From: a virus
Virus record (IMG/VR): IMGVR_UViG_3300044733_003647
Span: 64,001 to 128,000 of that record
Length of the DNA: 64,000 bases
Direction: 5' to 3' (one strand)
The notes beneath the pieces are model-generated. The model did no database searches, had not been told where the DNA came from, and worked only from the letters and a program-made list of their open reading frames with translations. The position numbers and the translations under genes are program-made. Positions 1 through 64,000 of this stretch are shown piece after piece; the first letter of the stretch is position 1; each line of letters begins with the position of its first letter.

Positions 1-1
1 A

Positions 2-667
2 AGTAATCTTTCCAGTGGTACTGTTCCTCTCGCTAGACTGAGTGGCATCACAACCACACAATTGAGTGCTAGTGCTGGTATTACGAATACACAGTTGTCA
101 AGTAGCACAATTTCTGGTGTTTCCTTGGGTGGAACTTTATCTTCACACTCAGCGGGAACATATTTGGTTGGTGATGTTTACAATGGCAGCACATCAAGAA
201 CATGGTCTGTTGATGCCACGACAACAGGTACCGCAAATAAAATTGCTGCAAGAGATGGTTCGGGTGACATATACGCAACAGTGTTCAGAGGTCTTGCAAC
301 TAGTGCCAACTACGCTGACTTGGCAGAAAAGTATTTGGCTGATCAAGAATATGAAGTTGGAACAGTTGTTGCTGTTGGTGGCGAAGCAGAAGTTACCGCT
401 GGTTCATATGGAGATAGAGCAATCGGAGTAGTATCTGCTCATCCTGCTTATATGATGAACAGTGAACTGGAAGGTGGAACTTATATTGCACTTAAAGGTA
501 GGGTTCCAGTGAAAGTATCTGGCACTGTGCGTAAAGGACAACGTTTGGTTGCATATAACAACGGTACGGCTGTTGCAGCAGTGCCACATGCAAATGACGT
601 TTTCGCAATCGCACTAGAATCGAGTGATGATACTGGAGTAAAACTAATTGAAGCAGTGATTTTATAA
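2..667 (+). CDS. Tail fibre/spike protein, C-terminal part with peptidase G2-like intramolecular chaperone/autocleavage domain (5' truncated by window)
   Basis: Frame is open from base 2; ADLAEKY...GTVV...IGVVS..PAY.MN...ALKGRVPVKV motif typical of autocleaving C-terminal chaperone domains. Confidence 0.75.
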   Translation, partial: SNLSSGTVPLARLSGITTTQLSASAGITNTQLSSSTISGVSLGGTLSSHSAGTYLVGDVYNGSTSRTWSVDATTTGTANKIAARDGSGDIYATVFRGLATSANYADLAEKYLADQEYEVGTVVAVGGEAEVTAGSYGDRAIGVVSAHPAYMMNSELEGGTYIALKGRVPVKVSGTVRKGQRLVAYNNGTAVAAVPHANDVFAIALESSDDTGVKLIEAVIL

Positions 668-749
668 ATTTCGAAATCCTGAGATCCGGCCCGAAAAAAA
701 TCGCCGCGCATCTCAGGTTCCGAAAAGTCATTTTTACTTTTTGATTGTT

Positions 750-1265
750 ATGATTACACTAGATGAGTTTGAAAACTTCTTACACACCGATTTGGTATAT
801 GAACAGAAAATAATCTCTGTCATTGATGATCAATCGCGTCAAATATTTCTGGATGGAATTGGTGAACTATATAAACATACAGGCAGCACCATAAAACTGG
901 AACAAATGGAAAAATACAGTCAAAGTATTTTTCAGAAATGCCAGAACCTTAGAAAAAAATACTCACATAATGGTCCGGTAACTTGTCATGCATTTCTGGC
1001 ATTCAAAGGTTCCAAAAGTTTTGGTTTGCATATAGATCCGGATGATGTTATAATTGAATGTATTTTCGGCTCAAAAACTCTGTTTGTTAATGATGTGAAA
1101 AATGTATTGAAAAGTGGTGACTGTATCTATATACCAGCCAACACACCACATGAGATCATTAATGAAGACAAGTCTTTGATATTGAGTTTTGGATTAGAAA
1201 AATTTTATGTTGAAAAGATAAATCATGGACTTAATGTTCTATTTGAAGACGACGGAAACTTGTAA
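750..1265 (+). CDS. JmjC/cupin-4-like Fe(II)/2OG oxygenase
   Basis: SFGLHIDPDDV...GSKT...LKSGDCIYIPANTPH gives an HxD...H triad; ATG at 750. Confidence 0.75.
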   Translation: MITLDEFENFLHTDLVYEQKIISVIDDQSRQIFLDGIGELYKHTGSTIKLEQMEKYSQSIFQKCQNLRKKYSHNGPVTCHAFLAFKGSKSFGLHIDPDDVIIECIFGSKTLFVNDVKNVLKSGDCIYIPANTPHEIINEDKSLILSFGLEKFYVEKINHGLNVLFEDDGNL

Positions 1266-2280
1266 CTTAAACTGTTTACATTGTTTTACCAGTGGTTCCA
1301 AAGGCGCAAAGATATATTGGAATCACATCAAGGTTGCCGACTGGTTACACAGAATGGCAGCACAAACACAATATGCACCACACGTTCACTTTGAATTTCA
1401 TGGTGGCGAACCATTCTTGGCAGATATATCTTCTATGCAGTATGTGTATGACAATTGCCAGAACTTATGGAAAAGTCAAAGTTGGGGCATCACAACCAAT
1501 CTGGCTTTCAAACTAGACCAAGAAAAAATAGACTTCATTATGGGTCCATTGGGTGGCAGAGTCGGTACCAGTTGGGATCCAGATATTCGATTTGCAAATC
1601 CTAAACAGTATGATCTGTGGAGAAAGAATGTGCAGACACTGATTGATATGGGTGTCGTTGTGAAACTATTCATCAGTGTAACTAAAGGCACGATTGCAAT
1701 TGAACCTATCGAACTACTAGAGTGGGTCAGATCACTCGGTGTCAAAGAACTGGCACTAGAAAGACTGACGATGAACGGCAGTGCCAAACAAAACCTACAT
1801 ATATTTCCCACAAATGTGGAACAGGACGAATGGTTTCTGAAGATGCACCATCAGAGTGAAGAACATGGTGCAAGAGGTTGGTTTGATAATGAATTTCTGG
1901 AAACGGTGTACAATAAATTCGAAACGGGTTTCACCGCAGGCGGAACATTCTGTAGAGATTGTGAAGAGAAGTTATTCACACTAAATGCGGATGGAACCAT
2001 ATCTGGATGCCCAAATTCTGCACCGGAGTTTCAATTTGGCACGATAGATGATGATATAGAAAGCCTTATAAATAGTCCAACCAGATTGGAAAACATTGCA
2101 TGTGAAAGGTCTAGGGATCCTAGATGTTATTCGTGTGATGTATTTGAATATTGTGGCGGAGATTGTCATCAACTAGAATGGGAAAATGATGTGTGTGGTG
2201 CACCAAAAAGTTTGATGAGATTCTTAAAAAGCAATCAAAAAAGAAAAGTATGGATATTAAAAGATGGCAACATTAACTAA
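1225..2280 (+). CDS. Radical SAM/SPASM domain protein 1
   Basis: CNLNCLHC, FHGGEPF; C-terminal CRDC...ISGCP...CYSCDVFEYCGGDC...C. Confidence 0.92.
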   Translation: MDLMFYLKTTETCNLNCLHCFTSGSKGAKIYWNHIKVADWLHRMAAQTQYAPHVHFEFHGGEPFLADISSMQYVYDNCQNLWKSQSWGITTNLAFKLDQEKIDFIMGPLGGRVGTSWDPDIRFANPKQYDLWRKNVQTLIDMGVVVKLFISVTKGTIAIEPIELLEWVRSLGVKELALERLTMNGSAKQNLHIFPTNVEQDEWFLKMHHQSEEHGARGWFDNEFLETVYNKFETGFTAGGTFCRDCEEKLFTLNADGTISGCPNSAPEFQFGTIDDDIESLINSPTRLENIACERSRDPRCYSCDVFEYCGGDCHQLEWENDVCGAPKSLMRFLKSNQKRKVWILKDGNIN

Positions 2281-2836
2281 CCCTATAAGAACACAAAACA
2301 TCGTTGATAGATTTGCAGATTACGTAACCGCAACATCAGCTTCAGGTATTTCATGGGGCACAAACGCATATCCATTTGCAGAATTTGATGGTGGATATTT
2401 TGGTGGTTCAACTAGTGGAAGAGCAATAGGCATAAATGGAGGAAGTATTGGTTCTTCCGGCACAAGAATTACAGCATCAAATATTTACAATACACTTGTG
2501 AATGAAACTGCGGCATACACTTCAATCAGGAACTTACGTGCGATATTGTTTGTCGATGGCGCCGGTGGCAACACCGGTTCACGCCCAACACCCGGTGTTA
2601 TTTACGACCAAACAGCTGTTGCGTACATGAACGGTAGTTATCTTCAAAGCATTGGTACACCAGCAAATAATGGTGTAGCTTCCGGAAATGTCGCGTCTGC
2701 CACAAATCTAGAATCATTCTTTAACACATTAAGAAGTACATATAATAGTGCAAGAGGAAGTACAGTGACTATACAAGTTAACGTCTGTCATGCTTCTTGC
2801 CATTCGTCATGCCATGGTTCGCGTTCTAGGAGATAA
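2264..2836 (+). CDS. 190-aa G/S/T/N/A-rich protein with C-terminal (CHxS)3-RSRR tail; candidate substrate of the cluster
   Basis: Ends VCHASCHSSCHGSRSRR; no Cys or His elsewhere; overlaps the rSAM1 stop. Confidence 0.8.
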   Translation: MATLTNPIRTQNIVDRFADYVTATSASGISWGTNAYPFAEFDGGYFGGSTSGRAIGINGGSIGSSGTRITASNIYNTLVNETAAYTSIRNLRAILFVDGAGGNTGSRPTPGVIYDQTAVAYMNGSYLQSIGTPANNGVASGNVASATNLESFFNTLRSTYNSARGSTVTIQVNVCHASCHSSCHGSRSRR

Positions 2837-2838
2837 TA

Positions 2839-3558
2839 ATGAATGTCGTTGAAACAACTGCGCCAGTATCTATTGATAATTTAAAAAAATATTTCACAGA
2901 CAAAACAACTTTTTTTGTTATCAACTATAAAGACAGTACCTTAAAAGGTTCAAAACTTTTGACATATATTTCCAACCTGGACATACCATGTGATATCTCT
3001 TTTAAAGATTGTTCGAATGAAGAATGCTTTGAAATGATCAAAGATTACTTGAATACATCCATGATTGTTAATGTTCCATCTTTAGAAAGTTCTACGATTG
3101 CAATTCTTCATCAAGCAAAAGGATTGATACCGCCGATTGATAAAGAATTCATTGAACAGAATAGAGAAATTTTGAATAAATGGATATCTAAACTGGAAAG
3201 TTTGACTCTTTATAATATGCATATCATCAAAGATGATGCATTTAAACAGTTCGTTGATAGTTTTCCGGTTGATGATACAAAAGAAATGAACGGAGTTAAT
3301 TTCATAAGTCTGTTAAAACACAAAAATTTATATTCGTTCTTTCAGAACACAAATCAAAACAGTTTAAAATTTTATTCACACTATTTTAATGAGTACGTTT
3401 TTAAAGGTAAGAATTTATTTTCTTACTGGGCAAACGAAAACAATCCTTTATTTTTGCTTACATATGGTATCGCTGAAGGGCTGGTTAAAGAAAATGAATA
3501 CGTTGAAATGAAAAATAAAACTATTCAGGAGTTTAAAGATGTTTCATCTGTTCAATAA
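2839..3558 (+). CDS. Hypothetical protein (rSAM cluster)
   Basis: 239-aa ORF coupled to both neighbours. Confidence 0.75.
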   Translation: MNVVETTAPVSIDNLKKYFTDKTTFFVINYKDSTLKGSKLLTYISNLDIPCDISFKDCSNEECFEMIKDYLNTSMIVNVPSLESSTIAILHQAKGLIPPIDKEFIEQNREILNKWISKLESLTLYNMHIIKDDAFKQFVDSFPVDDTKEMNGVNFISLLKHKNLYSFFQNTNQNSLKFYSHYFNEYVFKGKNLFSYWANENNPLFLLTYGIAEGLVKENEYVEMKNKTIQEFKDVSSVQ

Positions 3559-4576
3559 AGTTTATATCGTTTCAGATAGTTTGATTGATATAAACTTTGA
3601 TAGAGTGGTGCTATCGGAGAAGTATGGAATTAAAATGTCCGAACAATTGGACAAAGTTTCATATGGTGAGTTATTAATGTATGCAGACAAATTTGCAAAT
3701 CTGGGAAAATCTTTCGATAATTTTGTAAAAGCACTACACGATCATAGTTCAAAAACAAACAAAAGTGTTTTGGTGTATGTTGATGACAAAAATTTTATCG
3801 AATTGACAAGTAATTGGTTAATTAGACTATTCAAAAATATGGATGCAAGCACTGCTTGGTTCGTTGTTGATTCTTATCTAAAGAAAACGAAGAAAAGCCA
3901 ATCTTGGAGAAATAATCACTCTTCTTCACAAGTAGAAATATACAAAGATGTGAGTGAAACAGAATTCAAAAAAGTATTTGGTGGTCTTACTATTGACAAA
4001 GTTGATGCAGTGTATACCACAATCAGAGAACAGATAAGTTTAGAATTTTTAGTCGCGTCTTATAAACATGATGGTTCAAACTTACCACAATTAATTGTTT
4101 CTTTAGAAAAAATTCTAAAAAGAACACTACAAGAAATATTGTTGGAGATAAAACACACTGTGTATAAGAACCAACATAAACCCAACTTTAATATTCCATT
4201 CGATGAAACATTTTTTGGCAATTCAACACTGTATAAATCTGAACTACTTGGTAAAGTTGGTGAAGCATCGAATGTTGATATCATAAATTCTTCCGAAGAA
4301 GACATTAAGAAATTCAAAGATATAGCCAAACAAGTCTATATGAATTGGGATAAATTCTCTGAGAATTCTCCCATCATCAAGAAACTGGACTTGCTTGATC
4401 TGCTGCGCGGCGGCTTAACAAAAGAAGAAGTCGATAAAGTTTTACAGATGGAAAAAGAAGATACATCGAACAGTAGAGTTTATCCATCTAGCGACGAAGA
4501 ACACATCAACATCTACTTGTTGGATCATGTATTAAATCAAAACTCGGAACAATTGAAATCATATCAACTTAGATGA
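3539..4576 (+). CDS. Hypothetical protein (rSAM cluster)
   Basis: 345-aa ORF, AGGAG SD upstream, overlaps neighbours. Confidence 0.75.
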   Translation: MFHLFNKVYIVSDSLIDINFDRVVLSEKYGIKMSEQLDKVSYGELLMYADKFANLGKSFDNFVKALHDHSSKTNKSVLVYVDDKNFIELTSNWLIRLFKNMDASTAWFVVDSYLKKTKKSQSWRNNHSSSQVEIYKDVSETEFKKVFGGLTIDKVDAVYTTIREQISLEFLVASYKHDGSNLPQLIVSLEKILKRTLQEILLEIKHTVYKNQHKPNFNIPFDETFFGNSTLYKSELLGKVGEASNVDIINSSEEDIKKFKDIAKQVYMNWDKFSENSPIIKKLDLLDLLRGGLTKEEVDKVLQMEKEDTSNSRVYPSSDEEHINIYLLDHVLNQNSEQLKSYQLR

Positions 4577-5202
4577 AACAAAATGATTATTATGATTTAG
4601 GTTTTTTTCAATCGAATGTACCTGATGATATCTTGAAATTACTTTGGTCGGAAGTTTATCTGACTGAGTGGATGAATGATTCGGAAGAGGGTATCTACAA
4701 ACAAATACCTTCTTGGTACAAAAAGAAAAACAAATATGAATTGAAGAAAGATGGTTCAAATAGATCCGAATATGAACGTCTGATTGGAAAAGAAGTTTTC
4801 GAAAAGACTCCGATCACACTGATAAAAATTGGCAATAAACTTATAGAGAATGATCAATTTGATTTTTTCAGAACTTACTACAAATCACACGAATTAAAAT
4901 ACATTGATCTCTGGAATGGTTCAGAGAGTATAGATTACCATTTCGATACGATAAATGGATGTGACACGCTCATTCTGATTTATCTTACAGACTCCGAAAA
5001 GTGGTCGAGTGAATGGGGCGGTTCTATAACCATGAAGAAACAAGTCGGCAACATTTGTCATTATGAACAAAAAATTCTTCCTAATAATGGAACTATGTTG
5101 GTTATAAACAATGCAAACCCACTTGTCATGCACAAGGTAGAAAAACTTCATAACACATCAATAAATAGATACACCTTCTCTTTTATTTACAAGTGGTTTT
5201 AA
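4573..5202 (+). CDS. 2OG-Fe(II) oxygenase
   Basis: YHFD...LILIYL...WGG...MHKV...RYTF (HxD...H...R); ATGA overlap. Confidence 0.85.
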   Translation: MKQNDYYDLGFFQSNVPDDILKLLWSEVYLTEWMNDSEEGIYKQIPSWYKKKNKYELKKDGSNRSEYERLIGKEVFEKTPITLIKIGNKLIENDQFDFFRTYYKSHELKYIDLWNGSESIDYHFDTINGCDTLILIYLTDSEKWSSEWGGSITMKKQVGNICHYEQKILPNNGTMLVINNANPLVMHKVEKLHNTSINRYTFSFIYKWF

Positions 5203-5203
5203 A

Positions 5204-6223
5204 TTGATAGCTGAACATGTATTGAATATACACAATAAGAGACCAGATACTGGTGAAATTATTGTAACACTGTTTGAATATTGTGATCTGAGTTGTTTAT
5301 TCTGCAACCAAGACCACGATAGCTATGAGGGTATCGATACAATAGTTGGTAAATTTGACTCAATTAAATTGTCAATTGACCAGCAAATAAAAAAAGGCAA
5401 AAAGCAAATCTCCATACACATGATGGGTGGAGAATTATTCTCGGATACAGTAGAAGATAAAGTATTCGACGACTACGCCGAACTCACCAAGAAATTACTG
5501 GCATACGGCAAAGAAATAAACATACCTTTAGAAGTTTCTTTCATTACCAACTTTATATGGGAAAAGAAACAAAGAATAAAGAAATTTCTGGACGATAACG
5601 AAATATCGGTTATGACTAGTTATGACCCGTCAGGTAGATTCAACAAAAAAACTTTTGAAGTCTACAAAAAAAACATACAAGATTTTAAAGAATATATAAT
5701 CAGTGTCAACGTCATTATGACGAAGCCAAATATAGATAAATTCATGTCGGACAATGTACCGTTTTTTGATTACTTGTACGAAAACTTTCCAATCTATTTT
5801 GATTATTATGGACCAGGAAAAAACCATGAATTTCTAATGGCGAAAGACATTGAGATTCGTGACTTTATGAAGTACATGTTTGAGAACTGGAACAATTGTC
5901 ATCCGTTCAAAACATTTGCCAATAAAACCGCAAACAAAATGTCATGCATGGATACGCATACTGTTATGCCATCTGGAAAATGGGGTGGTTGTGGTTACTT
6001 TGAGAATTTGGAGAAAGTTATACCTATTAAAGTTGTGACTGAACAACAATGGTTTGATAGTTACAATTGTTACGAATGCGAACACCTACAAAGGTGTACT
6101 ATGGGGTGTTTTATGAGCAATCACGTGAAAGACATGAGAACTCAAGACACATGTTGGTTAAAAGAAGTCTATGACTATGTTGATTTAAAAGTTGGAAACG
6201 AAAATGATATTACCATTAATTGA
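5204..6223 (+). CDS. Radical SAM/SPASM-like protein 2
   Basis: CDLSCLFC, MGGE; C-terminal CMD...GGCG...CYECEHLQRCTMGC...C; TTG start. Confidence 0.88.
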   Translation: MIAEHVLNIHNKRPDTGEIIVTLFEYCDLSCLFCNQDHDSYEGIDTIVGKFDSIKLSIDQQIKKGKKQISIHMMGGELFSDTVEDKVFDDYAELTKKLLAYGKEINIPLEVSFITNFIWEKKQRIKKFLDDNEISVMTSYDPSGRFNKKTFEVYKKNIQDFKEYIISVNVIMTKPNIDKFMSDNVPFFDYLYENFPIYFDYYGPGKNHEFLMAKDIEIRDFMKYMFENWNNCHPFKTFANKTANKMSCMDTHTVMPSGKWGGCGYFENLEKVIPIKVVTEQQWFDSYNCYECEHLQRCTMGCFMSNHVKDMRTQDTCWLKEVYDYVDLKVGNENDITIN

Positions 6224-7304
6224 ATTAAACAAAGATTTCATTGCCTCGGAGGCAATTCATTACGTTCAAAGAACATATACAGATTTTAAATTTGAATATG
6301 ACTTGCTTCGCAGAGACATACACATGGTCATCGACATATTCATGGGTGAATTGCATGTGGAAGGTGGTGTTTACTCCTATGATATCGAAGAAGGTAAAGA
6401 TGATTCTTACTTTCAACTGAACAGATACAAAAGGTCGTTTACAGTTTTCAGAAATCATTCAGATGAAACAATAAACTGTATACAATACACGGCAAACTTA
6501 ATAAAAGATGTAATCACAAATAAAAAAATTCAACCAGTTTACAATACACAATTTGAACAACTGTATGATACTAAACAAAAATTCAATGAAGAAAAACTAG
6601 GTGAATTTGATACGATTTGTGGATTGATTGTTGCGAATTCTGCCGCAGGTTCAAACAGAAATTACCATATTGATTTCATTGAAGAATATTTCGATAAAGG
6701 TTTCGTTGTGACCAAAATTCCTCCTCATATTCACGAAAGATTATGGGAAGAAGTCAGAAATACCAAATGGATCGATGCAAAGAAATCAACTTACAAAAAA
6801 GTTCCAGACTGGTATCACGAAAACGAAAAACATTATGTTGATCCTACCGGATATGATAGACCATCTTACGAAAGAAAAATTGGTGCAGACATTTTCACAA
6901 ATGCACCAAAGAGTTTAATTGATATTTCGGATGATCTGATCAAAGATGATACATTCTCACCTTTAAGGATGTATAGACCACCAAATGCCATCACAAAGTA
7001 TCTTCATTTCTGGAATGGCAGTGAGAATTCACCACATCACGTTGATGCAATCGATGGTTCTGACCTAATGGTTTTCTGTTATCTGACAGAAGAAAAGGAC
7101 TGGAAAGAAGAGTGGGGTGGTTACATTAATATTATGAAAGAAGTGAATTCAGAAATAACAAACACCAAAACCATTTTACCAAACGATGGTGTCATGGTAT
7201 TGGTAAACAATTCTGCACCAATCTTCAAACATGGCATTCGGAACTTAATCAAACGCGACATTAATAGATACACATTCATCTTTCATTACACTTGGACATA
7301 TTGA
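6204..7304 (+). CDS. 2OG-Fe(II) oxygenase with N-terminal extension (paralogue of 4573..5202)
   Basis: WNGSE..HHVDAIDGSD...WGG...FKHG...RYTF; ATG at 6204. Confidence 0.85.
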   Translation: MILPLIELNKDFIASEAIHYVQRTYTDFKFEYDLLRRDIHMVIDIFMGELHVEGGVYSYDIEEGKDDSYFQLNRYKRSFTVFRNHSDETINCIQYTANLIKDVITNKKIQPVYNTQFEQLYDTKQKFNEEKLGEFDTICGLIVANSAAGSNRNYHIDFIEEYFDKGFVVTKIPPHIHERLWEEVRNTKWIDAKKSTYKKVPDWYHENEKHYVDPTGYDRPSYERKIGADIFTNAPKSLIDISDDLIKDDTFSPLRMYRPPNAITKYLHFWNGSENSPHHVDAIDGSDLMVFCYLTEEKDWKEEWGGYINIMKEVNSEITNTKTILPNDGVMVLVNNSAPIFKHGIRNLIKRDINRYTFIFHYTWTY

Positions 7305-7319
7305 ATCTAAAATTTTGTC

Positions 7320-8390
7320 ATGGAATTAATTATTAAACCCACTGAAAAGTGTAACTTCAAGTGTACCTTTTGTTCAAGTACGCACATCACCGATGATAAG
7401 ACAGCGGAGTTGGATCACGAATATATCTTTAAGTTTTTAAAGAGATATCCAGAAACAAATACCATAATTGTTAATGGTGGCGATCCACTAATGATGAGCC
7501 CAGAATATTACTGGAAAATAATTGAACATCTGAATGAAATTGGTAGTGATGCTCGCATATCATTTACCAGTAATCTATGGCCATTCTATAAGAATCCCAA
7601 AAAATGGACCGAACTGTTTACGCATCCTCGCATGGGTATTACAACCAGTTTCCAATATGGTGGTGGTAGACTCAAAGGTGACTTGACAGAGTTCAGTGAA
7701 GAAGACTTCTGGAACGTCAGTGATATGATGCTGGACGTTGTTGGTTATCGCCCGGACTTCATAAGTGTTATCACTAAGGAGAATGAACATCTAGCCATCA
7801 AGAACGTTGAACTGGCCAAGGAAATGGATGTGGAATGTAAATTGAACTATGCGTTCAGTAGTGGACCTCCGGTAAAATTTAAAAACATTACCATGGGCCA
7901 ACAAGGGCAACCATATTTACTGGCATATATGTATAAAATATATGTTGAAATATGGAAAAAAGATTTGACAAAGTGGGAATATAACACAAAACAGATGGTA
8001 AAAAGACTGGTTGGTCATGCAACCACTTGCCCACAAAATAGAAACTGTGATGCAAACATCCGAACATTACAACCTAGTGGTGACTATTATAGTTGCGGTG
8101 CATTTGGTGACGATAAACTTTATCAAATAGATTTCGAAAAAGAAATGTCAGGTGAAAAAATATTTCCTTTGAGATTTCAACCAGAAATACAGAGCCTTAA
8201 AAGTTCTTGTTTCACTTGCCCAATGTTTCAAATTTGTAATGGTTGCAAGAAAACAATCAAAGATTTAAAAGACCATGACTTGGTGGAAGAACACTGTTCT
8301 AAAATGAAACTGTTGGCACCAGATATTATCGAGTCAAATGGAATGACAGGTATTCTGGAGCCTACACCGTATGTTAGAGAATACCCATGA
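7320..8390 (+). CDS. Radical SAM/SPASM domain protein 3
   Basis: KPTEKCNFKCTFC, NGGDPL; CPQNRNC...YSCG...CFTCPMFQICNGC...HC. Confidence 0.92.
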   Translation: MELIIKPTEKCNFKCTFCSSTHITDDKTAELDHEYIFKFLKRYPETNTIIVNGGDPLMMSPEYYWKIIEHLNEIGSDARISFTSNLWPFYKNPKKWTELFTHPRMGITTSFQYGGGRLKGDLTEFSEEDFWNVSDMMLDVVGYRPDFISVITKENEHLAIKNVELAKEMDVECKLNYAFSSGPPVKFKNITMGQQGQPYLLAYMYKIYVEIWKKDLTKWEYNTKQMVKRLVGHATTCPQNRNCDANIRTLQPSGDYYSCGAFGDDKLYQIDFEKEMSGEKIFPLRFQPEIQSLKSSCFTCPMFQICNGCKKTIKDLKDHDLVEEHCSKMKLLAPDIIESNGMTGILEPTPYVREYP

Positions 8391-9295
8391 ATGTTTCTAT
8401 TAATCCCAGTTACTTCTGTAACTTCAGATGTGACTTTTGTTATCTGACGGAAGAACAGTTGTCTGACCAGAAGAAAATAGAATTAGAAAAACTAGATGAT
8501 TTGTTATCACAGATACCAAACATAGAACATGTTGATTTGTATGGTGGTGAAATTGGTACATTAAAGAAAGACTACTTTTATGGATTGAGAGACACGATTC
8601 GCAAACACTATAGTGGCAAAATCAATATCAATACCAACTATTCAATGTTGCATGAAGGTTTTTATGAAGATGATTTCTACCTGAGTGTTAGTTACGATTG
8701 GGTAGCCAGAGAAAAGTCAGACAGAGTTTATCAGAACATGTTGATGAGCCCAGTACCCATAGCCGTACTGGTCTTGGCTAGCCCCAAAGTATTACAGATG
8801 GATGTAGATGATTTTATATTATCGATGAACATGTGTAGTAGTGTGAGAAGTGTGGAAATAAAACCTTACAGCACCAACCAGGCAAATCAACATCCCGTCA
8901 CACACAAAGACTTTGAGGAGTTTGTTAAAAAGTGGATCGAAAGCCCGTTACAAAAAAACTTTGAATTCATTAACGAATATTATATTGAAGATGTTCTGAA
9001 TGGTAACCGAAATGCATTCAGTGATGACCACATCTACATCACACCAAATGGTAAATTTGCTGTACTGGAATTCGATTTAAATGACAATGAATATTTTTTG
9101 GAACTGGATAGTTGGGAAGACTACCTTAAATGGACACAAAAAGAAAAACGAAACAACGTTAGTGATATCTGTAGAAGTTGTGAGTTTTATGGTAAATGCC
9201 TGACAGAACACTATCGTTACGTCAAGGATCTAAATAATAGTTGCAATGGTTATAAATTTTTAATAGAGTGGTATCGTGAAAGACTGGAAAATTAG
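8387..9295 (+). CDS. Radical SAM protein 4 (partial SPASM)
   Basis: CNFRCDFC, YGGE; C-terminal CRSCEFYGKC...SC; ATGA overlap. Confidence 0.88.
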   Translation: MNVSINPSYFCNFRCDFCYLTEEQLSDQKKIELEKLDDLLSQIPNIEHVDLYGGEIGTLKKDYFYGLRDTIRKHYSGKININTNYSMLHEGFYEDDFYLSVSYDWVAREKSDRVYQNMLMSPVPIAVLVLASPKVLQMDVDDFILSMNMCSSVRSVEIKPYSTNQANQHPVTHKDFEEFVKKWIESPLQKNFEFINEYYIEDVLNGNRNAFSDDHIYITPNGKFAVLEFDLNDNEYFLELDSWEDYLKWTQKEKRNNVSDICRSCEFYGKCLTEHYRYVKDLNNSCNGYKFLIEWYRERLEN

Positions 9296-9671
9296 ACAAG
9301 AAATTTATCATAGACTCAACACCGATTTCGATGATGATCTGAAAACCAAATCGGTTGAAATGTCAGATGATATTATTGGTAATGCTGTTCGTTATTTCAA
9401 TGATCGTAACATAGGATGGATATATCCAGCCAAAAGTTACATGGTCGGCATATGTTATGCACGATGGTTGTCTGAATATTTTGGTGGAGAACCACTAGAA
9501 TATTTGAAAGAACAGTCTCTTCTTTTCGACAACGACCCATACTATAAAAATTACGAACTGGATCAAAAAACATATGATGAAATTCTGAGTAAGATCAATC
9601 ACTGGAACTTTGAAGAAAAGGGTTTGGTGCCAGATGTGAAAAAGTATTTTATGGAAGAGTTCATGTTATGA
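9276..9671 (+). CDS. Hypothetical protein (rSAM cluster)
   Basis: 131-aa ORF overlapping both neighbours. Confidence 0.7.
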   Translation: MKDWKIRQEIYHRLNTDFDDDLKTKSVEMSDDIIGNAVRYFNDRNIGWIYPAKSYMVGICYARWLSEYFGGEPLEYLKEQSLLFDNDPYYKNYELDQKTYDEILSKINHWNFEEKGLVPDVKKYFMEEFML

Positions 9672-10240
9672 TTCAGAATTTGTGGCCAACACCATTTCTG
9701 AAAACGGATTTTTCGGAAGAAATAAGAAATAATCTTCTCAGTCATTTTTTAACCAAATATGACATGTTCAATTCTTCAGGTGATTTAAGTAACATAAACA
9801 TATTCGACGATGAATCGGATATTATTTGTAAGTTTACTGATGAAGTTGTGTTATCACTTTTTGATACATTTCTGAAAGAGAGTTTGGGAAAAGAAATCTC
9901 AGATTGGAAAAGTCACAATCTAAAAGGCTGGTTGACTGGTTCCGGAAAAAACTACGCCTCAAATTTCCACAACCATAAGGGTGCGGCAGTATCATCCATC
10001 TTTTATATCTTGTGTGAAGAGATAGATGTTGGTGGTGATATTTACTTCACAGATCCGAGACAGAACTCAAATAGAGGTTATGATAATCAATTCTCAAAGT
10101 GGTTTGATAATCTATCTTTCACACCAAAGAGTGGTGATGCCGTGGTTTTTCCAAGTTTTCTATATCATTTTGTTGAAACTTATAGGGGAAACATCAGAAT
10201 AGCTATGCCAGTTGATCTGTTCCTCTATACAAATGAGTGA
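9668..10240 (+). CDS. Putative 2OG-Fe(II) oxygenase (TIGR02466-like phage family)
   Basis: LWPTP N-terminus, FHNH...SSIFY...FTDPR...PKSGDAVVFPSFLYHFV...RIAM. Confidence 0.85.
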   Translation: MIQNLWPTPFLKTDFSEEIRNNLLSHFLTKYDMFNSSGDLSNINIFDDESDIICKFTDEVVLSLFDTFLKESLGKEISDWKSHNLKGWLTGSGKNYASNFHNHKGAAVSSIFYILCEEIDVGGDIYFTDPRQNSNRGYDNQFSKWFDNLSFTPKSGDAVVFPSFLYHFVETYRGNIRIAMPVDLFLYTNE

Positions 10241-10285
10241 CGATAAGTCCAAAATGTCCTAAATATTTTAGTGTCTTTCAGACAT

Positions 10286-10293
10286 GATAAATA
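10286..10293 (+). promoter_or_regulatory. T4-type late promoter variant (GATAAATA)
   Basis: xxTAAATA boxes recur upstream of structural genes (also 11436, 26134, 32346, 37952, 40693). Confidence 0.55.
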
Positions 10294-10324
10294 CCGATAT
10301 AATAATAAAAGGTAGAAATAACCC

Positions 10325-10666
10325 ATGGCAGCAGGATATCAAGAATTATTCATTGAGCAAGGCGCCGACTTCTCGACTTCTATCACCTTGGATGATGCAG
10401 ACAACGAACCTTTCGATTTAACTGGTTATCAAGCAAAAAGTCAGATAAAGAAGTCATACTATTCAAGTACCTCGGCAGCTCAATTCGTCATAACCATTCC
10501 CACACCAGTGAATGGTGTGTTAAGCATGTCTATAAGTGCAGCAAATACAGCAAACATATCTGCTGGAAGATATGTCTATGACGTTTTAATTAAAAATTCT
10601 AGTAACAATACCACTAGAGTTCTGGAAGGAATCGTTAATATTGTGCCACAAGTTACTAAATTTTAA
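10325..10666 (+). CDS. Small virion structural protein (baseplate/fibre-associated)
   Basis: IEQGADF...FDLTGY...QIKKSY...GRYVYDV...RVLEG pattern common in T4-like aquatic phages. Confidence 0.65.
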   Translation: MAAGYQELFIEQGADFSTSITLDDADNEPFDLTGYQAKSQIKKSYYSSTSAAQFVITIPTPVNGVLSMSISAANTANISAGRYVYDVLIKNSSNNTTRVLEGIVNIVPQVTKF

Positions 10667-10675
10667 AGGATAGAA

Positions 10676-11212
10676 ATGCCTACAGTAACTGTCTCACAAC
10701 CTTCAGTAATAAAAGTAAAGATTGATAGTCAACAGACTAAAGTCAGCACTATCAATTATGCAACAAAGTCGATAAAGGACTCTCCAGACGTTGACATGAC
10801 CGGTGCAGCCACCGGTGATGTGCTTGTCTATAATGCGAACACACAAATATTCAGTGCAAGAAGAATTGGCTCGGCGACACCAGTTACAGGCGCATTGTTA
10901 CCAACATCTACAAGAGCTTTCGATCTTGGTAGTAGAACACAAAGATTTAGAAGTATTTATTTGTCCGGTAATACCATTGATATGGACGGAACACAGTTAA
11001 AAGCTGACGCAGCAAATGGTACATTATCATTTAGTGCAGCTCCAACAGCCGAATTTCCAAATCCAATTGCAATTTTAATAACTCCGCAAGGAGGTTTTGC
11101 TCCAGTGCAAACTGTGGGTGGAGAAATACCCGCAAACACAAATGTACAAAGTATTATTGCAAACACCGCAACATATTTACAATTCACCGGTGGTGACGCA
11201 GGATTTTTTTAA
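10676..11212 (+). CDS. Tail fibre-associated structural protein
   Basis: GDVLVYNA...LLP...FDLGS...FRSIYLSGNTI fibre motifs; ends DAGFF. Confidence 0.6.
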   Translation: MPTVTVSQPSVIKVKIDSQQTKVSTINYATKSIKDSPDVDMTGAATGDVLVYNANTQIFSARRIGSATPVTGALLPTSTRAFDLGSRTQRFRSIYLSGNTIDMDGTQLKADAANGTLSFSAAPTAEFPNPIAILITPQGGFAPVQTVGGEIPANTNVQSIIANTATYLQFTGGDAGFF

Positions 11213-11437
11213 ATGGCTAATACCGTAATACAGATTTTAAGGTCATATTCAAACGTTGCGCCAACAACTTTGGCGGATGGTGAATTGGCATATTCTTTTC
11301 TCGCAAACGCACTGTATATTGGTTCAAATACCGGTCAAGTTATATTGATTGGTGGTTCAAGTTTTGCACAAAACGTTACTGTTGCAGTCGCAAATACGTC
11401 AATTGAAACTTTAAATGCTGACGGTGGCGAATTTTAA
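11213..11437 (+). CDS. 74-aa mini-protein: fibre N-terminal (Mtd_N-like) module plus DGGEF tail
   Basis: IQILRS...PTTLADGELAYSF...LYIG, homologous to N-termini of the 11487 and 14191 proteins. Confidence 0.65.
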   Translation: MANTVIQILRSYSNVAPTTLADGELAYSFLANALYIGSNTGQVILIGGSSFAQNVTVAVANTSIETLNADGGEF

Positions 11438-11486
11438 TAAATAGACCGTAGGATTGTTACAAAAAACAACAAAAAGGAAAATAATA

Positions 11487-13388
11487 ATGGCAAACACCTC
11501 GATTAGAATTAAACGCTCAACCACAACAGGAACACCAGGGAGTTTGGCCTCAGGTGAATTAGCGTACTCATACCTATCAAATACGATTTTTATCGGTTCG
11601 CCAGCTGGCACCGGTGTAGTCAATGTTGGTGGTCAATTTTACACCTCACAAATTGATTCTGCAACCAATATAAACACTGGTGGAGCAATTGTTCGCCGTG
11701 ATTCAAACGGTAACGCAGCGTTCGGTACCATTACCGCAACATCGATCAATGCAACAATTGAAGGTAATGCGAACTCTGCAACACAATTCCAGACAGATAG
11801 ATATATTAATATCTCTGGTGGTGATGTAGTTGCAACTGCACAACTGTATAACGGTACTGCAAACGCAACATTAAGTGCATCTCTATCAACAGTCTCTGGT
11901 TTATCTGCCGGCACATATGGTGGTACCACAACAGTACCTATTGTTACTGTTGCTGCAAACGGTCGTGTTATGGCCATTGCAAACTCCGCAACCATCGCAA
12001 CATCTTTAAATATTCAAGGTGATACTGGTACAGATACAGTTAATCTTGCAACAGACACACTAGATTTTGAAGGTGGTTCTGGTGTAATAACAGCCGTTTC
12101 GAACAATAAAGTTACAATCGCGGTCGATAATGGAACGGTACTGAGAACAAACACTGCGATTCAAAGACAGATTATTGATGGTAACGTAGAAATCAGCGGA
12201 AACTTGGTTGTTCTTGGTACAGAAACAGTCATTAACGTTGAAACACTAAACATTGCTGACCCGTTAATTTTCTTGGCGGCTAACAACAACATATCGGATA
12301 CCGTAGATATTGGTTTTTCTGGTAACTATAGTGATGGAACCATAAGACACGCTGGTGTGTTCAGACATGCGGGCACAAAAGATTTCTATGTTTTCGATAA
12401 TTACACTGGAGGTCATGCTAATAACGTTCTTGATATTGGTGATTCTAGTTTCCGCGTTGCAAACTTACGTGCAAACTTAATTTCTCAATATGCAAACGTT
12501 GAGACATTACAAGTCAGCACACTGAATGTAACTACTTTGTCATTAACAAATGACCTGACTGTTCCTAACGGCGGTACAGGTGCAAGTTCCTTCACTAACG
12601 GTGCAATTCTGGTTGGTGCTGGTTCAGGCGCATTGACAACACTAGCAAATAGTACATATACCCCAACAGGTACAGGTGCAGCCAATAATACATTATCTTC
12701 ACTGACAGTTGATGCATATGGCAGAACAACGGCAGCAACATTCGAAGCAATCTCTGGATTAACTGTTGCACAAGGTGGTACTGGTGTTAACACATTCAAT
12801 GCTGGTCAAATTGTTGTTGGTGATGGCACCAACGGCCTGAAACAAATTGCTAACGTAACATACACTCAAACAGGTACGTTAACAACCGCAAATACAGTTT
12901 CCGCAATTACTGTAGATGCTTATGGTCGTGTTAGTGCATTAACATCTTCAGCAATTGCTCTAGGTGCAGATCAGATTACTAGCGGAACATTAGGTGTTTC
13001 AAGAGGCGGTACTGGTGCATCGTCATTCACAAGTGGTGCTCTGCTTGTTGGTAACGGTTCTGGTGCAATCAGTGAACTTGCAAACTCAACATACACAGCA
13101 ACAGGTTCTGCTGGTGCAGCAAAGACAGTCACTTCACTGACAGTTGATGCATATGGTCGTGTAACTGCCGCAACATTCGCAGACATTTCCGGTCTGACTG
13201 TTTCACAAGGCGGTACAGGTGCATCCACATTCACCACAAGCGGTATCGTATACGGCAATGGAACTGGTGCATTACAAGTCACTGCGGCTGCTGGTACATC
13301 AGATCAAACATGGTCTAACCAAATTCTGACAGTAACCAATGCTGGTGTTCCAGTTTGGTCTTCTGCACTAGACGGAGGTCAATTCTAA
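11487..13388 (+). CDS. Long tail fibre protein
   Basis: IRIKRS...PGSLASGELAYS N-terminus; repeated TVDAYGR / V..GGTG motifs; ends DGGQF; ATG at 11487. Confidence 0.8.
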   Translation: MANTSIRIKRSTTTGTPGSLASGELAYSYLSNTIFIGSPAGTGVVNVGGQFYTSQIDSATNINTGGAIVRRDSNGNAAFGTITATSINATIEGNANSATQFQTDRYINISGGDVVATAQLYNGTANATLSASLSTVSGLSAGTYGGTTTVPIVTVAANGRVMAIANSATIATSLNIQGDTGTDTVNLATDTLDFEGGSGVITAVSNNKVTIAVDNGTVLRTNTAIQRQIIDGNVEISGNLVVLGTETVINVETLNIADPLIFLAANNNISDTVDIGFSGNYSDGTIRHAGVFRHAGTKDFYVFDNYTGGHANNVLDIGDSSFRVANLRANLISQYANVETLQVSTLNVTTLSLTNDLTVPNGGTGASSFTNGAILVGAGSGALTTLANSTYTPTGTGAANNTLSSLTVDAYGRTTAATFEAISGLTVAQGGTGVNTFNAGQIVVGDGTNGLKQIANVTYTQTGTLTTANTVSAITVDAYGRVSALTSSAIALGADQITSGTLGVSRGGTGASSFTSGALLVGNGSGAISELANSTYTATGSAGAAKTVTSLTVDAYGRVTAATFADISGLTVSQGGTGASTFTTSGIVYGNGTGALQVTAAAGTSDQTWSNQILTVTNAGVPVWSSALDGGQF

Positions 13389-13430
13389 TTTGACTATATA
13401 ATGTATGTTTCTTTATGATAGGAGTTTGAA

Positions 13431-14186
13431 ATGGGAAATGAAAAATATTTAAATTATTACATTGAGACATTGACAAGCACAGTAACAGATTGTGTTATTC
13501 GAAATGTCTCAATGCAAGCAAACGCAAAAGTTACTGATGATGTTATCAAAGAACAAAGTGAAAAGATTGATGCATTAACAAAGTTGAATGCCGATTTACA
13601 AAAATCTGTTCAAGATTTGAAAAACATTAATACGTCAAATGAAAGTGCTTTGGTTCAAGATTTGAAAAATAAGTTGGTCGAAAGTGAAAAAACTGCAACT
13701 AACTTAAGAAATGACATAGATCAATTGATAACAAAATACCGTGATTATGACAGTATTAAAAATCAATCGACTCATGTTGAAACTTTTAAATCCGAATTGA
13801 TCAAGGCTAGAGAAGAGACTAATAGAGTTCGTACTGAACTGGAAACAAAAGTCAACTCTTTAGTATCGGAAAATGCAGCTGAATTGAACAAGGCTAGAGA
13901 AGAGACTAATAGAGTTCGTAGTGAACTAGAAACAAAAATTAATTCTCTAGTATCAGAAAATGCGGGAAAAATTTCCACATTAACTGAACAACATAATAAA
14001 GATATTGTGCGTTTAAATGAAAAACATGATAAACAAGTTAATGAATTAACTGATAAAATTGACTATTTACAATTACCTCCTGCCAAAAGAAAAAAAATTG
14101 ATGAGCTAAATAAACAGATAGAACCAGAAATGGTAATCGATTCTGGCGAATTAAATAGCCCAATCAAAGATGGCGGATCGTTTTAA
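13431..14186 (+). CDS. Coiled-coil protein with 29-aa tandem duplication
   Basis: Heptad-rich; ends DGGSF; AGGAG SD. Confidence 0.75.
   Translation: MGNEKYLNYYIETLTSTVTDCVIRNVSMQANAKVTDDVIKEQSEKIDALTKLNADLQKSVQDLKNINTSNESALVQDLKNKLVESEKTATNLRNDIDQLITKYRDYDSIKNQSTHVETFKSELIKAREETNRVRTELETKVNSLVSENAAELNKAREETNRVRSELETKINSLVSENAGKISTLTEQHNKDIVRLNEKHDKQVNELTDKIDYLQLPPAKRKKIDELNKQIEPEMVIDSGELNSPIKDGGSF
13794..13967 (+). repeat. 87-bp in-frame tandem duplication
   Basis: ELIKAREETNRVRTELETKVNSLVSENAA / ELNKAREETNRVRSELETKINSLVSENAG. Confidence 0.9.
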
Positions 14187-14190
14187 GTAA

Positions 14191-17100
14191 ATGTCAAACA
14201 CATCAATACAGTTAAAAAAATCAGGCGCAACAGGTAACACACCAACAGGTTTATCCTTTGGTGAGGTTGCCATTAACTACGCCGATGGTAAACTATATTA
14301 TAAGAATTCATTGGGTGGAACATCTTACATTTCCAACCAGTTTTCATTCGACACCATCAATGCAAATAACTCACTGATACTTGCTACTGGTGTTTCAGAT
14401 ACTCTTTCTTTTGTTGCTGGTGATAACATCAGTATCAATACAAATACTGCAACAAAAACAATTGTTATTTCGGCCACATCTGGTGGTTCAACTTCAGGTG
14501 GAATATATGCTAACGGTGCATTTGCACAGGCAAATGCTGCTTACACACACGCCAATGCAGCATTCAATGCAGCAAACACTGGTGGATCTTCAACAGATTC
14601 TGTAGCAAGAACTACTGCAAATGCTGCTTACACACACGCCAATGCAGCATTCAATGCAGCAAACACTGGTGGTTCTTCAACAGATTCTGTAGCAAGAACT
14701 ACTGCAAATGCTGCTTTCGTTCAGGCAAATGCTGCTTACGCTTCTCAAAATACTACCGGATCATACGCAAACTCAGCATATACACAAGCCAATACTGCCA
14801 CAACCAATGCATCAACAGCAGACTCCAAAGCAGTAACAGCTGGATCATACGCAAACTCAGCATATACACAAGCAAATACCGCAACCAATAATGCGGCTGG
14901 TGCTTCTTTATATGCTAACGGAGCATTCATACAAGCCAATGCGGCTTTCAATAGAGCAAATTCTGTATTAGGTGGTTTCAGAGCCAACACTTTAATTGTT
15001 GCAAATGGTACTGGTTTCCTATCTAACTCAAATGCTGAGTTTAGTTTATCAAACAATACTTTGTATGTTCCAAATGCAAACATATCAAATGAAATAGTTG
15101 CAAACTCACTTATCTTCTATGATGGTACAAGATTAAATAGTGCAACTGGTATAAATGCGAATACAGCAAATAGTGCTGCAACAGCAAACGTGTCCATATT
15201 CGCAAGAGTAACAAACGTAACAACAGGAACTTATTTCCCAATTGTTACGGACACAACAATTACAGGTGCCGACACATTCCATTATTCAAGTGGTGACTTC
15301 TTAATGTATGCTGCGAATAATACATTCAGAGCCACTGGTAACGTTTGGGCTGGAGAATTTCTTGCTGTTGGTTCAAATATACCCGTTGTCAATTCGACTG
15401 GTCATTGGGTTGGTCAAACCATATCGGCTGGTTCAGCTGGAAGTGCTAATACAGCTAATGTTGCAATCAATGCAAGAATCACTAATGTAACAACAGGTAC
15501 TTATTTCCCCATTGTTACCGACACAACAATTACCGGCAGCGATACATTACACTATTCTAGCAATGATTTCTTAATGTATGCTGCGAATAATACATTCAGA
15601 GCCACTGGTAACGTTTGGGCTGGAGAATTTCTTGCTGTTGGCACAAATATTCCGGTTGTCAATTCTACTGGTCATTGGGTTGGTCAGACAGTAAACGGAA
15701 TAGATTCATTTGCGAGAACGACAGCAAACGCAGCACTACCTACAACTGGTGGTACAGTAACTGGTAACCTAACATTGTCCACAACATCGACAATGATTAT
15801 ACAAAACACCAGACCAACCACATCAAACAGCACAGGTGCATTAATTGTTAGGGGTGGTGTAGGTATAGCGGGCAACTTGTTTGTTGGTGGCATATTCACT
15901 GTAGACGGCGATTTTCAGGTTGGTAACACAACAAGTACCGGTAACGTTTTCAACTCTGGTTTTGTAACGTTCTCTCAACCAACACTGTTCACATCAAACG
16001 CAGCAACAACGTCAAATACAACTGGTGCAATAATTTCAACTGGTGGTATCGCCACTAGAGGAAACTTATTTTCTGGTGCAATCAGAATCACAGGACCATC
16101 ATCAAACGGATTAACTTTTGCTGATGGTACAGTACAATACACTGCGAATGCTCCATCTTCTTCTATAGCAAACGGAAGTAGCAATATTGTCATTCCAACA
16201 GCAAATGGAAATATAATAGCCAATGTTAGTGGAAACACAATTGTCACCATAACAGCTAATGGATTCTCAACATCTGGTGCAAATGGTGATATCAGTGGTG
16301 CAAATAATATTTTTTCTAATTTTATCAATGTTACATCAGCTTCAATTGTATCCGGTGTTAATGTAGTACCATTCATTCAAAGTGCATTCAACAGAGCAAA
16401 CAATTCATTGAATGCAAATACTGGTGGTAGAGTTACTGGAAATACCGTTATAAGCAACGTTGATATGGCTAACGCCATTTATAGTAACGTATCATTCTCT
16501 GTCGCAACACAAGAAGATGCACCTTCAGCCATGTCTATTAGTGCTGATGGTAAGAAAATGTTTGTGATGGGTACGACAGGCGATGATGTAAACGAATACG
16601 ACTTAACTACTCCATGGTTGGTTTCTTCAGCAACATTTGTCAGAGTATTTTCTGTTGCTTCACAAGAAAATTTTCCAACAGGTTTATTTTTCCGACCAGA
16701 TGGTCTTAAATTCTATGTTGTTGGACAAACCAATGACACCGTTTACCAATATGCGTTGACGACACCTTGGGATTTATCGACAGCTTCTTACGAAAGTAAA
16801 TCGTTCTCCGTTTCTAGTCAAGATAATAATCCAACAGGTATATTCTTTAGACCTAATGGTTTGTCAATGTATGTGACAGGATCTTCAACAGACTCTGTTC
16901 ATCAGTATACTTTATCAACAGCTTGGGATGTTTCAACAGCCACATTCCTGCAATCTTTTAGTGTTGCCTCTGAAGAAACAGTACCACAAGATTTGTCTTT
17001 TGCTAACGATGGTTCCCGAATGTTTGTTATGGGCAACATCGGTGATGATGTTAACATATACAATCTATCAACTTCGTGGAATGTTAGTACCGCCGTATTC

Positions 17101-18075
17101 TCAACAACATTCAGTGTTGCTGCACAAGATGATGCACCAATAGGTATGTTCATTGAAGTGGACGGAAGTAGATTTTACATGCTTGGTTCAAGCAATGATA
17201 CCGTCTATCAGTACAGACTTCCGATGGCAACGATTGAATTGACAGGAAACACATTTATAAATGGCGACATTAATGTTTTACAAAATTTAAATGTTGATGG
17301 ATCAGCCACATTCCGCAATGAAATTATTTCGAATAATGTAATATCAAGCAACATTTATGTTTCTGGGTATAATGTATTTACCTATATTACGAATGCTTAC
17401 ATACAAGCCAATGCTGCATTTGCTGCAGCTAATGCTGGTGGAGCCGGCACAGACCAATTTGCTAGAAACACAGCTAATGCAGCCTTCATACAAGCTAATG
17501 CCGCTTTCGCAGTGGCGAATACTGGCGGCGGTGGTGGCGGTCCAGGAACAGATAACGTAGCTAGACAAACGGCTAATGCAGCCTTCATACAAGCCAATGC
17601 TGCATTTGCTGCAGCTAACGCAGGAGGATCAGGCACAGATCAATACGCAAGAGACACAGCAAATGCTGCATTGATTGCAGTTAGTAATAACGCAGTGAAT
17701 TTGTTAGTTTATAGTAATTTCTTTATTGCAAATGGTAATACATCAACATTTAGTGTCACAACAAATCCTGAAAGTAAAGAATACACAGTAGTAAACATAG
17801 ATGGTGTTATTCAATTAAAGAATACATATTCATTAAGTGGAAACACAATTATTTTATCGGAAAATGTTGCAGCAAATGCAAATGTTGAAATAACAGTTTC
17901 TGGTGGAGGCGGCGGTGGTAATACTACTGTAGGTTTCGTTACTCAAAATAAAACTGTTATAGATAGTAATGTAACAATAGGTGCTGGTTTCAGTGCAGTC
18001 AGTGTTGGTCCATTATCTATAGCAAACAATGTCGTTATAAACATAGCTGCTGGACAAAAATGGGTAATTTTATAA
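14191..18075 (+). CDS. Long tail fibre/adhesin with ANAA coiled-coil repeats and beta-propeller
   Basis: Mtd_N-like start; ANAAF.QAN repeats; about five PTGLFF.PDG.K.YV.G..D.VYQY.L.TAWD.STA blades. Confidence 0.8.
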   Translation: MSNTSIQLKKSGATGNTPTGLSFGEVAINYADGKLYYKNSLGGTSYISNQFSFDTINANNSLILATGVSDTLSFVAGDNISINTNTATKTIVISATSGGSTSGGIYANGAFAQANAAYTHANAAFNAANTGGSSTDSVARTTANAAYTHANAAFNAANTGGSSTDSVARTTANAAFVQANAAYASQNTTGSYANSAYTQANTATTNASTADSKAVTAGSYANSAYTQANTATNNAAGASLYANGAFIQANAAFNRANSVLGGFRANTLIVANGTGFLSNSNAEFSLSNNTLYVPNANISNEIVANSLIFYDGTRLNSATGINANTANSAATANVSIFARVTNVTTGTYFPIVTDTTITGADTFHYSSGDFLMYAANNTFRATGNVWAGEFLAVGSNIPVVNSTGHWVGQTISAGSAGSANTANVAINARITNVTTGTYFPIVTDTTITGSDTLHYSSNDFLMYAANNTFRATGNVWAGEFLAVGTNIPVVNSTGHWVGQTVNGIDSFARTTANAALPTTGGTVTGNLTLSTTSTMIIQNTRPTTSNSTGALIVRGGVGIAGNLFVGGIFTVDGDFQVGNTTSTGNVFNSGFVTFSQPTLFTSNAATTSNTTGAIISTGGIATRGNLFSGAIRITGPSSNGLTFADGTVQYTANAPSSSIANGSSNIVIPTANGNIIANVSGNTIVTITANGFSTSGANGDISGANNIFSNFINVTSASIVSGVNVVPFIQSAFNRANNSLNANTGGRVTGNTVISNVDMANAIYSNVSFSVATQEDAPSAMSISADGKKMFVMGTTGDDVNEYDLTTPWLVSSATFVRVFSVASQENFPTGLFFRPDGLKFYVVGQTNDTVYQYALTTPWDLSTASYESKSFSVSSQDNNPTGIFFRPNGLSMYVTGSSTDSVHQYTLSTAWDVSTATFLQSFSVASEETVPQDLSFANDGSRMFVMGNIGDDVNIYNLSTSWNVSTAVFSTTFSVAAQDDAPIGMFIEVDGSRFYMLGSSNDTVYQYRLPMATIELTGNTFINGDINVLQNLNVDGSATFRNEIISNNVISSNIYVSGYNVFTYITNAYIQANAAFAAANAGGAGTDQFARNTANAAFIQANAAFAVANTGGGGGGPGTDNVARQTANAAFIQANAAFAAANAGGSGTDQYARDTANAALIAVSNNAVNLLVYSNFFIANGNTSTFSVTTNPESKEYTVVNIDGVIQLKNTYSLSGNTIILSENVAANANVEITVSGGGGGGNTTVGFVTQNKTVIDSNVTIGAGFSAVSVGPLSIANNVVINIAAGQKWVIL
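14530..14703 (+). repeat. 87-bp near-perfect tandem duplication in fibre gene
   Basis: ANAAYTHANAAFNAANTGGSSTDSVARTT x2. Confidence 0.9.
15190..15690 (+). repeat. 270-bp-period internal duplication in fibre gene
   Basis: TNVTTGTYFPIVTDTTITG...FLMYAANNTFRATGNVWAGEFLAVG..IPVVNSTGHWVGQT twice; identical DNA blocks start at 15301 and 15571. Confidence 0.9.
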
Positions 18076-18104
18076 AATTTGATATTGACAAAAACGGATA
18101 AAAA

Positions 18105-18743
18105 ATGCCAAGTATTATTAACGCATCAACTTCATCAACAGGTCTTTTACAATCGGCAGATGCCAGTGGCATTCTACAGTTACAGAGTAATGGCACAACA
18201 GGATTAACTGTGAATGCTAATGCAAATGTAACAATAAGCAACAGTTTATTTGTGAGCGGAAATGAAGTTCAACCATTGGTTTCTGGAACATCACAAACTA
18301 CAACTAGTGGAACTAGCATAGATTTCACTAGCATACCAAGTTGGGTAAGAAGAATTACAGTGATGTTTAATGGGGTAAGCACAAATGGAACTAGCATAAT
18401 TCAAATTCAAGTTGGATCTGGATCCTTTGTTACATCTGGTTACTTTGCAAATTATGGTGCAATTAATTTGGGTACCGGACAAGCAAACATTACAACAGGA
18501 ATTCCTGTATATGCGGGTGCATCAGCAGCTTCTGTATCCACCGGACACATTATACTCACTTTAATTGGATCAAATACTTGGATTGCATCTGGAGTTGTGT
18601 TATACACAAATAATGCTGGAGCTATGTATATGATTGCTGGTAATACCCCTTCGCTTGCCGGTGCGCTCGACAGAGTAAGATTAACCACAGTAAACGGCAC
18701 TGACACTTTTGACGCTGGCTCAGTTAACATATTATACGAATAA
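18105..18743 (+). CDS. Tail fibre-associated structural protein
   Basis: SGTSIDFTSIPSWVRRIT...LDRVRLTTVNGTDTFDAGSVNILYE. Confidence 0.7.
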   Translation: MPSIINASTSSTGLLQSADASGILQLQSNGTTGLTVNANANVTISNSLFVSGNEVQPLVSGTSQTTTSGTSIDFTSIPSWVRRITVMFNGVSTNGTSIIQIQVGSGSFVTSGYFANYGAINLGTGQANITTGIPVYAGASAASVSTGHIILTLIGSNTWIASGVVLYTNNAGAMYMIAGNTPSLAGALDRVRLTTVNGTDTFDAGSVNILYE

Positions 18744-18755
18744 CAGGAACAAATA

Positions 18756-19343
18756 ATGCCATACGGAACATTAGCACTAGACGCAATAGAAAGTTCTGGT
18801 AATTTAAGTATTACTGGTAATGTTACAACTACGGGCACAATTACTAGTTCTACAGGTGTTACTTATCCTTTAGTGGCAAATACAGCTAAGACCACAACCA
18901 GTGGCACCAGTATAAATTTCACTGATATTCCAGATTGGGTGAAAAGAATTACACTTATGTATAGCGGCGTTAGCACTAGCGGTACTAGTAATTGGTTAAT
19001 ACAGCTCGGAGATTCAGGCGGAGTTGAAAACACTGGCTATTTGGGGGTTGGAACTTTTCTTGGAGCTACAACTAGCGGTACAAACTACACGGCTGGATTT
19101 GGATTCTCAATTGGCGGTGCTGGTCATATATTGCATGGGTCAGCTGTTCTTACTTTGCTTTCTAGTTCAACAAACTCTTGGACTTGTATGGGTAGTTTAG
19201 GTGGAACTGGTACCGCCGCCGGATTTATATACTCAACTGCTGGTGCCAAATCACTAAGTGGAACTTTAGATAGAGTTAGACTAACCACAGTAAACGGTAC
19301 AGATACTTTCGACGCTGGCTCAGTTAATATTTTGTATGAGTAA
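18756..19343 (+). CDS. Tail fibre-associated structural protein (paralogue of previous)
   Basis: Identical last 25 aa to the previous ORF. Confidence 0.7.
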   Translation: MPYGTLALDAIESSGNLSITGNVTTTGTITSSTGVTYPLVANTAKTTTSGTSINFTDIPDWVKRITLMYSGVSTSGTSNWLIQLGDSGGVENTGYLGVGTFLGATTSGTNYTAGFGFSIGGAGHILHGSAVLTLLSSSTNSWTCMGSLGGTGTAAGFIYSTAGAKSLSGTLDRVRLTTVNGTDTFDAGSVNILYE

Positions 19344-19349
19344 ACAATT

Positions 19350-20363
19350 ATGGCAATAACATTAGACGGATCCTCTGGATTAGTATTACCATCTTGGGCT
19401 ACTGCTGGTCGCCCGAGTAATCCTCAAAATGGTCAAATGGGATTGAATACAACATTGGGGTATATAGAGTGGTACAATCAAGCTTATGGATCATGGCAGG
19501 GAATTTTTCAGGGTCTCAATTATGCTATAAATTATCTAGTTGTCGCAGGCGGCGGTGCTGGAGGTGGTGCTGGTTCCACTTGGGCATCGGCAGGCGGCGG
19601 CGGCGCCGGCGGTTATCGTACTGGAACACTTGGTGTAACTAGTCAAACTAATTATACCATTGTAGTTGGAGCTGGTGGCACATCTACATCAGTATATGGT
19701 GGAGGCACAGCTGGCAGTAATTCTTCATTAACAACAGACATAGTTTCAGCTGGCGGCGGCGGAGGTAGTGGTTTTAATGGTGCTGGAAGTACCGGTGGAT
19801 CTGGTGGCGGTGGCGGTGGATATACAAGTGCTCCAGGCACAAGTACGGGATATACCGGTAATATTCCAGTAACATCACCATCACAAGGTAACAATGGTGG
19901 AAATGGGTCTGGTGGAAATGGGTCTGGATCATCTGCCGGTGGTGGTGGCGGTGGATCTGGCGCAGTAGGTTCAAATTCAGCTAGCACCAGCGTAGGTGGT
20001 GCTGGTGGAGCCGGTACAGCTTCAACAATCACTGGATCATCTGTAACCTATGCTGCAGGCGGAGGCGGTGGAGCAGGTGGAACTGGTGGAGCAGGTGGAT
20101 CATCTATAGGGGGTGCCGGCGGATCTGGTAATAGTAACGGAAGTGCATCACCTGCTCCAAATACTGGTAGCGGTGGCGGAGGAGGTGGCGGCGGTGCCAG
20201 TGGTGGTGGAACATTGGGCGGATCTGGTAGTTCAGGTATTGTAATTGTTTCGTATGCTAGTACAGCTCAAAGAGGTACTGGAGGAATAGTTTCAACATAT
20301 GTGTCTGCTAATACTACCTATTGGGTACACACTTTTACCTCATCTGGAACATATACAGCATAA
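19350..20363 (+). CDS. Glycine-rich virion protein
   Basis: YLVVAGGGAGG...YTIVVGAGG...GSSGIVIV...HTFTSSGT glycine-rich domain. Confidence 0.75.
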   Translation: MAITLDGSSGLVLPSWATAGRPSNPQNGQMGLNTTLGYIEWYNQAYGSWQGIFQGLNYAINYLVVAGGGAGGGAGSTWASAGGGGAGGYRTGTLGVTSQTNYTIVVGAGGTSTSVYGGGTAGSNSSLTTDIVSAGGGGGSGFNGAGSTGGSGGGGGGYTSAPGTSTGYTGNIPVTSPSQGNNGGNGSGGNGSGSSAGGGGGGSGAVGSNSASTSVGGAGGAGTASTITGSSVTYAAGGGGGAGGTGGAGGSSIGGAGGSGNSNGSASPAPNTGSGGGGGGGGASGGGTLGGSGSSGIVIVSYASTAQRGTGGIVSTYVSANTTYWVHTFTSSGTYTA

Positions 20364-20373
20364 ACGAAATAAA

Positions 20374-21162
20374 ATGGGAATTAATATAGGCCGAGGAATT
20401 AATGTTGGTGGTGGATTAACATTTGGTTATTCTCCGTCACCCATTTCAGTTGAATATTTAATTGTTGCTGGTGCCGGTGGCGGCGGCGGCCGTGGAGTTA
20501 ATGTAGGAGGCGGTGGCGGCGGAGCCGGTGGTTTATTAACTGGTATGGATTTTTTTAATTTCGATCAATCTTACGCAATTATTGTTGGTGCTGGCGGCGC
20601 CGGTGCGGCGTTCAACACTAACGGAACTTCTGGGCAAAACTCATCATTTAACACAGTATCGGCAATTGGTGGTGGATTTGGTGCAATATTTGGACCCGCA
20701 GGAAACGGCGGAAGTGGAGGTGGTGTTAGTGGTGCAAATCAAACCGCTGGTTCAGGCACCGCTGGCCAAGGAAATAACGGTTCTATAGGAGCAGGCACGA
20801 TTGGAGTAACACCCTGTACCGGCGGTGGAGGAGGAGGTGCGGGTTCTGCGGCTAGCGGCCGCATTGGAGGTACAGGTTTAACAAATAGTATATCTGGATC
20901 TTCAGTAACATATGCAGTCGGCGGCGATGGTGGTAACACAGGAGGAGCAGGTAATACTTCAGGAGCTTCCAATACAGGCAATGCTGGTCGTGGATCGGAC
21001 GGCGATGCATCTTTATCGGGTAGCGGTGGATCCGGCATCGTAATTATAAGATATTCTGATACATTGCCAGCAGCTAAGAGCACAACCGGTAGCCCCACAA
21101 TTTCTGTGTCGGGTGGATATAGAATATATACTTTTACAGGATCAGGTAGTATTACATTTTAA
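20374..21162 (+). CDS. Glycine-rich virion protein
   Basis: VEYLIVAGAGGGG...GGSGIVIIRY...YRIYTFTGSGSITF; ATG at 20374. Confidence 0.75.
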   Translation: MGINIGRGINVGGGLTFGYSPSPISVEYLIVAGAGGGGGRGVNVGGGGGGAGGLLTGMDFFNFDQSYAIIVGAGGAGAAFNTNGTSGQNSSFNTVSAIGGGFGAIFGPAGNGGSGGGVSGANQTAGSGTAGQGNNGSIGAGTIGVTPCTGGGGGGAGSAASGRIGGTGLTNSISGSSVTYAVGGDGGNTGGAGNTSGASNTGNAGRGSDGDASLSGSGGSGIVIIRYSDTLPAAKSTTGSPTISVSGGYRIYTFTGSGSITF

Positions 21163-21173
21163 GAGGTTAAAAA

Positions 21174-21551
21174 ATGGCACATTTTGCACAATTGGATGAA
21201 AATAATATTGTCACACAAGTAATCGTAGTAAACAACCAAGAATTATTGGATGAGAGCAATGTCGAGCAAGAAGAAAAAGGTATTGTTTTTTGCCAATCAC
21301 TTTTGGGTGGTAATTGGAAACAAACAAGTTACAATGCAAACATAAGAAAAAATTATGCAGGTGTAGGTTACACATATGATGTTGAAAGAGATGCTTTTAT
21401 TCCACCAAAACCATATGCATATGCATCTTGGATTTTGAATGAAGATACATGCAGATGGGAAGCACCAATTGCTTATCCAGAAGATGGCAAAGCATACACA
21501 TGGAACGAAGAAACTGTTTCTTGGCAAGAAGTGATTCTAGATTTAGAATAA
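21174..21551 (+). CDS. Fibre-associated small protein (putative assembly chaperone)
   Basis: MAHFAQLDENNIVTQVIVV...WKQTSYN..RKNYAGVGYTYD...WEAP, which typically follows Gly-rich fibre genes. Confidence 0.65.
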   Translation: MAHFAQLDENNIVTQVIVVNNQELLDESNVEQEEKGIVFCQSLLGGNWKQTSYNANIRKNYAGVGYTYDVERDAFIPPKPYAYASWILNEDTCRWEAPIAYPEDGKAYTWNEETVSWQEVILDLE

Positions 21552-21578
21552 ATACTTTATTTAAAAGACATTTAAAAC

Positions 21579-24500
21579 ATGCCACTAACTAGAATTCAAC
21601 CGCAAGGTTTAGATAGCACTGGAACTTATACATTCAATGGTATTATAGCAAACACTGCTATTGTTGCTGGTAATGATATCTCTTCTGGTGGCGGACCTAA
21701 AATAACAAATATACAGGTAACCGATAGTTCATACAATGTATTGGATGATACATCTGTAAGTACATCTGGTGGTTACATTAAAATTACAGGCACAGGCTTT
21801 GCATCTGGTTGTCAAGTATTAATTAATAATACTCCAGTAACATCAGTAACTTTTGTAAGTGCGACAGAAGTTAGGGCACAAGTTCCTGCAACCTCGGCCG
21901 GAACATATGTTGTTTATTTGGTAAACAGCGATGGTGGCGTAGCAATACGGGTTAATGGTATTACATTTAGTGGCACACCTAATTGGGTAACATCAAGCAC
22001 ACTTCCAAATAGTGATCCGTTAGTATCCATTCAATTGAGTGCAACAAGTGATAGTGCAGTTGTATATTCATTGGCCGCAGGCAGCACTTTACCTACTGGT
22101 ATAACACTTTCAAGTGGTGGTTTGTTGAGTGGAACTGTAACAGGAACAGATCAAACAACTTATAATTTTACTATAAATGCAATTGACGCAGAGTTGCAAG
22201 ATAGCCCAAGAACATTTAGCATAACGATAACTTTTAGTGATTTAAACTTTCCTTATGTAACTACTTTGATTAGTGCAAACACTGCAACTTTGCCATACGA
22301 CAGTGATGCCAGTAATAATAATTTTGCAATAACACCAAATGGTGATGTTAGACCGAACGGCTTTAATCCATATACACCTGGCTACTATAGTAATTATTTT
22401 GATGGTACTGGTGATTATTTGACTGTTCCGAGTACATCAAGTTTATCTATGGGCACTGGTGATTTTTGTATTGAAATGTGGATTTACCCAACCGCATTGT
22501 CCGCTACATCACAAGTACTGTATGCAAATTTTTCTGCTGGCACCACTCAAATGGGTGTTTTTATTAGAAACACAAGCACCATTCGTTTTTCAAGTTGGGA
22601 TACTGCGTATTTGGATAGTGCTTCCGGAAGTATTGTAAATAATATATGGCATCATATTGTTGTTTGCAGGGCTACGACTACTACATCATTGTTTATAAAT
22701 GGTGTTAGGGCTGCAACTGCGACAGGTGCTTCAAATGATTTTTCATCCAGTTCTGCTTTTTCAATTGGTCGTAATCCAAATAATACTGAATTTTTTCCCG
22801 GTTACATATCTAATCTTCGGGTTATAAAAGGCAGCGCTCTATATAACCCTTCTAGCACTACAATTACAGTCCCGACGACACCATTGACTGCTATAGCCAA
22901 CACCAGCTTACTAACCTGCCAAAGTAATGGATTTATTGACAACAGCACAAACGCATTTACTATCACACGCAATGGTGACACACTGGTATCAGGATTTGAT
23001 CCGTTTGTACCCGACACCAGCTACGGTACCTATGGAAGCACTTACTTTGATGGCACTGGTGATTATCTAGCACCCGCAACTAATTCTGCTTTCGCATTTG
23101 GCACAGGCGATTTTACTTTTGAATGCTGGATTTATGCTACTACTGCTAATGATTCTCCAATTTATGAGAGCCGTTCAACAAACTCAACCACAGATGGATT
23201 TACTGTAACGGCATTTTCTTCAACTGTAATTAGAGTTTATACAACAGCAGTACTTGTTTCTGCTACCGTTTCTAACTATGTAAATACATGGACACATGTC
23301 GCATTTACACGACAGGGTAGCACCAACCGTTTATTTGTAAATGGTGTACTTGGTGCAACGGCAACAGCCGCTGACAACTTTAGTAATACTACTGCATTCA
23401 TTGGTGCAGGACGATACGCAAGTAGTAGTTTATCTGCTTACTTTACAGGATACATCTCTGATGCTAGGATAGTAAAAGGTACAGCAGTCTATACCTCAGC
23501 GTTTACTCCACCTACAACACCATTAACCGCAATAGCCAACACAAGTTTGTTGACCTGCCAAACCAATCAACCCGATAATAACAATATATTATTAGATTCC
23601 AGCACCAACAACTTCTTAATTACAAGAAACGGTAATACCACACAAGGCACATTTAGCCCATATGGTCCGTTATGGAGTAACTACTTTGATGGTACTGGTG
23701 ATTATTTAACAATTCCTTACAGTGCATCTATGGTTCAGTGGTGGGACACTGATTACACCATTGAAATGTGGGTGTATAATGTTACCAACTCACAAACATC
23801 TAATGGCTTTCCCCTTCAAGTTGCTTACGGACTCCCTGCCCAAGCTGATACTTATTGGTCATTCGGTACTCTTACTAATGGTACACTAATGTTCTATTAT
23901 TATAACGGAGGCGCAGTAACATCAGCAGTTAGTAGTGCTACAGTGCCTTTGAATACTTGGACGCATGTTGCGATGGTTTATACTAATTCAAGCACGACTC
24001 TTAAAGGTTACATTAACGGAGTTCAAGCATTTTCAGTATCAAAATCCGGCACGCCTCAGGGTCCTTCGGGGCAGACTGTAAACTTGGGGGCAGTACAATC
24101 TACAGGATACAATGGTTATATTTCAAATCTTCGTATAGTAAGAGGTACGGCAGTATATACCTCAGCATTTACTCCAAGTACTTCACCACTAACTGCCATA
24201 GCCAATACCAGTTTACTAACTTGCACAGATAATAGATTCGTAGACGATAGCCCAAACAATTTTACCATCACCCGTAACGGCGATGTTAGTGTACAAAGAT
24301 TTAGTCCTTTTAGTCCACAGACAGTCACTACTTTTTATAGTGGTTATTTTGATGGTACTGGAGATTGGCTAGTTACAACAACATCTCCTGCAACATTGTC
24401 TGGAAGTTTTACTATAGAAGGATGGGTTTATATAACATCTTTAGCAGCTGGCAGAAGCCTAGTGTGTGTAGGCGACGACAATACTTCAACTGGCGCCTTG

Positions 24501-26138
24501 TTTTTTGTAAACACATCTGGAAGATTAGCAATTTTTGGAAACGGTGGTAATATTTTAGTTGGTACTTCACAGACTGTGGCAGTAAATACTTGGAATCATA
24601 TTGCATTTGTTCGATCATCAGGTACAATAACAGCATATCTTAATGGAGTTGCAGATTCAACTACAGCATCTAACAGTACAGCATTTACAGGTGCAAACAG
24701 AATTGGTGGAGAATTATTTGCTGGAAATGCCGGTGGTACTATAATGTTGGGTTATATCTCTAACTATAGATTAGTAAATGGAACCGCAGTATATACCTCA
24801 GCATTCACTCCACCTACTCAACCATTAACTGCAATATCCGGTACAAGTTTACTAACATGTCAAAGTGCAACTTTTATAGACAATTCAACTAATAACTTTA
24901 CTATTACAGTTGCTGGTAACACCACACCAACAACAGTTGCACCATTTACACCCACAGCAACAACAGGAGTTGCTTACTCACCAAGTGTGTATGGTGGTAG
25001 TATGTATTTTGATGGTAGTGGAGACTATTTAACTGTTCCGCCCAGCACAACAACATATTTGTCTAATAGAGCATTCACCATTGAAGCATGGGTTTATCTC
25101 AATGCGAACTATGTAGTATTAGTATCTCGTCGAGCAGAGGTTTCAGCTCGTGGATTTTTCCTTACATATGGTAACATTACAGATAACAAATTCACTTTTT
25201 ATGCTGGTGATACTGATGGTGGTTTTTGGAATGTGCAGTTGACTTCAACAGATACTTTTTCTTTGAGACAATGGCACCATGTTGTAATAACTAGAAATTC
25301 CAGTAATGTATTCACTCTATGGGTCAATGGGGTATCTCAAGCAACTGGTACTGCTTCATTTACTATAGCAGATGACACAAGCAACTTGTTAATTGGTGCC
25401 ATAGACAGCGGAAATGCACCAATGAACGGATATATTTCCAATCTACGAATTATAACAGGTCAAGCACTTTACACCAGCAATTTTGCACCCCCTGTTAGTC
25501 CACTAATAGCAATTCAAAACAGTGTTTTACTGTTAAATGGTACCAGTGCAGGCGTTTATGACAGTTCTATGATGAACGATTATGAAACCGTGGGCAATAG
25601 TAACTTGGTAACAAGCATTAAAAAATACGGCAACAGTAGTTTATATTTTGATGGCACTGGGGATTATTTGGCTACAAACAGTACACTAATAACAAATTTT
25701 GGAGCAAGACCGTTTACTATAGAATCTTGGGTATATTTTAATTCTGTGTCAGGTACTCGATATATAATGTCAACTTATCAAGATTCAGGCACAGGCTGGG
25801 CCCTTGGTTTATTCAACTCAAAGTTTAATTTTTGGGCAACAGGAGACGGGGCAGATATTGTTGGCACAACCACTCCTGTTATTAACACATGGTATCACTT
25901 GGCAGTATCGGGCCAAACAGGATCAATAAAACTTTTTGTAAACGGAATTCAAGAAGGATCTACATATACTGGCGCAACAGCATTAAACTCTACATCCACT
26001 TTGCGTGTTGGCGACGGAGCAGGTGCCGCAGCCGGCCAAGCCTTAAACGGCTATCTAGACGATGTTCGTATCACCCGCGGTGCGGCCCGTTACACTGCAA
26101 ACTTTACCCCACCTAGCAGTCCCTTTATAACCAAATAA
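21579..26138 (+). CDS. Large adhesin: IPT/TIG and Ig-like domains plus about six LamG/concanavalin-like domains
   Basis: Repeated SxYFDGTGDYL...FTIE.W.Y...W.H.A..R...GYISNLR. Confidence 0.85.
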   Translation: MPLTRIQPQGLDSTGTYTFNGIIANTAIVAGNDISSGGGPKITNIQVTDSSYNVLDDTSVSTSGGYIKITGTGFASGCQVLINNTPVTSVTFVSATEVRAQVPATSAGTYVVYLVNSDGGVAIRVNGITFSGTPNWVTSSTLPNSDPLVSIQLSATSDSAVVYSLAAGSTLPTGITLSSGGLLSGTVTGTDQTTYNFTINAIDAELQDSPRTFSITITFSDLNFPYVTTLISANTATLPYDSDASNNNFAITPNGDVRPNGFNPYTPGYYSNYFDGTGDYLTVPSTSSLSMGTGDFCIEMWIYPTALSATSQVLYANFSAGTTQMGVFIRNTSTIRFSSWDTAYLDSASGSIVNNIWHHIVVCRATTTTSLFINGVRAATATGASNDFSSSSAFSIGRNPNNTEFFPGYISNLRVIKGSALYNPSSTTITVPTTPLTAIANTSLLTCQSNGFIDNSTNAFTITRNGDTLVSGFDPFVPDTSYGTYGSTYFDGTGDYLAPATNSAFAFGTGDFTFECWIYATTANDSPIYESRSTNSTTDGFTVTAFSSTVIRVYTTAVLVSATVSNYVNTWTHVAFTRQGSTNRLFVNGVLGATATAADNFSNTTAFIGAGRYASSSLSAYFTGYISDARIVKGTAVYTSAFTPPTTPLTAIANTSLLTCQTNQPDNNNILLDSSTNNFLITRNGNTTQGTFSPYGPLWSNYFDGTGDYLTIPYSASMVQWWDTDYTIEMWVYNVTNSQTSNGFPLQVAYGLPAQADTYWSFGTLTNGTLMFYYYNGGAVTSAVSSATVPLNTWTHVAMVYTNSSTTLKGYINGVQAFSVSKSGTPQGPSGQTVNLGAVQSTGYNGYISNLRIVRGTAVYTSAFTPSTSPLTAIANTSLLTCTDNRFVDDSPNNFTITRNGDVSVQRFSPFSPQTVTTFYSGYFDGTGDWLVTTTSPATLSGSFTIEGWVYITSLAAGRSLVCVGDDNTSTGALFFVNTSGRLAIFGNGGNILVGTSQTVAVNTWNHIAFVRSSGTITAYLNGVADSTTASNSTAFTGANRIGGELFAGNAGGTIMLGYISNYRLVNGTAVYTSAFTPPTQPLTAISGTSLLTCQSATFIDNSTNNFTITVAGNTTPTTVAPFTPTATTGVAYSPSVYGGSMYFDGSGDYLTVPPSTTTYLSNRAFTIEAWVYLNANYVVLVSRRAEVSARGFFLTYGNITDNKFTFYAGDTDGGFWNVQLTSTDTFSLRQWHHVVITRNSSNVFTLWVNGVSQATGTASFTIADDTSNLLIGAIDSGNAPMNGYISNLRIITGQALYTSNFAPPVSPLIAIQNSVLLLNGTSAGVYDSSMMNDYETVGNSNLVTSIKKYGNSSLYFDGTGDYLATNSTLITNFGARPFTIESWVYFNSVSGTRYIMSTYQDSGTGWALGLFNSKFNFWATGDGADIVGTTTPVINTWYHLAVSGQTGSIKLFVNGIQEGSTYTGATALNSTSTLRVGDGAGAAAGQALNGYLDDVRITRGAARYTANFTPPSSPFITK

Positions 26139-26160
26139 ATAGTCCATAAAGGACAAAAAA

Positions 26161-26934
26161 ATGGCCACAATAACAACAAGAGCAGATTTCAAAGATTATT
26201 GTCTAAGACGTTTGGGTTTTCCTGTCATCGAAATCAATATTGATGATGACCAGGTGGAAGATCGTATCGATGATGCATTACAGTATTGGCAAGACTATCA
26301 TTTTGACGGTCTGCAAAAATTATACTTCATCAAACGAATCGATCAAACCGATATTGACAATCATTATTTGGATCTTAGTCAAGCCAGAGACACCGCAAAC
26401 AACGTTTCGGAAATTACTGGTGTGACCAGAATATTTCCAATGTATGATTCTCAAGCATCGATTAACATGTTCGACTTGAGATATCAGTTGCGTCTAAACG
26501 AATTGTATGACTTTACTTCCGCATCATACATTAACTACACAATGACGATGCAACATCTACGTATGTTGGAACAGTTATTCGTTGGTGAAGTTCCTATCCG
26601 TTATCAAAGACATATGCAAAAACTGTTTATTGATTGGGCTTGGGGATCCTCGCAAGCACCAGTTGGTACAGTAGTTGTTGTTGAGTGTTATGGTTTAATT
26701 GATCCTGGTGCGTATGGTAGAGTCTGGAATGATCGTTGGTTAAAAGAATATGCAACTGCACTCATCAAGAGAAGTTGGGGCAATAATCTGAAGAAGTTTG
26801 CCGGTGTTCAATTACCAGGCGGCGTAACTTTGAACGGAGATAAAATATACACCGAAGCTGTAGATGAAATAAAGATGCTGGAAGCCGACATGGAAAAGAA
26901 TTATGGTGGTATTTTGGAATTCTATTTGAATTAA
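26161..26934 (+). CDS. gp13: Neck protein gp13
   Basis: DYCLRRLGFPVIEINIDDDQVEDRIDDALQY...WLKEYATALIK..WG.NL.KF..LPGGVTLNG. Confidence 0.92.
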   Translation: MATITTRADFKDYCLRRLGFPVIEINIDDDQVEDRIDDALQYWQDYHFDGLQKLYFIKRIDQTDIDNHYLDLSQARDTANNVSEITGVTRIFPMYDSQASINMFDLRYQLRLNELYDFTSASYINYTMTMQHLRMLEQLFVGEVPIRYQRHMQKLFIDWAWGSSQAPVGTVVVVECYGLIDPGAYGRVWNDRWLKEYATALIKRSWGNNLKKFAGVQLPGGVTLNGDKIYTEAVDEIKMLEADMEKNYGGILEFYLN

Positions 26935-26935
26935 T

Positions 26936-27493
26936 ATGAAGCATAAACACCATATAATTCCAAAACACATGGGAGGAACAGATGATCCTTCCAATTTAAT
27001 TGAGCTCACTGTTGAAGAACATGCAGACGCTCACCGTTTATTATGGGAAAAATATGGTAATTGGCAAGACAATGTTGCTTGGAAAGCTTTAAGTGGTCAC
27101 ATTGGTAAAGAAGATATTATACACATGATTCATAAAAATATGAATAAAGGCAGAATACCGACATTGGAAACCAGAGAAAAAATGGCACTCGCTAAAAGAG
27201 GCAAAAAAATATCTAAAGAACATGCGAAAGCCCTACACAATGGTAGAAAAAACTCAAAAAATAGTGAAGAACATTTAAAAATATTGTCGAATGCCAATAA
27301 AGGCAAAACAATATCAGAAGAACAAATAAAAAAATCAATTGAAACAAGAAAAAAAAATAACGACACTTCTAAAATTTCAAGTATAGCTGGAAAAGCAAGT
27401 GCGGAAAAATATAAAAATGATCCTATCCGTCAACAAGCACACTCACAAAGAATGAAAAAGTGGTGGAATGAAAGAAGAAAGGTAGGAACCTAA
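26936..27493 (+). mobile_element. Free-standing HNH homing endonuclease with NUMOD3-like repeats
   Basis: HKHHIIPKHMGGTDDPSNLIELTVEEHADAH; ETREKMALAKRGK..SKEH. Confidence 0.85.
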
Positions 27494-27494
27494 A

Positions 27495-28379
27495 ATTGCG
27501 ACCTCGGTGTACTTTAACAACTACAACTCGATTGCAGAACAACGGGTTGTTGAAGACTTAATAGTTGAGTCGATAAAAATTATGGGATTTGACTCCTATT
27601 ACTGCCCAATCTTCAATGAAGAAGATAGAGATATACTGTATGGCGAAGATCCAGTTAAAAAATTCAAGTCTGCTTTCCCTGTCGAATTCTATCTTTCAAA
27701 TGCTTTGGAGTATATGGGAGACAAAGAGTTCTTTACCAAGTTTGGTTTAGAAATACGAAACAACGCAAACGTTATCATATCAAAGCGTTCGTTCTCTCAA
27801 CGTGTTCCACAGAACGTATTTACAAGACCACGTGAAGGTGATTTGATTTATGTACCTTTCTTAAATGGTACTGGTGAATTGTTTGAGATTAAGTTCGTGA
27901 ATCAAACAAAAGACTTCTTCACATTAGGTCGCAAGATTCCATTCTTCTATGAACTGGAACTTGAGAAGTTTAAGTATTCTCAAGAAGTTATCGATACCGG
28001 TATTGCTGATATTGATGATGTTGTGACACAATCTAGTTACACAATCGATCTGACAGTTCGTAACGGAAATGCAATAAACTATTCACAAAAAGAAATTGTG
28101 TATCAATCTAGTGATCAAACACTGGCAAATGCATCTTCTAGTGCAACTGTACAGAATTGGGATGCATCATCAAATACCATAAGTGTTACAAACATTTATG
28201 GAGAATTTACAGACAACGTTACAATTATTGGTGCAACAAGTAATGCTCGATATATGTTAACAACTTACAATCCTTTGAGAGATAGTACGCCAAATGAAAA
28301 CTATGACAATATGTACATAGAAGATCAGGCAAATAATATTATTGATTTCACGGAAATTAATCCGTTCGGAAAAATTTAA
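27495..28379 (+). CDS. gp14: Neck protein gp14 (probable ATT start; GTG at 27507 is the alternative)
   Basis: (I)ATSVYFNNY...EDLIVESIK..G...FTKFGLEIR...RPREGDLIYVP...NPFG. Confidence 0.9.
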   Translation: MATSVYFNNYNSIAEQRVVEDLIVESIKIMGFDSYYCPIFNEEDRDILYGEDPVKKFKSAFPVEFYLSNALEYMGDKEFFTKFGLEIRNNANVIISKRSFSQRVPQNVFTRPREGDLIYVPFLNGTGELFEIKFVNQTKDFFTLGRKIPFFYELELEKFKYSQEVIDTGIADIDDVVTQSSYTIDLTVRNGNAINYSQKEIVYQSSDQTLANASSSATVQNWDASSNTISVTNIYGEFTDNVTIIGATSNARYMLTTYNPLRDSTPNENYDNMYIEDQANNIIDFTEINPFGKI

Positions 28380-29404
28380 TGGCAGCAATTCAATACAATC
28401 GCATCATACGAAAAATTGTTGTTGGGTTTGGTGACCTATTCAATAATATTACACTGGTGCGTTACGACTCAAATCAAATCGAAAAGGAAAGATTCTTAAT
28501 ACCTATTGCATACGCTTCCAAAGAACGTTATGTGATGCGTTTAGAGGATGATCCAAACCTGGACAAAAAAGTACAGATCGCTTTACCTCGTCTGTCTTTT
28601 GAAATGACTGGGCTTTCTTATGATAGTTCCAGAAAACAAAATACAAACGTTAAGAATTTTGCTTCTAATGCAACTGGAGCAATATCACAATATAATCCAG
28701 TACCATACAATTTTGATTTCAATCTGTATTTGTATGTACGTAATATTGAAGACGCAACTCAAGTTATTGAACATATCGTACCATATTTCACACCGGATTA
28801 TACAGTAAAATTGAATCTGATTCCTGAAATGGGTATCGTGAAAGAAATACCTGTAATTTTAAATTCTACAGATCACGAAATAGTTTATGAAGGTGATAGA
28901 GAACAAGCCACAAGGATGATCATTTGGACTTTAAGGTTCACCGTCAAAGGCTTTATATTTGGTAAACACACAGAAACAAATTTCATTACACATTCTATTT
29001 CTTCAATATACAGTTTAAATTCCACAAATGATGTTGTATCATTTACAATGAATCCAGCCACAGGAAATGGATATTATGGAATAGGAGATGTTGTTTACCA
29101 AGGGTATTCTTTTGGTACAGCCACAGCCACTGCAAAAGTTACACAGTGGATACCTTCTCTAAATATTTTGAGACTGACAGATATAAAAGGTAATTTCAAT
29201 TCAACATCTCCAATTATTTCTGCTCAAACAAATGCAAGTTATACATACACATCGTACTCACCATTCGAAGGCAAGTATGCACAAATTGATACTGCAACTG
29301 CAACATTCGATTTGAATACATATACCATGGACAGCACTGCTGGTGATATTACGATGGACCTGGATTCAGGTAAATATCCATCATCAATAAGGGAATACAA
29401 CTAA
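28379..29404 (+). CDS. gp15: Tail sheath stabiliser/terminator gp15
   Basis: IRKIVVGFGDLFNNI...LPRLSFEM...PVPYN...QVIEHIVPYFTP. Confidence 0.9.
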   Translation: MAAIQYNRIIRKIVVGFGDLFNNITLVRYDSNQIEKERFLIPIAYASKERYVMRLEDDPNLDKKVQIALPRLSFEMTGLSYDSSRKQNTNVKNFASNATGAISQYNPVPYNFDFNLYLYVRNIEDATQVIEHIVPYFTPDYTVKLNLIPEMGIVKEIPVILNSTDHEIVYEGDREQATRMIIWTLRFTVKGFIFGKHTETNFITHSISSIYSLNSTNDVVSFTMNPATGNGYYGIGDVVYQGYSFGTATATAKVTQWIPSLNILRLTDIKGNFNSTSPIISAQTNASYTYTSYSPFEGKYAQIDTATATFDLNTYTMDSTAGDITMDLDSGKYPSSIREYN

Positions 29405-29405
29405 A

Positions 29406-30245
29406 ATGGCTCAAGAAGTAATAAACACAGGAACATTACCAAATGATGGTAAGGGCGATACTTTAAGAATAGCCGGTCAAAAAATAAACAATAACTTTTT
29501 TGAGTTATATAATGTCGGCGCCGTAACAGATAACACAGCCAGACAAAGAGCTAACGCAGCTTTCGATACAGCAAACACAAAAATCGCAAAGGCTGGTGAT
29601 ATTGTTACCGGCTCATTGATTTTTAGAACGAATGCAAATAATGCATATCCAAATACAAGAATAGGTAATATTCAAGAAGCAAACAGTATTGATGTTTTTG
29701 CAGGAAATGAAAATGACTTTGCTCAATTAAATTGGGCAAATACAAATTTTGCAATTGTTGATAGTGTTGGTGTTGTTGCCACTACAGCAAATACTTCTGT
29801 TGAATTGAAAGATGAACAGGAATTAGTTTTAGTCAGAGTAAATACACAGAATTGGTCATTTACTAGTAATGGAAGAGTAACTGTTTTTGATACTTCAACA
29901 GCTGCCAAAACAACTTTGGCTCCAGGTTTTAGAAATGCAATAACAGTAACTTCAAATACACACAACGCATCAAATACAAATGACATTTTATTTTGTGATC
30001 CAACCACTGCGGGTGGCAATGTAGTTGTAAATCTTTCAGCCAACGTAGATGCCGGTAAATGTTATACAATTAAAAATATAAATCCCGGTGGATATAGTGT
30101 CAACGTAAGTGGTACGGAAAGAGCTTACCCATACATAGAAGATCCTGATGCTTTAGGAAATTTTGTGACAAGAGTAAGAATGTCAAACACTGGAGAAGTA
30201 TACACATGGGTTTTTGATTCCGGAGTCTATAGATACATACAATAA
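29406..30245 (+). CDS. Structural protein with gp9/gp10-type N-terminus
   Basis: INTGTLPNDGKGDTLR.AGQKINNNF.ELY. Confidence 0.7.
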   Translation: MAQEVINTGTLPNDGKGDTLRIAGQKINNNFFELYNVGAVTDNTARQRANAAFDTANTKIAKAGDIVTGSLIFRTNANNAYPNTRIGNIQEANSIDVFAGNENDFAQLNWANTNFAIVDSVGVVATTANTSVELKDEQELVLVRVNTQNWSFTSNGRVTVFDTSTAAKTTLAPGFRNAITVTSNTHNASNTNDILFCDPTTAGGNVVVNLSANVDAGKCYTIKNINPGGYSVNVSGTERAYPYIEDPDALGNFVTRVRMSNTGEVYTWVFDSGVYRYIQ

Positions 30246-30248
30246 AAT

Positions 30249-30668
30249 ATGAATACTTTTGATAAAAATATGGAAAAAATATTTGATGTTACTCCGGTTG
30301 AAGTGCCGGAGAAACAATCATTGATACCTGTGAAAAGTGATTCTGAAGAATTGGATTTGAAACAAGACTTGACAGATGCATACGAACAATCGAAAAGTAA
30401 TCTTCAAGATATAATCGAACAAGGCAAAGATGCAATGGATGAAATCCTACAGATTGCAAAAGCAGGTCAGCATCCAAGAGCGTTCGAAGTCTATGGTACT
30501 CTACTAAAGAATATGGTAGAAGCCAATGATCGTCTATTAAAAATGCAAAAAGAAATGCGTGAGATGGACGGAAAGAAAAAAGATAATGGTGATACTAAAA
30601 TTGACAAGGCTATTTTTGTTGGTTCGACTGCTGAACTATCAAAAATTCTAAAGAATAATGGACAATAA
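30249..30668 (+). CDS. gp16: Terminase small subunit gp16
   Basis: HPRAFEVYG.LLK...AIFVGSTAELSK; lies before gp17. Confidence 0.9.
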   Translation: MNTFDKNMEKIFDVTPVEVPEKQSLIPVKSDSEELDLKQDLTDAYEQSKSNLQDIIEQGKDAMDEILQIAKAGQHPRAFEVYGTLLKNMVEANDRLLKMQKEMREMDGKKKDNGDTKIDKAIFVGSTAELSKILKNNGQ

Positions 30669-32334
30669 AGATTCTTACCGCGACAATCCGTTATTAAAGA
30701 GAGCCGGTGTACAACTAGAATATACTCAAGAACAAATCGATGAGTATATAAAATGTGCAAAAGATCCAATTTATTTCGCAAAAAATTATGTAAAGATCGT
30801 CAACGTTGATGAAGGTCTTATTAATTTTAGGATGTGGCCTTTTCAGGAGAAAATGCTCAACCTTTTTAAGGACAATCGTTTCGTAATTACAAAATGTCCT
30901 CGACAGGTTGGTAAAACCACAACAACGGTTGCATATCTATTACATGCAACATTATTCCAAGACTCTCAAAACGTTGCCGTTCTTGCCAACAAAGGCTCTC
31001 TGGCCAGAGATATTCTTGGTAAATACCAACTTGCGTATGAAAACCTACCAATGTGGTTACAACAAGGTGTCATCACATGGAATAAGGGTAACGTAGAACT
31101 GGAAAACGGTTCAAAGATTATTGCTGCATCCACATCATCAAGTGCTATCCGAGGTGGTGCATTCAACATCGTATTCTTGGATGAATTTGCGTTCGTTCCA
31201 CAAAACATTGCTACAGAATTCTTCAACTCTGTTTATCCCGTTATCTCATCCGGTAAGAAAACAAAGATCATTATTGTTTCTACGCCAAATGGTATGAATC
31301 TGTTCTACAAACTCTGGATGGATTCAATCAACAAAAAGAACGATTACGTTTCATTTGAGATTCACTGGTCAAACGTACCAGGAAGAGATGAAAAGTGGAA
31401 AGAAGAAACGATTCGTAACACTTCATTACGTCAGTTCCAACAGGAATTTGAAACTGAGTTCTTGGGTTCTTCAAACACACTGATCTCCGGTTATAAACTT
31501 CAGCAATTGGTGTACAGAGATCCAATTGCTGATCACGACATGTTGAAAATCTATGAACATCCGATCAAAGAAATCAACGGGCATCCAAAAGACAATCTGT
31601 ATGCAATTGTTGTTGATGTGTCGGAAGGTAAAAACTTGGACAGTTCTGCATTCTCTGTGATTGATATATCTCAGACACCATACAAACAGGTTGCAACGTA
31701 CAAGAGTTCATCGATTTCACCGATATTGTTCCCGACAGTCATCTATAACGCAGCAAAGTACTATAACGATGCATACGTTCTGGTAGAAATCAATAACAAC
31801 CCACAAGTTGCAGACTCACTACATGCAGATTTTGAGTATGAGAACCTATGGAAAGTATTCACGGGTAATAAGAAACCACAACAACTATCTGCCGGTTTTG
31901 CAAGAGGTGTGCAGATGGGCATTAAAATGTCTCCCCAAGTTAAAGCAATTGGTTGTTCAAACCTAAAAACTTTGATCGAAGGCGACAAACTTTTAATCAA
32001 TGACTTTGATACTTATTCCGAACTGACAACTTTTGTTCAACAGAACAATTCATTCAAAGCGGAAGAAGGTGCAAATGATGACTTAGTTATGGGTCTGGTT
32101 ATTTTTGCATGGTTAACAACACAAAAATACTTTAAAGAAATCGTTAACCATGATGTTAGAAAACAAATTCAGTTGGAAAGCATGAACCAGGTAGATGAAG
32201 AAACTTTACCTGCACCAATTATTGAAAATGGTTTAGACAACGACTTTGAAATAATGGGTGGAGATATCTGGGAAGTTGCAAATGGAGGAGAAACATATGC
32301 AAACTTCATCAGAAAGACATTAAGTGGTTTATAA
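30658..32334 (+). CDS. gp17: Terminase large subunit gp17
   Basis: PRQVGKTT Walker A, FLDEFAF Walker B, VSTPNG, NDDLVM. Confidence 0.97.
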   Translation: MDNKDSYRDNPLLKRAGVQLEYTQEQIDEYIKCAKDPIYFAKNYVKIVNVDEGLINFRMWPFQEKMLNLFKDNRFVITKCPRQVGKTTTTVAYLLHATLFQDSQNVAVLANKGSLARDILGKYQLAYENLPMWLQQGVITWNKGNVELENGSKIIAASTSSSAIRGGAFNIVFLDEFAFVPQNIATEFFNSVYPVISSGKKTKIIIVSTPNGMNLFYKLWMDSINKKNDYVSFEIHWSNVPGRDEKWKEETIRNTSLRQFQQEFETEFLGSSNTLISGYKLQQLVYRDPIADHDMLKIYEHPIKEINGHPKDNLYAIVVDVSEGKNLDSSAFSVIDISQTPYKQVATYKSSSISPILFPTVIYNAAKYYNDAYVLVEINNNPQVADSLHADFEYENLWKVFTGNKKPQQLSAGFARGVQMGIKMSPQVKAIGCSNLKTLIEGDKLLINDFDTYSELTTFVQQNNSFKAEEGANDDLVMGLVIFAWLTTQKYFKEIVNHDVRKQIQLESMNQVDEETLPAPIIENGLDNDFEIMGGDIWEVANGGETYANFIRKTLSGL

Positions 32335-32345
32335 AAACAATGTTT

Positions 32346-32353
32346 CATAAATA
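32346..32353 (+). promoter_or_regulatory. T4-type late promoter variant (CATAAATA)
   Basis: Upstream of gp18. Confidence 0.6.
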
Positions 32354-32407
32354 ACCATTATGGTATTCAACTGCCAAAAGAACAAATATTAATTCAAGGA
32401 GAATAAA

Positions 32408-34096
32408 ATGGCATTTCAAATCTCTCCAGGCGTAAATGTTTCAGAAGTAGACTTAACAACAGTAGTCCCTTCTGTACTTACAACCGCCGGTGCTTTTGTT
32501 GGAACTTTCGATTGGGGTCCAGCACAAGAAATTAAGTTGATTGACAGTGAAATCACTTTACTCAAAACTTTTGGTCAACCAAGTTCAAACTCTGCTGTAT
32601 CTTTCTTTTCAGCAGCAAACTTTTTGGCATATGGAAATAACTTAAGTGTTGTCCGTGCTGTTGGTGCAAACTGTTTCAATTCTTGCGTAACATCAGCTGC
32701 GGCCGTTAAAGTTAACAACGAATCTGCGTTCCAAGAATCTTATCTAAGCGCAAATACAAACACTTTTGGTTCTTTCATGGCCAGATTCCCTGGCGTATTA
32801 GGCAATTCTCTAAACGTTTCTGTTTGTTCAAGCAGCACACAATTCAGTACATGGGATTATAAGTCTTATTTCACATCAGCACCAGGCACATCTGATTACA
32901 CAACTTCTTTAGGTGGTTCAAATGATGAACTGCACGTTGTTGTTGTCGATGAAGATGGTCTGTTTACGGGTATCAAAGGTACCGTGTTAGAAACATTCCC
33001 ATTTGTTTCAAAAGCATCAGACGCAAAGATTAATGGTCAATCAAACTACTACAAACAAGTAATTTTTGATACATCAAGCTATGTGTATGCAGTTGCACCT
33101 GTAGATTTCTCAAACACTGTGACAACATGGGGCACAACAGCTGCAAATAAAACTTTCGCCAATGCGTTAAACACATACCAATCTTTGGGTGGCGGAAATG
33201 ATGAACTGCCATCAACTGCTAATCTGCAAACAGCGTGGGATTTATTTGGAAACAAAGACACTGTTGACATATCTCTAGTTGTTACCGGTGATGCAAGCAC
33301 AACAGTTCAACAATACATAATTGATAACGTTGTTAATGCTCGTAAAGACTGTGTTGCTTTCATTTCACCAGCAGAAACAGATGTTGTAAGTGAAACAGAT
33401 TCAACTGCAACAACAAATATTACCACATGGTTGTCAACACTGTCACGTTCTTCATCATATGTTGTTGCCGATTCTGGTTGGAAATACCAGTTCGACAAAT
33501 ACAATAACGTATATCGTTGGATTCCACTGAACGGTGATATTGCTGGTCTGTGTGTATACACCGACAACGTAACAGATCCTTGGTTCTCTCCAGCAGGTTA
33601 CAACCGTGGTGCCATCAAGAACGTTATCAAACTGGCTTGGAACCCACCAAAAACATATCGTGACACACTATATGCAGCAGGTGTAAACCCAGTTGTTTCC
33701 TTCCCAGGTCAAGGAACCATATTGTTTGGTGACAAAACACTGTTGAACAAACCTTCAGCATTTGATCGTATCAATGTGCGTAGATTGTTTATTGTTCTGG
33801 AAAAGGCAATCTCTGAGGCATCTAAGTTCTCACTGTTCGAATTGAATGATGAATTCACAAGATCACAATTTGTGTCTCTGATTACTCCATTCTTACGTGA
33901 CATTCAAGGTCGCCGTGGTATCGTTGACTTTAAAGTTGTTTGCGATGCAACAAATAATACACCACAAGTTATTGATAACAATCAATTCGTTGGTGATATT
34001 TACATTAAGCCTGCTCGTTCAATTAACTACATTCAATTGAATTTTGTTGCTGTTGCTACGGGTGTTGAGTTTAACACAGTTGTTGGTGCAGCTTAA
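32408..34096 (+). CDS. gp18: Tail sheath protein gp18
   Basis: SPGVNVSEVDLT...WFSPAGYNRG...RINVRRLF...YIKPARSINYIQLNFVA. Confidence 0.97.
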   Translation: MAFQISPGVNVSEVDLTTVVPSVLTTAGAFVGTFDWGPAQEIKLIDSEITLLKTFGQPSSNSAVSFFSAANFLAYGNNLSVVRAVGANCFNSCVTSAAAVKVNNESAFQESYLSANTNTFGSFMARFPGVLGNSLNVSVCSSSTQFSTWDYKSYFTSAPGTSDYTTSLGGSNDELHVVVVDEDGLFTGIKGTVLETFPFVSKASDAKINGQSNYYKQVIFDTSSYVYAVAPVDFSNTVTTWGTTAANKTFANALNTYQSLGGGNDELPSTANLQTAWDLFGNKDTVDISLVVTGDASTTVQQYIIDNVVNARKDCVAFISPAETDVVSETDSTATTNITTWLSTLSRSSSYVVADSGWKYQFDKYNNVYRWIPLNGDIAGLCVYTDNVTDPWFSPAGYNRGAIKNVIKLAWNPPKTYRDTLYAAGVNPVVSFPGQGTILFGDKTLLNKPSAFDRINVRRLFIVLEKAISEASKFSLFELNDEFTRSQFVSLITPFLRDIQGRRGIVDFKVVCDATNNTPQVIDNNQFVGDIYIKPARSINYIQLNFVAVATGVEFNTVVGAA

Positions 34097-34122
34097 TAAA
34101 TAAACAATAACGGGAGAAAAAA

Positions 34123-34704
34123 ATGGCATTTAATGTAGCAGAATTCAGATCAAACATGATTGGTGACGGCGCACGTGCCAATCTGTTTTCTGTAGACATG
34201 ATTCTACCAAGCTATGCACTATCTGCACAAGCTGCAACAAACAAAGTCAGATTCATGGCCAAGTCGGCACAGTTACCTGGTTCCACAATCGGAACAGTAC
34301 CTATGTTCTACTTTGGTCGTGAAATGAAATTTGCTGGTAACAGATCATTTGCAGATTGGACAATTACGATTGTTAATGATGAAGACTTCCTGATCAGAAA
34401 TGCAATGGAAAGTTGGATGAATGCAATCAACAATCACAGATCAAACACAAGAGCTGGCGTTGCACTAAGAAATGGTTCTGGTCCAGCAACAACCGTTGGT
34501 GGTTATACAACTGACGCAAATGTTGTGCAGTATGGCAAAACAGGAAATACTTTAAAGAATTATAACTTTGTTGGTATCTTCCCAATCGACATATCTGCAA
34601 TCGACTTAGACTGGGGTTCAAACGATGCTATCGAAGAATTCACAGTAACATTTGCTTATCAGTATTGGGAAACCAATTCCACTCCTCCTGGCGCAGTAGG
34701 TTAA
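34123..34704 (+). CDS. gp19: Tail tube protein gp19
   Basis: GARANLF...AQLPGS...FAGNRSFADWTITIVNDEDF...IEEFTVTFAYQYW. Confidence 0.95.
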   Translation: MAFNVAEFRSNMIGDGARANLFSVDMILPSYALSAQAATNKVRFMAKSAQLPGSTIGTVPMFYFGREMKFAGNRSFADWTITIVNDEDFLIRNAMESWMNAINNHRSNTRAGVALRNGSGPATTVGGYTTDANVVQYGKTGNTLKNYNFVGIFPIDISAIDLDWGSNDAIEEFTVTFAYQYWETNSTPPGAVG

Positions 34705-34727
34705 AGTGGTTAAATATTGATTTAAAC

Positions 34728-34749
34728 GGAAGAGCTGCAAAGCTCTTCC
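34728..34749 (+). terminator. Hairpin after gp19 (terminator or processing signal)
   Basis: GGAAGAGCT-GCAA-AGCTCTTCC; weak U-tract. Confidence 0.5.
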
Positions 34750-34789
34750 ACTTATGATTAGTTGATTTTATTATTAATTTTTAAAAAAC

Positions 34790-36517
34790 ATGGCCGATAC
34801 AAATAAATTTTCACTTTTTGGTTTTACAATCTCACGTGATAAGAGAGAACAGCAAGATGTTCTCCAGCAATCTTTTGCGCCTCCGGCAGCAGATGATGGC
34901 GCATTAACTATTTCATCAGCCGCTTATTATGGTACATATGTTGACTTAGACGGTACCGCAAAGAACGAAGTAGAACTGATTTCTAGATATCGCGAAATGT
35001 CAATGCAACCAGAAATCGAATCTGCGATTGATGACATAGTTAATGAAGCTATTTGCCAAGACGATGATGGCAAAATTATCAATATCGTTTTAGACAACCT
35101 AAAACAACCCGATAGAATCAAAAAAGCTTTAAAAGAAGAGTTCAACATCATTCTTAAATTGTTGAACTACAACAATATGGCTCACGATATCTTCCGTAGA
35201 TATTATGTTGATGGTAGAATGTATTACCACATCATCATTGATAAAGAAAATCCTGCTGAAGGTATTAAAGAATTAAGATATATTGATCCACGTAAACTAC
35301 GCAAGGTTCGTGAAATCAAAAAACAAAAGGATGAAAGAACTGGTGCAGAGATAATGGCCACGGTCAATGAGTATTATCTCTATAATGACAAGGTTGTCAC
35401 TGGAAGTTCTTCCAACTATGGACCTGTTGGTGTTCGTATCACGACAGACTCTATTATCTCCGTAGTCTCAGGACTCATGGATTCACGCCGTGCAGTTGTT
35501 TTAAGTTACCTACACAAGGCAATTAAACCATTGAACCAGTTGCGTATGATTGAAGACGCAACGGTTATCTACCGTATCTCTAGAGCGCCAGAACGCCGTA
35601 TCTTCTATATTGACGTAGGCAATTTACCAAAGTTAAAAGCAGAACAATACCTGCGTGACATTATGGTCAAATACAAAAACAAACTTGTGTATGACGCAAA
35701 CACTGGTGAAATCCGTGACGACAGAAAATTCTTATCCATGATGGAAGACTTCTGGTTGCCACGTAGAGAAGGTGGTAAGGGTACAGAAATCACTACACTA
35801 CCAGGCGGTCAAAACCTGGGTGAACTGGAAGACGTTAAGTATTTCCAGAAAAAACTATACGGTGCTTTGAACGTTCCAGTTTCTAGATTGGAAACAAACC
35901 AGAGTTTTTCTCTAGGTCGTTCATCAGAAATTACACGTGATGAAATTAAGTTCTCTAAGTTTGTTGCACGTATGCGTAACAAGTTTTCGGATGTTTTTGA
36001 CCAAGCAATGCGTGTTCAGTGCGTATTAAAAGGTATTTGTACCGCTGAAGAGTGGGATACTTTCAAAGAAAACATCTATTTCGATTTCATCCAAGACAAT
36101 AACTTCACAGAACTCAAAGATGCAGAGTTAATGAGAGAAAGACTTTCGTTACTGCAATCTGTGGATCCTTATACAGGTCGTTACTTCTCACAGAAGTGGA
36201 TTCAACAAAACGTGTTGCGTCTGACAGATGATGAAATTAAAGACATGCAAGATCAAATCGATCTGGAAAAAGAACAAGGTTTAGGATTACCAGTTGAGGT
36301 AACAAACTCAGTTGCACAACAGCAAATGGCAGGTGACATTCAAACGCAACAGCAGTTGCAAATGGCACAAGGTCAAGCTGAGATACAACAAGATATGCAA
36401 CCACAAGAGCAAACGCCTGTGGCAAATAATTCAAGTGACAAAAAGAAACAAACCAATTCTAGAGCCGACTTGAGTTTAGAAAATACTACATTTACTAAAT
36501 TGAAACGTATATTATAA
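34790..36517 (+). CDS. gp20: Portal protein gp20
   Basis: YRISRAPERRIFYIDVGNLPK.KAEQYL...EDFWLPRREGGKGTEITTLPGG. Confidence 0.97.
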   Translation: MADTNKFSLFGFTISRDKREQQDVLQQSFAPPAADDGALTISSAAYYGTYVDLDGTAKNEVELISRYREMSMQPEIESAIDDIVNEAICQDDDGKIINIVLDNLKQPDRIKKALKEEFNIILKLLNYNNMAHDIFRRYYVDGRMYYHIIIDKENPAEGIKELRYIDPRKLRKVREIKKQKDERTGAEIMATVNEYYLYNDKVVTGSSSNYGPVGVRITTDSIISVVSGLMDSRRAVVLSYLHKAIKPLNQLRMIEDATVIYRISRAPERRIFYIDVGNLPKLKAEQYLRDIMVKYKNKLVYDANTGEIRDDRKFLSMMEDFWLPRREGGKGTEITTLPGGQNLGELEDVKYFQKKLYGALNVPVSRLETNQSFSLGRSSEITRDEIKFSKFVARMRNKFSDVFDQAMRVQCVLKGICTAEEWDTFKENIYFDFIQDNNFTELKDAELMRERLSLLQSVDPYTGRYFSQKWIQQNVLRLTDDEIKDMQDQIDLEKEQGLGLPVEVTNSVAQQQMAGDIQTQQQLQMAQGQAEIQQDMQPQEQTPVANNSSDKKKQTNSRADLSLENTTFTKLKRIL

Positions 36518-36527
36518 GGAGATAGAG

Positions 36528-36719
36528 ATGAGCGAAGTAACAAGAAACATAGTTGATTTGGCAGATGAAGGTGATGCAAAGAATATGCGTGATGCATTGT
36601 ATGCAGCCATTCAAGATAGAGTAATGGCACATATAGATTCTCACAAACAGAGTATTGCAAAAACATTAATTGCACCAGAAGAATCGGAAGATTCAACTGA
36701 TGCGGTTGAAAACGCTTAA
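36528..36719 (+). CDS. Small acidic prohead core protein (gp67-like position)
   Basis: 63-aa ORF directly after the portal gene with AGGAG SD. Confidence 0.55.
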   Translation: MSEVTRNIVDLADEGDAKNMRDALYAAIQDRVMAHIDSHKQSIAKTLIAPEESEDSTDAVENA

Positions 36720-36747
36720 ATACCTCAAATAATACTAGGGATAAAAA

Positions 36748-37293
36748 ATGGCCAACAAATATTCTTATCAAGTACTAAAGGACGACACACAATTTGCAGT
36801 CATCAAACTGACAGCAGATTTTGACGGTACTGGCCAAGAGAACAATACAGCAAGAATTGCCGCAAACACTCTTTATGGTGCTTTGGCAACAAACGGTTTC
36901 TTAGTTGCAAATTCTCAAGGCGGCGCAGCAAACACAACACTATCATATTACGGTTTAAATGTGAATCGTATTTGGTATGATACAGATGGAGCAACAGGTG
37001 ATGTTCAATTGTATTGGTCAAATACCGCAAGTGCATTAGCTAATGCAGGTGTACCAATCATGTTCTTACAGGGTAATGGTGAATATGATGCCGGTGGAAA
37101 CTGGATCACTATCAGAAATCCCAATAGAACATCATTTAACAATGGGGACATTGGCATAGTTACAAGAGGTCAAGTTGCAAATTCAAGTTACACAATTATT
37201 CTAGAATTGCGTAAAGAAAACGAATACTACCAGCGCGGTCAGTTCAACGATCCTGCTGCATTCAACTACGGCGAATATTCGATCCGTCCATAA
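36748..37293 (+). CDS. Hypothetical head-region protein
   Basis: 181-aa ORF between gp20 and gp21. Confidence 0.7.
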   Translation: MANKYSYQVLKDDTQFAVIKLTADFDGTGQENNTARIAANTLYGALATNGFLVANSQGGAANTTLSYYGLNVNRIWYDTDGATGDVQLYWSNTASALANAGVPIMFLQGNGEYDAGGNWITIRNPNRTSFNNGDIGIVTRGQVANSSYTIILELRKENEYYQRGQFNDPAAFNYGEYSIRP

Positions 37294-37305
37294 TAAGGTA
37301 ATAAA

Positions 37306-37950
37306 ATGAAACTTATTAAAGAAATTACCGAGTCCGTAAATTACTTAACGGAAGAAAAAGATGGAAAGAAAACGCTTTTCATTGAGGGTCCTTTCCTCGT
37401 TTCCGAAAGAACAAACAAAAATGGACGCATGTATAAAGAAGAAACTATGCGTAAAGAAGTTTCTCGTTATACAGAAGAATACATCAATAAAAATCGTGCC
37501 TTCGGTGAACTGGGGCATCCAGATACACCTTCAATCAATCTCGACCGTGTCTCTCACTTAATTGTGGGTCTACGTCAAGAAGGAAATGATTGGATAGGCA
37601 AAGCTAAAATTCTTGAAACACCAATGGGTAACATTGCAAAGAATCTGATCGAAGGCGGCGCACAACTAGGTGTGTCTTCTCGCGGTATGGGTTCTCTGAA
37701 AGCTGTCAATGGTGTTAACATAGTTCAAGATGACTTTCATCTGGCCACAGCGGCAGATATTGTAGCAGATCCTTCTGCGCCTGGAGCTTTTGTTCAAGGT
37801 ATTATGGAAGGTAAAGAATGGGTGTTCGTTAACGGAATTTGGACTGAACAACATATCGAAGAGTCGAAAAAACTAATTCAAAAAGTTTCTCGTAAAGATG
37901 TTGAAAAAGTAAGTTTACAAATTTTCGAAAACTTCATCAAAAAACTTTAA
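37306..37950 (+). CDS. gp21: Prohead protease gp21
   Basis: AFGELGHP...VSH...GVSSRGMGS...DIVADPSAPGA. Confidence 0.95.
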   Translation: MKLIKEITESVNYLTEEKDGKKTLFIEGPFLVSERTNKNGRMYKEETMRKEVSRYTEEYINKNRAFGELGHPDTPSINLDRVSHLIVGLRQEGNDWIGKAKILETPMGNIAKNLIEGGAQLGVSSRGMGSLKAVNGVNIVQDDFHLATAADIVADPSAPGAFVQGIMEGKEWVFVNGIWTEQHIEESKKLIQKVSRKDVEKVSLQIFENFIKKL

Positions 37951-37951
37951 T

Positions 37952-37959
37952 TATAAATA
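37952..37959 (+). promoter_or_regulatory. T4 late promoter TATAAATA
   Basis: Exact gp55 consensus upstream of gp22/gp23. Confidence 0.8.
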
Positions 37960-37988
37960 TCCAATATAAAATCAAGGAGATTCTCAAA

Positions 37989-39239
37989 ATGGGAAAATTT
38001 AATCTGACAGAAGCCGCTAAAGACATTTTGCAAGGCAACGTATCTGCAAAACACGGTGGCCAAGATGCACCACAAAAACTAAGTGGCGCAGTTGCTTATG
38101 GTACAAAAGAAGCTGGCGAAGTTGCTGGTGTCGTTGACAAACAAGACGACGATAAGCCAGATTATACAAAAGGCACACCAAGTGCTACACCTCCTGGTGC
38201 TACACCTCCTGTCGGTGCTCAGCCTGGTGGCAAGTTGTCTGGCCCAGCAGAAACAGAAGGCCGTAAAGATTTGGCACAAACTGTTCAAGCAGATGCCACA
38301 GAATACGCTTCAATCCGTGACCGCGTAAAAGCTCGTCTGGCTACACAAACAATGCAATCAAATCCTGGCGCAGTTTTTCATGCCGTTCCAGAAGAAACAG
38401 AAGTTGATTCTGAAGTTATTGCAGAAGCCGAAAAAGAAGGCCATGAGGACGAAGCTCAAGACAAAGCAATGATCAAGAAGATGATGAAGAAACAAAAAAT
38501 GAAAGAAGACATGGACGCTGACGTTGATGCACTTCTTTCTGGTGAAAATCTCTCTGAAGAATTCAAAGAGAAAGCACAAACAATTTTTGAAGCTGCCGTT
38601 ATTGCACGTTCACACGCAATCGTTGAAGAAGTTGAAGAAGCTCTGTACGAAGAGTTCGAACTGGCTGTTGAAGAAGTCAAAGATGAACTGGCAACAAAGC
38701 TTGATGATTACATCAACTATATGGCAGAAGAGTGGGTCAAAGAGAACCAACTGGCAATCGAAAAAGGTCTGCGCGCCGAAATCGTTGAAGATTTCATCCG
38801 TGGATTACACGACCTGTTCAAAGAACACTATATCGATATTCCAGAAGAAAAAGTGGATGTTGTCGAAGAACTGACAAACAAAGTTGAAGAACTTGAAGCC
38901 ACAATCAGCGAACAGATCGAATCTGCTGTTCAGTTGAAGAAGGAATTAAACGAACACAAAAAGAATGAGGCTATACATGCAGTATGTGAGGGCCTAACGC
39001 AGACTCAAGTGGAAAAAATGAAATCACTCGCAGAGAGTGTTGACTTTACCACTGACGAAGATTTCGCGGACAAACTAGTTACACTGAGACAATCATATTT
39101 CAGTGCATCAGTTAAAACTGCGGACAGTTCTGCTCTGAATGAAGCGGTGGAGATCGAGGAAGAAAAGAAGGAACAACCTTCGGCCGATCCAATGATCAAC
39201 ATGTATGCAAAAACAATCTCAAAAACATTGGCTAAATAA
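37989..39239 (+). CDS. gp22: Prohead scaffold gp22
   Basis: LSEEFKEKAQTIFEAAV...LDDYINY.AEEW..EN..AIE.GLR. Confidence 0.92.
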   Translation: MGKFNLTEAAKDILQGNVSAKHGGQDAPQKLSGAVAYGTKEAGEVAGVVDKQDDDKPDYTKGTPSATPPGATPPVGAQPGGKLSGPAETEGRKDLAQTVQADATEYASIRDRVKARLATQTMQSNPGAVFHAVPEETEVDSEVIAEAEKEGHEDEAQDKAMIKKMMKKQKMKEDMDADVDALLSGENLSEEFKEKAQTIFEAAVIARSHAIVEEVEEALYEEFELAVEEVKDELATKLDDYINYMAEEWVKENQLAIEKGLRAEIVEDFIRGLHDLFKEHYIDIPEEKVDVVEELTNKVEELEATISEQIESAVQLKKELNEHKKNEAIHAVCEGLTQTQVEKMKSLAESVDFTTDEDFADKLVTLRQSYFSASVKTADSSALNEAVEIEEEKKEQPSADPMINMYAKTISKTLAK

Positions 39240-39279
39240 ATAAAATTTACCAATATTAGAAACTCACAAGGAGAAATCA

Positions 39280-40626
39280 ATGTTTCTATCTGAAGAATTA
39301 CAAAAGAAATGGACTCCTGTTCTGGAACACCCAGAACTGGAAAAAATTACAGATCCATATAAGAAAGCCGTTACTGCTGTAGTGTTGGAAAACCAACAAC
39401 AAGCAATGAAGGAATCTGCACAACAACTGAATGAAACAACATACTCAGCTGCGCCAACAAACGTAACTGGTGGTGTTTCAAACTATGACCCAATCTTAAT
39501 CAGCTTGGTTCGTCGTGCTCTGCCTAACCTGATTGCTTATGACGTTGCTGGCGTTCAGCCAATGACAGGTCCTACAGGCCTGATCTTCGCAATGCGTGCT
39601 CGTTACGACACACAATCTGGCGGTCCTTCTAATACAAACGAAGCCTTCTTCAACGAAGCCAACACCATTTTCTCTGGTGCTGGTTCTTCTACTAACCTGT
39701 ACGGCTTCCGTGGTAACAACACAACAGACGTTAGAACAAACTCTGTTGCAGACTTTACTGCTAACAGCTACACAACCGGTATCGGCATGACAACAACACG
39801 TGCTGAAGGCCTGGGTGCAGATACAGACACAGGTATGTTCAACCAGATGGCATTCAGCATTGAGAAAGTTACTGTAACTGCTCAATCACGTGCTCTGAAG
39901 GCTGAGTATTCTCTGGAACTGGCACAAGACCTGAAAGCAGTTCATGGTCTGGATGCTGAAACAGAACTGTCTAACATTCTGTCTACAGAGATTCTTGCTG
40001 AAATCAACCGCGAAGTTATTCGTACAATCTACACATGCGCTGTTAACGGTGCTCAGTACGGTACAACAACCGCTGGCGTGTTCGACTTAGACACAGACTC
40101 TAACGGTCGTTGGTCTGTTGAGCGTTTCAAAGGTCTGATTTTCCAAATCGAACGTGATGCTAACGTTATCGCTAAGCAGACTCGTCGTGGAAAAGGTAAC
40201 GTTCTGATCGTTTCTTCAGACGTTGCTTCTGCTATGGCTATGGCTGGTGTTCTGCAATATACACCTGCTCTGCAAGCTGACCTGCAAGTTGACGACACAG
40301 GTAACACCTTCGCTGGTCTGTTACATGGTCGTATCAAGGTCTACATCGACCCATACTTCGGTGGATACACATCTAACCAAGAATTGGTCACAGTTGGTTA
40401 TAAGGGTACTTCTCCTTATGACGCAGGCTTGTTCTACTGCCCATACGTTCCTCTGCAAATGGTTCGTGCAGTTGACCAGTACACATTCCAACCAAAGATT
40501 GGATTCAAGACACGTTACGGCATGGTTGCAAACCCATTCGCAACAGGTCTGACAACTGGCAATGGTGCTCTGAACGCACGTAGCAACGTTTACTACAGAA
40601 TCTTCCAAGTTAAGAACCTGATGTAA
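39280..40626 (+). CDS. gp23: Major capsid protein gp23
   Basis: GVQPMTGPTGLIFAMR...SRALKAEYSLELAQDLKAVHGLDAE...FQPKIGFKTRYG. Confidence 0.98.
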   Translation: MFLSEELQKKWTPVLEHPELEKITDPYKKAVTAVVLENQQQAMKESAQQLNETTYSAAPTNVTGGVSNYDPILISLVRRALPNLIAYDVAGVQPMTGPTGLIFAMRARYDTQSGGPSNTNEAFFNEANTIFSGAGSSTNLYGFRGNNTTDVRTNSVADFTANSYTTGIGMTTTRAEGLGADTDTGMFNQMAFSIEKVTVTAQSRALKAEYSLELAQDLKAVHGLDAETELSNILSTEILAEINREVIRTIYTCAVNGAQYGTTTAGVFDLDTDSNGRWSVERFKGLIFQIERDANVIAKQTRRGKGNVLIVSSDVASAMAMAGVLQYTPALQADLQVDDTGNTFAGLLHGRIKVYIDPYFGGYTSNQELVTVGYKGTSPYDAGLFYCPYVPLQMVRAVDQYTFQPKIGFKTRYGMVANPFATGLTTGNGALNARSNVYYRIFQVKNLM

Positions 40627-40656
40627 TCGGTAAGTCACCGTTAAGAGTGACACTTT

Positions 40657-40686
40657 AAAGGGACCAAGAAATTGGTCCCTTTTTTT
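40657..40686 (+). terminator. Intrinsic terminator after gp23
   Basis: AAAGGGACCAA-GAAA-TTGGTCCCTTTTTTT. Confidence 0.9.
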
Positions 40687-40717
40687 ATGGCTCCTAAATA
40701 CCTACAAGGAGATTTAA

Positions 40718-41230
40718 ATGACCGCACTGAACAGAAATCCAGAAAATACAAATCTATTACAACCAACAAAGTTTTTGTTGACGTTCAGTAGAATTGCTAC
40801 GACACAATATTTTTGTCAGACAATTAGTATACCAAGTATTTCTTTGGGTGAAGTGGACAGAGTTACACCGTTTCTGGACATGTATTCTCCTGGTACAAAA
40901 CTAAAATATGATCCATTGGACATTTCTTTCATAATAGATGAAGATTTGCAATCCTGGAAAAACTTATATGACTGGTTCATTTCAATTGCCGATCCGGAAG
41001 GTTTTGGTGGAAGAACAGCAAATCGTGAACTTCAACAACAAAAATATTTTTCTGATGCAACGTTGACTGTACTAAGTGCTCTGAATAATCCAATTTTAAG
41101 AATTGATTTTACAAATGTATTTCCATTAACCATGTCGAGTATTGATTTTGATACCAGATTATCAGCCGACACTGTGGTTACATGTAATGCAACTTTTAGG
41201 TATCAATCATATAAGTACTTGACAATTTAA
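40718..41230 (+). CDS. gp3: Tail tube terminator gp3
   Basis: NLLQPTKF...YFCQ..SIP...PGTKLKYDPL.ISFIIDEDLQSW..LYDW...SDATL. Confidence 0.85.
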   Translation: MTALNRNPENTNLLQPTKFLLTFSRIATTQYFCQTISIPSISLGEVDRVTPFLDMYSPGTKLKYDPLDISFIIDEDLQSWKNLYDWFISIADPEGFGGRTANRELQQQKYFSDATLTVLSALNNPILRIDFTNVFPLTMSSIDFDTRLSADTVVTCNATFRYQSYKYLTI

Positions 41231-41247
41231 CTGATATCCTTTATAAT
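41219..41247 (+). promoter_or_regulatory. Sigma70-consensus promoter for uvsY
   Basis: TTGACA-N17-TATAAT. Confidence 0.8.
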
Positions 41248-41315
41248 GTTTTGAAACAATTTATTTAACGTAAGTTGTTGTCCTGTATAATAAAAACTGA
41301 ATTTGTGAAACGATT

Positions 41316-41750
41316 ATGGAAACAATTGAAAACATATTGAAAATGTGGGAAACCGATGCAGTCATAGACCAAACGGAACCCAGCAAAGAACTTATCAAAA
41401 TACCCACACTGCACAGCAAGTATCTTGGATTTCTAACCAAACACAAGATCGCATCGAAAAAGGCACACTTTGATTATCTACGTATGCGTAAGGTCAAGTG
41501 GGAGTACTTCACTGGTAAATTGTCTCAAGAAGAACTGGAAGAATATGGTTGGGAACCATTTCAGTTTGCACTCAAATCGGATATCTCCACATATCTTGAA
41601 GCAGACAAAGACTTGATTAAGTTACTTGAAAAGAAAGTATACCATGATGAAACAGTTTCTGTTGTGGAATCTATCATGTCGGAACTGAAACAAAGAACTT
41701 GGCAATTGAGAGACTTCATCTCATGGGAAAAATTTATAGGTGGTCAATAA
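41316..41750 (+). CDS. uvsY: Recombination mediator UvsY
   Basis: KIPTLHSKYL...WEYFTGK...YLEADKDL...RTWQLRD.I.W.KF..G. Confidence 0.9.
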   Translation: METIENILKMWETDAVIDQTEPSKELIKIPTLHSKYLGFLTKHKIASKKAHFDYLRMRKVKWEYFTGKLSQEELEEYGWEPFQFALKSDISTYLEADKDLIKLLEKKVYHDETVSVVESIMSELKQRTWQLRDFISWEKFIGGQ

Positions 41751-42151
41751 TGAGTAATAATAAATTGTCCACCAAAATATGCATTAAGTGTGAAAAATCA
41801 AAACCACTAGATGCATTTATGACAAGAGAAAATTTGGCTAGTGGTAAATCTTCTTATAGAACTGAGTGTAAAGAATGTACTTATGAAAAAGCTAAGTTAA
41901 GAAAAAAATTGGAAAAACAACATCCAAGACCAACAGATTTAAATTACTGTTGTCCAATTTGTGAAAAAACAGAGTCACAATTAAAAAAGAACGGAAGATT
42001 TGCGGATAGATCAATTTGGTGTTTAGATCACAATCACGTAACGGAAGAGTTTCGCAATTGGATATGCAATAATTGTAATGTGGCTATAGGTAGATTTGAA
42101 GATAATTCGTCTATTGCATATAAAGCGTATAAGTATCTATTAAATGATTGA
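41750..42151 (+). CDS. Endonuclease VII-like HNH protein (probable homing endonuclease)
   Basis: CIKC...CKEC; CPIC...LDHNH.T..FR.WICNNCN.AIG. Confidence 0.8.
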   Translation: MSNNKLSTKICIKCEKSKPLDAFMTRENLASGKSSYRTECKECTYEKAKLRKKLEKQHPRPTDLNYCCPICEKTESQLKKNGRFADRSIWCLDHNHVTEEFRNWICNNCNVAIGRFEDNSSIAYKAYKYLLND

Positions 42152-43631
42152 CTTATTAATAACAAAAAAAGATGAGGTGTTCGCCAAGATATCTTGTGAA
42201 CGCCATATCGCTATGGAGTTATCAGAATACTTCACATTCTTTGTACCTGGTTATCAATTCGTTCCAACCTATCGGAATCGAATCTGGGACGGTAAAATAA
42301 GACTATTCAATCTAGCGACAAGTCAAATATATCTTGGGCTGATACCTTATCTGAAAGAGTTCTGTGAAGAACGCAACTACAAGTACGAATTTGAAGAAAC
42401 ACAAGATGAATATTCGATATATCATTTTGAAAAATATGTTAAAACTCTGAATCTACATTCACAAGGTCGACCAATTGATGTAAGAGATCATCAAAGAAAA
42501 GCATTCATTCATGCAATGCAACATAGAAGAGCTCTGTTGTTGTCTCCCACCGCATCAGGAAAATCACTGATCATTTATTTGTTGTTTAGACAGTTACTAG
42601 ATTATCAGAATCTAAAAGGATTGATTATTGTTCCCACAACTTCTCTTGTTGAACAGTTATATTCAGACTTTGAAGACTACTCTTCACACAACGGTTTCAA
42701 TGTGGAAGAAAACGTACACAGAATATATCAAGGCAAAGACAAACATACAAACAAGAATCTGACTATCTCTACATGGCAGTCACTTTATCAATTGCCAAAA
42801 CAATACTTTGAACAGTTTGACTACATCATTGGAGATGAGGCACACTTGTTCAAGGCACAGTCACTCACAACAATTATGACTGCCGCAAACAAGACAAAGT
42901 ATCGTATTGGTTTAACTGGTACTTTAGATGGTACAAAGACTCACAAACTGGTTTTGGAAGGTTTGTTTGGAACTGTAGAGAAGGTAATCACAACAAAAGA
43001 GTTGATCGACAAAAAGCAATTGTCACCTTTCAATATCAAATGTCTGGTACTTAAACATTCACCAGAGGTATGTGAAAATCATAAAGATGACACTTATCAG
43101 GAAGAAATAGAATACCTTATTACATCCGAAAACAGAAATAGATTCATCAGGAATCTATGCATCAGTTTAGATAAAAATACCCTAGTGCTTTATCAAATGG
43201 TTGAAAAACATGGTAAAATATTGTATAATATAATTAAAGAAAAAGCAAACGGCCGCAAGGTATTTTTTGTACATGGCGGAGTAGAAACAGAAGACAGAGA
43301 GAATATTCGTAAGATTATGGAGACAGAGAATGATGCTATTGTTGTGGCTTCTTTTGGGACTTTTTCTACTGGAATTAATATTAGGAATTTACATAATATT
43401 ATCTTCGCATCTCCGTCAAAGTCAAGAGTTCGAAATCTTCAATCGATTGGACGATCTCTTAGACAGTCGGAAGGTAAAGAAATGGCAACACTCTATGACA
43501 TTGCAGACGACCTCAGACACAAAAAGAAAATGAACTTTACGTTGCAACATTTCGTGGAAAGAGTGAAAATATATAATGAAGAGAAGTTCTCTTTCAAACT
43601 TTATAACATAGGATTAAAAGATGGAAAATAA
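42144..43631 (+). CDS. uvsW: DNA helicase UvsW
   Basis: SPTASGKS, GDEAH, GLTGT, LQSIGRSLR. Confidence 0.95.
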   Translation: MIDLLITKKDEVFAKISCERHIAMELSEYFTFFVPGYQFVPTYRNRIWDGKIRLFNLATSQIYLGLIPYLKEFCEERNYKYEFEETQDEYSIYHFEKYVKTLNLHSQGRPIDVRDHQRKAFIHAMQHRRALLLSPTASGKSLIIYLLFRQLLDYQNLKGLIIVPTTSLVEQLYSDFEDYSSHNGFNVEENVHRIYQGKDKHTNKNLTISTWQSLYQLPKQYFEQFDYIIGDEAHLFKAQSLTTIMTAANKTKYRIGLTGTLDGTKTHKLVLEGLFGTVEKVITTKELIDKKQLSPFNIKCLVLKHSPEVCENHKDDTYQEEIEYLITSENRNRFIRNLCISLDKNTLVLYQMVEKHGKILYNIIKEKANGRKVFFVHGGVETEDRENIRKIMETENDAIVVASFGTFSTGINIRNLHNIIFASPSKSRVRNLQSIGRSLRQSEGKEMATLYDIADDLRHKKKMNFTLQHFVERVKIYNEEKFSFKLYNIGLKDGK

Positions 43632-43983
43632 CATTTACGCTTTGAGATTTAAAGATGGTATTGATGTTATTTGTGTTATGGAACAACTTGATTCATATCA
43701 AATTAAAATTACAAACCCCATGATGTTTGAAGTTAGGAATTCAAATCTGCTTTTGCAACATTGGTTACCGGTAGATATTATGAAAGGTGATTCAGTGGCA
43801 ATTAACAATGAAGATGTTCTTTGTATTTTTGAACCAACTGAGGATTTTAAAGAATACTATCTGAATACCGTGGAGAGGATGGCAGAAATATTGAATAACA
43901 GATCCAAAGTAAAAGAACAAGATGTTAATATGGCGGAGATGTTAAGAGAAATGGAATCAATTAAAGGAACTTTATTACATTAA
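43621..43983 (+). CDS. Conserved T4-like hypothetical protein (Sm-like) between uvsW and gp55
   Basis: 120-aa ORF in a conserved syntenic position. Confidence 0.6.
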   Translation: MENNIYALRFKDGIDVICVMEQLDSYQIKITNPMMFEVRNSNLLLQHWLPVDIMKGDSVAINNEDVLCIFEPTEDFKEYYLNTVERMAEILNNRSKVKEQDVNMAEMLREMESIKGTLLH

Positions 43984-44056
43984 TATCATCGGGGCTACAC
44001 CGTGAACTGTATCACGTGTCAAGCCTTTTGTCAACAACTTTTTATGGTATACTTGA

Positions 44057-44599
44057 ATGAACAAACAGAAACACTACATCAATAACGAAGATTTCCTAAA
44101 GGCCTTGGTTGCATACAAGGAACTATGTATCGAAGCCGAGAAGAACGGCAAAGCAAAACCCAACATACCAAATTATATCGGTGAATGTTGGATGAAAATT
44201 GCCGAAGGACTCTCACACAAACCAAACTTCATCAACTATACTTACCGAGATGAAATGATTTCGGATGGCATCGAAAACTGTCTGATGTATTTTGAGAACT
44301 TTGATCCGAATAAATCCAAAAACCCATTTGCATACTTCACCCAAATCATTTACTACGCCTTCCTCAGGAGAATACAGAAGGAAAAGAAACAATTGTATGT
44401 GAAGTATAAGTCTACCGAACAAATTGGTATTCTGGATGAATTTGAAACCATGGAGTTCGAAGATGGTACAACCAAACAGTTTGAACTGTATGACAACATT
44501 GCCGAGTTTATTGAGAACTACGAAGTTGCCAAAAAAACTAAAAAAGAATTGAAGACGGTAAAGAAACCAAAAGGGCTTGAAAAATTTATTGAGGAGTGA
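44057..44599 (+). CDS. gp55: Late sigma factor gp55
   Basis: HYINNEDFL...KIAEGLSHKPNF.NYTYRDEMISDGIENC...NPFAYFTQIIYYAFLRRI.KEKKQ. Confidence 0.96.
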   Translation: MNKQKHYINNEDFLKALVAYKELCIEAEKNGKAKPNIPNYIGECWMKIAEGLSHKPNFINYTYRDEMISDGIENCLMYFENFDPNKSKNPFAYFTQIIYYAFLRRIQKEKKQLYVKYKSTEQIGILDEFETMEFEDGTTKQFELYDNIAEFIENYEVAKKTKKELKTVKKPKGLEKFIEE

Positions 44600-44603
44600 T
44601 ATA

Positions 44604-45065
44604 ATGAAAATTGGATTTAATTGTAGCACCTTTGATTTGTTCCATGCTGGGCATGTCACAATGTTGCGAGAAGAAAAAAGACACTGTAATTATTTGATTG
44701 TGGCAGTACAGGTTGATCCAACCGTGGATAGGCCAGATACCAAAAATAAACCAGTAATGTCTATGTACGAAAGATTTATGTGTGTGTCGGCTTGCAAATA
44801 TGTTGATGAAGTTTTGGTATACCATACCGAAGAAGATTTATTGAACATGTTGAAAACGGTGCATATTGATATTCGCTTTTTAGGTGATGAATATAAAACA
44901 AAGGACTTTACTGGAAAACAATGGTGTTTGGATCAAGGCATAGAATTGTTCTATCACGAACGACAACACCCATACAGTAGTTCTGGTTTAAGAAAAAGAG
45001 TATGGGAAGCGGAAGAAAAAAGAATGGGTATTTTGAAACAGGAATATAATGATTGTAAAAAATGA
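44604..45065 (+). CDS. Cytidylyltransferase (TagD/glycerol-3-phosphate CT-like)
   Basis: FDLFHAGH, ER...CKYVDEV, R.HPYSSS.LR. Confidence 0.85.
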   Translation: MKIGFNCSTFDLFHAGHVTMLREEKRHCNYLIVAVQVDPTVDRPDTKNKPVMSMYERFMCVSACKYVDEVLVYHTEEDLLNMLKTVHIDIRFLGDEYKTKDFTGKQWCLDQGIELFYHERQHPYSSSGLRKRVWEAEEKRMGILKQEYNDCKK

Positions 45066-46135
45066 AAATTGCCATAATAACTGATCAACATTTTGGTGCG
45101 AGAAATGATTCGGTACACTTTTTAGATTTTTACGAAAAGTTTTATAGAGATACCTTCTTTCCTAAAATCAAAGAGGAAAATGTACAAGCCGTATTGATGT
45201 TGGGTGATACTTTTGACCGCAGAAAGTACATGAACTTCTATACACTCAAACGTGCCAAAGAAATGTTCTTTGATCCTCTGGCACAAATGGGAATTGATGT
45301 TCACATTCTGGCTGGCAATCACGACACCTATTTCAAGAACACGAATGATGTGAACTCGGTTGATCTGTTACTCCGAGAATACTCTAGTTCATTTAATGTG
45401 ATTGATGATCCAACGGAGATTTATGTTGGTCCACACAAGATTTGCATGATGCCTTGGATTTGTCCAGAAAATTATGAAGATAGTATGACGATGCTTCAAA
45501 CTACTGATGCAAAGTACTGCATGGGTCACTTTGAAATTTCTGGTTTTGCAATGTATCGCGGTATGCCATCTGAAGGAGGATTAGATCGTGGGATTTTTCG
45601 TAAGTTCTCTCATACTTTTTCTGGTCATTATCATCATAAGTCTAGTTCAGACGACATTTACTACCTCGGAAATCCATACGAACTCACTTGGCAAGATTAC
45701 AACGATCCTCGCGGCTTTCATATCTTTAATTTGGATAACGATGGGCTTGATTTTGTAAAGAATCCAAATGTCATGTTTCACCGCATCAAGTATGATGACA
45801 AGGAAGAAACTATCACCGAAATCAACAATAAAGATTTATCAGTTTACACCGGCGCTTATGTTAAAGTGGTTGTAATGAATAAAACGAATCCATATTTGTT
45901 TGACAAGTTTATGAATAACTTGTATAATGTCAATCCAATTGATATCACCATTGCAGAAGACTTTTCTGAATTGACAGAAGGTGTTGAAGAGAATATGGTA
46001 GATCAAGCTGAAGACACCTTAACCATACTCAACAAATATGTTGATGCAATTAAGGAAGATAGCATAGATAATAATGAATTGAAAAAATTATTGAAAGAAC
46101 TCTACGTAGAGGCATTGAATACTGAGAGAGCATGA
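45062..46135 (+). CDS. gp47: Recombination nuclease gp47 (Mre11-like)
   Basis: DQHFG, GDTFD, GNHD, GHF, SGHYH. Confidence 0.95.
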   Translation: MKIAIITDQHFGARNDSVHFLDFYEKFYRDTFFPKIKEENVQAVLMLGDTFDRRKYMNFYTLKRAKEMFFDPLAQMGIDVHILAGNHDTYFKNTNDVNSVDLLLREYSSSFNVIDDPTEIYVGPHKICMMPWICPENYEDSMTMLQTTDAKYCMGHFEISGFAMYRGMPSEGGLDRGIFRKFSHTFSGHYHHKSSSDDIYYLGNPYELTWQDYNDPRGFHIFNLDNDGLDFVKNPNVMFHRIKYDDKEETITEINNKDLSVYTGAYVKVVVMNKTNPYLFDKFMNNLYNVNPIDITIAEDFSELTEGVEENMVDQAEDTLTILNKYVDAIKEDSIDNNELKKLLKELYVEALNTERA

Positions 46136-47850
46136 TACTATTTCAAAAAATCCGTTGGAAGAATTTACTGTCTACCGGTAATTCTTTCACCGAAATCAAT
46201 TTCACCAGATCAACAAACACACTGATTATTGGTCAGAATGGAGCAGGTAAATCCACCATTCTTGATGCATTGTGTTTTGTTTTGTTTGGTAAACCATTCA
46301 GAAAAATAAATAAACCACAACTGTTAAACTCTATCAATGGTAGAGATGCGGTAGTCGAAATAGAATTTTCTATTGGTAAAAAATCGTACAAAGTTGTTCG
46401 TGGTATTAAACCCAACATCTTTGAGATTTATGTTGATGGTGTTCTGCTGAACCAAGATGCAGCTGCAAAAGATTATCAAGAAGTACTAGAGAACAATATT
46501 CTCAAATTAAATTACAAATCTTTCACGCAGGTTGTGATTCTTGGTTCAGCTTCTTTCGTTCCGTTTATGCAGTTATCTGCTTCAGATCGTAGGACAATTA
46601 TCGAAGACCTACTAGACATTCAAATTTTCTCTTCAATGAATTCCGTTGTCAAAGAGAAAATGTCCACAATCAAAGATGATATTACCAAAGTAAAATTTGA
46701 TATCAATCTGGTGGAAGAAAAAATTAAGTTTCAGAAACAAAACATTGAAGACCATCGTTTACGTAATGATGTTGAGATTGAAAATAAGAGAAATGAAATT
46801 GTCACCTCACAAGGACAAATTACCAAAATCACTAACGACATTTCTCTCATACAGAAACATGTCGATGCACTAACTTACAAAGTTGGTGATGGCCAAGACA
46901 GTCTGGATAAAAAGTCTAAAAAACTAATTCAGTTGGAAGCCAAGATTGAAAACAATATTTCAAAGAATGAAAAGGATATTGAATTTTATGAAAAAAATGA
47001 CAATTGCCCAACATGTAAACAGTCTATTGAAACACATTTCAAAGCTCAGCAAATCCAAGAAAGAAAAGATAAAGTCAACACACAACAAAAAGGTCTTGAC
47101 GAAATTAAGGCAGAGATCGGTAAAATTACAAAACGAATGAATGATATCGCTGCCGTATTGAAACACATCAATGCACACAATGGCGAAATTATTAAACACA
47201 ACTCAACCATATCTGCTATACAACAATATATTACCAAACTGAATAAAGAGATCACCGATCTCTCTTCAACCAAAGACAATCTGGAAGAAGAGAATGAGAA
47301 GTTGAAAGATTTGAAAAGTGAATTGACAACATATACTGAATCGTATGAAAAACTTGTTTCGTTGAAACATTACCATGAATATGCCAGCACTCTACTGAAA
47401 GATACTGGTATCAAAACAAAGATCATCAAACAGTACTTGCCGATTATGAACAAGTTGATCAACAAGTACCTGTCTTCAATGGACTTCTTTGTCAACTTCA
47501 ATATTAACGAAAACTTTGAAGAGACAATCAAGAGTCGGCACCGCGATGAATTTTCATATGCTAATTTTTCCGAAGGTGAGAAACAAAAGATTGATATGGC
47601 ATTGTTGTTAACTTGGCGCCAAGTTGCCAAATTGAAAAATAGTACCAATACCAATCTGTTGATATTGGATGAAATATTTGATAGTAGTTTGGATACGGCT
47701 TCTGTTGAACTGTTGATGAACCTACTAAAAGAGTTGTCTTCTGATACAAACGTTTTTGTCATCTCACACAAAGGTGATCAACTGTTTGATAAGTTCCGTT
47801 CCGTTATTAAGTTTGTAAAGAAGAATAATTTTTCTGTGATTGAGAAATAA
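46132..47850 (+). CDS. gp46: Recombination ATPase gp46 (Rad50-like)
   Basis: GQNGAGKST, CPTC hook, FSEGE, LILDE, ISH. Confidence 0.95.
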   Translation: MILFQKIRWKNLLSTGNSFTEINFTRSTNTLIIGQNGAGKSTILDALCFVLFGKPFRKINKPQLLNSINGRDAVVEIEFSIGKKSYKVVRGIKPNIFEIYVDGVLLNQDAAAKDYQEVLENNILKLNYKSFTQVVILGSASFVPFMQLSASDRRTIIEDLLDIQIFSSMNSVVKEKMSTIKDDITKVKFDINLVEEKIKFQKQNIEDHRLRNDVEIENKRNEIVTSQGQITKITNDISLIQKHVDALTYKVGDGQDSLDKKSKKLIQLEAKIENNISKNEKDIEFYEKNDNCPTCKQSIETHFKAQQIQERKDKVNTQQKGLDEIKAEIGKITKRMNDIAAVLKHINAHNGEIIKHNSTISAIQQYITKLNKEITDLSSTKDNLEEENEKLKDLKSELTTYTESYEKLVSLKHYHEYASTLLKDTGIKTKIIKQYLPIMNKLINKYLSSMDFFVNFNINENFEETIKSRHRDEFSYANFSEGEKQKIDMALLLTWRQVAKLKNSTNTNLLILDEIFDSSLDTASVELLMNLLKELSSDTNVFVISHKGDQLFDKFRSVIKFVKKNNFSVIEK

Positions 47851-47861
47851 AAGGAAACAAA

Positions 47862-48455
47862 ATGAGTACTGATGAAGTTGTATTATACGATACACAAGAA
47901 CAAAGTAAGGTTGCGTCAATTGCACCAATTTTTAAACTTGTTCCTCCAGATTGGCCAACTCTTTACCAAGTGTTGCCAGAGTTTAACTTTAAGAAACCAC
48001 CCGTTAATCCGGCAGAGTTTGCTTCTTCTCTGGTAGAAACCTGTAAAACAAATAATGGATTAGGTCTTTCTGCAAATCAATGTGGTTATGCACATCGTGT
48101 TTTTGTTATGGGTACGGGTGAGGAATATGTTGCATTCTTTAATCCTGAACTGATCTCTTCTGAAGGAGAAGTTCATATGGATGAAGGTTGCCTTTCTTTT
48201 CCAATGTTGACATTAAAGGTAACAAGACCAAAAACAATTCAGGTAAAATACCAAGACTTCAAAGGTGAAACACATACCAAAACTTTTGAAGGATTAACCG
48301 CCAGGTGTTTCCTGCATGAACTTGACCACATGAACGGAATAGTGTATACTGACAGGACTAAACCTCTTGCACTTCAACTTGGTTTGAAAAAACTGAGTAA
48401 GTTAAACAAGAAGATGCTTAAGTTTCAAAAGTACAATCTATCAAAAAAGAAATAA
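47862..48455 (+). CDS. def: Peptide deformylase
   Basis: GLGLSANQ, EGCLS, HELDH. Confidence 0.95.
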   Translation: MSTDEVVLYDTQEQSKVASIAPIFKLVPPDWPTLYQVLPEFNFKKPPVNPAEFASSLVETCKTNNGLGLSANQCGYAHRVFVMGTGEEYVAFFNPELISSEGEVHMDEGCLSFPMLTLKVTRPKTIQVKYQDFKGETHTKTFEGLTARCFLHELDHMNGIVYTDRTKPLALQLGLKKLSKLNKKMLKFQKYNLSKKK

Positions 48456-48458
48456 TTA

Positions 48459-49733
48459 ATGGCGAAGAAAAAAGTATATCCATCGTTCGATGAACAGTGG
48501 CGTCTTTGGCAAATTGAAAATGAGCCAGCACGTTTCACTCATATTGATACCGAGAAACTAAAACAATCTTTAGTCGATGACTTGACGAAGGCATCCAACA
48601 TGGATGTCCGTGAATATACTTTGTATCAAAAGTGGTGTGAGGTACATGAGAAGTATCCCACAAGAGAGATCAATACTATTTTTGATGGATATCAGGTTCA
48701 ATTGGTCGACAACAACCAAATGAAGATGATTGAAGAAGTCAAATCGAATTTCTGGATGCCAGAAACACCAGAGTGTTATGAGAAACTAAAACCTAAAATG
48801 GTCTTGTCTAATGGACCTTTGGCAGAAACCTGGAACACCATTCGTACCTTCTCTTCAACAATGAAGAACAATTCAAACATTGGTCGAAACTTGTTCTACA
48901 CTGTTCAAGATGAAGTTACAGGTAAATATCTTGGTGTCATCTGCATTTCATCCGACTTTCTTGACTTGACACCGCGAGACAAGGCAATTGGTTGGGAAAG
49001 AACCATCAAGACACAAGGTAATATGATTAATCATACTGCAATCGGTTCGACCATCGTACCTTTGCAACCTCTTGGATTCAACTATATGGGCGGCAAATTA
49101 TTGGCACTACTTTGTCTCTCTGATACTGTACAGAAAGATTGGAAGAGACAATATGGTGATGTACTCGTAGGTGTGACAACAACATCACTCTATGGTAATA
49201 CCAAATCAAATGGTCTGTCTCAGTATGATGGGCTTGAACACTGGAACAAAATGGGTTTCTCTAGTGGTTCTGTTGCATTCGAACCGACAAAGAAGACCGT
49301 TAATGCTGTCTATGATTGGGTGAAAGAAAATCACACTCAAAAATATTTCGAATGGTGGGAAGCCAAAAAACCAAATGGTTTGCCTTTTAAACGTGATCAT
49401 AAAAACCGCACGTTGAATTTCGCATATCCAAAACTTGGCATTCCTAAAAACCTGGTTCGTACCGAACATCAAAGAGGCATTTATTTTTCTCCTCTTTATA
49501 ATAATACCAATGAATTCTTAAGAAAAGAAATTGGTGAAAATGAACTGATCAAATCTTTCGATACATCCGAAGAAACCCTATCGAATATTTGGAAAATCAA
49601 ATATGCCAAAGGTAGGATTTCCATGTTGAAGAAGAAGAACAATGTCTCTTATGAGTCTTTGTTTTATGATGATTTGATCTTCTTGTCTTGGGAAGAAACC
49701 AAGGCAAAATACCTGCCACAAGTTGGCAGATAA
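48459..49733 (+). CDS. DUF4338/DruA-like protein
   Basis: GRNL.Y.V.D..TGKYLGVI...RD..IGW...QP.GFNYMGGKLLA...TTTSLYG...SQY. Confidence 0.6.
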   Translation: MAKKKVYPSFDEQWRLWQIENEPARFTHIDTEKLKQSLVDDLTKASNMDVREYTLYQKWCEVHEKYPTREINTIFDGYQVQLVDNNQMKMIEEVKSNFWMPETPECYEKLKPKMVLSNGPLAETWNTIRTFSSTMKNNSNIGRNLFYTVQDEVTGKYLGVICISSDFLDLTPRDKAIGWERTIKTQGNMINHTAIGSTIVPLQPLGFNYMGGKLLALLCLSDTVQKDWKRQYGDVLVGVTTTSLYGNTKSNGLSQYDGLEHWNKMGFSSGSVAFEPTKKTVNAVYDWVKENHTQKYFEWWEAKKPNGLPFKRDHKNRTLNFAYPKLGIPKNLVRTEHQRGIYFSPLYNNTNEFLRKEIGENELIKSFDTSEETLSNIWKIKYAKGRISMLKKKNNVSYESLFYDDLIFLSWEETKAKYLPQVGR

Positions 49734-49755
49734 TTCAAGTATACCATGAAAATAC

Positions 49756-49784
49756 TTGACACGGTGTCTATATAATAGTATACT
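49756..49784 (+). promoter_or_regulatory. Sigma70-type promoter
   Basis: TTGACA-N17-TATACT. Confidence 0.75.
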
Positions 49785-49840
49785 GTGAAGACTTGCAAAA
49801 CGCAAGATTTTTGTTAAACCTTGTCATTATGGAGATTACT

Positions 49841-50110
49841 ATGACTAAATTATCCGCTAAGCAACGCCTACTTAACTTTCTGAGCAAGAAAGAAGGCTAC
49901 AACACCCTCTCTACCGCACAAGCTCGTGCTCGCTTCGGCATCCAGAATGTCAGCGCTCGTATCGATGAGCTGCGTCAAGAAGGTCATGTTATCTACACGA
50001 ACACCAAGACCCGCGCTGACGGTTCTAAGGTTTCTGTTTATCGTATGGGCACACCAACCAAAGCTTTGGTTCGTGCTGCACGCCAAGCCGGTTACAGTTT
50101 CAACGCTTAA
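49841..50110 (+). CDS. Small winged-HTH DNA-binding protein
   Basis: LSTAQARARFGIQNVSARIDELRQEGHVI; GGAG SD; ATG at 49841. Confidence 0.75.
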   Translation: MTKLSAKQRLLNFLSKKEGYNTLSTAQARARFGIQNVSARIDELRQEGHVIYTNTKTRADGSKVSVYRMGTPTKALVRAARQAGYSFNA

Positions 50111-50123
50111 TTGACGTTTGACT

Positions 50124-50157
50124 GGGAGACCACCATGGGGTGGTTCTCCCTTTTTTT
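50124..50157 (+). terminator. Intrinsic terminator
   Basis: GGGAGACCACC...GGTGGTTCTCCC-TTTTTTT. Confidence 0.85.
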
Positions 50158-50172
50158 ATTTTTGGAGAGATA

Positions 50173-50991
50173 ATGGAAATTTCAATTAAAAAAGAAGAGC
50201 TTCAAAAGAAAAGTATTTTCGTTGCAACACCTATGTATGGTGGTATGAATCACGGACTGTATGCCAAGGCTTGCCTTGATTTGCAGTCTATTTGTATTCA
50301 GTATGGTGTACAAGTTAAATTTTCATTTCTCTTCAATGAATCTTTGATTACACGTGCAAGAAACTACCTTGTTGATGAGTTCTTAAATCGTTCAAACTGC
50401 ACACATATGTTGTTTATTGACTCTGATATTCACTTTGATCCGAAAGATGTGATTGCACTTCTTGCTCTGGACAAAGATGTTATCGGTGGTCCTTATCCTA
50501 AGAAAGCTATTAAATGGCGTTCTGTTAAGAAAGCCATGGAGAGAAATCCAGAAATCGATGCTCAAGCTTTGGAGAAAGTAACTGGTGATTATGTTTTCAA
50601 TCCCGTTCGTGGTACTGAAAAGTTTTCTGTGTCTGAACCACTTGAAGTTCTGGAAATTGGTACGGGCTTTATGATGATTAAGCGTGAAGTATTCCCCAAG
50701 ATGGAAGAAGCGTACCCACAGTTGCGTTATAAACCCGATCACGTTGGCCAGGCACATTTTGATGGTTCGCGTTACATTCACGCTTTCTTTGATACTATCA
50801 TTGATACTGAAGATTCTGCAACTGGCGGCGGCACAGATCGTTATCTGTCTGAAGATTATATGTTCTGTCAACTCTGGCGTAAACTTGGTGGACAAATCTG
50901 GCTTTGCCCTTGGATGCGTACTGATCACATCGGTACATATCACTTCAAAGGCGACATGCCTGCTGTTGCGAATTTTGTTGGAGAAATGTGA
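50173..50991 (+). CDS. GT-A fold glycosyltransferase-like protein
   Basis: VATPMYGG, ESLITRARN, FIDSD (DxD), GTGFM.IKR, LSEDY.FC. Confidence 0.8.
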   Translation: MEISIKKEELQKKSIFVATPMYGGMNHGLYAKACLDLQSICIQYGVQVKFSFLFNESLITRARNYLVDEFLNRSNCTHMLFIDSDIHFDPKDVIALLALDKDVIGGPYPKKAIKWRSVKKAMERNPEIDAQALEKVTGDYVFNPVRGTEKFSVSEPLEVLEIGTGFMMIKREVFPKMEEAYPQLRYKPDHVGQAHFDGSRYIHAFFDTIIDTEDSATGGGTDRYLSEDYMFCQLWRKLGGQIWLCPWMRTDHIGTYHFKGDMPAVANFVGEM

Positions 50992-51635
50992 TGATTGTAG
51001 GCCTACTTGGATTCATTGGTTCAGGTAAAGGCACAGCAGGTGACATCCTTAGAGACATGGGCTTTACTCCTTTGAGTTTTGCCAAAGGTGTTAAGGATGT
51101 TGCCGCTGAAATGTTTGGCTGGCCTAGACACCTTCTAGAAGGTGATACTGATGCCTCCCGCAAGTGGCGAGAACAACCTGACGAATTTTGGTCTAAAGAA
51201 TTTGGAAAAGATTTTACACCAAGACTCGCATTACAGTTGTTGGGCACAGAAGTTGGTAGAGATGTATTTCACAAAGATTTTTGGGTTATTAAAATGAAGA
51301 GATACATCATGTCGAACCCGGAACAAAATTTTGTTATCACTGATGTTCGTTTTGAAAATGAAATACAATTTGTACATGATCAAGGTGGCATTTTGATTGA
51401 AATACAAAGAGGTGTTAAACCACATTGGTATGACATTGCAAGAAAAGCAAACCGCGGTGATCGTGCTGCAGAAAGCTTCATGTTGCGATCTGGTATACAT
51501 GAATCTGAGTGGCGTTGGATTGGCGGACATATTGATTATATCATTGAGAATGATGGTACATTGGAAGACTTGAAGAAAAAGGTCACCAAAAAACTTGAAC
51601 TTTCCTACGGTTCTAGTACAATTGAAGAAATGTAA
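50991..51635 (+). CDS. gp1: dNMP kinase (gp1-like)
   Basis: GFIGSGKGT, SFA, TPR.ALQ..GTE, ITDVRF.NE. Confidence 0.88.
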   Translation: MIVGLLGFIGSGKGTAGDILRDMGFTPLSFAKGVKDVAAEMFGWPRHLLEGDTDASRKWREQPDEFWSKEFGKDFTPRLALQLLGTEVGRDVFHKDFWVIKMKRYIMSNPEQNFVITDVRFENEIQFVHDQGGILIEIQRGVKPHWYDIARKANRGDRAAESFMLRSGIHESEWRWIGGHIDYIIENDGTLEDLKKKVTKKLELSYGSSTIEEM

Positions 51636-51648
51636 TAAGGAGTATATT

Positions 51649-52323
51649 ATGAAATTATCGAGTGAGACACTAACAGTGTTGAAAAACTTTGCTGGCATTA
51701 ATTCCGGCATTGAATTTAAAACAGGCAATAAGATTGCAACCATTTCGTCAACTAAAACGGTTCTTGCAAAAGCAACCTTACCTGATGAGTTCCCACAAGA
51801 CTTTTGCATCTATGATCTGAATCAATTTTTGTCGGTGTTCTCTCTGAACAAAGATACTGAATTGGATTTCGACACACAACACGTGATCTTTAAATCTGGT
51901 CGCAGCAAAACAAAATATCGTACTACTGTAAAGACGATGATCGTTTCTCCTCCAGATAAAGAACTGAAACTACCAACAGTCGATGGTGAGTTTGTGTTGA
52001 AAGATGAAGACTTGGCCCAGGCATTGAAGAATGCTGCCGTTCTTGGATCGTCACACATTGCATTTCAATCTGATGGTTCTAAAGTTGTCGTTTCGACATT
52101 CGATGCCAAGGATGATTCTGCACACACGAACACAATCGAAATCGGCGAGATTAATAATGAAAAAGTTTTTAAGGCAGTTTTTCTTGCTGAAAACTTTAAG
52201 ATGATTCCTGGCACTTACACTGTTGAAGTCTCGTCACAGGGGCTTGCTTCATTCAAGAATGAAAAGGGTGATCTGCAATATTGGATTGCCATCGAAGCCA
52301 AAGAATCTAAATTCGGAGAATAA
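51649..52323 (+). CDS. gp45: Sliding clamp gp45
   Basis: MKLSSETLTVLKNFA.IN...F.IYDLNQFL...YWIAIE. Confidence 0.93.
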   Translation: MKLSSETLTVLKNFAGINSGIEFKTGNKIATISSTKTVLAKATLPDEFPQDFCIYDLNQFLSVFSLNKDTELDFDTQHVIFKSGRSKTKYRTTVKTMIVSPPDKELKLPTVDGEFVLKDEDLAQALKNAAVLGSSHIAFQSDGSKVVVSTFDAKDDSAHTNTIEIGEINNEKVFKAVFLAENFKMIPGTYTVEVSSQGLASFKNEKGDLQYWIAIEAKESKFGE

Positions 52324-52324
52324 C

Positions 52325-52522
52325 ATGTTGATTTATTTTACTGATGCAATGTCTAAAAAACCAATTGCAATTAATCCTGAACATGTTATTGCTGTATTGG
52401 AATCTCCAAATACGGAAGAAGTTCCGGGAAACACTGTCGTCAACTTGATCACAGGCACTGTTGCTCTAGAACAAATGATGTTGGATGTTGTTGGATTGAT
52501 TAATGGAGAACTTAACAAATGA
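52325..52522 (+). CDS. Hypothetical protein
   Basis: 65-aa ORF with IAINPEHVIAV motif; GGAG SD. Confidence 0.6.
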   Translation: MLIYFTDAMSKKPIAINPEHVIAVLESPNTEEVPGNTVVNLITGTVALEQMMLDVVGLINGELNK

Positions 52523-52794
52523 CTAAAGTGAATACACTATTTGGTTCTTATGATGAAGAACAACTTAAAAAATTGAAAGGTTATGTTGATGAGATGGTTC
52601 TACACATGAACCGCAATCAATCGAATAATGAGGCAATCAAAGATATCGTTGATGCTGCCAATGATGAGTTGAAAGTTCCTAAAAAGATTGTTAAACGCAT
52701 GGCAAAAACCCAGTTCAAACAATCTTTCCACACAGAGGTTGCCGAATCTAAAGAATTTGAAGCCCTTTTCGAATCGATGTTGGATGTAAAATGA
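52519..52794 (+). CDS. DsbA-like dsDNA-binding protein
   Basis: LKGYVDE...EAIKDI...ELKVPKK.VKRMAK..FKQ.F. Confidence 0.65.
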   Translation: MTKVNTLFGSYDEEQLKKLKGYVDEMVLHMNRNQSNNEAIKDIVDAANDELKVPKKIVKRMAKTQFKQSFHTEVAESKEFEALFESMLDVK

Positions 52795-53138
52795 ATCCGG
52801 CCAGCAGAAGAAATTTTGCAAAAGGCCTGGGATTAACAGGCCTTTTTTTGGCTGGCGTTGCAGGTTACAAAGAAGTCCAAGAACGTATTGTTTATAAACA
52901 AGATGAGTTGCCAACCAAAGAGTTGGAAAAACAACTTGAAAAGAAACCTGTGTTGCAACTTCAAGCAACATATGGTGAAGAATTGCCACCACAACAGAGT
53001 ATTTATGGAAATTATTTTCTTGTTGGTATGGGACCAAATTATAAACCTGGAACAGAGAAACATGTTTCGGTGAATATTGCACCAGGTCCTGATGGTAAAC
53101 TTTACGTCAAAGAGAATGACACCTGGCGTAAAATCTGA
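52791..53138 (+). CDS. Hypothetical protein with twin-arginine-like N-terminus
   Basis: SRRNFAK followed by hydrophobic GLGLTGLFLAGVAG. Confidence 0.6.
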   Translation: MNPASRRNFAKGLGLTGLFLAGVAGYKEVQERIVYKQDELPTKELEKQLEKKPVLQLQATYGEELPPQQSIYGNYFLVGMGPNYKPGTEKHVSVNIAPGPDGKLYVKENDTWRKI

Positions 53139-53170
53139 TACAATGTTATTTTATATTATGGAGAATTTGA

Positions 53171-54106
53171 ATGAACGAACACATGTTGTGGGTGGAGAAG
53201 TATCGTCCTAAGACCATCGAGGAATGTATTCTTCCTGATGCACTCAAAAAGACATTTCAGGACTTTGTAAATCAGAAGAAGATTCCCAACCTTCTTTTGT
53301 CAGGCACCGCAGGTGTCGGTAAAACCACCGTTGCAAGAGCCCTCTGTGAAGAGATTGGATGCGATTACATCATCATCAACGGTTCTGATGAGTCTGGTAT
53401 CGATGTTCTGCGGAACAAAATCAAGAACTATGCGTCCTCAATGTCCTTATCTGGTGGACGCAAAGTTGTTATTCTAGACGAAGCGGACTATCTAAATCCA
53501 AATTCGACGCAACCTGCGCTGCGTGGTGCAATCGAAGAGTTTGCTTCTAACTGCTCGTTTATCTTTACTTGCAATTACAAGAATCGGATTATCGATCCTA
53601 TTCATTCTCGTTGCACAGTAATCGACTTTAAAGCTAATGGCAGCAAAGCCAAGATGGCATCACAGTTCTTTAAACGTGTTGAAAATATCCTTCAGACTGA
53701 AGATATCACTTACGAAAAAGAAGTTGTTGCATCCGTTATCACTAAACACTTTCCAGACAATCGTAGAATTCTGAACGAACTTCAGAGATATGCTGCTGGC
53801 GGTACTATCGATAAAGGTATTCTGGCATCAGTTTCTGAAATTCGTATTACTGAACTTATCACTGCACTCAAAGACAAAGACTTTGCATCGTGCCGTAAGT
53901 GGGTCACAAACAACCTGGACAATGATCCGACACGCATTTTCAGAAACATCTATGATGGTTTGTATGGTGTTCTAGAAGCAAACTCTGTGCCACAGATGGT
54001 TGTGATTCTGGCGAAATACCAATATCAAGCCGCATTTGTTGCAGACCATGAGATTAATCTGATCGCATGTCTGACTGAAATCATGGTTGAGTGTCAGTTC
54101 AAATGA
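53171..54106 (+). CDS. gp44: Clamp loader large subunit gp44
   Basis: LWVEKYRP, GTAGVGKTT, ILDEAD, SRC. Confidence 0.96.
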   Translation: MNEHMLWVEKYRPKTIEECILPDALKKTFQDFVNQKKIPNLLLSGTAGVGKTTVARALCEEIGCDYIIINGSDESGIDVLRNKIKNYASSMSLSGGRKVVILDEADYLNPNSTQPALRGAIEEFASNCSFIFTCNYKNRIIDPIHSRCTVIDFKANGSKAKMASQFFKRVENILQTEDITYEKEVVASVITKHFPDNRRILNELQRYAAGGTIDKGILASVSEIRITELITALKDKDFASCRKWVTNNLDNDPTRIFRNIYDGLYGVLEANSVPQMVVILAKYQYQAAFVADHEINLIACLTEIMVECQFK

Positions 54107-54471
54107 GTCCGTTCGATTATGTGGATCTGATTCTTCAAAAGAAGAAGGCAGAAGATGAACTGGATTTCAAGGATTACGCACCCTTTATTGTTAATCGGTC
54201 TTTGTCATATCATCTAGATTGCGTACTGTATGCAAGTGAAATGAATCTTTGGCCAGGTATCGACAAAGACATGCAATACCAGTATTTTCTAAATAACATT
54301 AGACCCATGAAGCGCAAGTTCGCTCCGTGGCAAAAGTCTAAAAAAGATGAGAATATTGATTGCGTAAAAACCTACTTTGGGTATTCGAATCAAAAAGCCA
54401 AAGAGGCTTTGCGTATTCTCACCGATGAACAAATCTCTGAAATAAGAATAAAAACAGATAAGGGTGGGTGA
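54103..54471 (+). CDS. gp62: Clamp loader small subunit gp62
   Basis: Y.PFIVNRSLS...MN...QY.YFLN.IR..KRF..W.K...YFGYS..KA. Confidence 0.9.
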   Translation: MSPFDYVDLILQKKKAEDELDFKDYAPFIVNRSLSYHLDCVLYASEMNLWPGIDKDMQYQYFLNNIRPMKRKFAPWQKSKKDENIDCVKTYFGYSNQKAKEALRILTDEQISEIRIKTDKGG

Positions 54472-54472
54472 A

Positions 54473-54880
54473 ATGAATGACGTTAGGAATTTGGTAGAAG
54501 TAACTTTAAAAGAAAAAGATGATTTTCTAAAGGTGCGTGAAACACTTACCCGTATCGGTGTTGCATCTAAAAAAGACAAAACTCTTTATCAATCTTGCCA
54601 CATTCTGCACAAACGTGGGCAGTACTATGTGGTACATTTCAAAGAATTATTTGCTCTAGACGGAAAAGAAACCGATATTACCGACAATGACCTATCTCGC
54701 AGAAATGCGATTGTTAACTTGTTGGAAGATTGGGGTCTTTTAAAAATTGTCAACAAAGAGCAAACAAAAACTCCAGAACCTATCTTCCTTTCTCAGGTGA
54801 AGATCATTTCACATAAAGAAAAAGATGAGTGGCAACTGGTACCGAAATACAATATCGGTAAACGTTCAAATAATTCTTGA
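54473..54880 (+). CDS. regA: Translational repressor RegA
   Basis: DDFLKVRETLTRIGVAS...LYQSCHILHKRG.YY.VHFKELF.LDG. Confidence 0.96.
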   Translation: MNDVRNLVEVTLKEKDDFLKVRETLTRIGVASKKDKTLYQSCHILHKRGQYYVVHFKELFALDGKETDITDNDLSRRNAIVNLLEDWGLLKIVNKEQTKTPEPIFLSQVKIISHKEKDEWQLVPKYNIGKRSNNS

Positions 54881-54905
54881 CATCCAATATAAATAATTGT
54901 ATAAT
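54877..54905 (+). promoter_or_regulatory. Sigma70 promoter with nested T4 late promoter
   Basis: TTGACA-N17-TATAAT with TATAAATA (54888-54895) in the spacer. Confidence 0.8.
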
Positions 54906-54910
54906 CCTAG

Positions 54911-55095
54911 TCCCATCGGGATGGGAAACTACCATGCCTGTGAAGGGTAGTAAAAGAACCACAGGTGCCAATTCTGCCCACCTTAGGGCCTGTTTGTCGC
55001 TACGGTAAAAGGCGTCCGTGTAATTACACCTCTGACACGAAAGTTCAGACCAGTATAAGGTAAGCTGGATTAACCGCAACGCCTTCGGGGTTGCA
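54911..55095 (+). ncRNA. Putative structured leader RNA upstream of hsp20
   Basis: Several hairpins plus two loop complementarities (CCTGTG/CACAGG; ACCTTA/TAAGGT). Confidence 0.55.
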
Positions 55096-55105
55096 ATTTT
55101 TTGTA

Positions 55106-55120
55106 CTCGCTTAATAGGAG
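55106..55120 (+). promoter_or_regulatory. ROSE-like RNA thermometer hairpin occluding the hsp20 SD
   Basis: CTC(G)CT-TAAT-AGGAG, i.e. UCGCU with bulged G opposite the SD. Confidence 0.65.
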
Positions 55121-55126
55121 AACTAT

Positions 55127-55588
55127 ATGACATACGTAAAAGATGTGTTCGGCAAAGACCTTTTCGACTTCCACAAATTTGACCCTTTCGCTGTTGGTTA
55201 CGACAAGATGTTCGATGACCTGCAAGAAATGGCAAAGAATGTGACTAAGGCTATTCCTTCTTATCCCCCATATAACATTCGCCAAGTCAAAGATAACAAA
55301 TGGGTTATCGAACTGGCAGTTGCAGGTTTTGCAAAATCTGATATTGAGGTAACTCTAGAAGGTAATAAATTGGTTATCAAAGGCGCAACACAGGACAATG
55401 AGCCTGAAGAAGGTACATTCCTACACAAAGGCATTGCTACTCGCAATTTCACCCGCGAATTCAAACTTGCGGACAAAATCGAAATTGAAAATGCGGAACT
55501 TACCAATGGTATGTTAAAGATTTGGTTGGAAAACCTAGTCAAAACACAAGACATGGTCAAGAAAATTTCCGTGAAAAGTAAAGAATAA
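55127..55588 (+). CDS. hsp20: Small heat-shock protein Hsp20/IbpA family
   Basis: YPPYNI...IELAVAGF...FLHKGIATRNF.R.F.LA...A.L.NGML.I.L. Confidence 0.95.
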   Translation: MTYVKDVFGKDLFDFHKFDPFAVGYDKMFDDLQEMAKNVTKAIPSYPPYNIRQVKDNKWVIELAVAGFAKSDIEVTLEGNKLVIKGATQDNEPEEGTFLHKGIATRNFTREFKLADKIEIENAELTNGMLKIWLENLVKTQDMVKKISVKSKE

Positions 55589-55589
55589 A

Positions 55590-55676
55590 ATGATTAGAAA
55601 ATTATTCGAAGCTTTTTTGGAAGCAATTCAAAATCTTAAAAAATATAAATCTGGACCAAGTATAAAAGGTAGTTAA
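55590..55676 (+). CDS. Small hypothetical peptide (28 aa)
   Basis: MIRKLFEAFLEAIQNLKKYKSGPSIKGS starts 1 nt after the hsp20 stop. Confidence 0.35.
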   Translation: MIRKLFEAFLEAIQNLKKYKSGPSIKGS

Positions 55677-55690
55677 TACCAAAACCAAAT

Positions 55691-55726
55691 GGAGGGCTTG
55701 ACAGGCCCTCCACTTTATTGTATAAT
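55691..55726 (+). promoter_or_regulatory. Sigma70 promoter whose -35 sits in a hairpin loop
   Basis: GGAGGGC-TTGACAG-GCCCTCC; TTGACA-N17-TATAAT. Confidence 0.75.
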
Positions 55727-55732
55727 TTTATT

Positions 55733-55930
55733 ATGAAAACGCAAAAAAAATCTATTCTCAAAAAAGTCCGTGTGAAAATCTCAAATGAGGAGTTCTACAC
55801 GTTCTCTGATTGGCCATCAAAGGAAATTGATGGTGTGGAATTTATTGCCGTGAATAAACGTCTTCCAGCAGGTAATCAAACACAACTAATCCATTGGTTG
55901 CGTAAAGATAGCGTAGAATATATCAAATAA
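55733..55930 (+). CDS. Hypothetical protein
   Basis: 65-aa ORF whose ATG lies about 7 nt after the -10 box (possibly leaderless). Confidence 0.6.
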   Translation: MKTQKKSILKKVRVKISNEEFYTFSDWPSKEIDGVEFIAVNKRLPAGNQTQLIHWLRKDSVEYIK

Positions 55931-55935
55931 TATTT

Positions 55936-56011
<76 letters not shown>

Positions 56012-56029
56012 TTTTAAAAAAGGAAAAAC

Positions 56030-56479
56030 ATGTCTACCACAATAAAAAACTTAGAGAGTGCATTGGCTGGTGAGTCAATGGCACATATTAAATATCGCTA
56101 TTTCGCCAAGATTGCCCAAGATGAAGGTTTTGAGGACATTGCTAAACATTTTTGGCATACCGCAGACCAAGAACTTCTACATGCATGGGGTCACCTTGAG
56201 TTGTTGATTGGTAAGCCTTCCACTAAAGAATGTTTGGAGAAAGCAATTGAAGGTGAAACGTATGAATTCACCACAATGTATCCAGATTTTCAACGTGCAG
56301 CTGAACTTGAAGGTGATCTTACCGCCTCAATGGAAGCAAAAGTACAAATTGAAGAATCTAAAGAACACGCCGAACAATTTAAAAAGGTTCTTGAATTGGC
56401 AGAGAAACGTTTCGCTGCACTTGCTAAGGTCGAGAAACGCCACGCAGAAGCATATCAACAAAAACTAGGAGAACTATAA
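56030..56479 (+). CDS. Rubrerythrin (ferritin-like domain)
   Basis: NLESALAGESMA..KY..FA..A..EG...QE..HA...GETYE...MYP.F...ES.EH. Confidence 0.9.
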   Translation: MSTTIKNLESALAGESMAHIKYRYFAKIAQDEGFEDIAKHFWHTADQELLHAWGHLELLIGKPSTKECLEKAIEGETYEFTTMYPDFQRAAELEGDLTASMEAKVQIEESKEHAEQFKKVLELAEKRFAALAKVEKRHAEAYQQKLGEL

Positions 56480-56610
56480 TGAGTGAGAAAGTATATGTTT
56501 GTATCGTTTGTGGTCACACATTGTCTGAAGCAGATTATTTGAGTCTGCCAGATTCAGTTAATTGTCCCGAGTGTGGTGTTTCTAAAGAAGATTATGTTTT
56601 GATGGAGTAA
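56479..56610 (+). CDS. Rubredoxin-like protein (not in ORF track)
   Basis: MSEKVYVCIVCGH...LPDSVNCPECGVSKEDY with two CxxC motifs; TAATG coupling. Confidence 0.85.
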   Translation: MSEKVYVCIVCGHTLSEADYLSLPDSVNCPECGVSKEDYVLME

Positions 56611-56613
56611 TTT

Positions 56614-57024
56614 ATGGACTGCATGGTTATTGGTGATAGCATTGCGGTTGGTACAGCAATGTACCGACCAGAATGTGTTAGTTATTCGCGTGGTGGTTGG
56701 AATACTTGGCAGTGGAATAGAGATTATCTTTCTATGGCATCAAGTAAATCTTATAAGACAGTGATTATTAGTTTGGGTGCTAATGACCATGCAGGCGTAA
56801 AAACTGAGCAAGAACTCCGCAAAATGCGTCAAAACATTAAAGCGGATAGAGTTTTTTGGATTAGTCCAGGTATGGAACGCAAGCCTGTACCTCAAACTGC
56901 AATCGAAAAAATTGCAAAAGAATATGGTGATTTTGTTTTACCTAGACCTAAAGATCATATGAGTACTGATGGAATTCATCCTACAGGTAAAGGTTATAAA
57001 ATTCTGGCAGAACAATCTAGATGA
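56614..57024 (+). CDS. SGNH/GDSL hydrolase-like protein
   Basis: IGDSIA, SLGAND, DGIHP. Confidence 0.8.
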   Translation: MDCMVIGDSIAVGTAMYRPECVSYSRGGWNTWQWNRDYLSMASSKSYKTVIISLGANDHAGVKTEQELRKMRQNIKADRVFWISPGMERKPVPQTAIEKIAKEYGDFVLPRPKDHMSTDGIHPTGKGYKILAEQSR

Positions 57025-57036
57025 ATACGAAGTTCC

Positions 57037-57531
57037 TTAAGTTTTTGTAAAGATTAGCCACATAAATTTAATAAAGGCAATTAAAATAAACAATCCAATC
57101 AAAGAAACAACTATGGTTAAAAAATCTTCTGCCATTTGTTCTCTTTGTTTGGCTTTTGCTTTTATCATTTCCCTTTCAGCAGCATTTCTCTCTTTGATTA
57201 GGCGTGTTCGTTCGCGGAGCATGTCTTCCCAAACATCTCCGTTGCCACTGTATATCAACAGTTCTTTAAGTTCTTTTTCGGCATCTCTGAGTCTTTTCGA
57301 ATTCATTGCAAGTTCTAAAGCTACAGCACCTAATTCACTGTCACTTTTACCAACATTTTTTGCTTTCAGTTTAACTGAAGCTGAATGTACCGTATCGGAT
57401 GAATTGAAAAATTTTATAAACTCACCGGTTAAAGAATGAATATCTTTACCTAGAGCCATTGCTTTTTTGATATTATTAACTGACGATTGAGCCACACTAA
57501 AAGCGATGCCGATTGTTACAGGATCAATCAT
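57037..57531 (-). CDS. Hypothetical membrane-anchored protein
   Basis: MIDPVTI N-terminus, coiled coil, C-terminal TM helix; the only clear minus-strand gene. Confidence 0.7.
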   Translation of the reverse strand: MIDPVTIGIAFSVAQSSVNNIKKAMALGKDIHSLTGEFIKFFNSSDTVHSASVKLKAKNVGKSDSELGAVALELAMNSKRLRDAEKELKELLIYSGNGDVWEDMLRERTRLIKERNAAEREMIKAKAKQREQMAEDFLTIVVSLIGLFILIAFIKFMWLIFTKT

Positions 57532-57551
57532 ATAATTATTTAGGATGTGAA

Positions 57552-58067
57552 ATGAAAGAAAAATTTATTAATGCATATATGAAAACGGCCGAGGTGTTCG
57601 CAGAACTATCCTCGGCTCGTAGACTCCATGTCGGTGCGATTGTTGTAAAAGATGATCGCATCATTTCAATTGGTTATAATGGTACTCCTTCTGGTTGGGA
57701 TAACAACTGTGAAGATAAAGAGTATATGGACCAAGGAGCTGGTGGTTGGCTCAGTCCAGAAGAAATTGAACATTCATGGCCAAACCTAGAACAACAACTT
57801 CCAAAAGAATCCAATATTTGGAAAAGATATAAGTTAACAACCAAACCTGAGGTACTTCATGCTGAAACAAATGCAATTGCAAAGTTGGCTAAAAATGGCG
57901 CTTCTTCTAATGGTGCTGTATTGTTTGTTACTCACGCTCCTTGTTTGGATTGCGCCAAGCTTGTATATCAAAGTGGCATCAATTCTGTGTATTATCGCAA
58001 CAGTTATCGTAGTGAAAGTGGCATTCAATTCTTGGAGAAAGCTGGAGTTAAAGTAGAGAAAATTTAG
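57552..58067 (+). CDS. dCMP deaminase
   Basis: VGAIVVKD.RIIS.GYNG, HAE.NAI, PCLDC. Confidence 0.92.
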   Translation: MKEKFINAYMKTAEVFAELSSARRLHVGAIVVKDDRIISIGYNGTPSGWDNNCEDKEYMDQGAGGWLSPEEIEHSWPNLEQQLPKESNIWKRYKLTTKPEVLHAETNAIAKLAKNGASSNGAVLFVTHAPCLDCAKLVYQSGINSVYYRNSYRSESGIQFLEKAGVKVEKI

Positions 58068-58115
58068 TTGATAAATATATGTGGGTAATAGTGTCTCAAA
58101 AATGGAGATTCTTTG

Positions 58116-58622
58116 ATGCAGGTACGTATACTTAACTGTCCAGATAAAGACTTCAGACCTTTCGTTGAGAGAGCTGCCGTTTTTTACGCCAAAGAACTTA
58201 TACCAAATACCAGAATTCGAAATAATTGCCTAACAGAAATACATTTCGATACTAAATTAGATGATTATGGCTTCGCAAGTGTAGAAGATTACAATAGCAG
58301 AAAACAACCTAGACATTTTATTATCGAAATCAATCCACTTATTGGTTCCAGAAGAATACTTGAAACACTTGCACATGAAATGGTACACGTGAAACAGTAC
58401 ATTTTTGGTGAAACCAATGATACATTAACCAAATGGCGTAATAAAAAATTAGATCCTGATAAAATAGATTATTGGGTACAGCCTTGGGAAATAGATGCGT
58501 ATGGCAGAGAAACAGGTTTATTAACCAAGTTTGCGATATCAGAACTTCTATGGGAAGTATTTGACGACTTTGTTGACCCTTCTGGCCCAATACAAGAAAA
58601 ACCAATTGCCTGGAAAAGATAA
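58116..58622 (+). CDS. Putative zinc metallopeptidase
   Basis: TLAHEMVHVKQ (HExxH)...QPWEIDA. Confidence 0.75.
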   Translation: MQVRILNCPDKDFRPFVERAAVFYAKELIPNTRIRNNCLTEIHFDTKLDDYGFASVEDYNSRKQPRHFIIEINPLIGSRRILETLAHEMVHVKQYIFGETNDTLTKWRNKKLDPDKIDYWVQPWEIDAYGRETGLLTKFAISELLWEVFDDFVDPSGPIQEKPIAWKR

Positions 58623-59167
58623 TGTCACACAAAGCACAATTAAATTTTGTTAATCGATTAAAAGAAAATAAACCTAATTTTTTTAATAATGCAAAAATTA
58701 TTGAAATTGGAAGTTTGGATATTAATGGAACAATTAGAAGTTTTTTTGAAAATTGTGATTATGTTGGTGTCGATGTTGGGCCGGGAAAAGGAGTCGATTT
58801 GGTTTGTGAAGGTCAAAAAGTAGATCATCCAGACAACACTTATGATGTTTCTTGTTCTTGTAATTGTTTCGAACATAATCCATATTGGGTTGAAACATTT
58901 AGAAATATGTTTAGATTAACAAAAAGTGGTGGACTAATTTTTGTTTCTGTTCCTACCACGGGAAGACCGCCTCATGGTACACATGAAATTTCTCCGGAAG
59001 ATAGTCCATTAACAATAAGCATTGGTTGGAATTACTATAAAAATTTAACCGAAAAAGACTTTACTGATAATTTTAATTTAAATGAAATGTTTAGTGAATT
59101 TAAATTTGAAGAATACCATGAAGAAAATAGTGAACATGATTTATACTTTTTTGGTATTAAAAAATAA
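58622..59167 (+). CDS. SAM-dependent methyltransferase (type 11-like)
   Basis: IIEIGS.DING, YVGVD...GVD, FEH.P.W, GGLI. Confidence 0.8.
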   Translation: MSHKAQLNFVNRLKENKPNFFNNAKIIEIGSLDINGTIRSFFENCDYVGVDVGPGKGVDLVCEGQKVDHPDNTYDVSCSCNCFEHNPYWVETFRNMFRLTKSGGLIFVSVPTTGRPPHGTHEISPEDSPLTISIGWNYYKNLTEKDFTDNFNLNEMFSEFKFEEYHEENSEHDLYFFGIKK

Positions 59168-59181
59168 TTTTTAAAAACCGC

Positions 59182-59210
59182 TTGACAAACAAACAAAACG
59201 CCTATATAAT
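59182..59210 (+). promoter_or_regulatory. Sigma70-consensus promoter driving the leader/attenuator
   Basis: TTGACA-N17-TATAAT. Confidence 0.85.
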
Positions 59211-59241
59211 ACAAACATTGTTAAATTTTTTAGGAAGAATC

Positions 59242-59346
59242 GTGTCTCTCATACATAAACCCTTTAGTTTGCAGCCAGAGTATCGCACAATTAATTGTGC
59301 CGATGCGTCATGGCCGACCGGGTTTTGTGTAGAAAAGGATTGTTAA
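59242..59346 (+). CDS. 34-aa putative attenuator leader peptide MSLIHKPFSLQPEYRTINCADASWPTGFCVEKDC
   Basis: AGGA SD at 59232, GTG start, TAA stop; all 20 amino acids; first 27 codons all distinct. Confidence 0.7.
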   Translation: MSLIHKPFSLQPEYRTINCADASWPTGFCVEKDC

Positions 59347-59383
59347 GAACTAAGTTCTAAAAAAGACTCCAAACACAAGACCC
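59320..59383 (+). promoter_or_regulatory. Antiterminator helix
   Basis: GGGTTTTGTGT (59320-59330) pairs 11/11 (one G-U) with ACACAAGACCC (59373-59383), overlapping the terminator 5' arm. Confidence 0.7.
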
Positions 59384-59410
59384 TTAGACTAAAACTCTAA
59401 GGGTTTTTTG
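59380..59410 (+). terminator. Intrinsic terminator (attenuator)
   Basis: ACCCTTAGA-CTAAAAC-TCTAAGGGT-TTTTT. Confidence 0.85.
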
Positions 59411-59415
59411 TTTGG

Positions 59416-59487
59416 TGTTGCGATAAAACAACACACTGGTTGACAGGTCATTGAATCTGTCATACAATACACTTTGTTCTTTAAAAA
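59416..59487 (+). promoter_or_regulatory. tRNA-array promoter 1 with upstream inverted repeat and boxA-like element
   Basis: TGTTG-N8-CAACA-N6-TTGACA-N17-TACAAT, then TGTTCTTTAAAAA (59475-59487). Confidence 0.75.
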
Positions 59488-59505
59488 TTTATAGAGTTAT
59501 TTTGA

Positions 59506-59579
59506 TCCCGGATTGTGTAGTGGTAGCACAGCAGACTTTGACTCTGTTAGTATAAGTTCGATTCTTATTCCGGGTGCCA
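59506..59579 (+). tRNA. tRNA-Gln(TTG)
   Basis: GCAGA-CTTTGAC-TCTGT, TTCGA, CCA. Confidence 0.9.
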
Positions 59580-59784
59580 TAAGTATGATAATTAAGTTGT
59601 CGGATGTGTGAAAGCAAGAGCCTCGAAATTCTTGTAAGTTGGACCTAATTAGTCTAGTAGCAAACAAGTAACACTATCACTGACGGATCCTAAGAGTAGA
59701 AATACTCATAAGCACAGGCGCTGATAAATTGTGCATAATGCTTCCAATGTTGTGATGGAAGAACTTAATTATCATTCTTATGGC
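59576..59784 (+). ncRNA. Putative structured RNA closed by a 23-bp inverted repeat
   Basis: GCCATAAGTATGATAATTAAGTT / AACTTAATTATCATTCTTATGGC (22/23). Confidence 0.55.
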
Positions 59785-59798
59785 AAAGGAGATATGCA

Positions 59799-60257
59799 AT
59801 GAAAAAAATTGTATTGTCTATATTATTGTCTTTACCTTTATTTGCTCATGCATGTAAAGGTTATGTGATAGGATTTAAAGGTTTGAATGATTCATTTAAT
59901 TCTGTTGCATTTCAGAAATACTCAAATCGTTTAGGTTATTGTGGTAAATCTTTTTCTTGGTTTCAAGATAGAGAAGCATTACAATACATTCAAACACTAA
60001 AGAAACCTTATCGCCTTTATGGTTTCAGTAGAGGCGCACAGACAGTTTCAGATGTGTTAAAACAAACGAAAAGAAAACCTGAGTATGTCGTGACCATTGG
60101 TGCTTACAAAACTGCGAATGTTAATTTTGATGAGTACGATATACGTTATGATAATTTTTTTGACCATTCTGGAGTAGGTCAGAAAAGCCCAGGAGTATTT
60201 TTCAATGTGTCTCATGCAGACATAGAGAAAGAAGTTAGTGAATTTATAATAGAATAA
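59799..60257 (+). CDS. Exported alpha/beta-hydrolase-like protein
   Basis: Signal peptide MKKIVLSILLSLPLFAHA; GFSRG nucleophile elbow; AGGAG SD. Confidence 0.65.
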   Translation: MKKIVLSILLSLPLFAHACKGYVIGFKGLNDSFNSVAFQKYSNRLGYCGKSFSWFQDREALQYIQTLKKPYRLYGFSRGAQTVSDVLKQTKRKPEYVVTIGAYKTANVNFDEYDIRYDNFFDHSGVGQKSPGVFFNVSHADIEKEVSEFIIE

Positions 60258-60258
60258 T

Positions 60259-60350
60259 GGAAGCGTGCCAGAGTCCGGTTTATTGGAACAGTCTTGAAAA
60301 CTGTCGATCTAGAAATAGGTCCGTGAGTTCGAATCTCACCGCTTCCACCA
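60259..60350 (+). tRNA. tRNA-Ser(TGA)
   Basis: ACAGT-CTTGAAA-ACTGT, long variable arm, CCA. Confidence 0.92.
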
Positions 60351-60353
60351 ATT

Positions 60354-60427
60354 CAGGGTATATGATAGTGGCAGTCGCCGAGGTTTGGAACCTTGTAGTG
60401 CAAGTTCGATTCTTGCTACCCTGACCA
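60354..60427 (+). tRNA. tRNA-Pro(TGG) copy 1 (divergent)
   Basis: CGAGG-TTTGGAA-CCTTG, CCA. Confidence 0.85.
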
Positions 60428-60437
60428 CAAAGATTTC

Positions 60438-60527
60438 GGAGAGTGGGCAGGATGGTAATGCAGCGGATTGCTAATCCGTAGATCGTGTAACAGCGGTCAG
60501 TGGGTTCGACTCCCACACTCTCCACCA
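60438..60527 (+). tRNA. tRNA-Ser(GCT)
   Basis: GCGGA-TTGCTAA-TCCGT, long variable arm, CCA. Confidence 0.92.
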
Positions 60528-60529
60528 AT

Positions 60530-60620
60530 ACCTCTGTAGTTTAATGGTAAAACAGCGGATTTATACCCCGTAGCGCCAGATAAGCGGCTGATGTGAGTTC
60601 GATTCTCACCAGAGGTACCA
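60530..60620 (+). tRNA. Atypical tRNA with TAT anticodon and long variable arm
   Basis: ACCTCTG/CAGAGGT acceptor, GCGGA-TTTATAC-CCCGT, about 21-nt variable region, CCA. Confidence 0.75.
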
Positions 60621-60626
60621 ATTTAT

Positions 60627-60702
60627 GTGGGTGTGACCCGAAAGGCTAGGGAACGGATTGCAAATCCGTTTTATGCAGGTTCGATTCCTGTCACCCACTC
60701 CA
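60627..60702 (+). tRNA. tRNA-Cys(GCA)
   Basis: ACGGA-TTGCAAA-TCCGT, U73, CCA. Confidence 0.9.
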
Positions 60703-60729
60703 GTTCATTCGCCATTCGCGAATAGAGAA

Positions 60730-60819
60730 TGTTGTTAAAAAACAACAGTATGGTTGACAGATTCGGTAGTTCTGTTACAATACATTCATACGTTGAGAAA
60801 TCAACATGTTCTTTAAAAA
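60730..60819 (+). promoter_or_regulatory. tRNA-array promoter 2 with the same architecture
   Basis: TGTTG-N8-CAACA-N6-TTGACA-N16-TACAAT, then TGTTCTTTAAAAA (60807-60819). Confidence 0.75.
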
Positions 60820-60824
60820 TTTAC

Positions 60825-60913
60825 GCGAGTGTGGTGGAACGGTATACACAGCAGACTTAAAATCTGCCAGGACCGCAAGGTCCTTGAGGGTTCGAATCCC
60901 TCCACTCGCACCA
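60825..60913 (+). tRNA. tRNA-Leu(TAA)
   Basis: GCAGA-CTTAAAA-TCTGC, long variable arm, CCA. Confidence 0.92.
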
Positions 60914-60915
60914 AT

Positions 60916-60991
60916 GCACCTATCGTCTAACGGTTAGGACGGCGCCCTTTCAAGGCGCAAACGAGGGGTTCGATTCCCCCTAGGTGTACCA
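60916..60991 (+). tRNA. tRNA-Glu(TTC)
   Basis: GCGCC-CTTTCAA-GGCGC, CCA. Confidence 0.9.
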
Positions 60992-61138
60992 TTTGTTTAG
61001 TGTTATCAAGGTATCGTGTATGGACGCATACACTATTCGGGCTCAACCGGCCGGGAACGGGTCCTGATATAACTGCATCGGCTTTGAAGAGGAAGCACCT
61101 CAATTCTAAATTTGCACGATAACACTAAACAAATGGTA
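60987..61138 (+). ncRNA. Putative structured RNA closed by a perfect 21-bp inverted repeat
   Basis: TACCATTTGTTTAGTGTTATC / GATAACACTAAACAAATGGTA. Confidence 0.55.
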
Positions 61139-61144
61139 ATTTAT

Positions 61145-61218
61145 GGGGGTATAACTTAGTGGTAAAGTATCCGGCTTTTAACCGGAAAACCAGAGTTCAA
61201 TTCTCTGTGCCCCTACCA
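61145..61218 (+). tRNA. tRNA-Lys(TTT)
   Basis: TCCGG-CTTTTAA-CCGGA, CCA. Confidence 0.92.
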
Positions 61219-61329
61219 TATAAAAACACATTGTCATGCAGCACAGCCGAATCTGTGTGTAACTCCTAGGCGTAACCTATTGTGAGAAATAGGGGAGTGC
61301 AATTCTCATCAGTGTGTTTCTATATGGTA
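61214..61329 (+). ncRNA. Putative structured RNA closed by a 20-bp inverted repeat
   Basis: TACCATATAAAAACACATTG / CAGTGTGTTTCTATATGGTA (one mismatch, one G-U). Confidence 0.5.
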
Positions 61330-61331
61330 AA

Positions 61332-61485
61332 TTATTTGTTGAAAGCCTGACAGAAAGTGCTTAACCAGCGGCCTAACTCTCAAGGTAATACCAACCCTTG
61401 CACTTATTGCTGTGGTGGCAATCGCTTCCAAGGGGACCACTTTATTACTAGGTCTTAAACAGTAGAGAGTGCTTTCAACAAATAA
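61332..61485 (+). ncRNA. Putative structured RNA closed by a perfect 15-bp inverted repeat
   Basis: TTATTTGTTGAAAGC / GCTTTCAACAAATAA. Confidence 0.5.
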
Positions 61486-61557
61486 AAAGGGAGAATCGCC
61501 GCGAGGCGTATTCTTAAACGACCTGTAGAACTCCCAGGCGTCCCGTAGTTAGTTTTT

Positions 61558-61650
61558 GGAGGTCTTGATGCTAAGGCGTGTGCATCACCGGACTGTAAAT
61601 CCGGTCCCTCGTGGTAAACATTCGCGGTTCGACTCCGTGGACCTCCACCA
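61558..61650 (+). tRNA. tRNA-Tyr(GTA)
   Basis: CCGGA-CTGTAAA-TCCGG, long variable arm, CCA. Confidence 0.9.
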
Positions 61651-61668
61651 ATTTAATAGGAGAGTACT

Positions 61669-61872
61669 ATGTTAATTTCAGAAATATCAAATTATACCAC
61701 TTGGGTGGGTGATATTAGAAAAACAATAGTAAGAGAAATTTTTAAATATGATGAGGGTAATGATGTAATAGTTGTAACAGTTCATGGTCAAGAATTTGCA
61801 CAACTGTATAGTGAAAAAGGAAAAGAAGTTTCACAAGATAATAAAGGAACGAATATAGATATTCGTGCTTAA
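61669..61872 (+). CDS. Hypothetical protein
   Basis: 67-aa ORF with AGGAG SD inside the tRNA array. Confidence 0.6.
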   Translation: MLISEISNYTTWVGDIRKTIVREIFKYDEGNDVIVVTVHGQEFAQLYSEKGKEVSQDNKGTNIDIRA

Positions 61873-61877
61873 GATTT

Positions 61878-61952
61878 GGTCTCAAAGTGTTCATGGACGC
61901 ACGTATGCCTGTCACGCATAAAGAAGGGGATCGTTACCCCTTGGGACCGCCA
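61878..61952 (+). tRNA. tRNA-Asp(GTC)
   Basis: TATGC-CTGTCAC-GCATA; T-loop ATCGTTA; G73, CCA. Confidence 0.88.
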
Positions 61953-61956
61953 GAAC

Positions 61957-62157
61957 GTTCTGTCTAATCAACAGATAGTCTGACCCGGACGATGAGAAGT
62001 GGTGTGATATCCACGGGTGGTACACTTTAAACCGAAAGTGCGTTGGCAATACGATAACGGTCCCTGTCGGGAAGCGGGTGGAAGGTATGCGTGATGGATA
62101 TGAGAGACAACCAACTAAATCCTGATGTACTACAATTACCGCCGGGGGACGCAGAGC
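61957..62157 (+). ncRNA. Putative GC-rich structured RNA after tRNA-Asp
   Basis: Ends pair (GTTCTGT/GCAGAGC; CCCGG/CCGGG); internal hairpins; no credible ORF. Confidence 0.45.
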
Positions 62158-62248
62158 ATATTGAAACACATTCGCCTTCCCATGGTGGGAAGGTCCCGTA
62201 AAGCTGTCCTAGGCGGTGGGGTAGTTGCAAGAAGTGTGTTTCAATATG
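62157..62248 (+). ncRNA. Putative structured RNA closed by a perfect 14-bp inverted repeat
   Basis: CATATTGAAACACA / TGTGTTTCAATATG. Confidence 0.5.
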
Positions 62249-62394
62249 GTGTCTGCAAACTGCTCACTTGTTGAACCTATAATTTACTAGACGGGTGACT
62301 AGGATGGTTCGCAACCTTAAAGGTATGATCCGTACAGCGTTAACGGACAGTCTAGTAAGTCGGATATGAGCACCGACCACCATTTTATTTTTAT

Positions 62395-62469
62395 TCCAGT
62401 GTAGCACAGCGGTAGTGCAGGTGACTGTTAATCACTTGGTCGTTGGTTCGATCCCAGCCACTGGAGCCA
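62395..62469 (+). tRNA. tRNA-Asn(GTT)
   Basis: GGTGA-CTGTTAA-TCACT, CCA. Confidence 0.92.
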
Positions 62470-62476
62470 ATTTAAT

Positions 62477-62553
62477 CCGAGTATAGCGCAGTCTGGTAGC
62501 GCACCTGGTTTGGGACCAGGGGGTCGGGAGTTCGAACCTCTCTACTCGGACCA
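62477..62553 (+). tRNA. tRNA-Pro(TGG) copy 2
   Basis: CCTGG-TTTGGGA-CCAGG, CCA. Confidence 0.93.
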
Positions 62554-62607
62554 ACACTCGCCTTGACTTATGGCGTATAATAAGAAAAATAATAAGTCAT
62601 CTTTTTT

Positions 62608-62683
62608 GGGCTGATAGTGATACTGGGGTACACGCTGGTTTTGCAATCCAGAGATAGGAGTTCGATCCTCCTTCGGTCCACCA
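62608..62683 (+). tRNA. tRNA-Ala(TGC)
   Basis: Loop TTTGCAA; G3-U70 pair; CCA. Confidence 0.88.
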
Positions 62684-62689
62684 ATTAAT

Positions 62690-62764
62690 GGTACTATGAC
62701 GTAGACGGATGCGTACCGGTTTCATAAGCCGAGGAGATTGGATCGTTACCAATTAGTACCACCA
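62690..62764 (+). tRNA. tRNA-Met(CAT), elongator-like
   Basis: CCGGT-TTCATAA-GCCGA; T-loop ATCGTTA; CCA. Confidence 0.8.
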
Positions 62765-62767
62765 TAA

Positions 62768-62845
62768 CCGCCCGTAACTCAGTGGACTTAGAGTGCTTGG
62801 CTACGAACTAAGAAGTCGGGAGTTCGAATCTCTCCGGGCGGTCCA
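62768..62845 (+). tRNA. tRNA-Arg(ACG)
   Basis: CTTGG-CTACGAA-CTAAG, CCA. Confidence 0.92.
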
Positions 62846-62849
62846 TTTT

Positions 62850-62924
62850 ACCCTTGTAGCTCAGAGGAAGAGCACCGTCTTGATAAGGCGTAGGTCGACA
62901 TTTCGAAATTGTCCAAGGGTACCA
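62850..62924 (+). tRNA. tRNA-Ile(GAT)
   Basis: Loop TTGATAA, CCA. Confidence 0.88.
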
Positions 62925-62927
62925 AAT

Positions 62928-63001
62928 ATCTCGCTGGTGTAATGGCAGCATCACAGTCTCCAAAACTGTTGGTCGGGGTTCGAGTCCCTGGCGGGATGCC
63001 A
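62928..63001 (+). tRNA. tRNA-Trp(CCA)
   Basis: ACAGT-CTCCAAA-ACTGT, CCA. Confidence 0.92.
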
Positions 63002-63027
63002 TAAGTAAAATAAGAAAGGTGATTGAT

Positions 63028-63516
63028 ATGAAAAATTTCAATTTGCAAGAAGTAAAAGAATTTGTCTTGAATCAAGGACCCGATACGAAAGTTTATTTGG
63101 GTGCAGACTCAGAACGTATTCGTGTTAATGGTGTTTGGTATGCAGATTATGCTCTTGCAGTTGTAGTTCATATCGATGGTCGCCATGGTTGTAAAATCTT
63201 TGGTTATGTTGAGAGAGAACTGGATTACGATCATAAGAAAAGTAAACCAGCAATGCGTCTGATGACTGAAGTTTATAAAGTGTCTGAATTGTTCCAAAGT
63301 TTGGCTGATGTGTTGGAAGACCGTCATGTTGAAGTTCACTTAGACCTTAATAAGTCTGATGAATACGGAAGTTCATGCGTTGTACAACAAGCAATTGGTT
63401 ATATCAAAGGTACATGTAACATGACACCTATGGTTAAACCAGATGCACCAGCTGCTTCGTTCTGTGCAGACCGATTAAAACGGATTCTTACAGAACAAGT
63501 AACTGTAACATGTTAA
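63028..63516 (+). CDS. RNase H-like YkuK/DUF458 family protein
   Basis: VYLGADSE...RLMTEVYK...EVHLDLN...GYI...VKPDA.AAS..AD. Confidence 0.8.
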   Translation: MKNFNLQEVKEFVLNQGPDTKVYLGADSERIRVNGVWYADYALAVVVHIDGRHGCKIFGYVERELDYDHKKSKPAMRLMTEVYKVSELFQSLADVLEDRHVEVHLDLNKSDEYGSSCVVQQAIGYIKGTCNMTPMVKPDAPAASFCADRLKRILTEQVTVTC

Positions 63517-63523
63517 TGACGAT

Positions 63524-63599
63524 GGAGTTATTAGTGTAGTGGACTGCACACCTTGCTGTGACCGAGGTAGTATGAGTTCGATCCTCATATAACTCCCCA
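63524..63599 (+). tRNA. tRNA-His(GTG)
   Basis: CCTTG-CTGTGAC-CGAGG; G-1/C73; CCA. Confidence 0.9.
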
Positions 63600-63605
63600 A
63601 ATTAT

Positions 63606-63680
63606 GCCTTGTTAACTCAGCGGTAGAGTGTCTCCCTTACAAGGAGAAGGTCGGCGGTTCGATCCCGTCACAAGGTACCA
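63606..63680 (+). tRNA. tRNA-Val(TAC)
   Basis: TCTCC-CTTACAA-GGAGA, CCA. Confidence 0.92.
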
Positions 63681-63683
63681 ATT

Positions 63684-63759
63684 GCTGCTTTAGCTGATGT
63701 GGTCATAGCGGCGGCCTGAAGAGCCGTTGAAGTTGGTTCGATTCCAACAGGCAGCGCCA
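63684..63759 (+). tRNA. tRNA-Phe(GAA)
   Basis: GCGGC-CTGAAGA-GCCGT, CCA. Confidence 0.88.
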
Positions 63760-63760
63760 A

Positions 63761-63834
63761 GCTCTCATAGTATAATGGTATTACATACCCTTGGTAAGGG
63801 TAAAACACAAGTTCAATTCTTGTTGGGAGCACCA
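63761..63834 (+). tRNA. tRNA-Thr(GGT)
   Basis: TACCC-TTGGTAA-GGGTA, CCA. Confidence 0.92.
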
Positions 63835-63977
63835 ATGTTGGGAATAACCAACGGTTTGAATTCAGCTTTCGCTTGATTAATTATTGGATGTGGTGTAAAA
63901 TACCTACTTGTTGTAAGATAAATGCAGTGATGCACATTAGCTGAGATTTTTATAGGTTCATTCATAAAAGTATATAT

Positions 63978-64000
63978 GCCCCGGTGACGGAATCGGTATA
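63978..64000 (+). tRNA. Start of another tRNA (Leu-like), truncated by window end
   Basis: GCCCCGG-TG-ACGGAATCGGTATA acceptor/D-arm pattern. Confidence 0.5.

What the first reader, a model, noticed from the sequence alone, without database searches (positions are those of the whole stretch)
59576..62248. Family of stem-closed RNA cassettes hanging off tRNA 3' ends
Seen: five spacers (59576-59784, 60987-61138, 61214-61329, 61332-61485, 62157-62248) are each closed by a 14-23 bp AT-rich inverted repeat around an unrelated, more GC-rich, hairpin-containing core of about 65-165 nt. In three, the 5' arm begins within the tRNA's NCCA, so the 3' arm (TGGT/TGGC) can sequester the CCA end. Two share CATAT..AAACACA / TGTGTTT..ATATGG. 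Inference: a modular expression format in which long stems (RNase III-like sites) release small cargo RNAs from the tRNA precursor, or control tRNA 3' maturation. An alternative is MITE-like insertions targeting tRNA ends.
Basis: partly seen in the sequence, partly recalled or inferred. Interest (0 to 1): 0.7.

Follow-up and report, generated by a model that had tools for sequence, protein, structure and literature searches.

The report
Stem-closed RNA cassettes behind phage tRNAs
Between the tRNA genes of this uncultured freshwater T4-like phage lie small non-coding modules, each clamped by a roughly 20-base-pair RNA stem that starts on the previous tRNA's CCA end; they belong to a large, unannotated, phage-wide family with swappable interiors, and what they do is still untested.

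Summary
All five inverted repeats are at the stated coordinates. Three start inside the NCCA of tRNA-Gln, tRNA-Glu and tRNA-Lys, and two share CATAT..AAACACA arms.

They belong to a large family. I found 206 distinct cassettes in more than 200 viral contigs, including 225-364 kb phages and the cultured Synechococcus phage BUCT-ZZ01. The scan had already noted this family on other genomes (e1-5407280, e1-5340917).

- **Stem:** The closing stem is an RNA helix on the tRNA strand. G·U outnumbers A·C by 148 to 33, it is 18-23 bp long, and pairing runs out to tRNA positions 73 and 72 and then stops.
- **Interiors:** They fall into about 115 unrelated clusters, are never inverted, and are gained, lost or replaced at the same tRNA in close relatives. 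Eight clusters sit behind different tRNAs.
- **Cassette 2:** It is a conserved folded RNA with 17 compensatory pairs.

Nothing matches Rfam. There is no target-site duplication, and I found no transposase, RNase III or RNA ligase in the phage.

My best reading is that these are co-transcribed small RNAs set in a processing and stability stalk, probably cut by host RNase III, and that the conserved arms also let interiors be swapped by recombination. Cleavage, RNA accumulation and cargo function are all unshown.

The parts
59440..59468 (+). sigma-70-type promoter (TTGACA-17-TACAAT) ahead of tRNA-Gln, cassette 1 and the following ORF
   Evidence: 11 of 12 matches; no + strand terminator-like site between it and cassette 5 (only a weak match inside tRNA-Arg further on)
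59506..59579 (+). tRNA-Gln(UUG). Its U72-G73-C-C-A forms the first five pairs of the cassette 1 stem, and its 1:72 position is U.U
59575..59785 (+). Cassette 1: 211 nt with a 24-bp closing stem, placed between tRNA-Gln and the ribosome-binding site of ORF 59799-60257
   Evidence: z = -4.6. One other contig carries it at 99% identity (L005/L125). L004 and L006 have other cassettes at this site
60754..60781 (+). sigma-70-type promoter ahead of tRNA-Leu, tRNA-Glu, cassette 2 and what follows
   Evidence: 11 of 12 matches with an extended -10 TG
60916..60991 (+). tRNA-Glu(UUC), with G1.U72 and an ACCA end that lies in the cassette 2 stem
60987..61138 (+). Cassette 2: 152 nt with a 21-bp perfect stem. 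It is a conserved structured RNA with three core hairpins and conserved single-stranded motifs AAGGUAUCG and CUGAUAUAACUGC
   Evidence: 17 compensatory pairs; 0 of 500 shuffles reach the observed score. Present in 53 loci
61145..61218 (+). tRNA-Lys(UUU), with G1.U72 and a UACCA end that lies in the cassette 3 stem
61214..61329 (+). Cassette 3: 116 nt with family-type arms CCAUAUAAAAACACAUUG / CAGUGUGUUUCUAUAUGG, which include the recurrent A.C mismatch. Its core is unique to this genome
   Evidence: The site is empty in L004, L005, L006 and L008
61332..61485 (+). Cassette 4: 154 nt with a 15-bp stem, lying 2 nt after cassette 3. It is not anchored on a CCA, and its core is unique to this genome
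61953..62156 (+). A conserved structured RNA of about 204 nt directly after tRNA-Asp. Cassette 5 begins at its 3' end (..GAGCA|U)
   Evidence: 25 of 46 predicted pairs compensatory, 18 distinct sequences; present in 25 loci
62157..62248 (+). Cassette 5: 92 nt with family-type arms CAUAUUGAAACACA / UGUGUUUCAAUAUG
   Evidence: Absent in L006 and L008. One homologue at 78% identity lies at a different site in L084
62249..62394 (+). A unique non-coding element that ends in a small hairpin plus CACCA, just before tRNA-Asn. It is gained or lost together with cassette 5

Best explanation
The cassettes are RNA modules transcribed as part of the phage's tRNA operons. Each is a small, GC-richer, folded 'cargo' RNA held in a roughly 20-bp AU-rich closing helix. 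That helix starts on positions 72-76 of the upstream tRNA (or on the 3' end of another RNA) and stacks directly on the acceptor stem. I infer that the helix is a processing and stability stalk. A double-strand-specific host nuclease, most likely RNase III, cuts it. This frees the tRNA with a short trailer that exonucleases trim back to CCA, and leaves the cargo with paired, protected ends. Because the arm sequences are shared among cassettes, they also act as recombination handles, so cargos are exchanged, gained and lost between co-infecting phages. Shown here: the family exists, it lies within transcription units, the helix is kept at the RNA level, some cargos have conserved structure, and cassettes swap and relocate. 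Inferred: the cleavage, the nuclease responsible, the accumulation of cargo RNAs, and any cargo function.
For: (1) Co-transcription is plausible. Near-consensus promoters sit at 59440 and 60754, no + strand terminator lies among the cassettes, and all cassettes are on the tRNA strand.
(2) The stem is an RNA helix. In 127 distinct cassettes the arms hold 148 G.U against 33 A.C, and 21 of the A.C cases are one recurrent position. Arms change in a compensatory way. In L248 a cassette 2 core at 85% identity carries a completely different 16-bp stem.
(3) Pairing reaches C74 in 97 of 103, N73 in 86 of 103 and N72 in 85 of 103, and then drops to 17 of 103 at N71. The 3' arm follows the discriminator base (UGGCA/UGGUA at Gln, UGGUG at Ala).
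(4) Stem length is tightly set at 18-23 bp with a median of 20-21, about two A-form turns, which is the size of RNase III substrates by established knowledge.
(5) In the predicted folds no unpaired base separates the acceptor stem from the cassette stem, so nucleases that need a single-stranded trailer have no entry point.
(6) The cargos look functional. Cassette 2 has 17 compensatory pairs, 98.3% of cells paired, and 0 of 500 shuffles reach its covariation score. Compensatory hairpins are visible in clusters 9 and 10. Across 49 core clusters the mean fold z-score is -0.73 (p = 2e-5), and core GC is 46% against 38% for the genome.
(7) The cassettes are modular. Three different cassettes occupy the tRNA-Gln site in the window, L004 and L006, and L006 uses the arms of window cassette 3 around a different core. 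There are 115 core clusters, and 8 of them occur behind more than one tRNA type.
(8) In the same genome, the intervening segment of the two-piece tmRNA, which must be removed, is also a stem-closed module right after a CCA end.
Against: The phage encodes no RNase III and the host is unknown. The arm sequence is conserved far beyond what pairing needs, across unrelated phage lineages, and a generic RNase III site does not explain that. The cores of cassettes 3 and 4 are singletons, and cassettes 1 and 5 each have only one near-full-length relative (one partial hit suggests cassette 1 may have remoter relatives), so selection on their structure could not be tested. As a population the cores are only modestly more stable than shuffles. 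The 3' side of a cassette is usually not next to an RNase P site: the median distance to the next tRNA is 91 nt.
Confidence: 0.5

Rival explanations
1. The essential part is a CCA clamp for tRNA maturation or regulation. By pairing N72-A76 the stem keeps the tRNA 3' end out of reach of RNase P, aminoacylation or CCA-directed enzymes until it is processed, which sets the order or timing of maturation for particular tRNAs. On this view the interior is mostly a tolerated loop.
For: Pairing through N73 and N72 is kept in about 83% of cases and follows the identity of the discriminator base. The cassette-bearing tRNAs have weak 1:72 pairs, G.U or U.U. Cassettes concentrate on Glu, Gln and Lys, which account for about 80% in two independent samples. 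Near-isogenic 'empty' sites still carry CCA plus 7-11 nt ending in GGU(G), which could form a mini-clamp.
Against: Cassettes 4 and 5 and many relatives are not anchored on a tRNA CCA. In BUCT-ZZ01 and L248 the stems start at or after A76 and leave CC unpaired. Most copies of tRNA-Lys and tRNA-Gln in relatives do without a cassette: 16% and 33% carry one. Trailers of cassette-less tRNAs are not enriched in UGGN'. Conserved cores with covariation are unexplained.
Confidence: 0.2
2. The cassettes are selfish, non-autonomous mobile DNA (MITE-like or foldback elements) that insert after tRNA 3' ends. Their RNA hairpins are a by-product, as with the Correia elements of Neisseria, whose transcripts RNase III happens to cut.
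For: Close relatives differ in presence or absence. The same core with its arms appears behind different tRNAs. Terminal inverted repeats are conserved across unrelated phages. In L034 a cassette at tRNA-Lys keeps the GGUG end typical of the tRNA-Ala site.
Against: There is no target-site duplication; the flanks are inverted complements, not direct repeats. The interiors form about 115 unrelated clusters rather than copies of one element. Orientation is always the same as that of the tRNAs. G.U far exceeds A.C in the arms, which implies selection on the RNA rather than the DNA. The phage has no tyrosine recombinase or Y1 transposase. Cores covary.
Confidence: 0.15
3. The stems are plain RNA-stability hairpins or transcript punctuation. 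They protect the adjacent mRNA or tRNA from exonucleases or RNase E, and no cargo is released.
For: Cassette 1 sits exactly between tRNA-Gln and the ribosome-binding site of an ORF, where a 5' stem-loop could stabilise the mRNA. The hairpins are very stable.
Against: A simple hairpin would do the job. The large interiors with conserved structure, the tight 18-23 bp stem length and the CCA anchoring are not needed for it.
Confidence: 0.1

Closest known systems
RNase III processing stalks (stems formed by the flanks of 16S and 23S rRNA; phage T7 early-RNA sites)
   Same: Sequences flanking a structured RNA pair into a helix of about two turns inside a polycistronic transcript. The helix is maintained by compensatory change.
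   Different: Here the 5' strand of the stalk is the 3' end of a tRNA. The stalk sequence is itself conserved across lineages, the enclosed RNA is interchangeable and of unknown function, and cleavage is unproven.
Phage T4 stable RNAs rnaD (species 2) and rnaC (species 1)
   Same: They are small non-coding RNAs of unknown function encoded directly after a tRNA in a T4-type tRNA cluster (PMC3014915, PMC9697503). A few cassettes carry a T-arm-like hairpin, as rnaC does.
   Different: There is no sequence similarity. T4's RNAs have no CCA-anchored closing inverted repeat, and rnaD ends in CACCA.
Intervening segment of circularly permuted two-piece tmRNA genes
   Same: It is a spacer that begins right after a CCA end, is closed by a stem, and is removed from the precursor. 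This phage's own tmRNA has one.
   Different: The tmRNA segment is followed at once by the 5' acceptor strand, which is an RNase P site. The cassettes are usually not.
Correia / MITE-type repeats whose transcripts are cut by RNase III (from my own knowledge, not checked in a paper here)
   Same: They are short non-coding elements with terminal inverted repeats of about 20 bp, variable in presence, that fold into long hairpins when co-transcribed.
   Different: The cassettes have no TA duplication, unrelated interiors, a single orientation and a tRNA-end anchor.
PeSL promoter-stem-loop cassettes of T4-type phages (PMC2839356, PMC4122927)
   Same: Short conserved non-coding motifs serve as recombination handles for modular shuffling in T4-type genomes.
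   Different: PeSLs are direct repeats carrying an early promoter plus a terminator and flank ORFs. The cassettes are inverted arms around RNA cargos and carry no promoter.

Membership tests
RNase III processing stalk | A helix of about 20 bp or more formed by sequences flanking the released RNA | tested here: met
   Stems are 18-23 bp with a median of 20-21. In the window they are 14-24 bp.
RNase III processing stalk | The helix is maintained at the RNA level | tested here: met
   G.U 148 against A.C 33; compensatory arm changes; a whole-arm replacement in L248.
RNase III processing stalk | Staggered cleavage by RNase III within the helix | not testable with these tools
The phage has no RNase III and the host is unknown.
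MITE / foldback transposon | Terminal inverted repeats | tested here: met
MITE / foldback transposon | Target-site duplication (direct repeat) at the flanks | tested here: not met
   Comparisons of filled and empty sites show no duplication. The outer bases are inverted complements (UG..CA, CA..UG).
MITE / foldback transposon | Many copies alike over the whole element | tested here: not met
   206 distinct cores fall into 115 clusters, most of them singletons.
MITE / foldback transposon | Insertion in either orientation | tested here: not met
   No core was found inverted relative to the tRNAs. The one apparent case was an orientation I had assigned wrongly.
MITE / foldback transposon | A cognate transposase somewhere in the genome | tested here: inconclusive
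   No PF00589 or PF01797. An RNase H-like ORF (PF04308) lies in the tRNA cluster, but KVP40 has that ORF without cassettes.
T4 rnaC/rnaD stable RNAs | Position directly downstream of a tRNA in the phage tRNA cluster | tested here: met
T4 rnaC/rnaD stable RNAs | Homology in sequence or structure | tested here: not met
   No similarity. The T4 region has no CCA-anchored stems. A T-arm motif occurs in only 4 of 127 cassettes.
Any Rfam family | A covariance-model match | tested here: not met
   Only tRNAs at E up to 1 over 9 kb. Nothing credible at E up to 10 on the cassette stretches.
Bacterial Y RNA (YrlA) | A Ro60/Rsr partner and a tRNA-like module on a long stem | tested here: not met
   The phage has no TROVE and no RtcB. 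The only YrlA hit scores 21 bits and lies over tRNAs.
Two-piece tmRNA intervening segment | Lies between the CCA end of the acceptor piece and the 5' acceptor strand | tested here: not met
   The cassettes follow ordinary tRNAs, and the next tRNA is a median 91 nt away. The genome's true tmRNA segment is elsewhere.
PeSL shuffling cassette | An early promoter plus stem-loop as direct repeats flanking ORFs | tested here: not met
   No strong + strand promoter match lies within a cassette, and the arms are inverted rather than direct repeats.

The most novel reading that the evidence does not exclude
The invariant stem is a dedicated, sequence-specifically recognised 'expression socket' shared by many unrelated freshwater phages. 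It delivers a fast-turning-over repertoire of small RNAs from tRNA transcripts. These might be decoys, sponges or guides used in the arms race with host defences, perhaps connected with the tRNAs they follow most often (Lys, Glu, Gln), which as I recall are the usual targets of anticodon nucleases. The turnover of interiors would then reflect diversifying selection rather than drift.
Probability: 0.15. Interest if true: 0.85.

Novelty: new variant of a known kind. Interest (0 to 1): 0.62.

Why it matters
Phage tRNA clusters are usually annotated as tRNAs plus 'spacers'. Here much of the spacer DNA proves to be a structured, evolutionarily maintained and modular RNA system. It is found in hundreds of uncultured phages and at least one cultured cyanophage, and it is absent from Rfam and, as far as I could find, from the literature. 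If the cargos are released, phages carry a large and rapidly exchanged set of small RNAs of unknown function, and the half-century-old question of T4's RNAC and RNAD gains a much broader context. The CCA-anchored stem also bears on how tRNA 3' ends are made in polycistronic phage transcripts. BUCT-ZZ01 on Synechococcus elongatus PCC 7942 makes all of this testable.

Tried and rejected
- **Rfam:** Searches of the window and of 10 related loci gave only tRNAs.
- **Y RNA reading:** Dropped, because the phage has neither Ro60 nor RtcB.
- **Nick-sealing or circularisation by a phage ligase:** An Rnl2-type ligase (PF09414) is absent. The Rnl1 search was uninformative because its control did not ring anywhere. 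No CCA-adding enzyme was found.
- **tRNA punctuation (RNase P of the next tRNA setting the cassette 3' end):** Rejected as a general rule. Only 11% of cassettes lie within 12 nt of the next tRNA.
- **General CCA-clamp in all tRNA trailers:** Rejected. 6.1% carry UGGN', close to the 3-8% background frequency of such four-base words.
- **Shared core motif:** None found. No 7-mer occurs in more than 5 of 58 clusters.
- **Degenerate pattern scan of bacterial genomes for cassette 2:** It gave chance hits, apart from one phage-like contig binned in a Haliscomenobacter MAG.
- **T4 and KVP40:** Their tRNA regions have no such cassettes.
- **Literature:** Searches found no description of the family.
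Full report
**Setting.** The window is bases 64001-128000 of a 156.7-kb IMG/VR virus record. Its sheath, portal, scaffold and major-head genes follow the T4 gene order. Among the cultured phages searched with ORF 63019-63516, the nearest is the freshwater Synechococcus phage BUCT-ZZ01 (Kyanoviridae), at 53% identity. ARAGORN finds 22 tRNAs in the window and 28 in the genome. The finding covers the first 2.7 kb of this tRNA cluster.

**Observation.**
- Three 5' arms start at N72/N73 of tRNA-Gln, tRNA-Glu and tRNA-Lys, so the 3' arms (..AUGGCA, ..AUGGUA) pair with the NCCA end.
- Cassettes 3 and 5 share CAUAU..AAACACA arms.
- Elsewhere in the 156.7-kb genome only two inverted repeats have arms of 15 nt or more at this spacing.
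- Near-consensus promoters at 59440 and 60754, with no + strand terminator among the cassettes, place all five inside tRNA transcription units.
- In the predicted folds the cloverleaf is intact and the cassette stem begins with no unpaired base after the acceptor stem.

**Relatives.**
- Three loci anchored on ORF 59799-60257 showed cassette swapping straight away. After tRNA-Gln, the window and L005 carry cassette 1. L004 carries a different stem-closed cassette. L006 carries a third, which has the arms of window cassette 3 around a different core.
- Cassettes 3 and 4 are missing in L004, L005, L006 and L008. There the tRNA's CCA is followed by a few bases and then the common downstream sequence.
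- Cassette 5 and the element after it are missing in L006 and L008.
- Cassette 2 is present in 53 loci.

**Census.** In the window genome plus loci L004-L135 I found 127 distinct cassettes with CAU(A/U)(A/U) arms.
- 103 start inside the NCCA of a tRNA, mostly Glu, Gln and Lys, then Ala, Leu, Val and others.
- A second sample was fetched only by the arm pattern. Of 88 cassettes, 63 lie directly after a tRNA CCA, 38 of them after tRNA-Lys.
- Together the two samples give 206 distinct cores in 115 BLAST clusters. Eight clusters occur behind more than one tRNA type, and none is inverted.
- BUCT-ZZ01 has at least four such cassettes. T4 and KVP40 have none.
- Earlier notes of this scan describe the same family on other genomes.

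**RNA or DNA?**
- Over the first 18 arm positions, counted without any filter on pairing, there are 148 G.U against 33 A.C, and 21 of the A.C cases fall at one recurrent position. That asymmetry is expected for a helix in RNA made from the tRNA strand, not for protein-bound DNA repeats.
- Outward pairing holds at C74 (97 of 103), N73 (86) and N72 (85), and collapses at N71 (17). The 3' arm follows the discriminator base.
- Stems are 18-23 bp long, with a median of 20-21.
- A cassette 2 homologue in a Haliscomenobacter MAG contig keeps the core at 85% identity but has an entirely different 16-bp stem.

**Cargo.**
- The cassette 2 alignment of 29 sequences has 17 pairs with compensatory changes in three core hairpins. 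98.3% of cells are paired. The covariation score is 0.406 against 0.120 for shuffles (0 of 500 reach it) and at most 0.097 when the partners are slid.
- Other multi-member clusters show visible compensatory hairpins around conserved loops.
- Across 49 core clusters the mean fold z-score is -0.73 (p = 2e-5). Cores are 46% GC, against 29% for arms and 38% for the genome.
- No motif is common to the cores. Only 4 of 127 carry a T-arm-like hairpin.
- Rfam has nothing for any of them.
- The cores of cassettes 3 and 4 are unique to this genome. Cassette 1 is in one other contig at near-full length, with a shared k-mer hint of remoter relatives. Cassette 5 has one 78% homologue at another site.

**Mobility.**
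- There is no target-site duplication, and the outer bases are inverted complements.
- Near-isogenic empty sites read CCA + 7-11 nt + GGU(G) + the common flank. That could be either a footprint or a precursor mini-hairpin.
- The phage has no tyrosine recombinase, Y1 transposase, RNase III, CCA-adding enzyme or Rnl2-type ligase.
- An RNase H-like ORF (PF04308) lies inside the tRNA cluster. KVP40 has the same ORF without cassettes.
- The simplest account is exchange by homologous recombination within the shared arms, which T4-type phages do readily (compare the PeSL motifs, PMC2839356). I cannot explain first insertions into empty sites.

**Mechanism.**
- I commit, at about 0.5, to a processing and stability stalk that releases the tRNA and the cargo, with host RNase III as the most likely nuclease.
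- The reasons are that the junction is fully double-stranded, the stem is about two turns long, and this phage's own two-piece tmRNA uses a similar stem-closed spacer after its CCA.
- Conservation of the arm sequence across lineages is not explained by this model. It leaves room for a specific recognition factor.
- The CCA-clamp reading (0.2), the selfish-element reading (0.15) and the simple-hairpin reading (0.1) remain open.

**Comparison and novelty.**
- Functionally the nearest parallels are rRNA and T7 RNase III stalks, the tmRNA intervening segment and T4's RNAC and RNAD, whose roles are still unknown (PMC3014915, PMC9697503).
- The cassettes are not a member of any curated RNA family, and they fail three defining MITE features.
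- I rate them a new variant of a known kind. The family is real, large and unannotated, and its function is unproven.

Noticed in passing
window 61953-62156: A GC-rich RNA of about 204 nt directly after tRNA-Asp. It is conserved in 25 loci, and 25 of its 46 predicted pairs show compensatory changes. It has no Rfam match. In L004 and L005 an HNH-type endonuclease ORF takes its place.
   Followed up: partly
window 63019-63516: An ORF inside the tRNA cluster matches Pfam PF04308 (RNase H-like, E = 5e-14) and PHROG 11311. More than 327 IMG/VR stretches encode a relative. KVP40-like vibriophages, Xanthomonas phages and Ruegeria phages also have it. It is a candidate RNA- or DNA-processing enzyme of tRNA-rich phages.
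   Followed up: partly
G000:C1:30600-30770 (about 33 kb before the window): In the phage's two-piece tmRNA gene, the segment between the CCA end of the acceptor piece and the GGGCCUG 5' strand is itself a stem-closed module (AAGAAUUCUG / CAGAAUUCUU). It shares AUUCUGAGUG with the start of one cassette cluster.
   Followed up: partly
L078:8517-8600, L019:2467-2559, L137:2180-2279: In many relatives, and in BUCT-ZZ01, tRNA-His is enclosed by a 14-20 bp stem formed by its leader and trailer, so a true tRNA sits in the same stem-closed format. The window's own tRNA-His (63525-63599) lacks this extension.
   Followed up: no
window tRNAs 59506-59579, 60916-60991, 61145-61218 and relatives: The cassette-bearing tRNAs have weak first pairs: U1.U72 in Gln and G1.U72 in Glu and Lys. 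About 80% of CCA-anchored cassettes follow Glu, Gln or Lys. From memory, these are the tRNAs with modified 2-thiouridine at the wobble position that anticodon nucleases favour.
   Followed up: partly
window 62690-62761: A tRNA-like element found by the Rfam tRNA model (41.5 bits) but not by ARAGORN, between tRNA-Ala and tRNA-Arg. It is conserved in 24 loci.
   Followed up: no
window 62249-62394: A unique non-coding element after cassette 5, with a 9-bp inner inverted repeat (UUACUAGAC / GUCUAGUAA) and a terminal small hairpin followed by CACCA. It has no homologue in any fetched locus.
   Followed up: no
window 59182-59420: A perfect TTGACA-17-TATAAT promoter, then a stretch of about 200 nt conserved in 34 loci that ends in a strong intrinsic terminator (59377-59407), just upstream of the tRNA-Gln promoter.
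   Followed up: no
L248:5380-5710 (NZ_JBBAKG010000090.1, Haliscomenobacter sp. MAG, 23-kb contig): A phage-like run of tRNA-Glu, a cassette 2 homologue and tRNA-Asp sits on a contig binned with a freshwater Bacteroidota MAG. It could be a mis-binned phage contig or a weak hint about the host.
   Followed up: no
window 55127-58067: Auxiliary genes just upstream of the tRNA cluster: Hsp20, rubrerythrin, a GDSL-like hydrolase and a dCMP/cytidine deaminase (Pfam).
   Followed up: no
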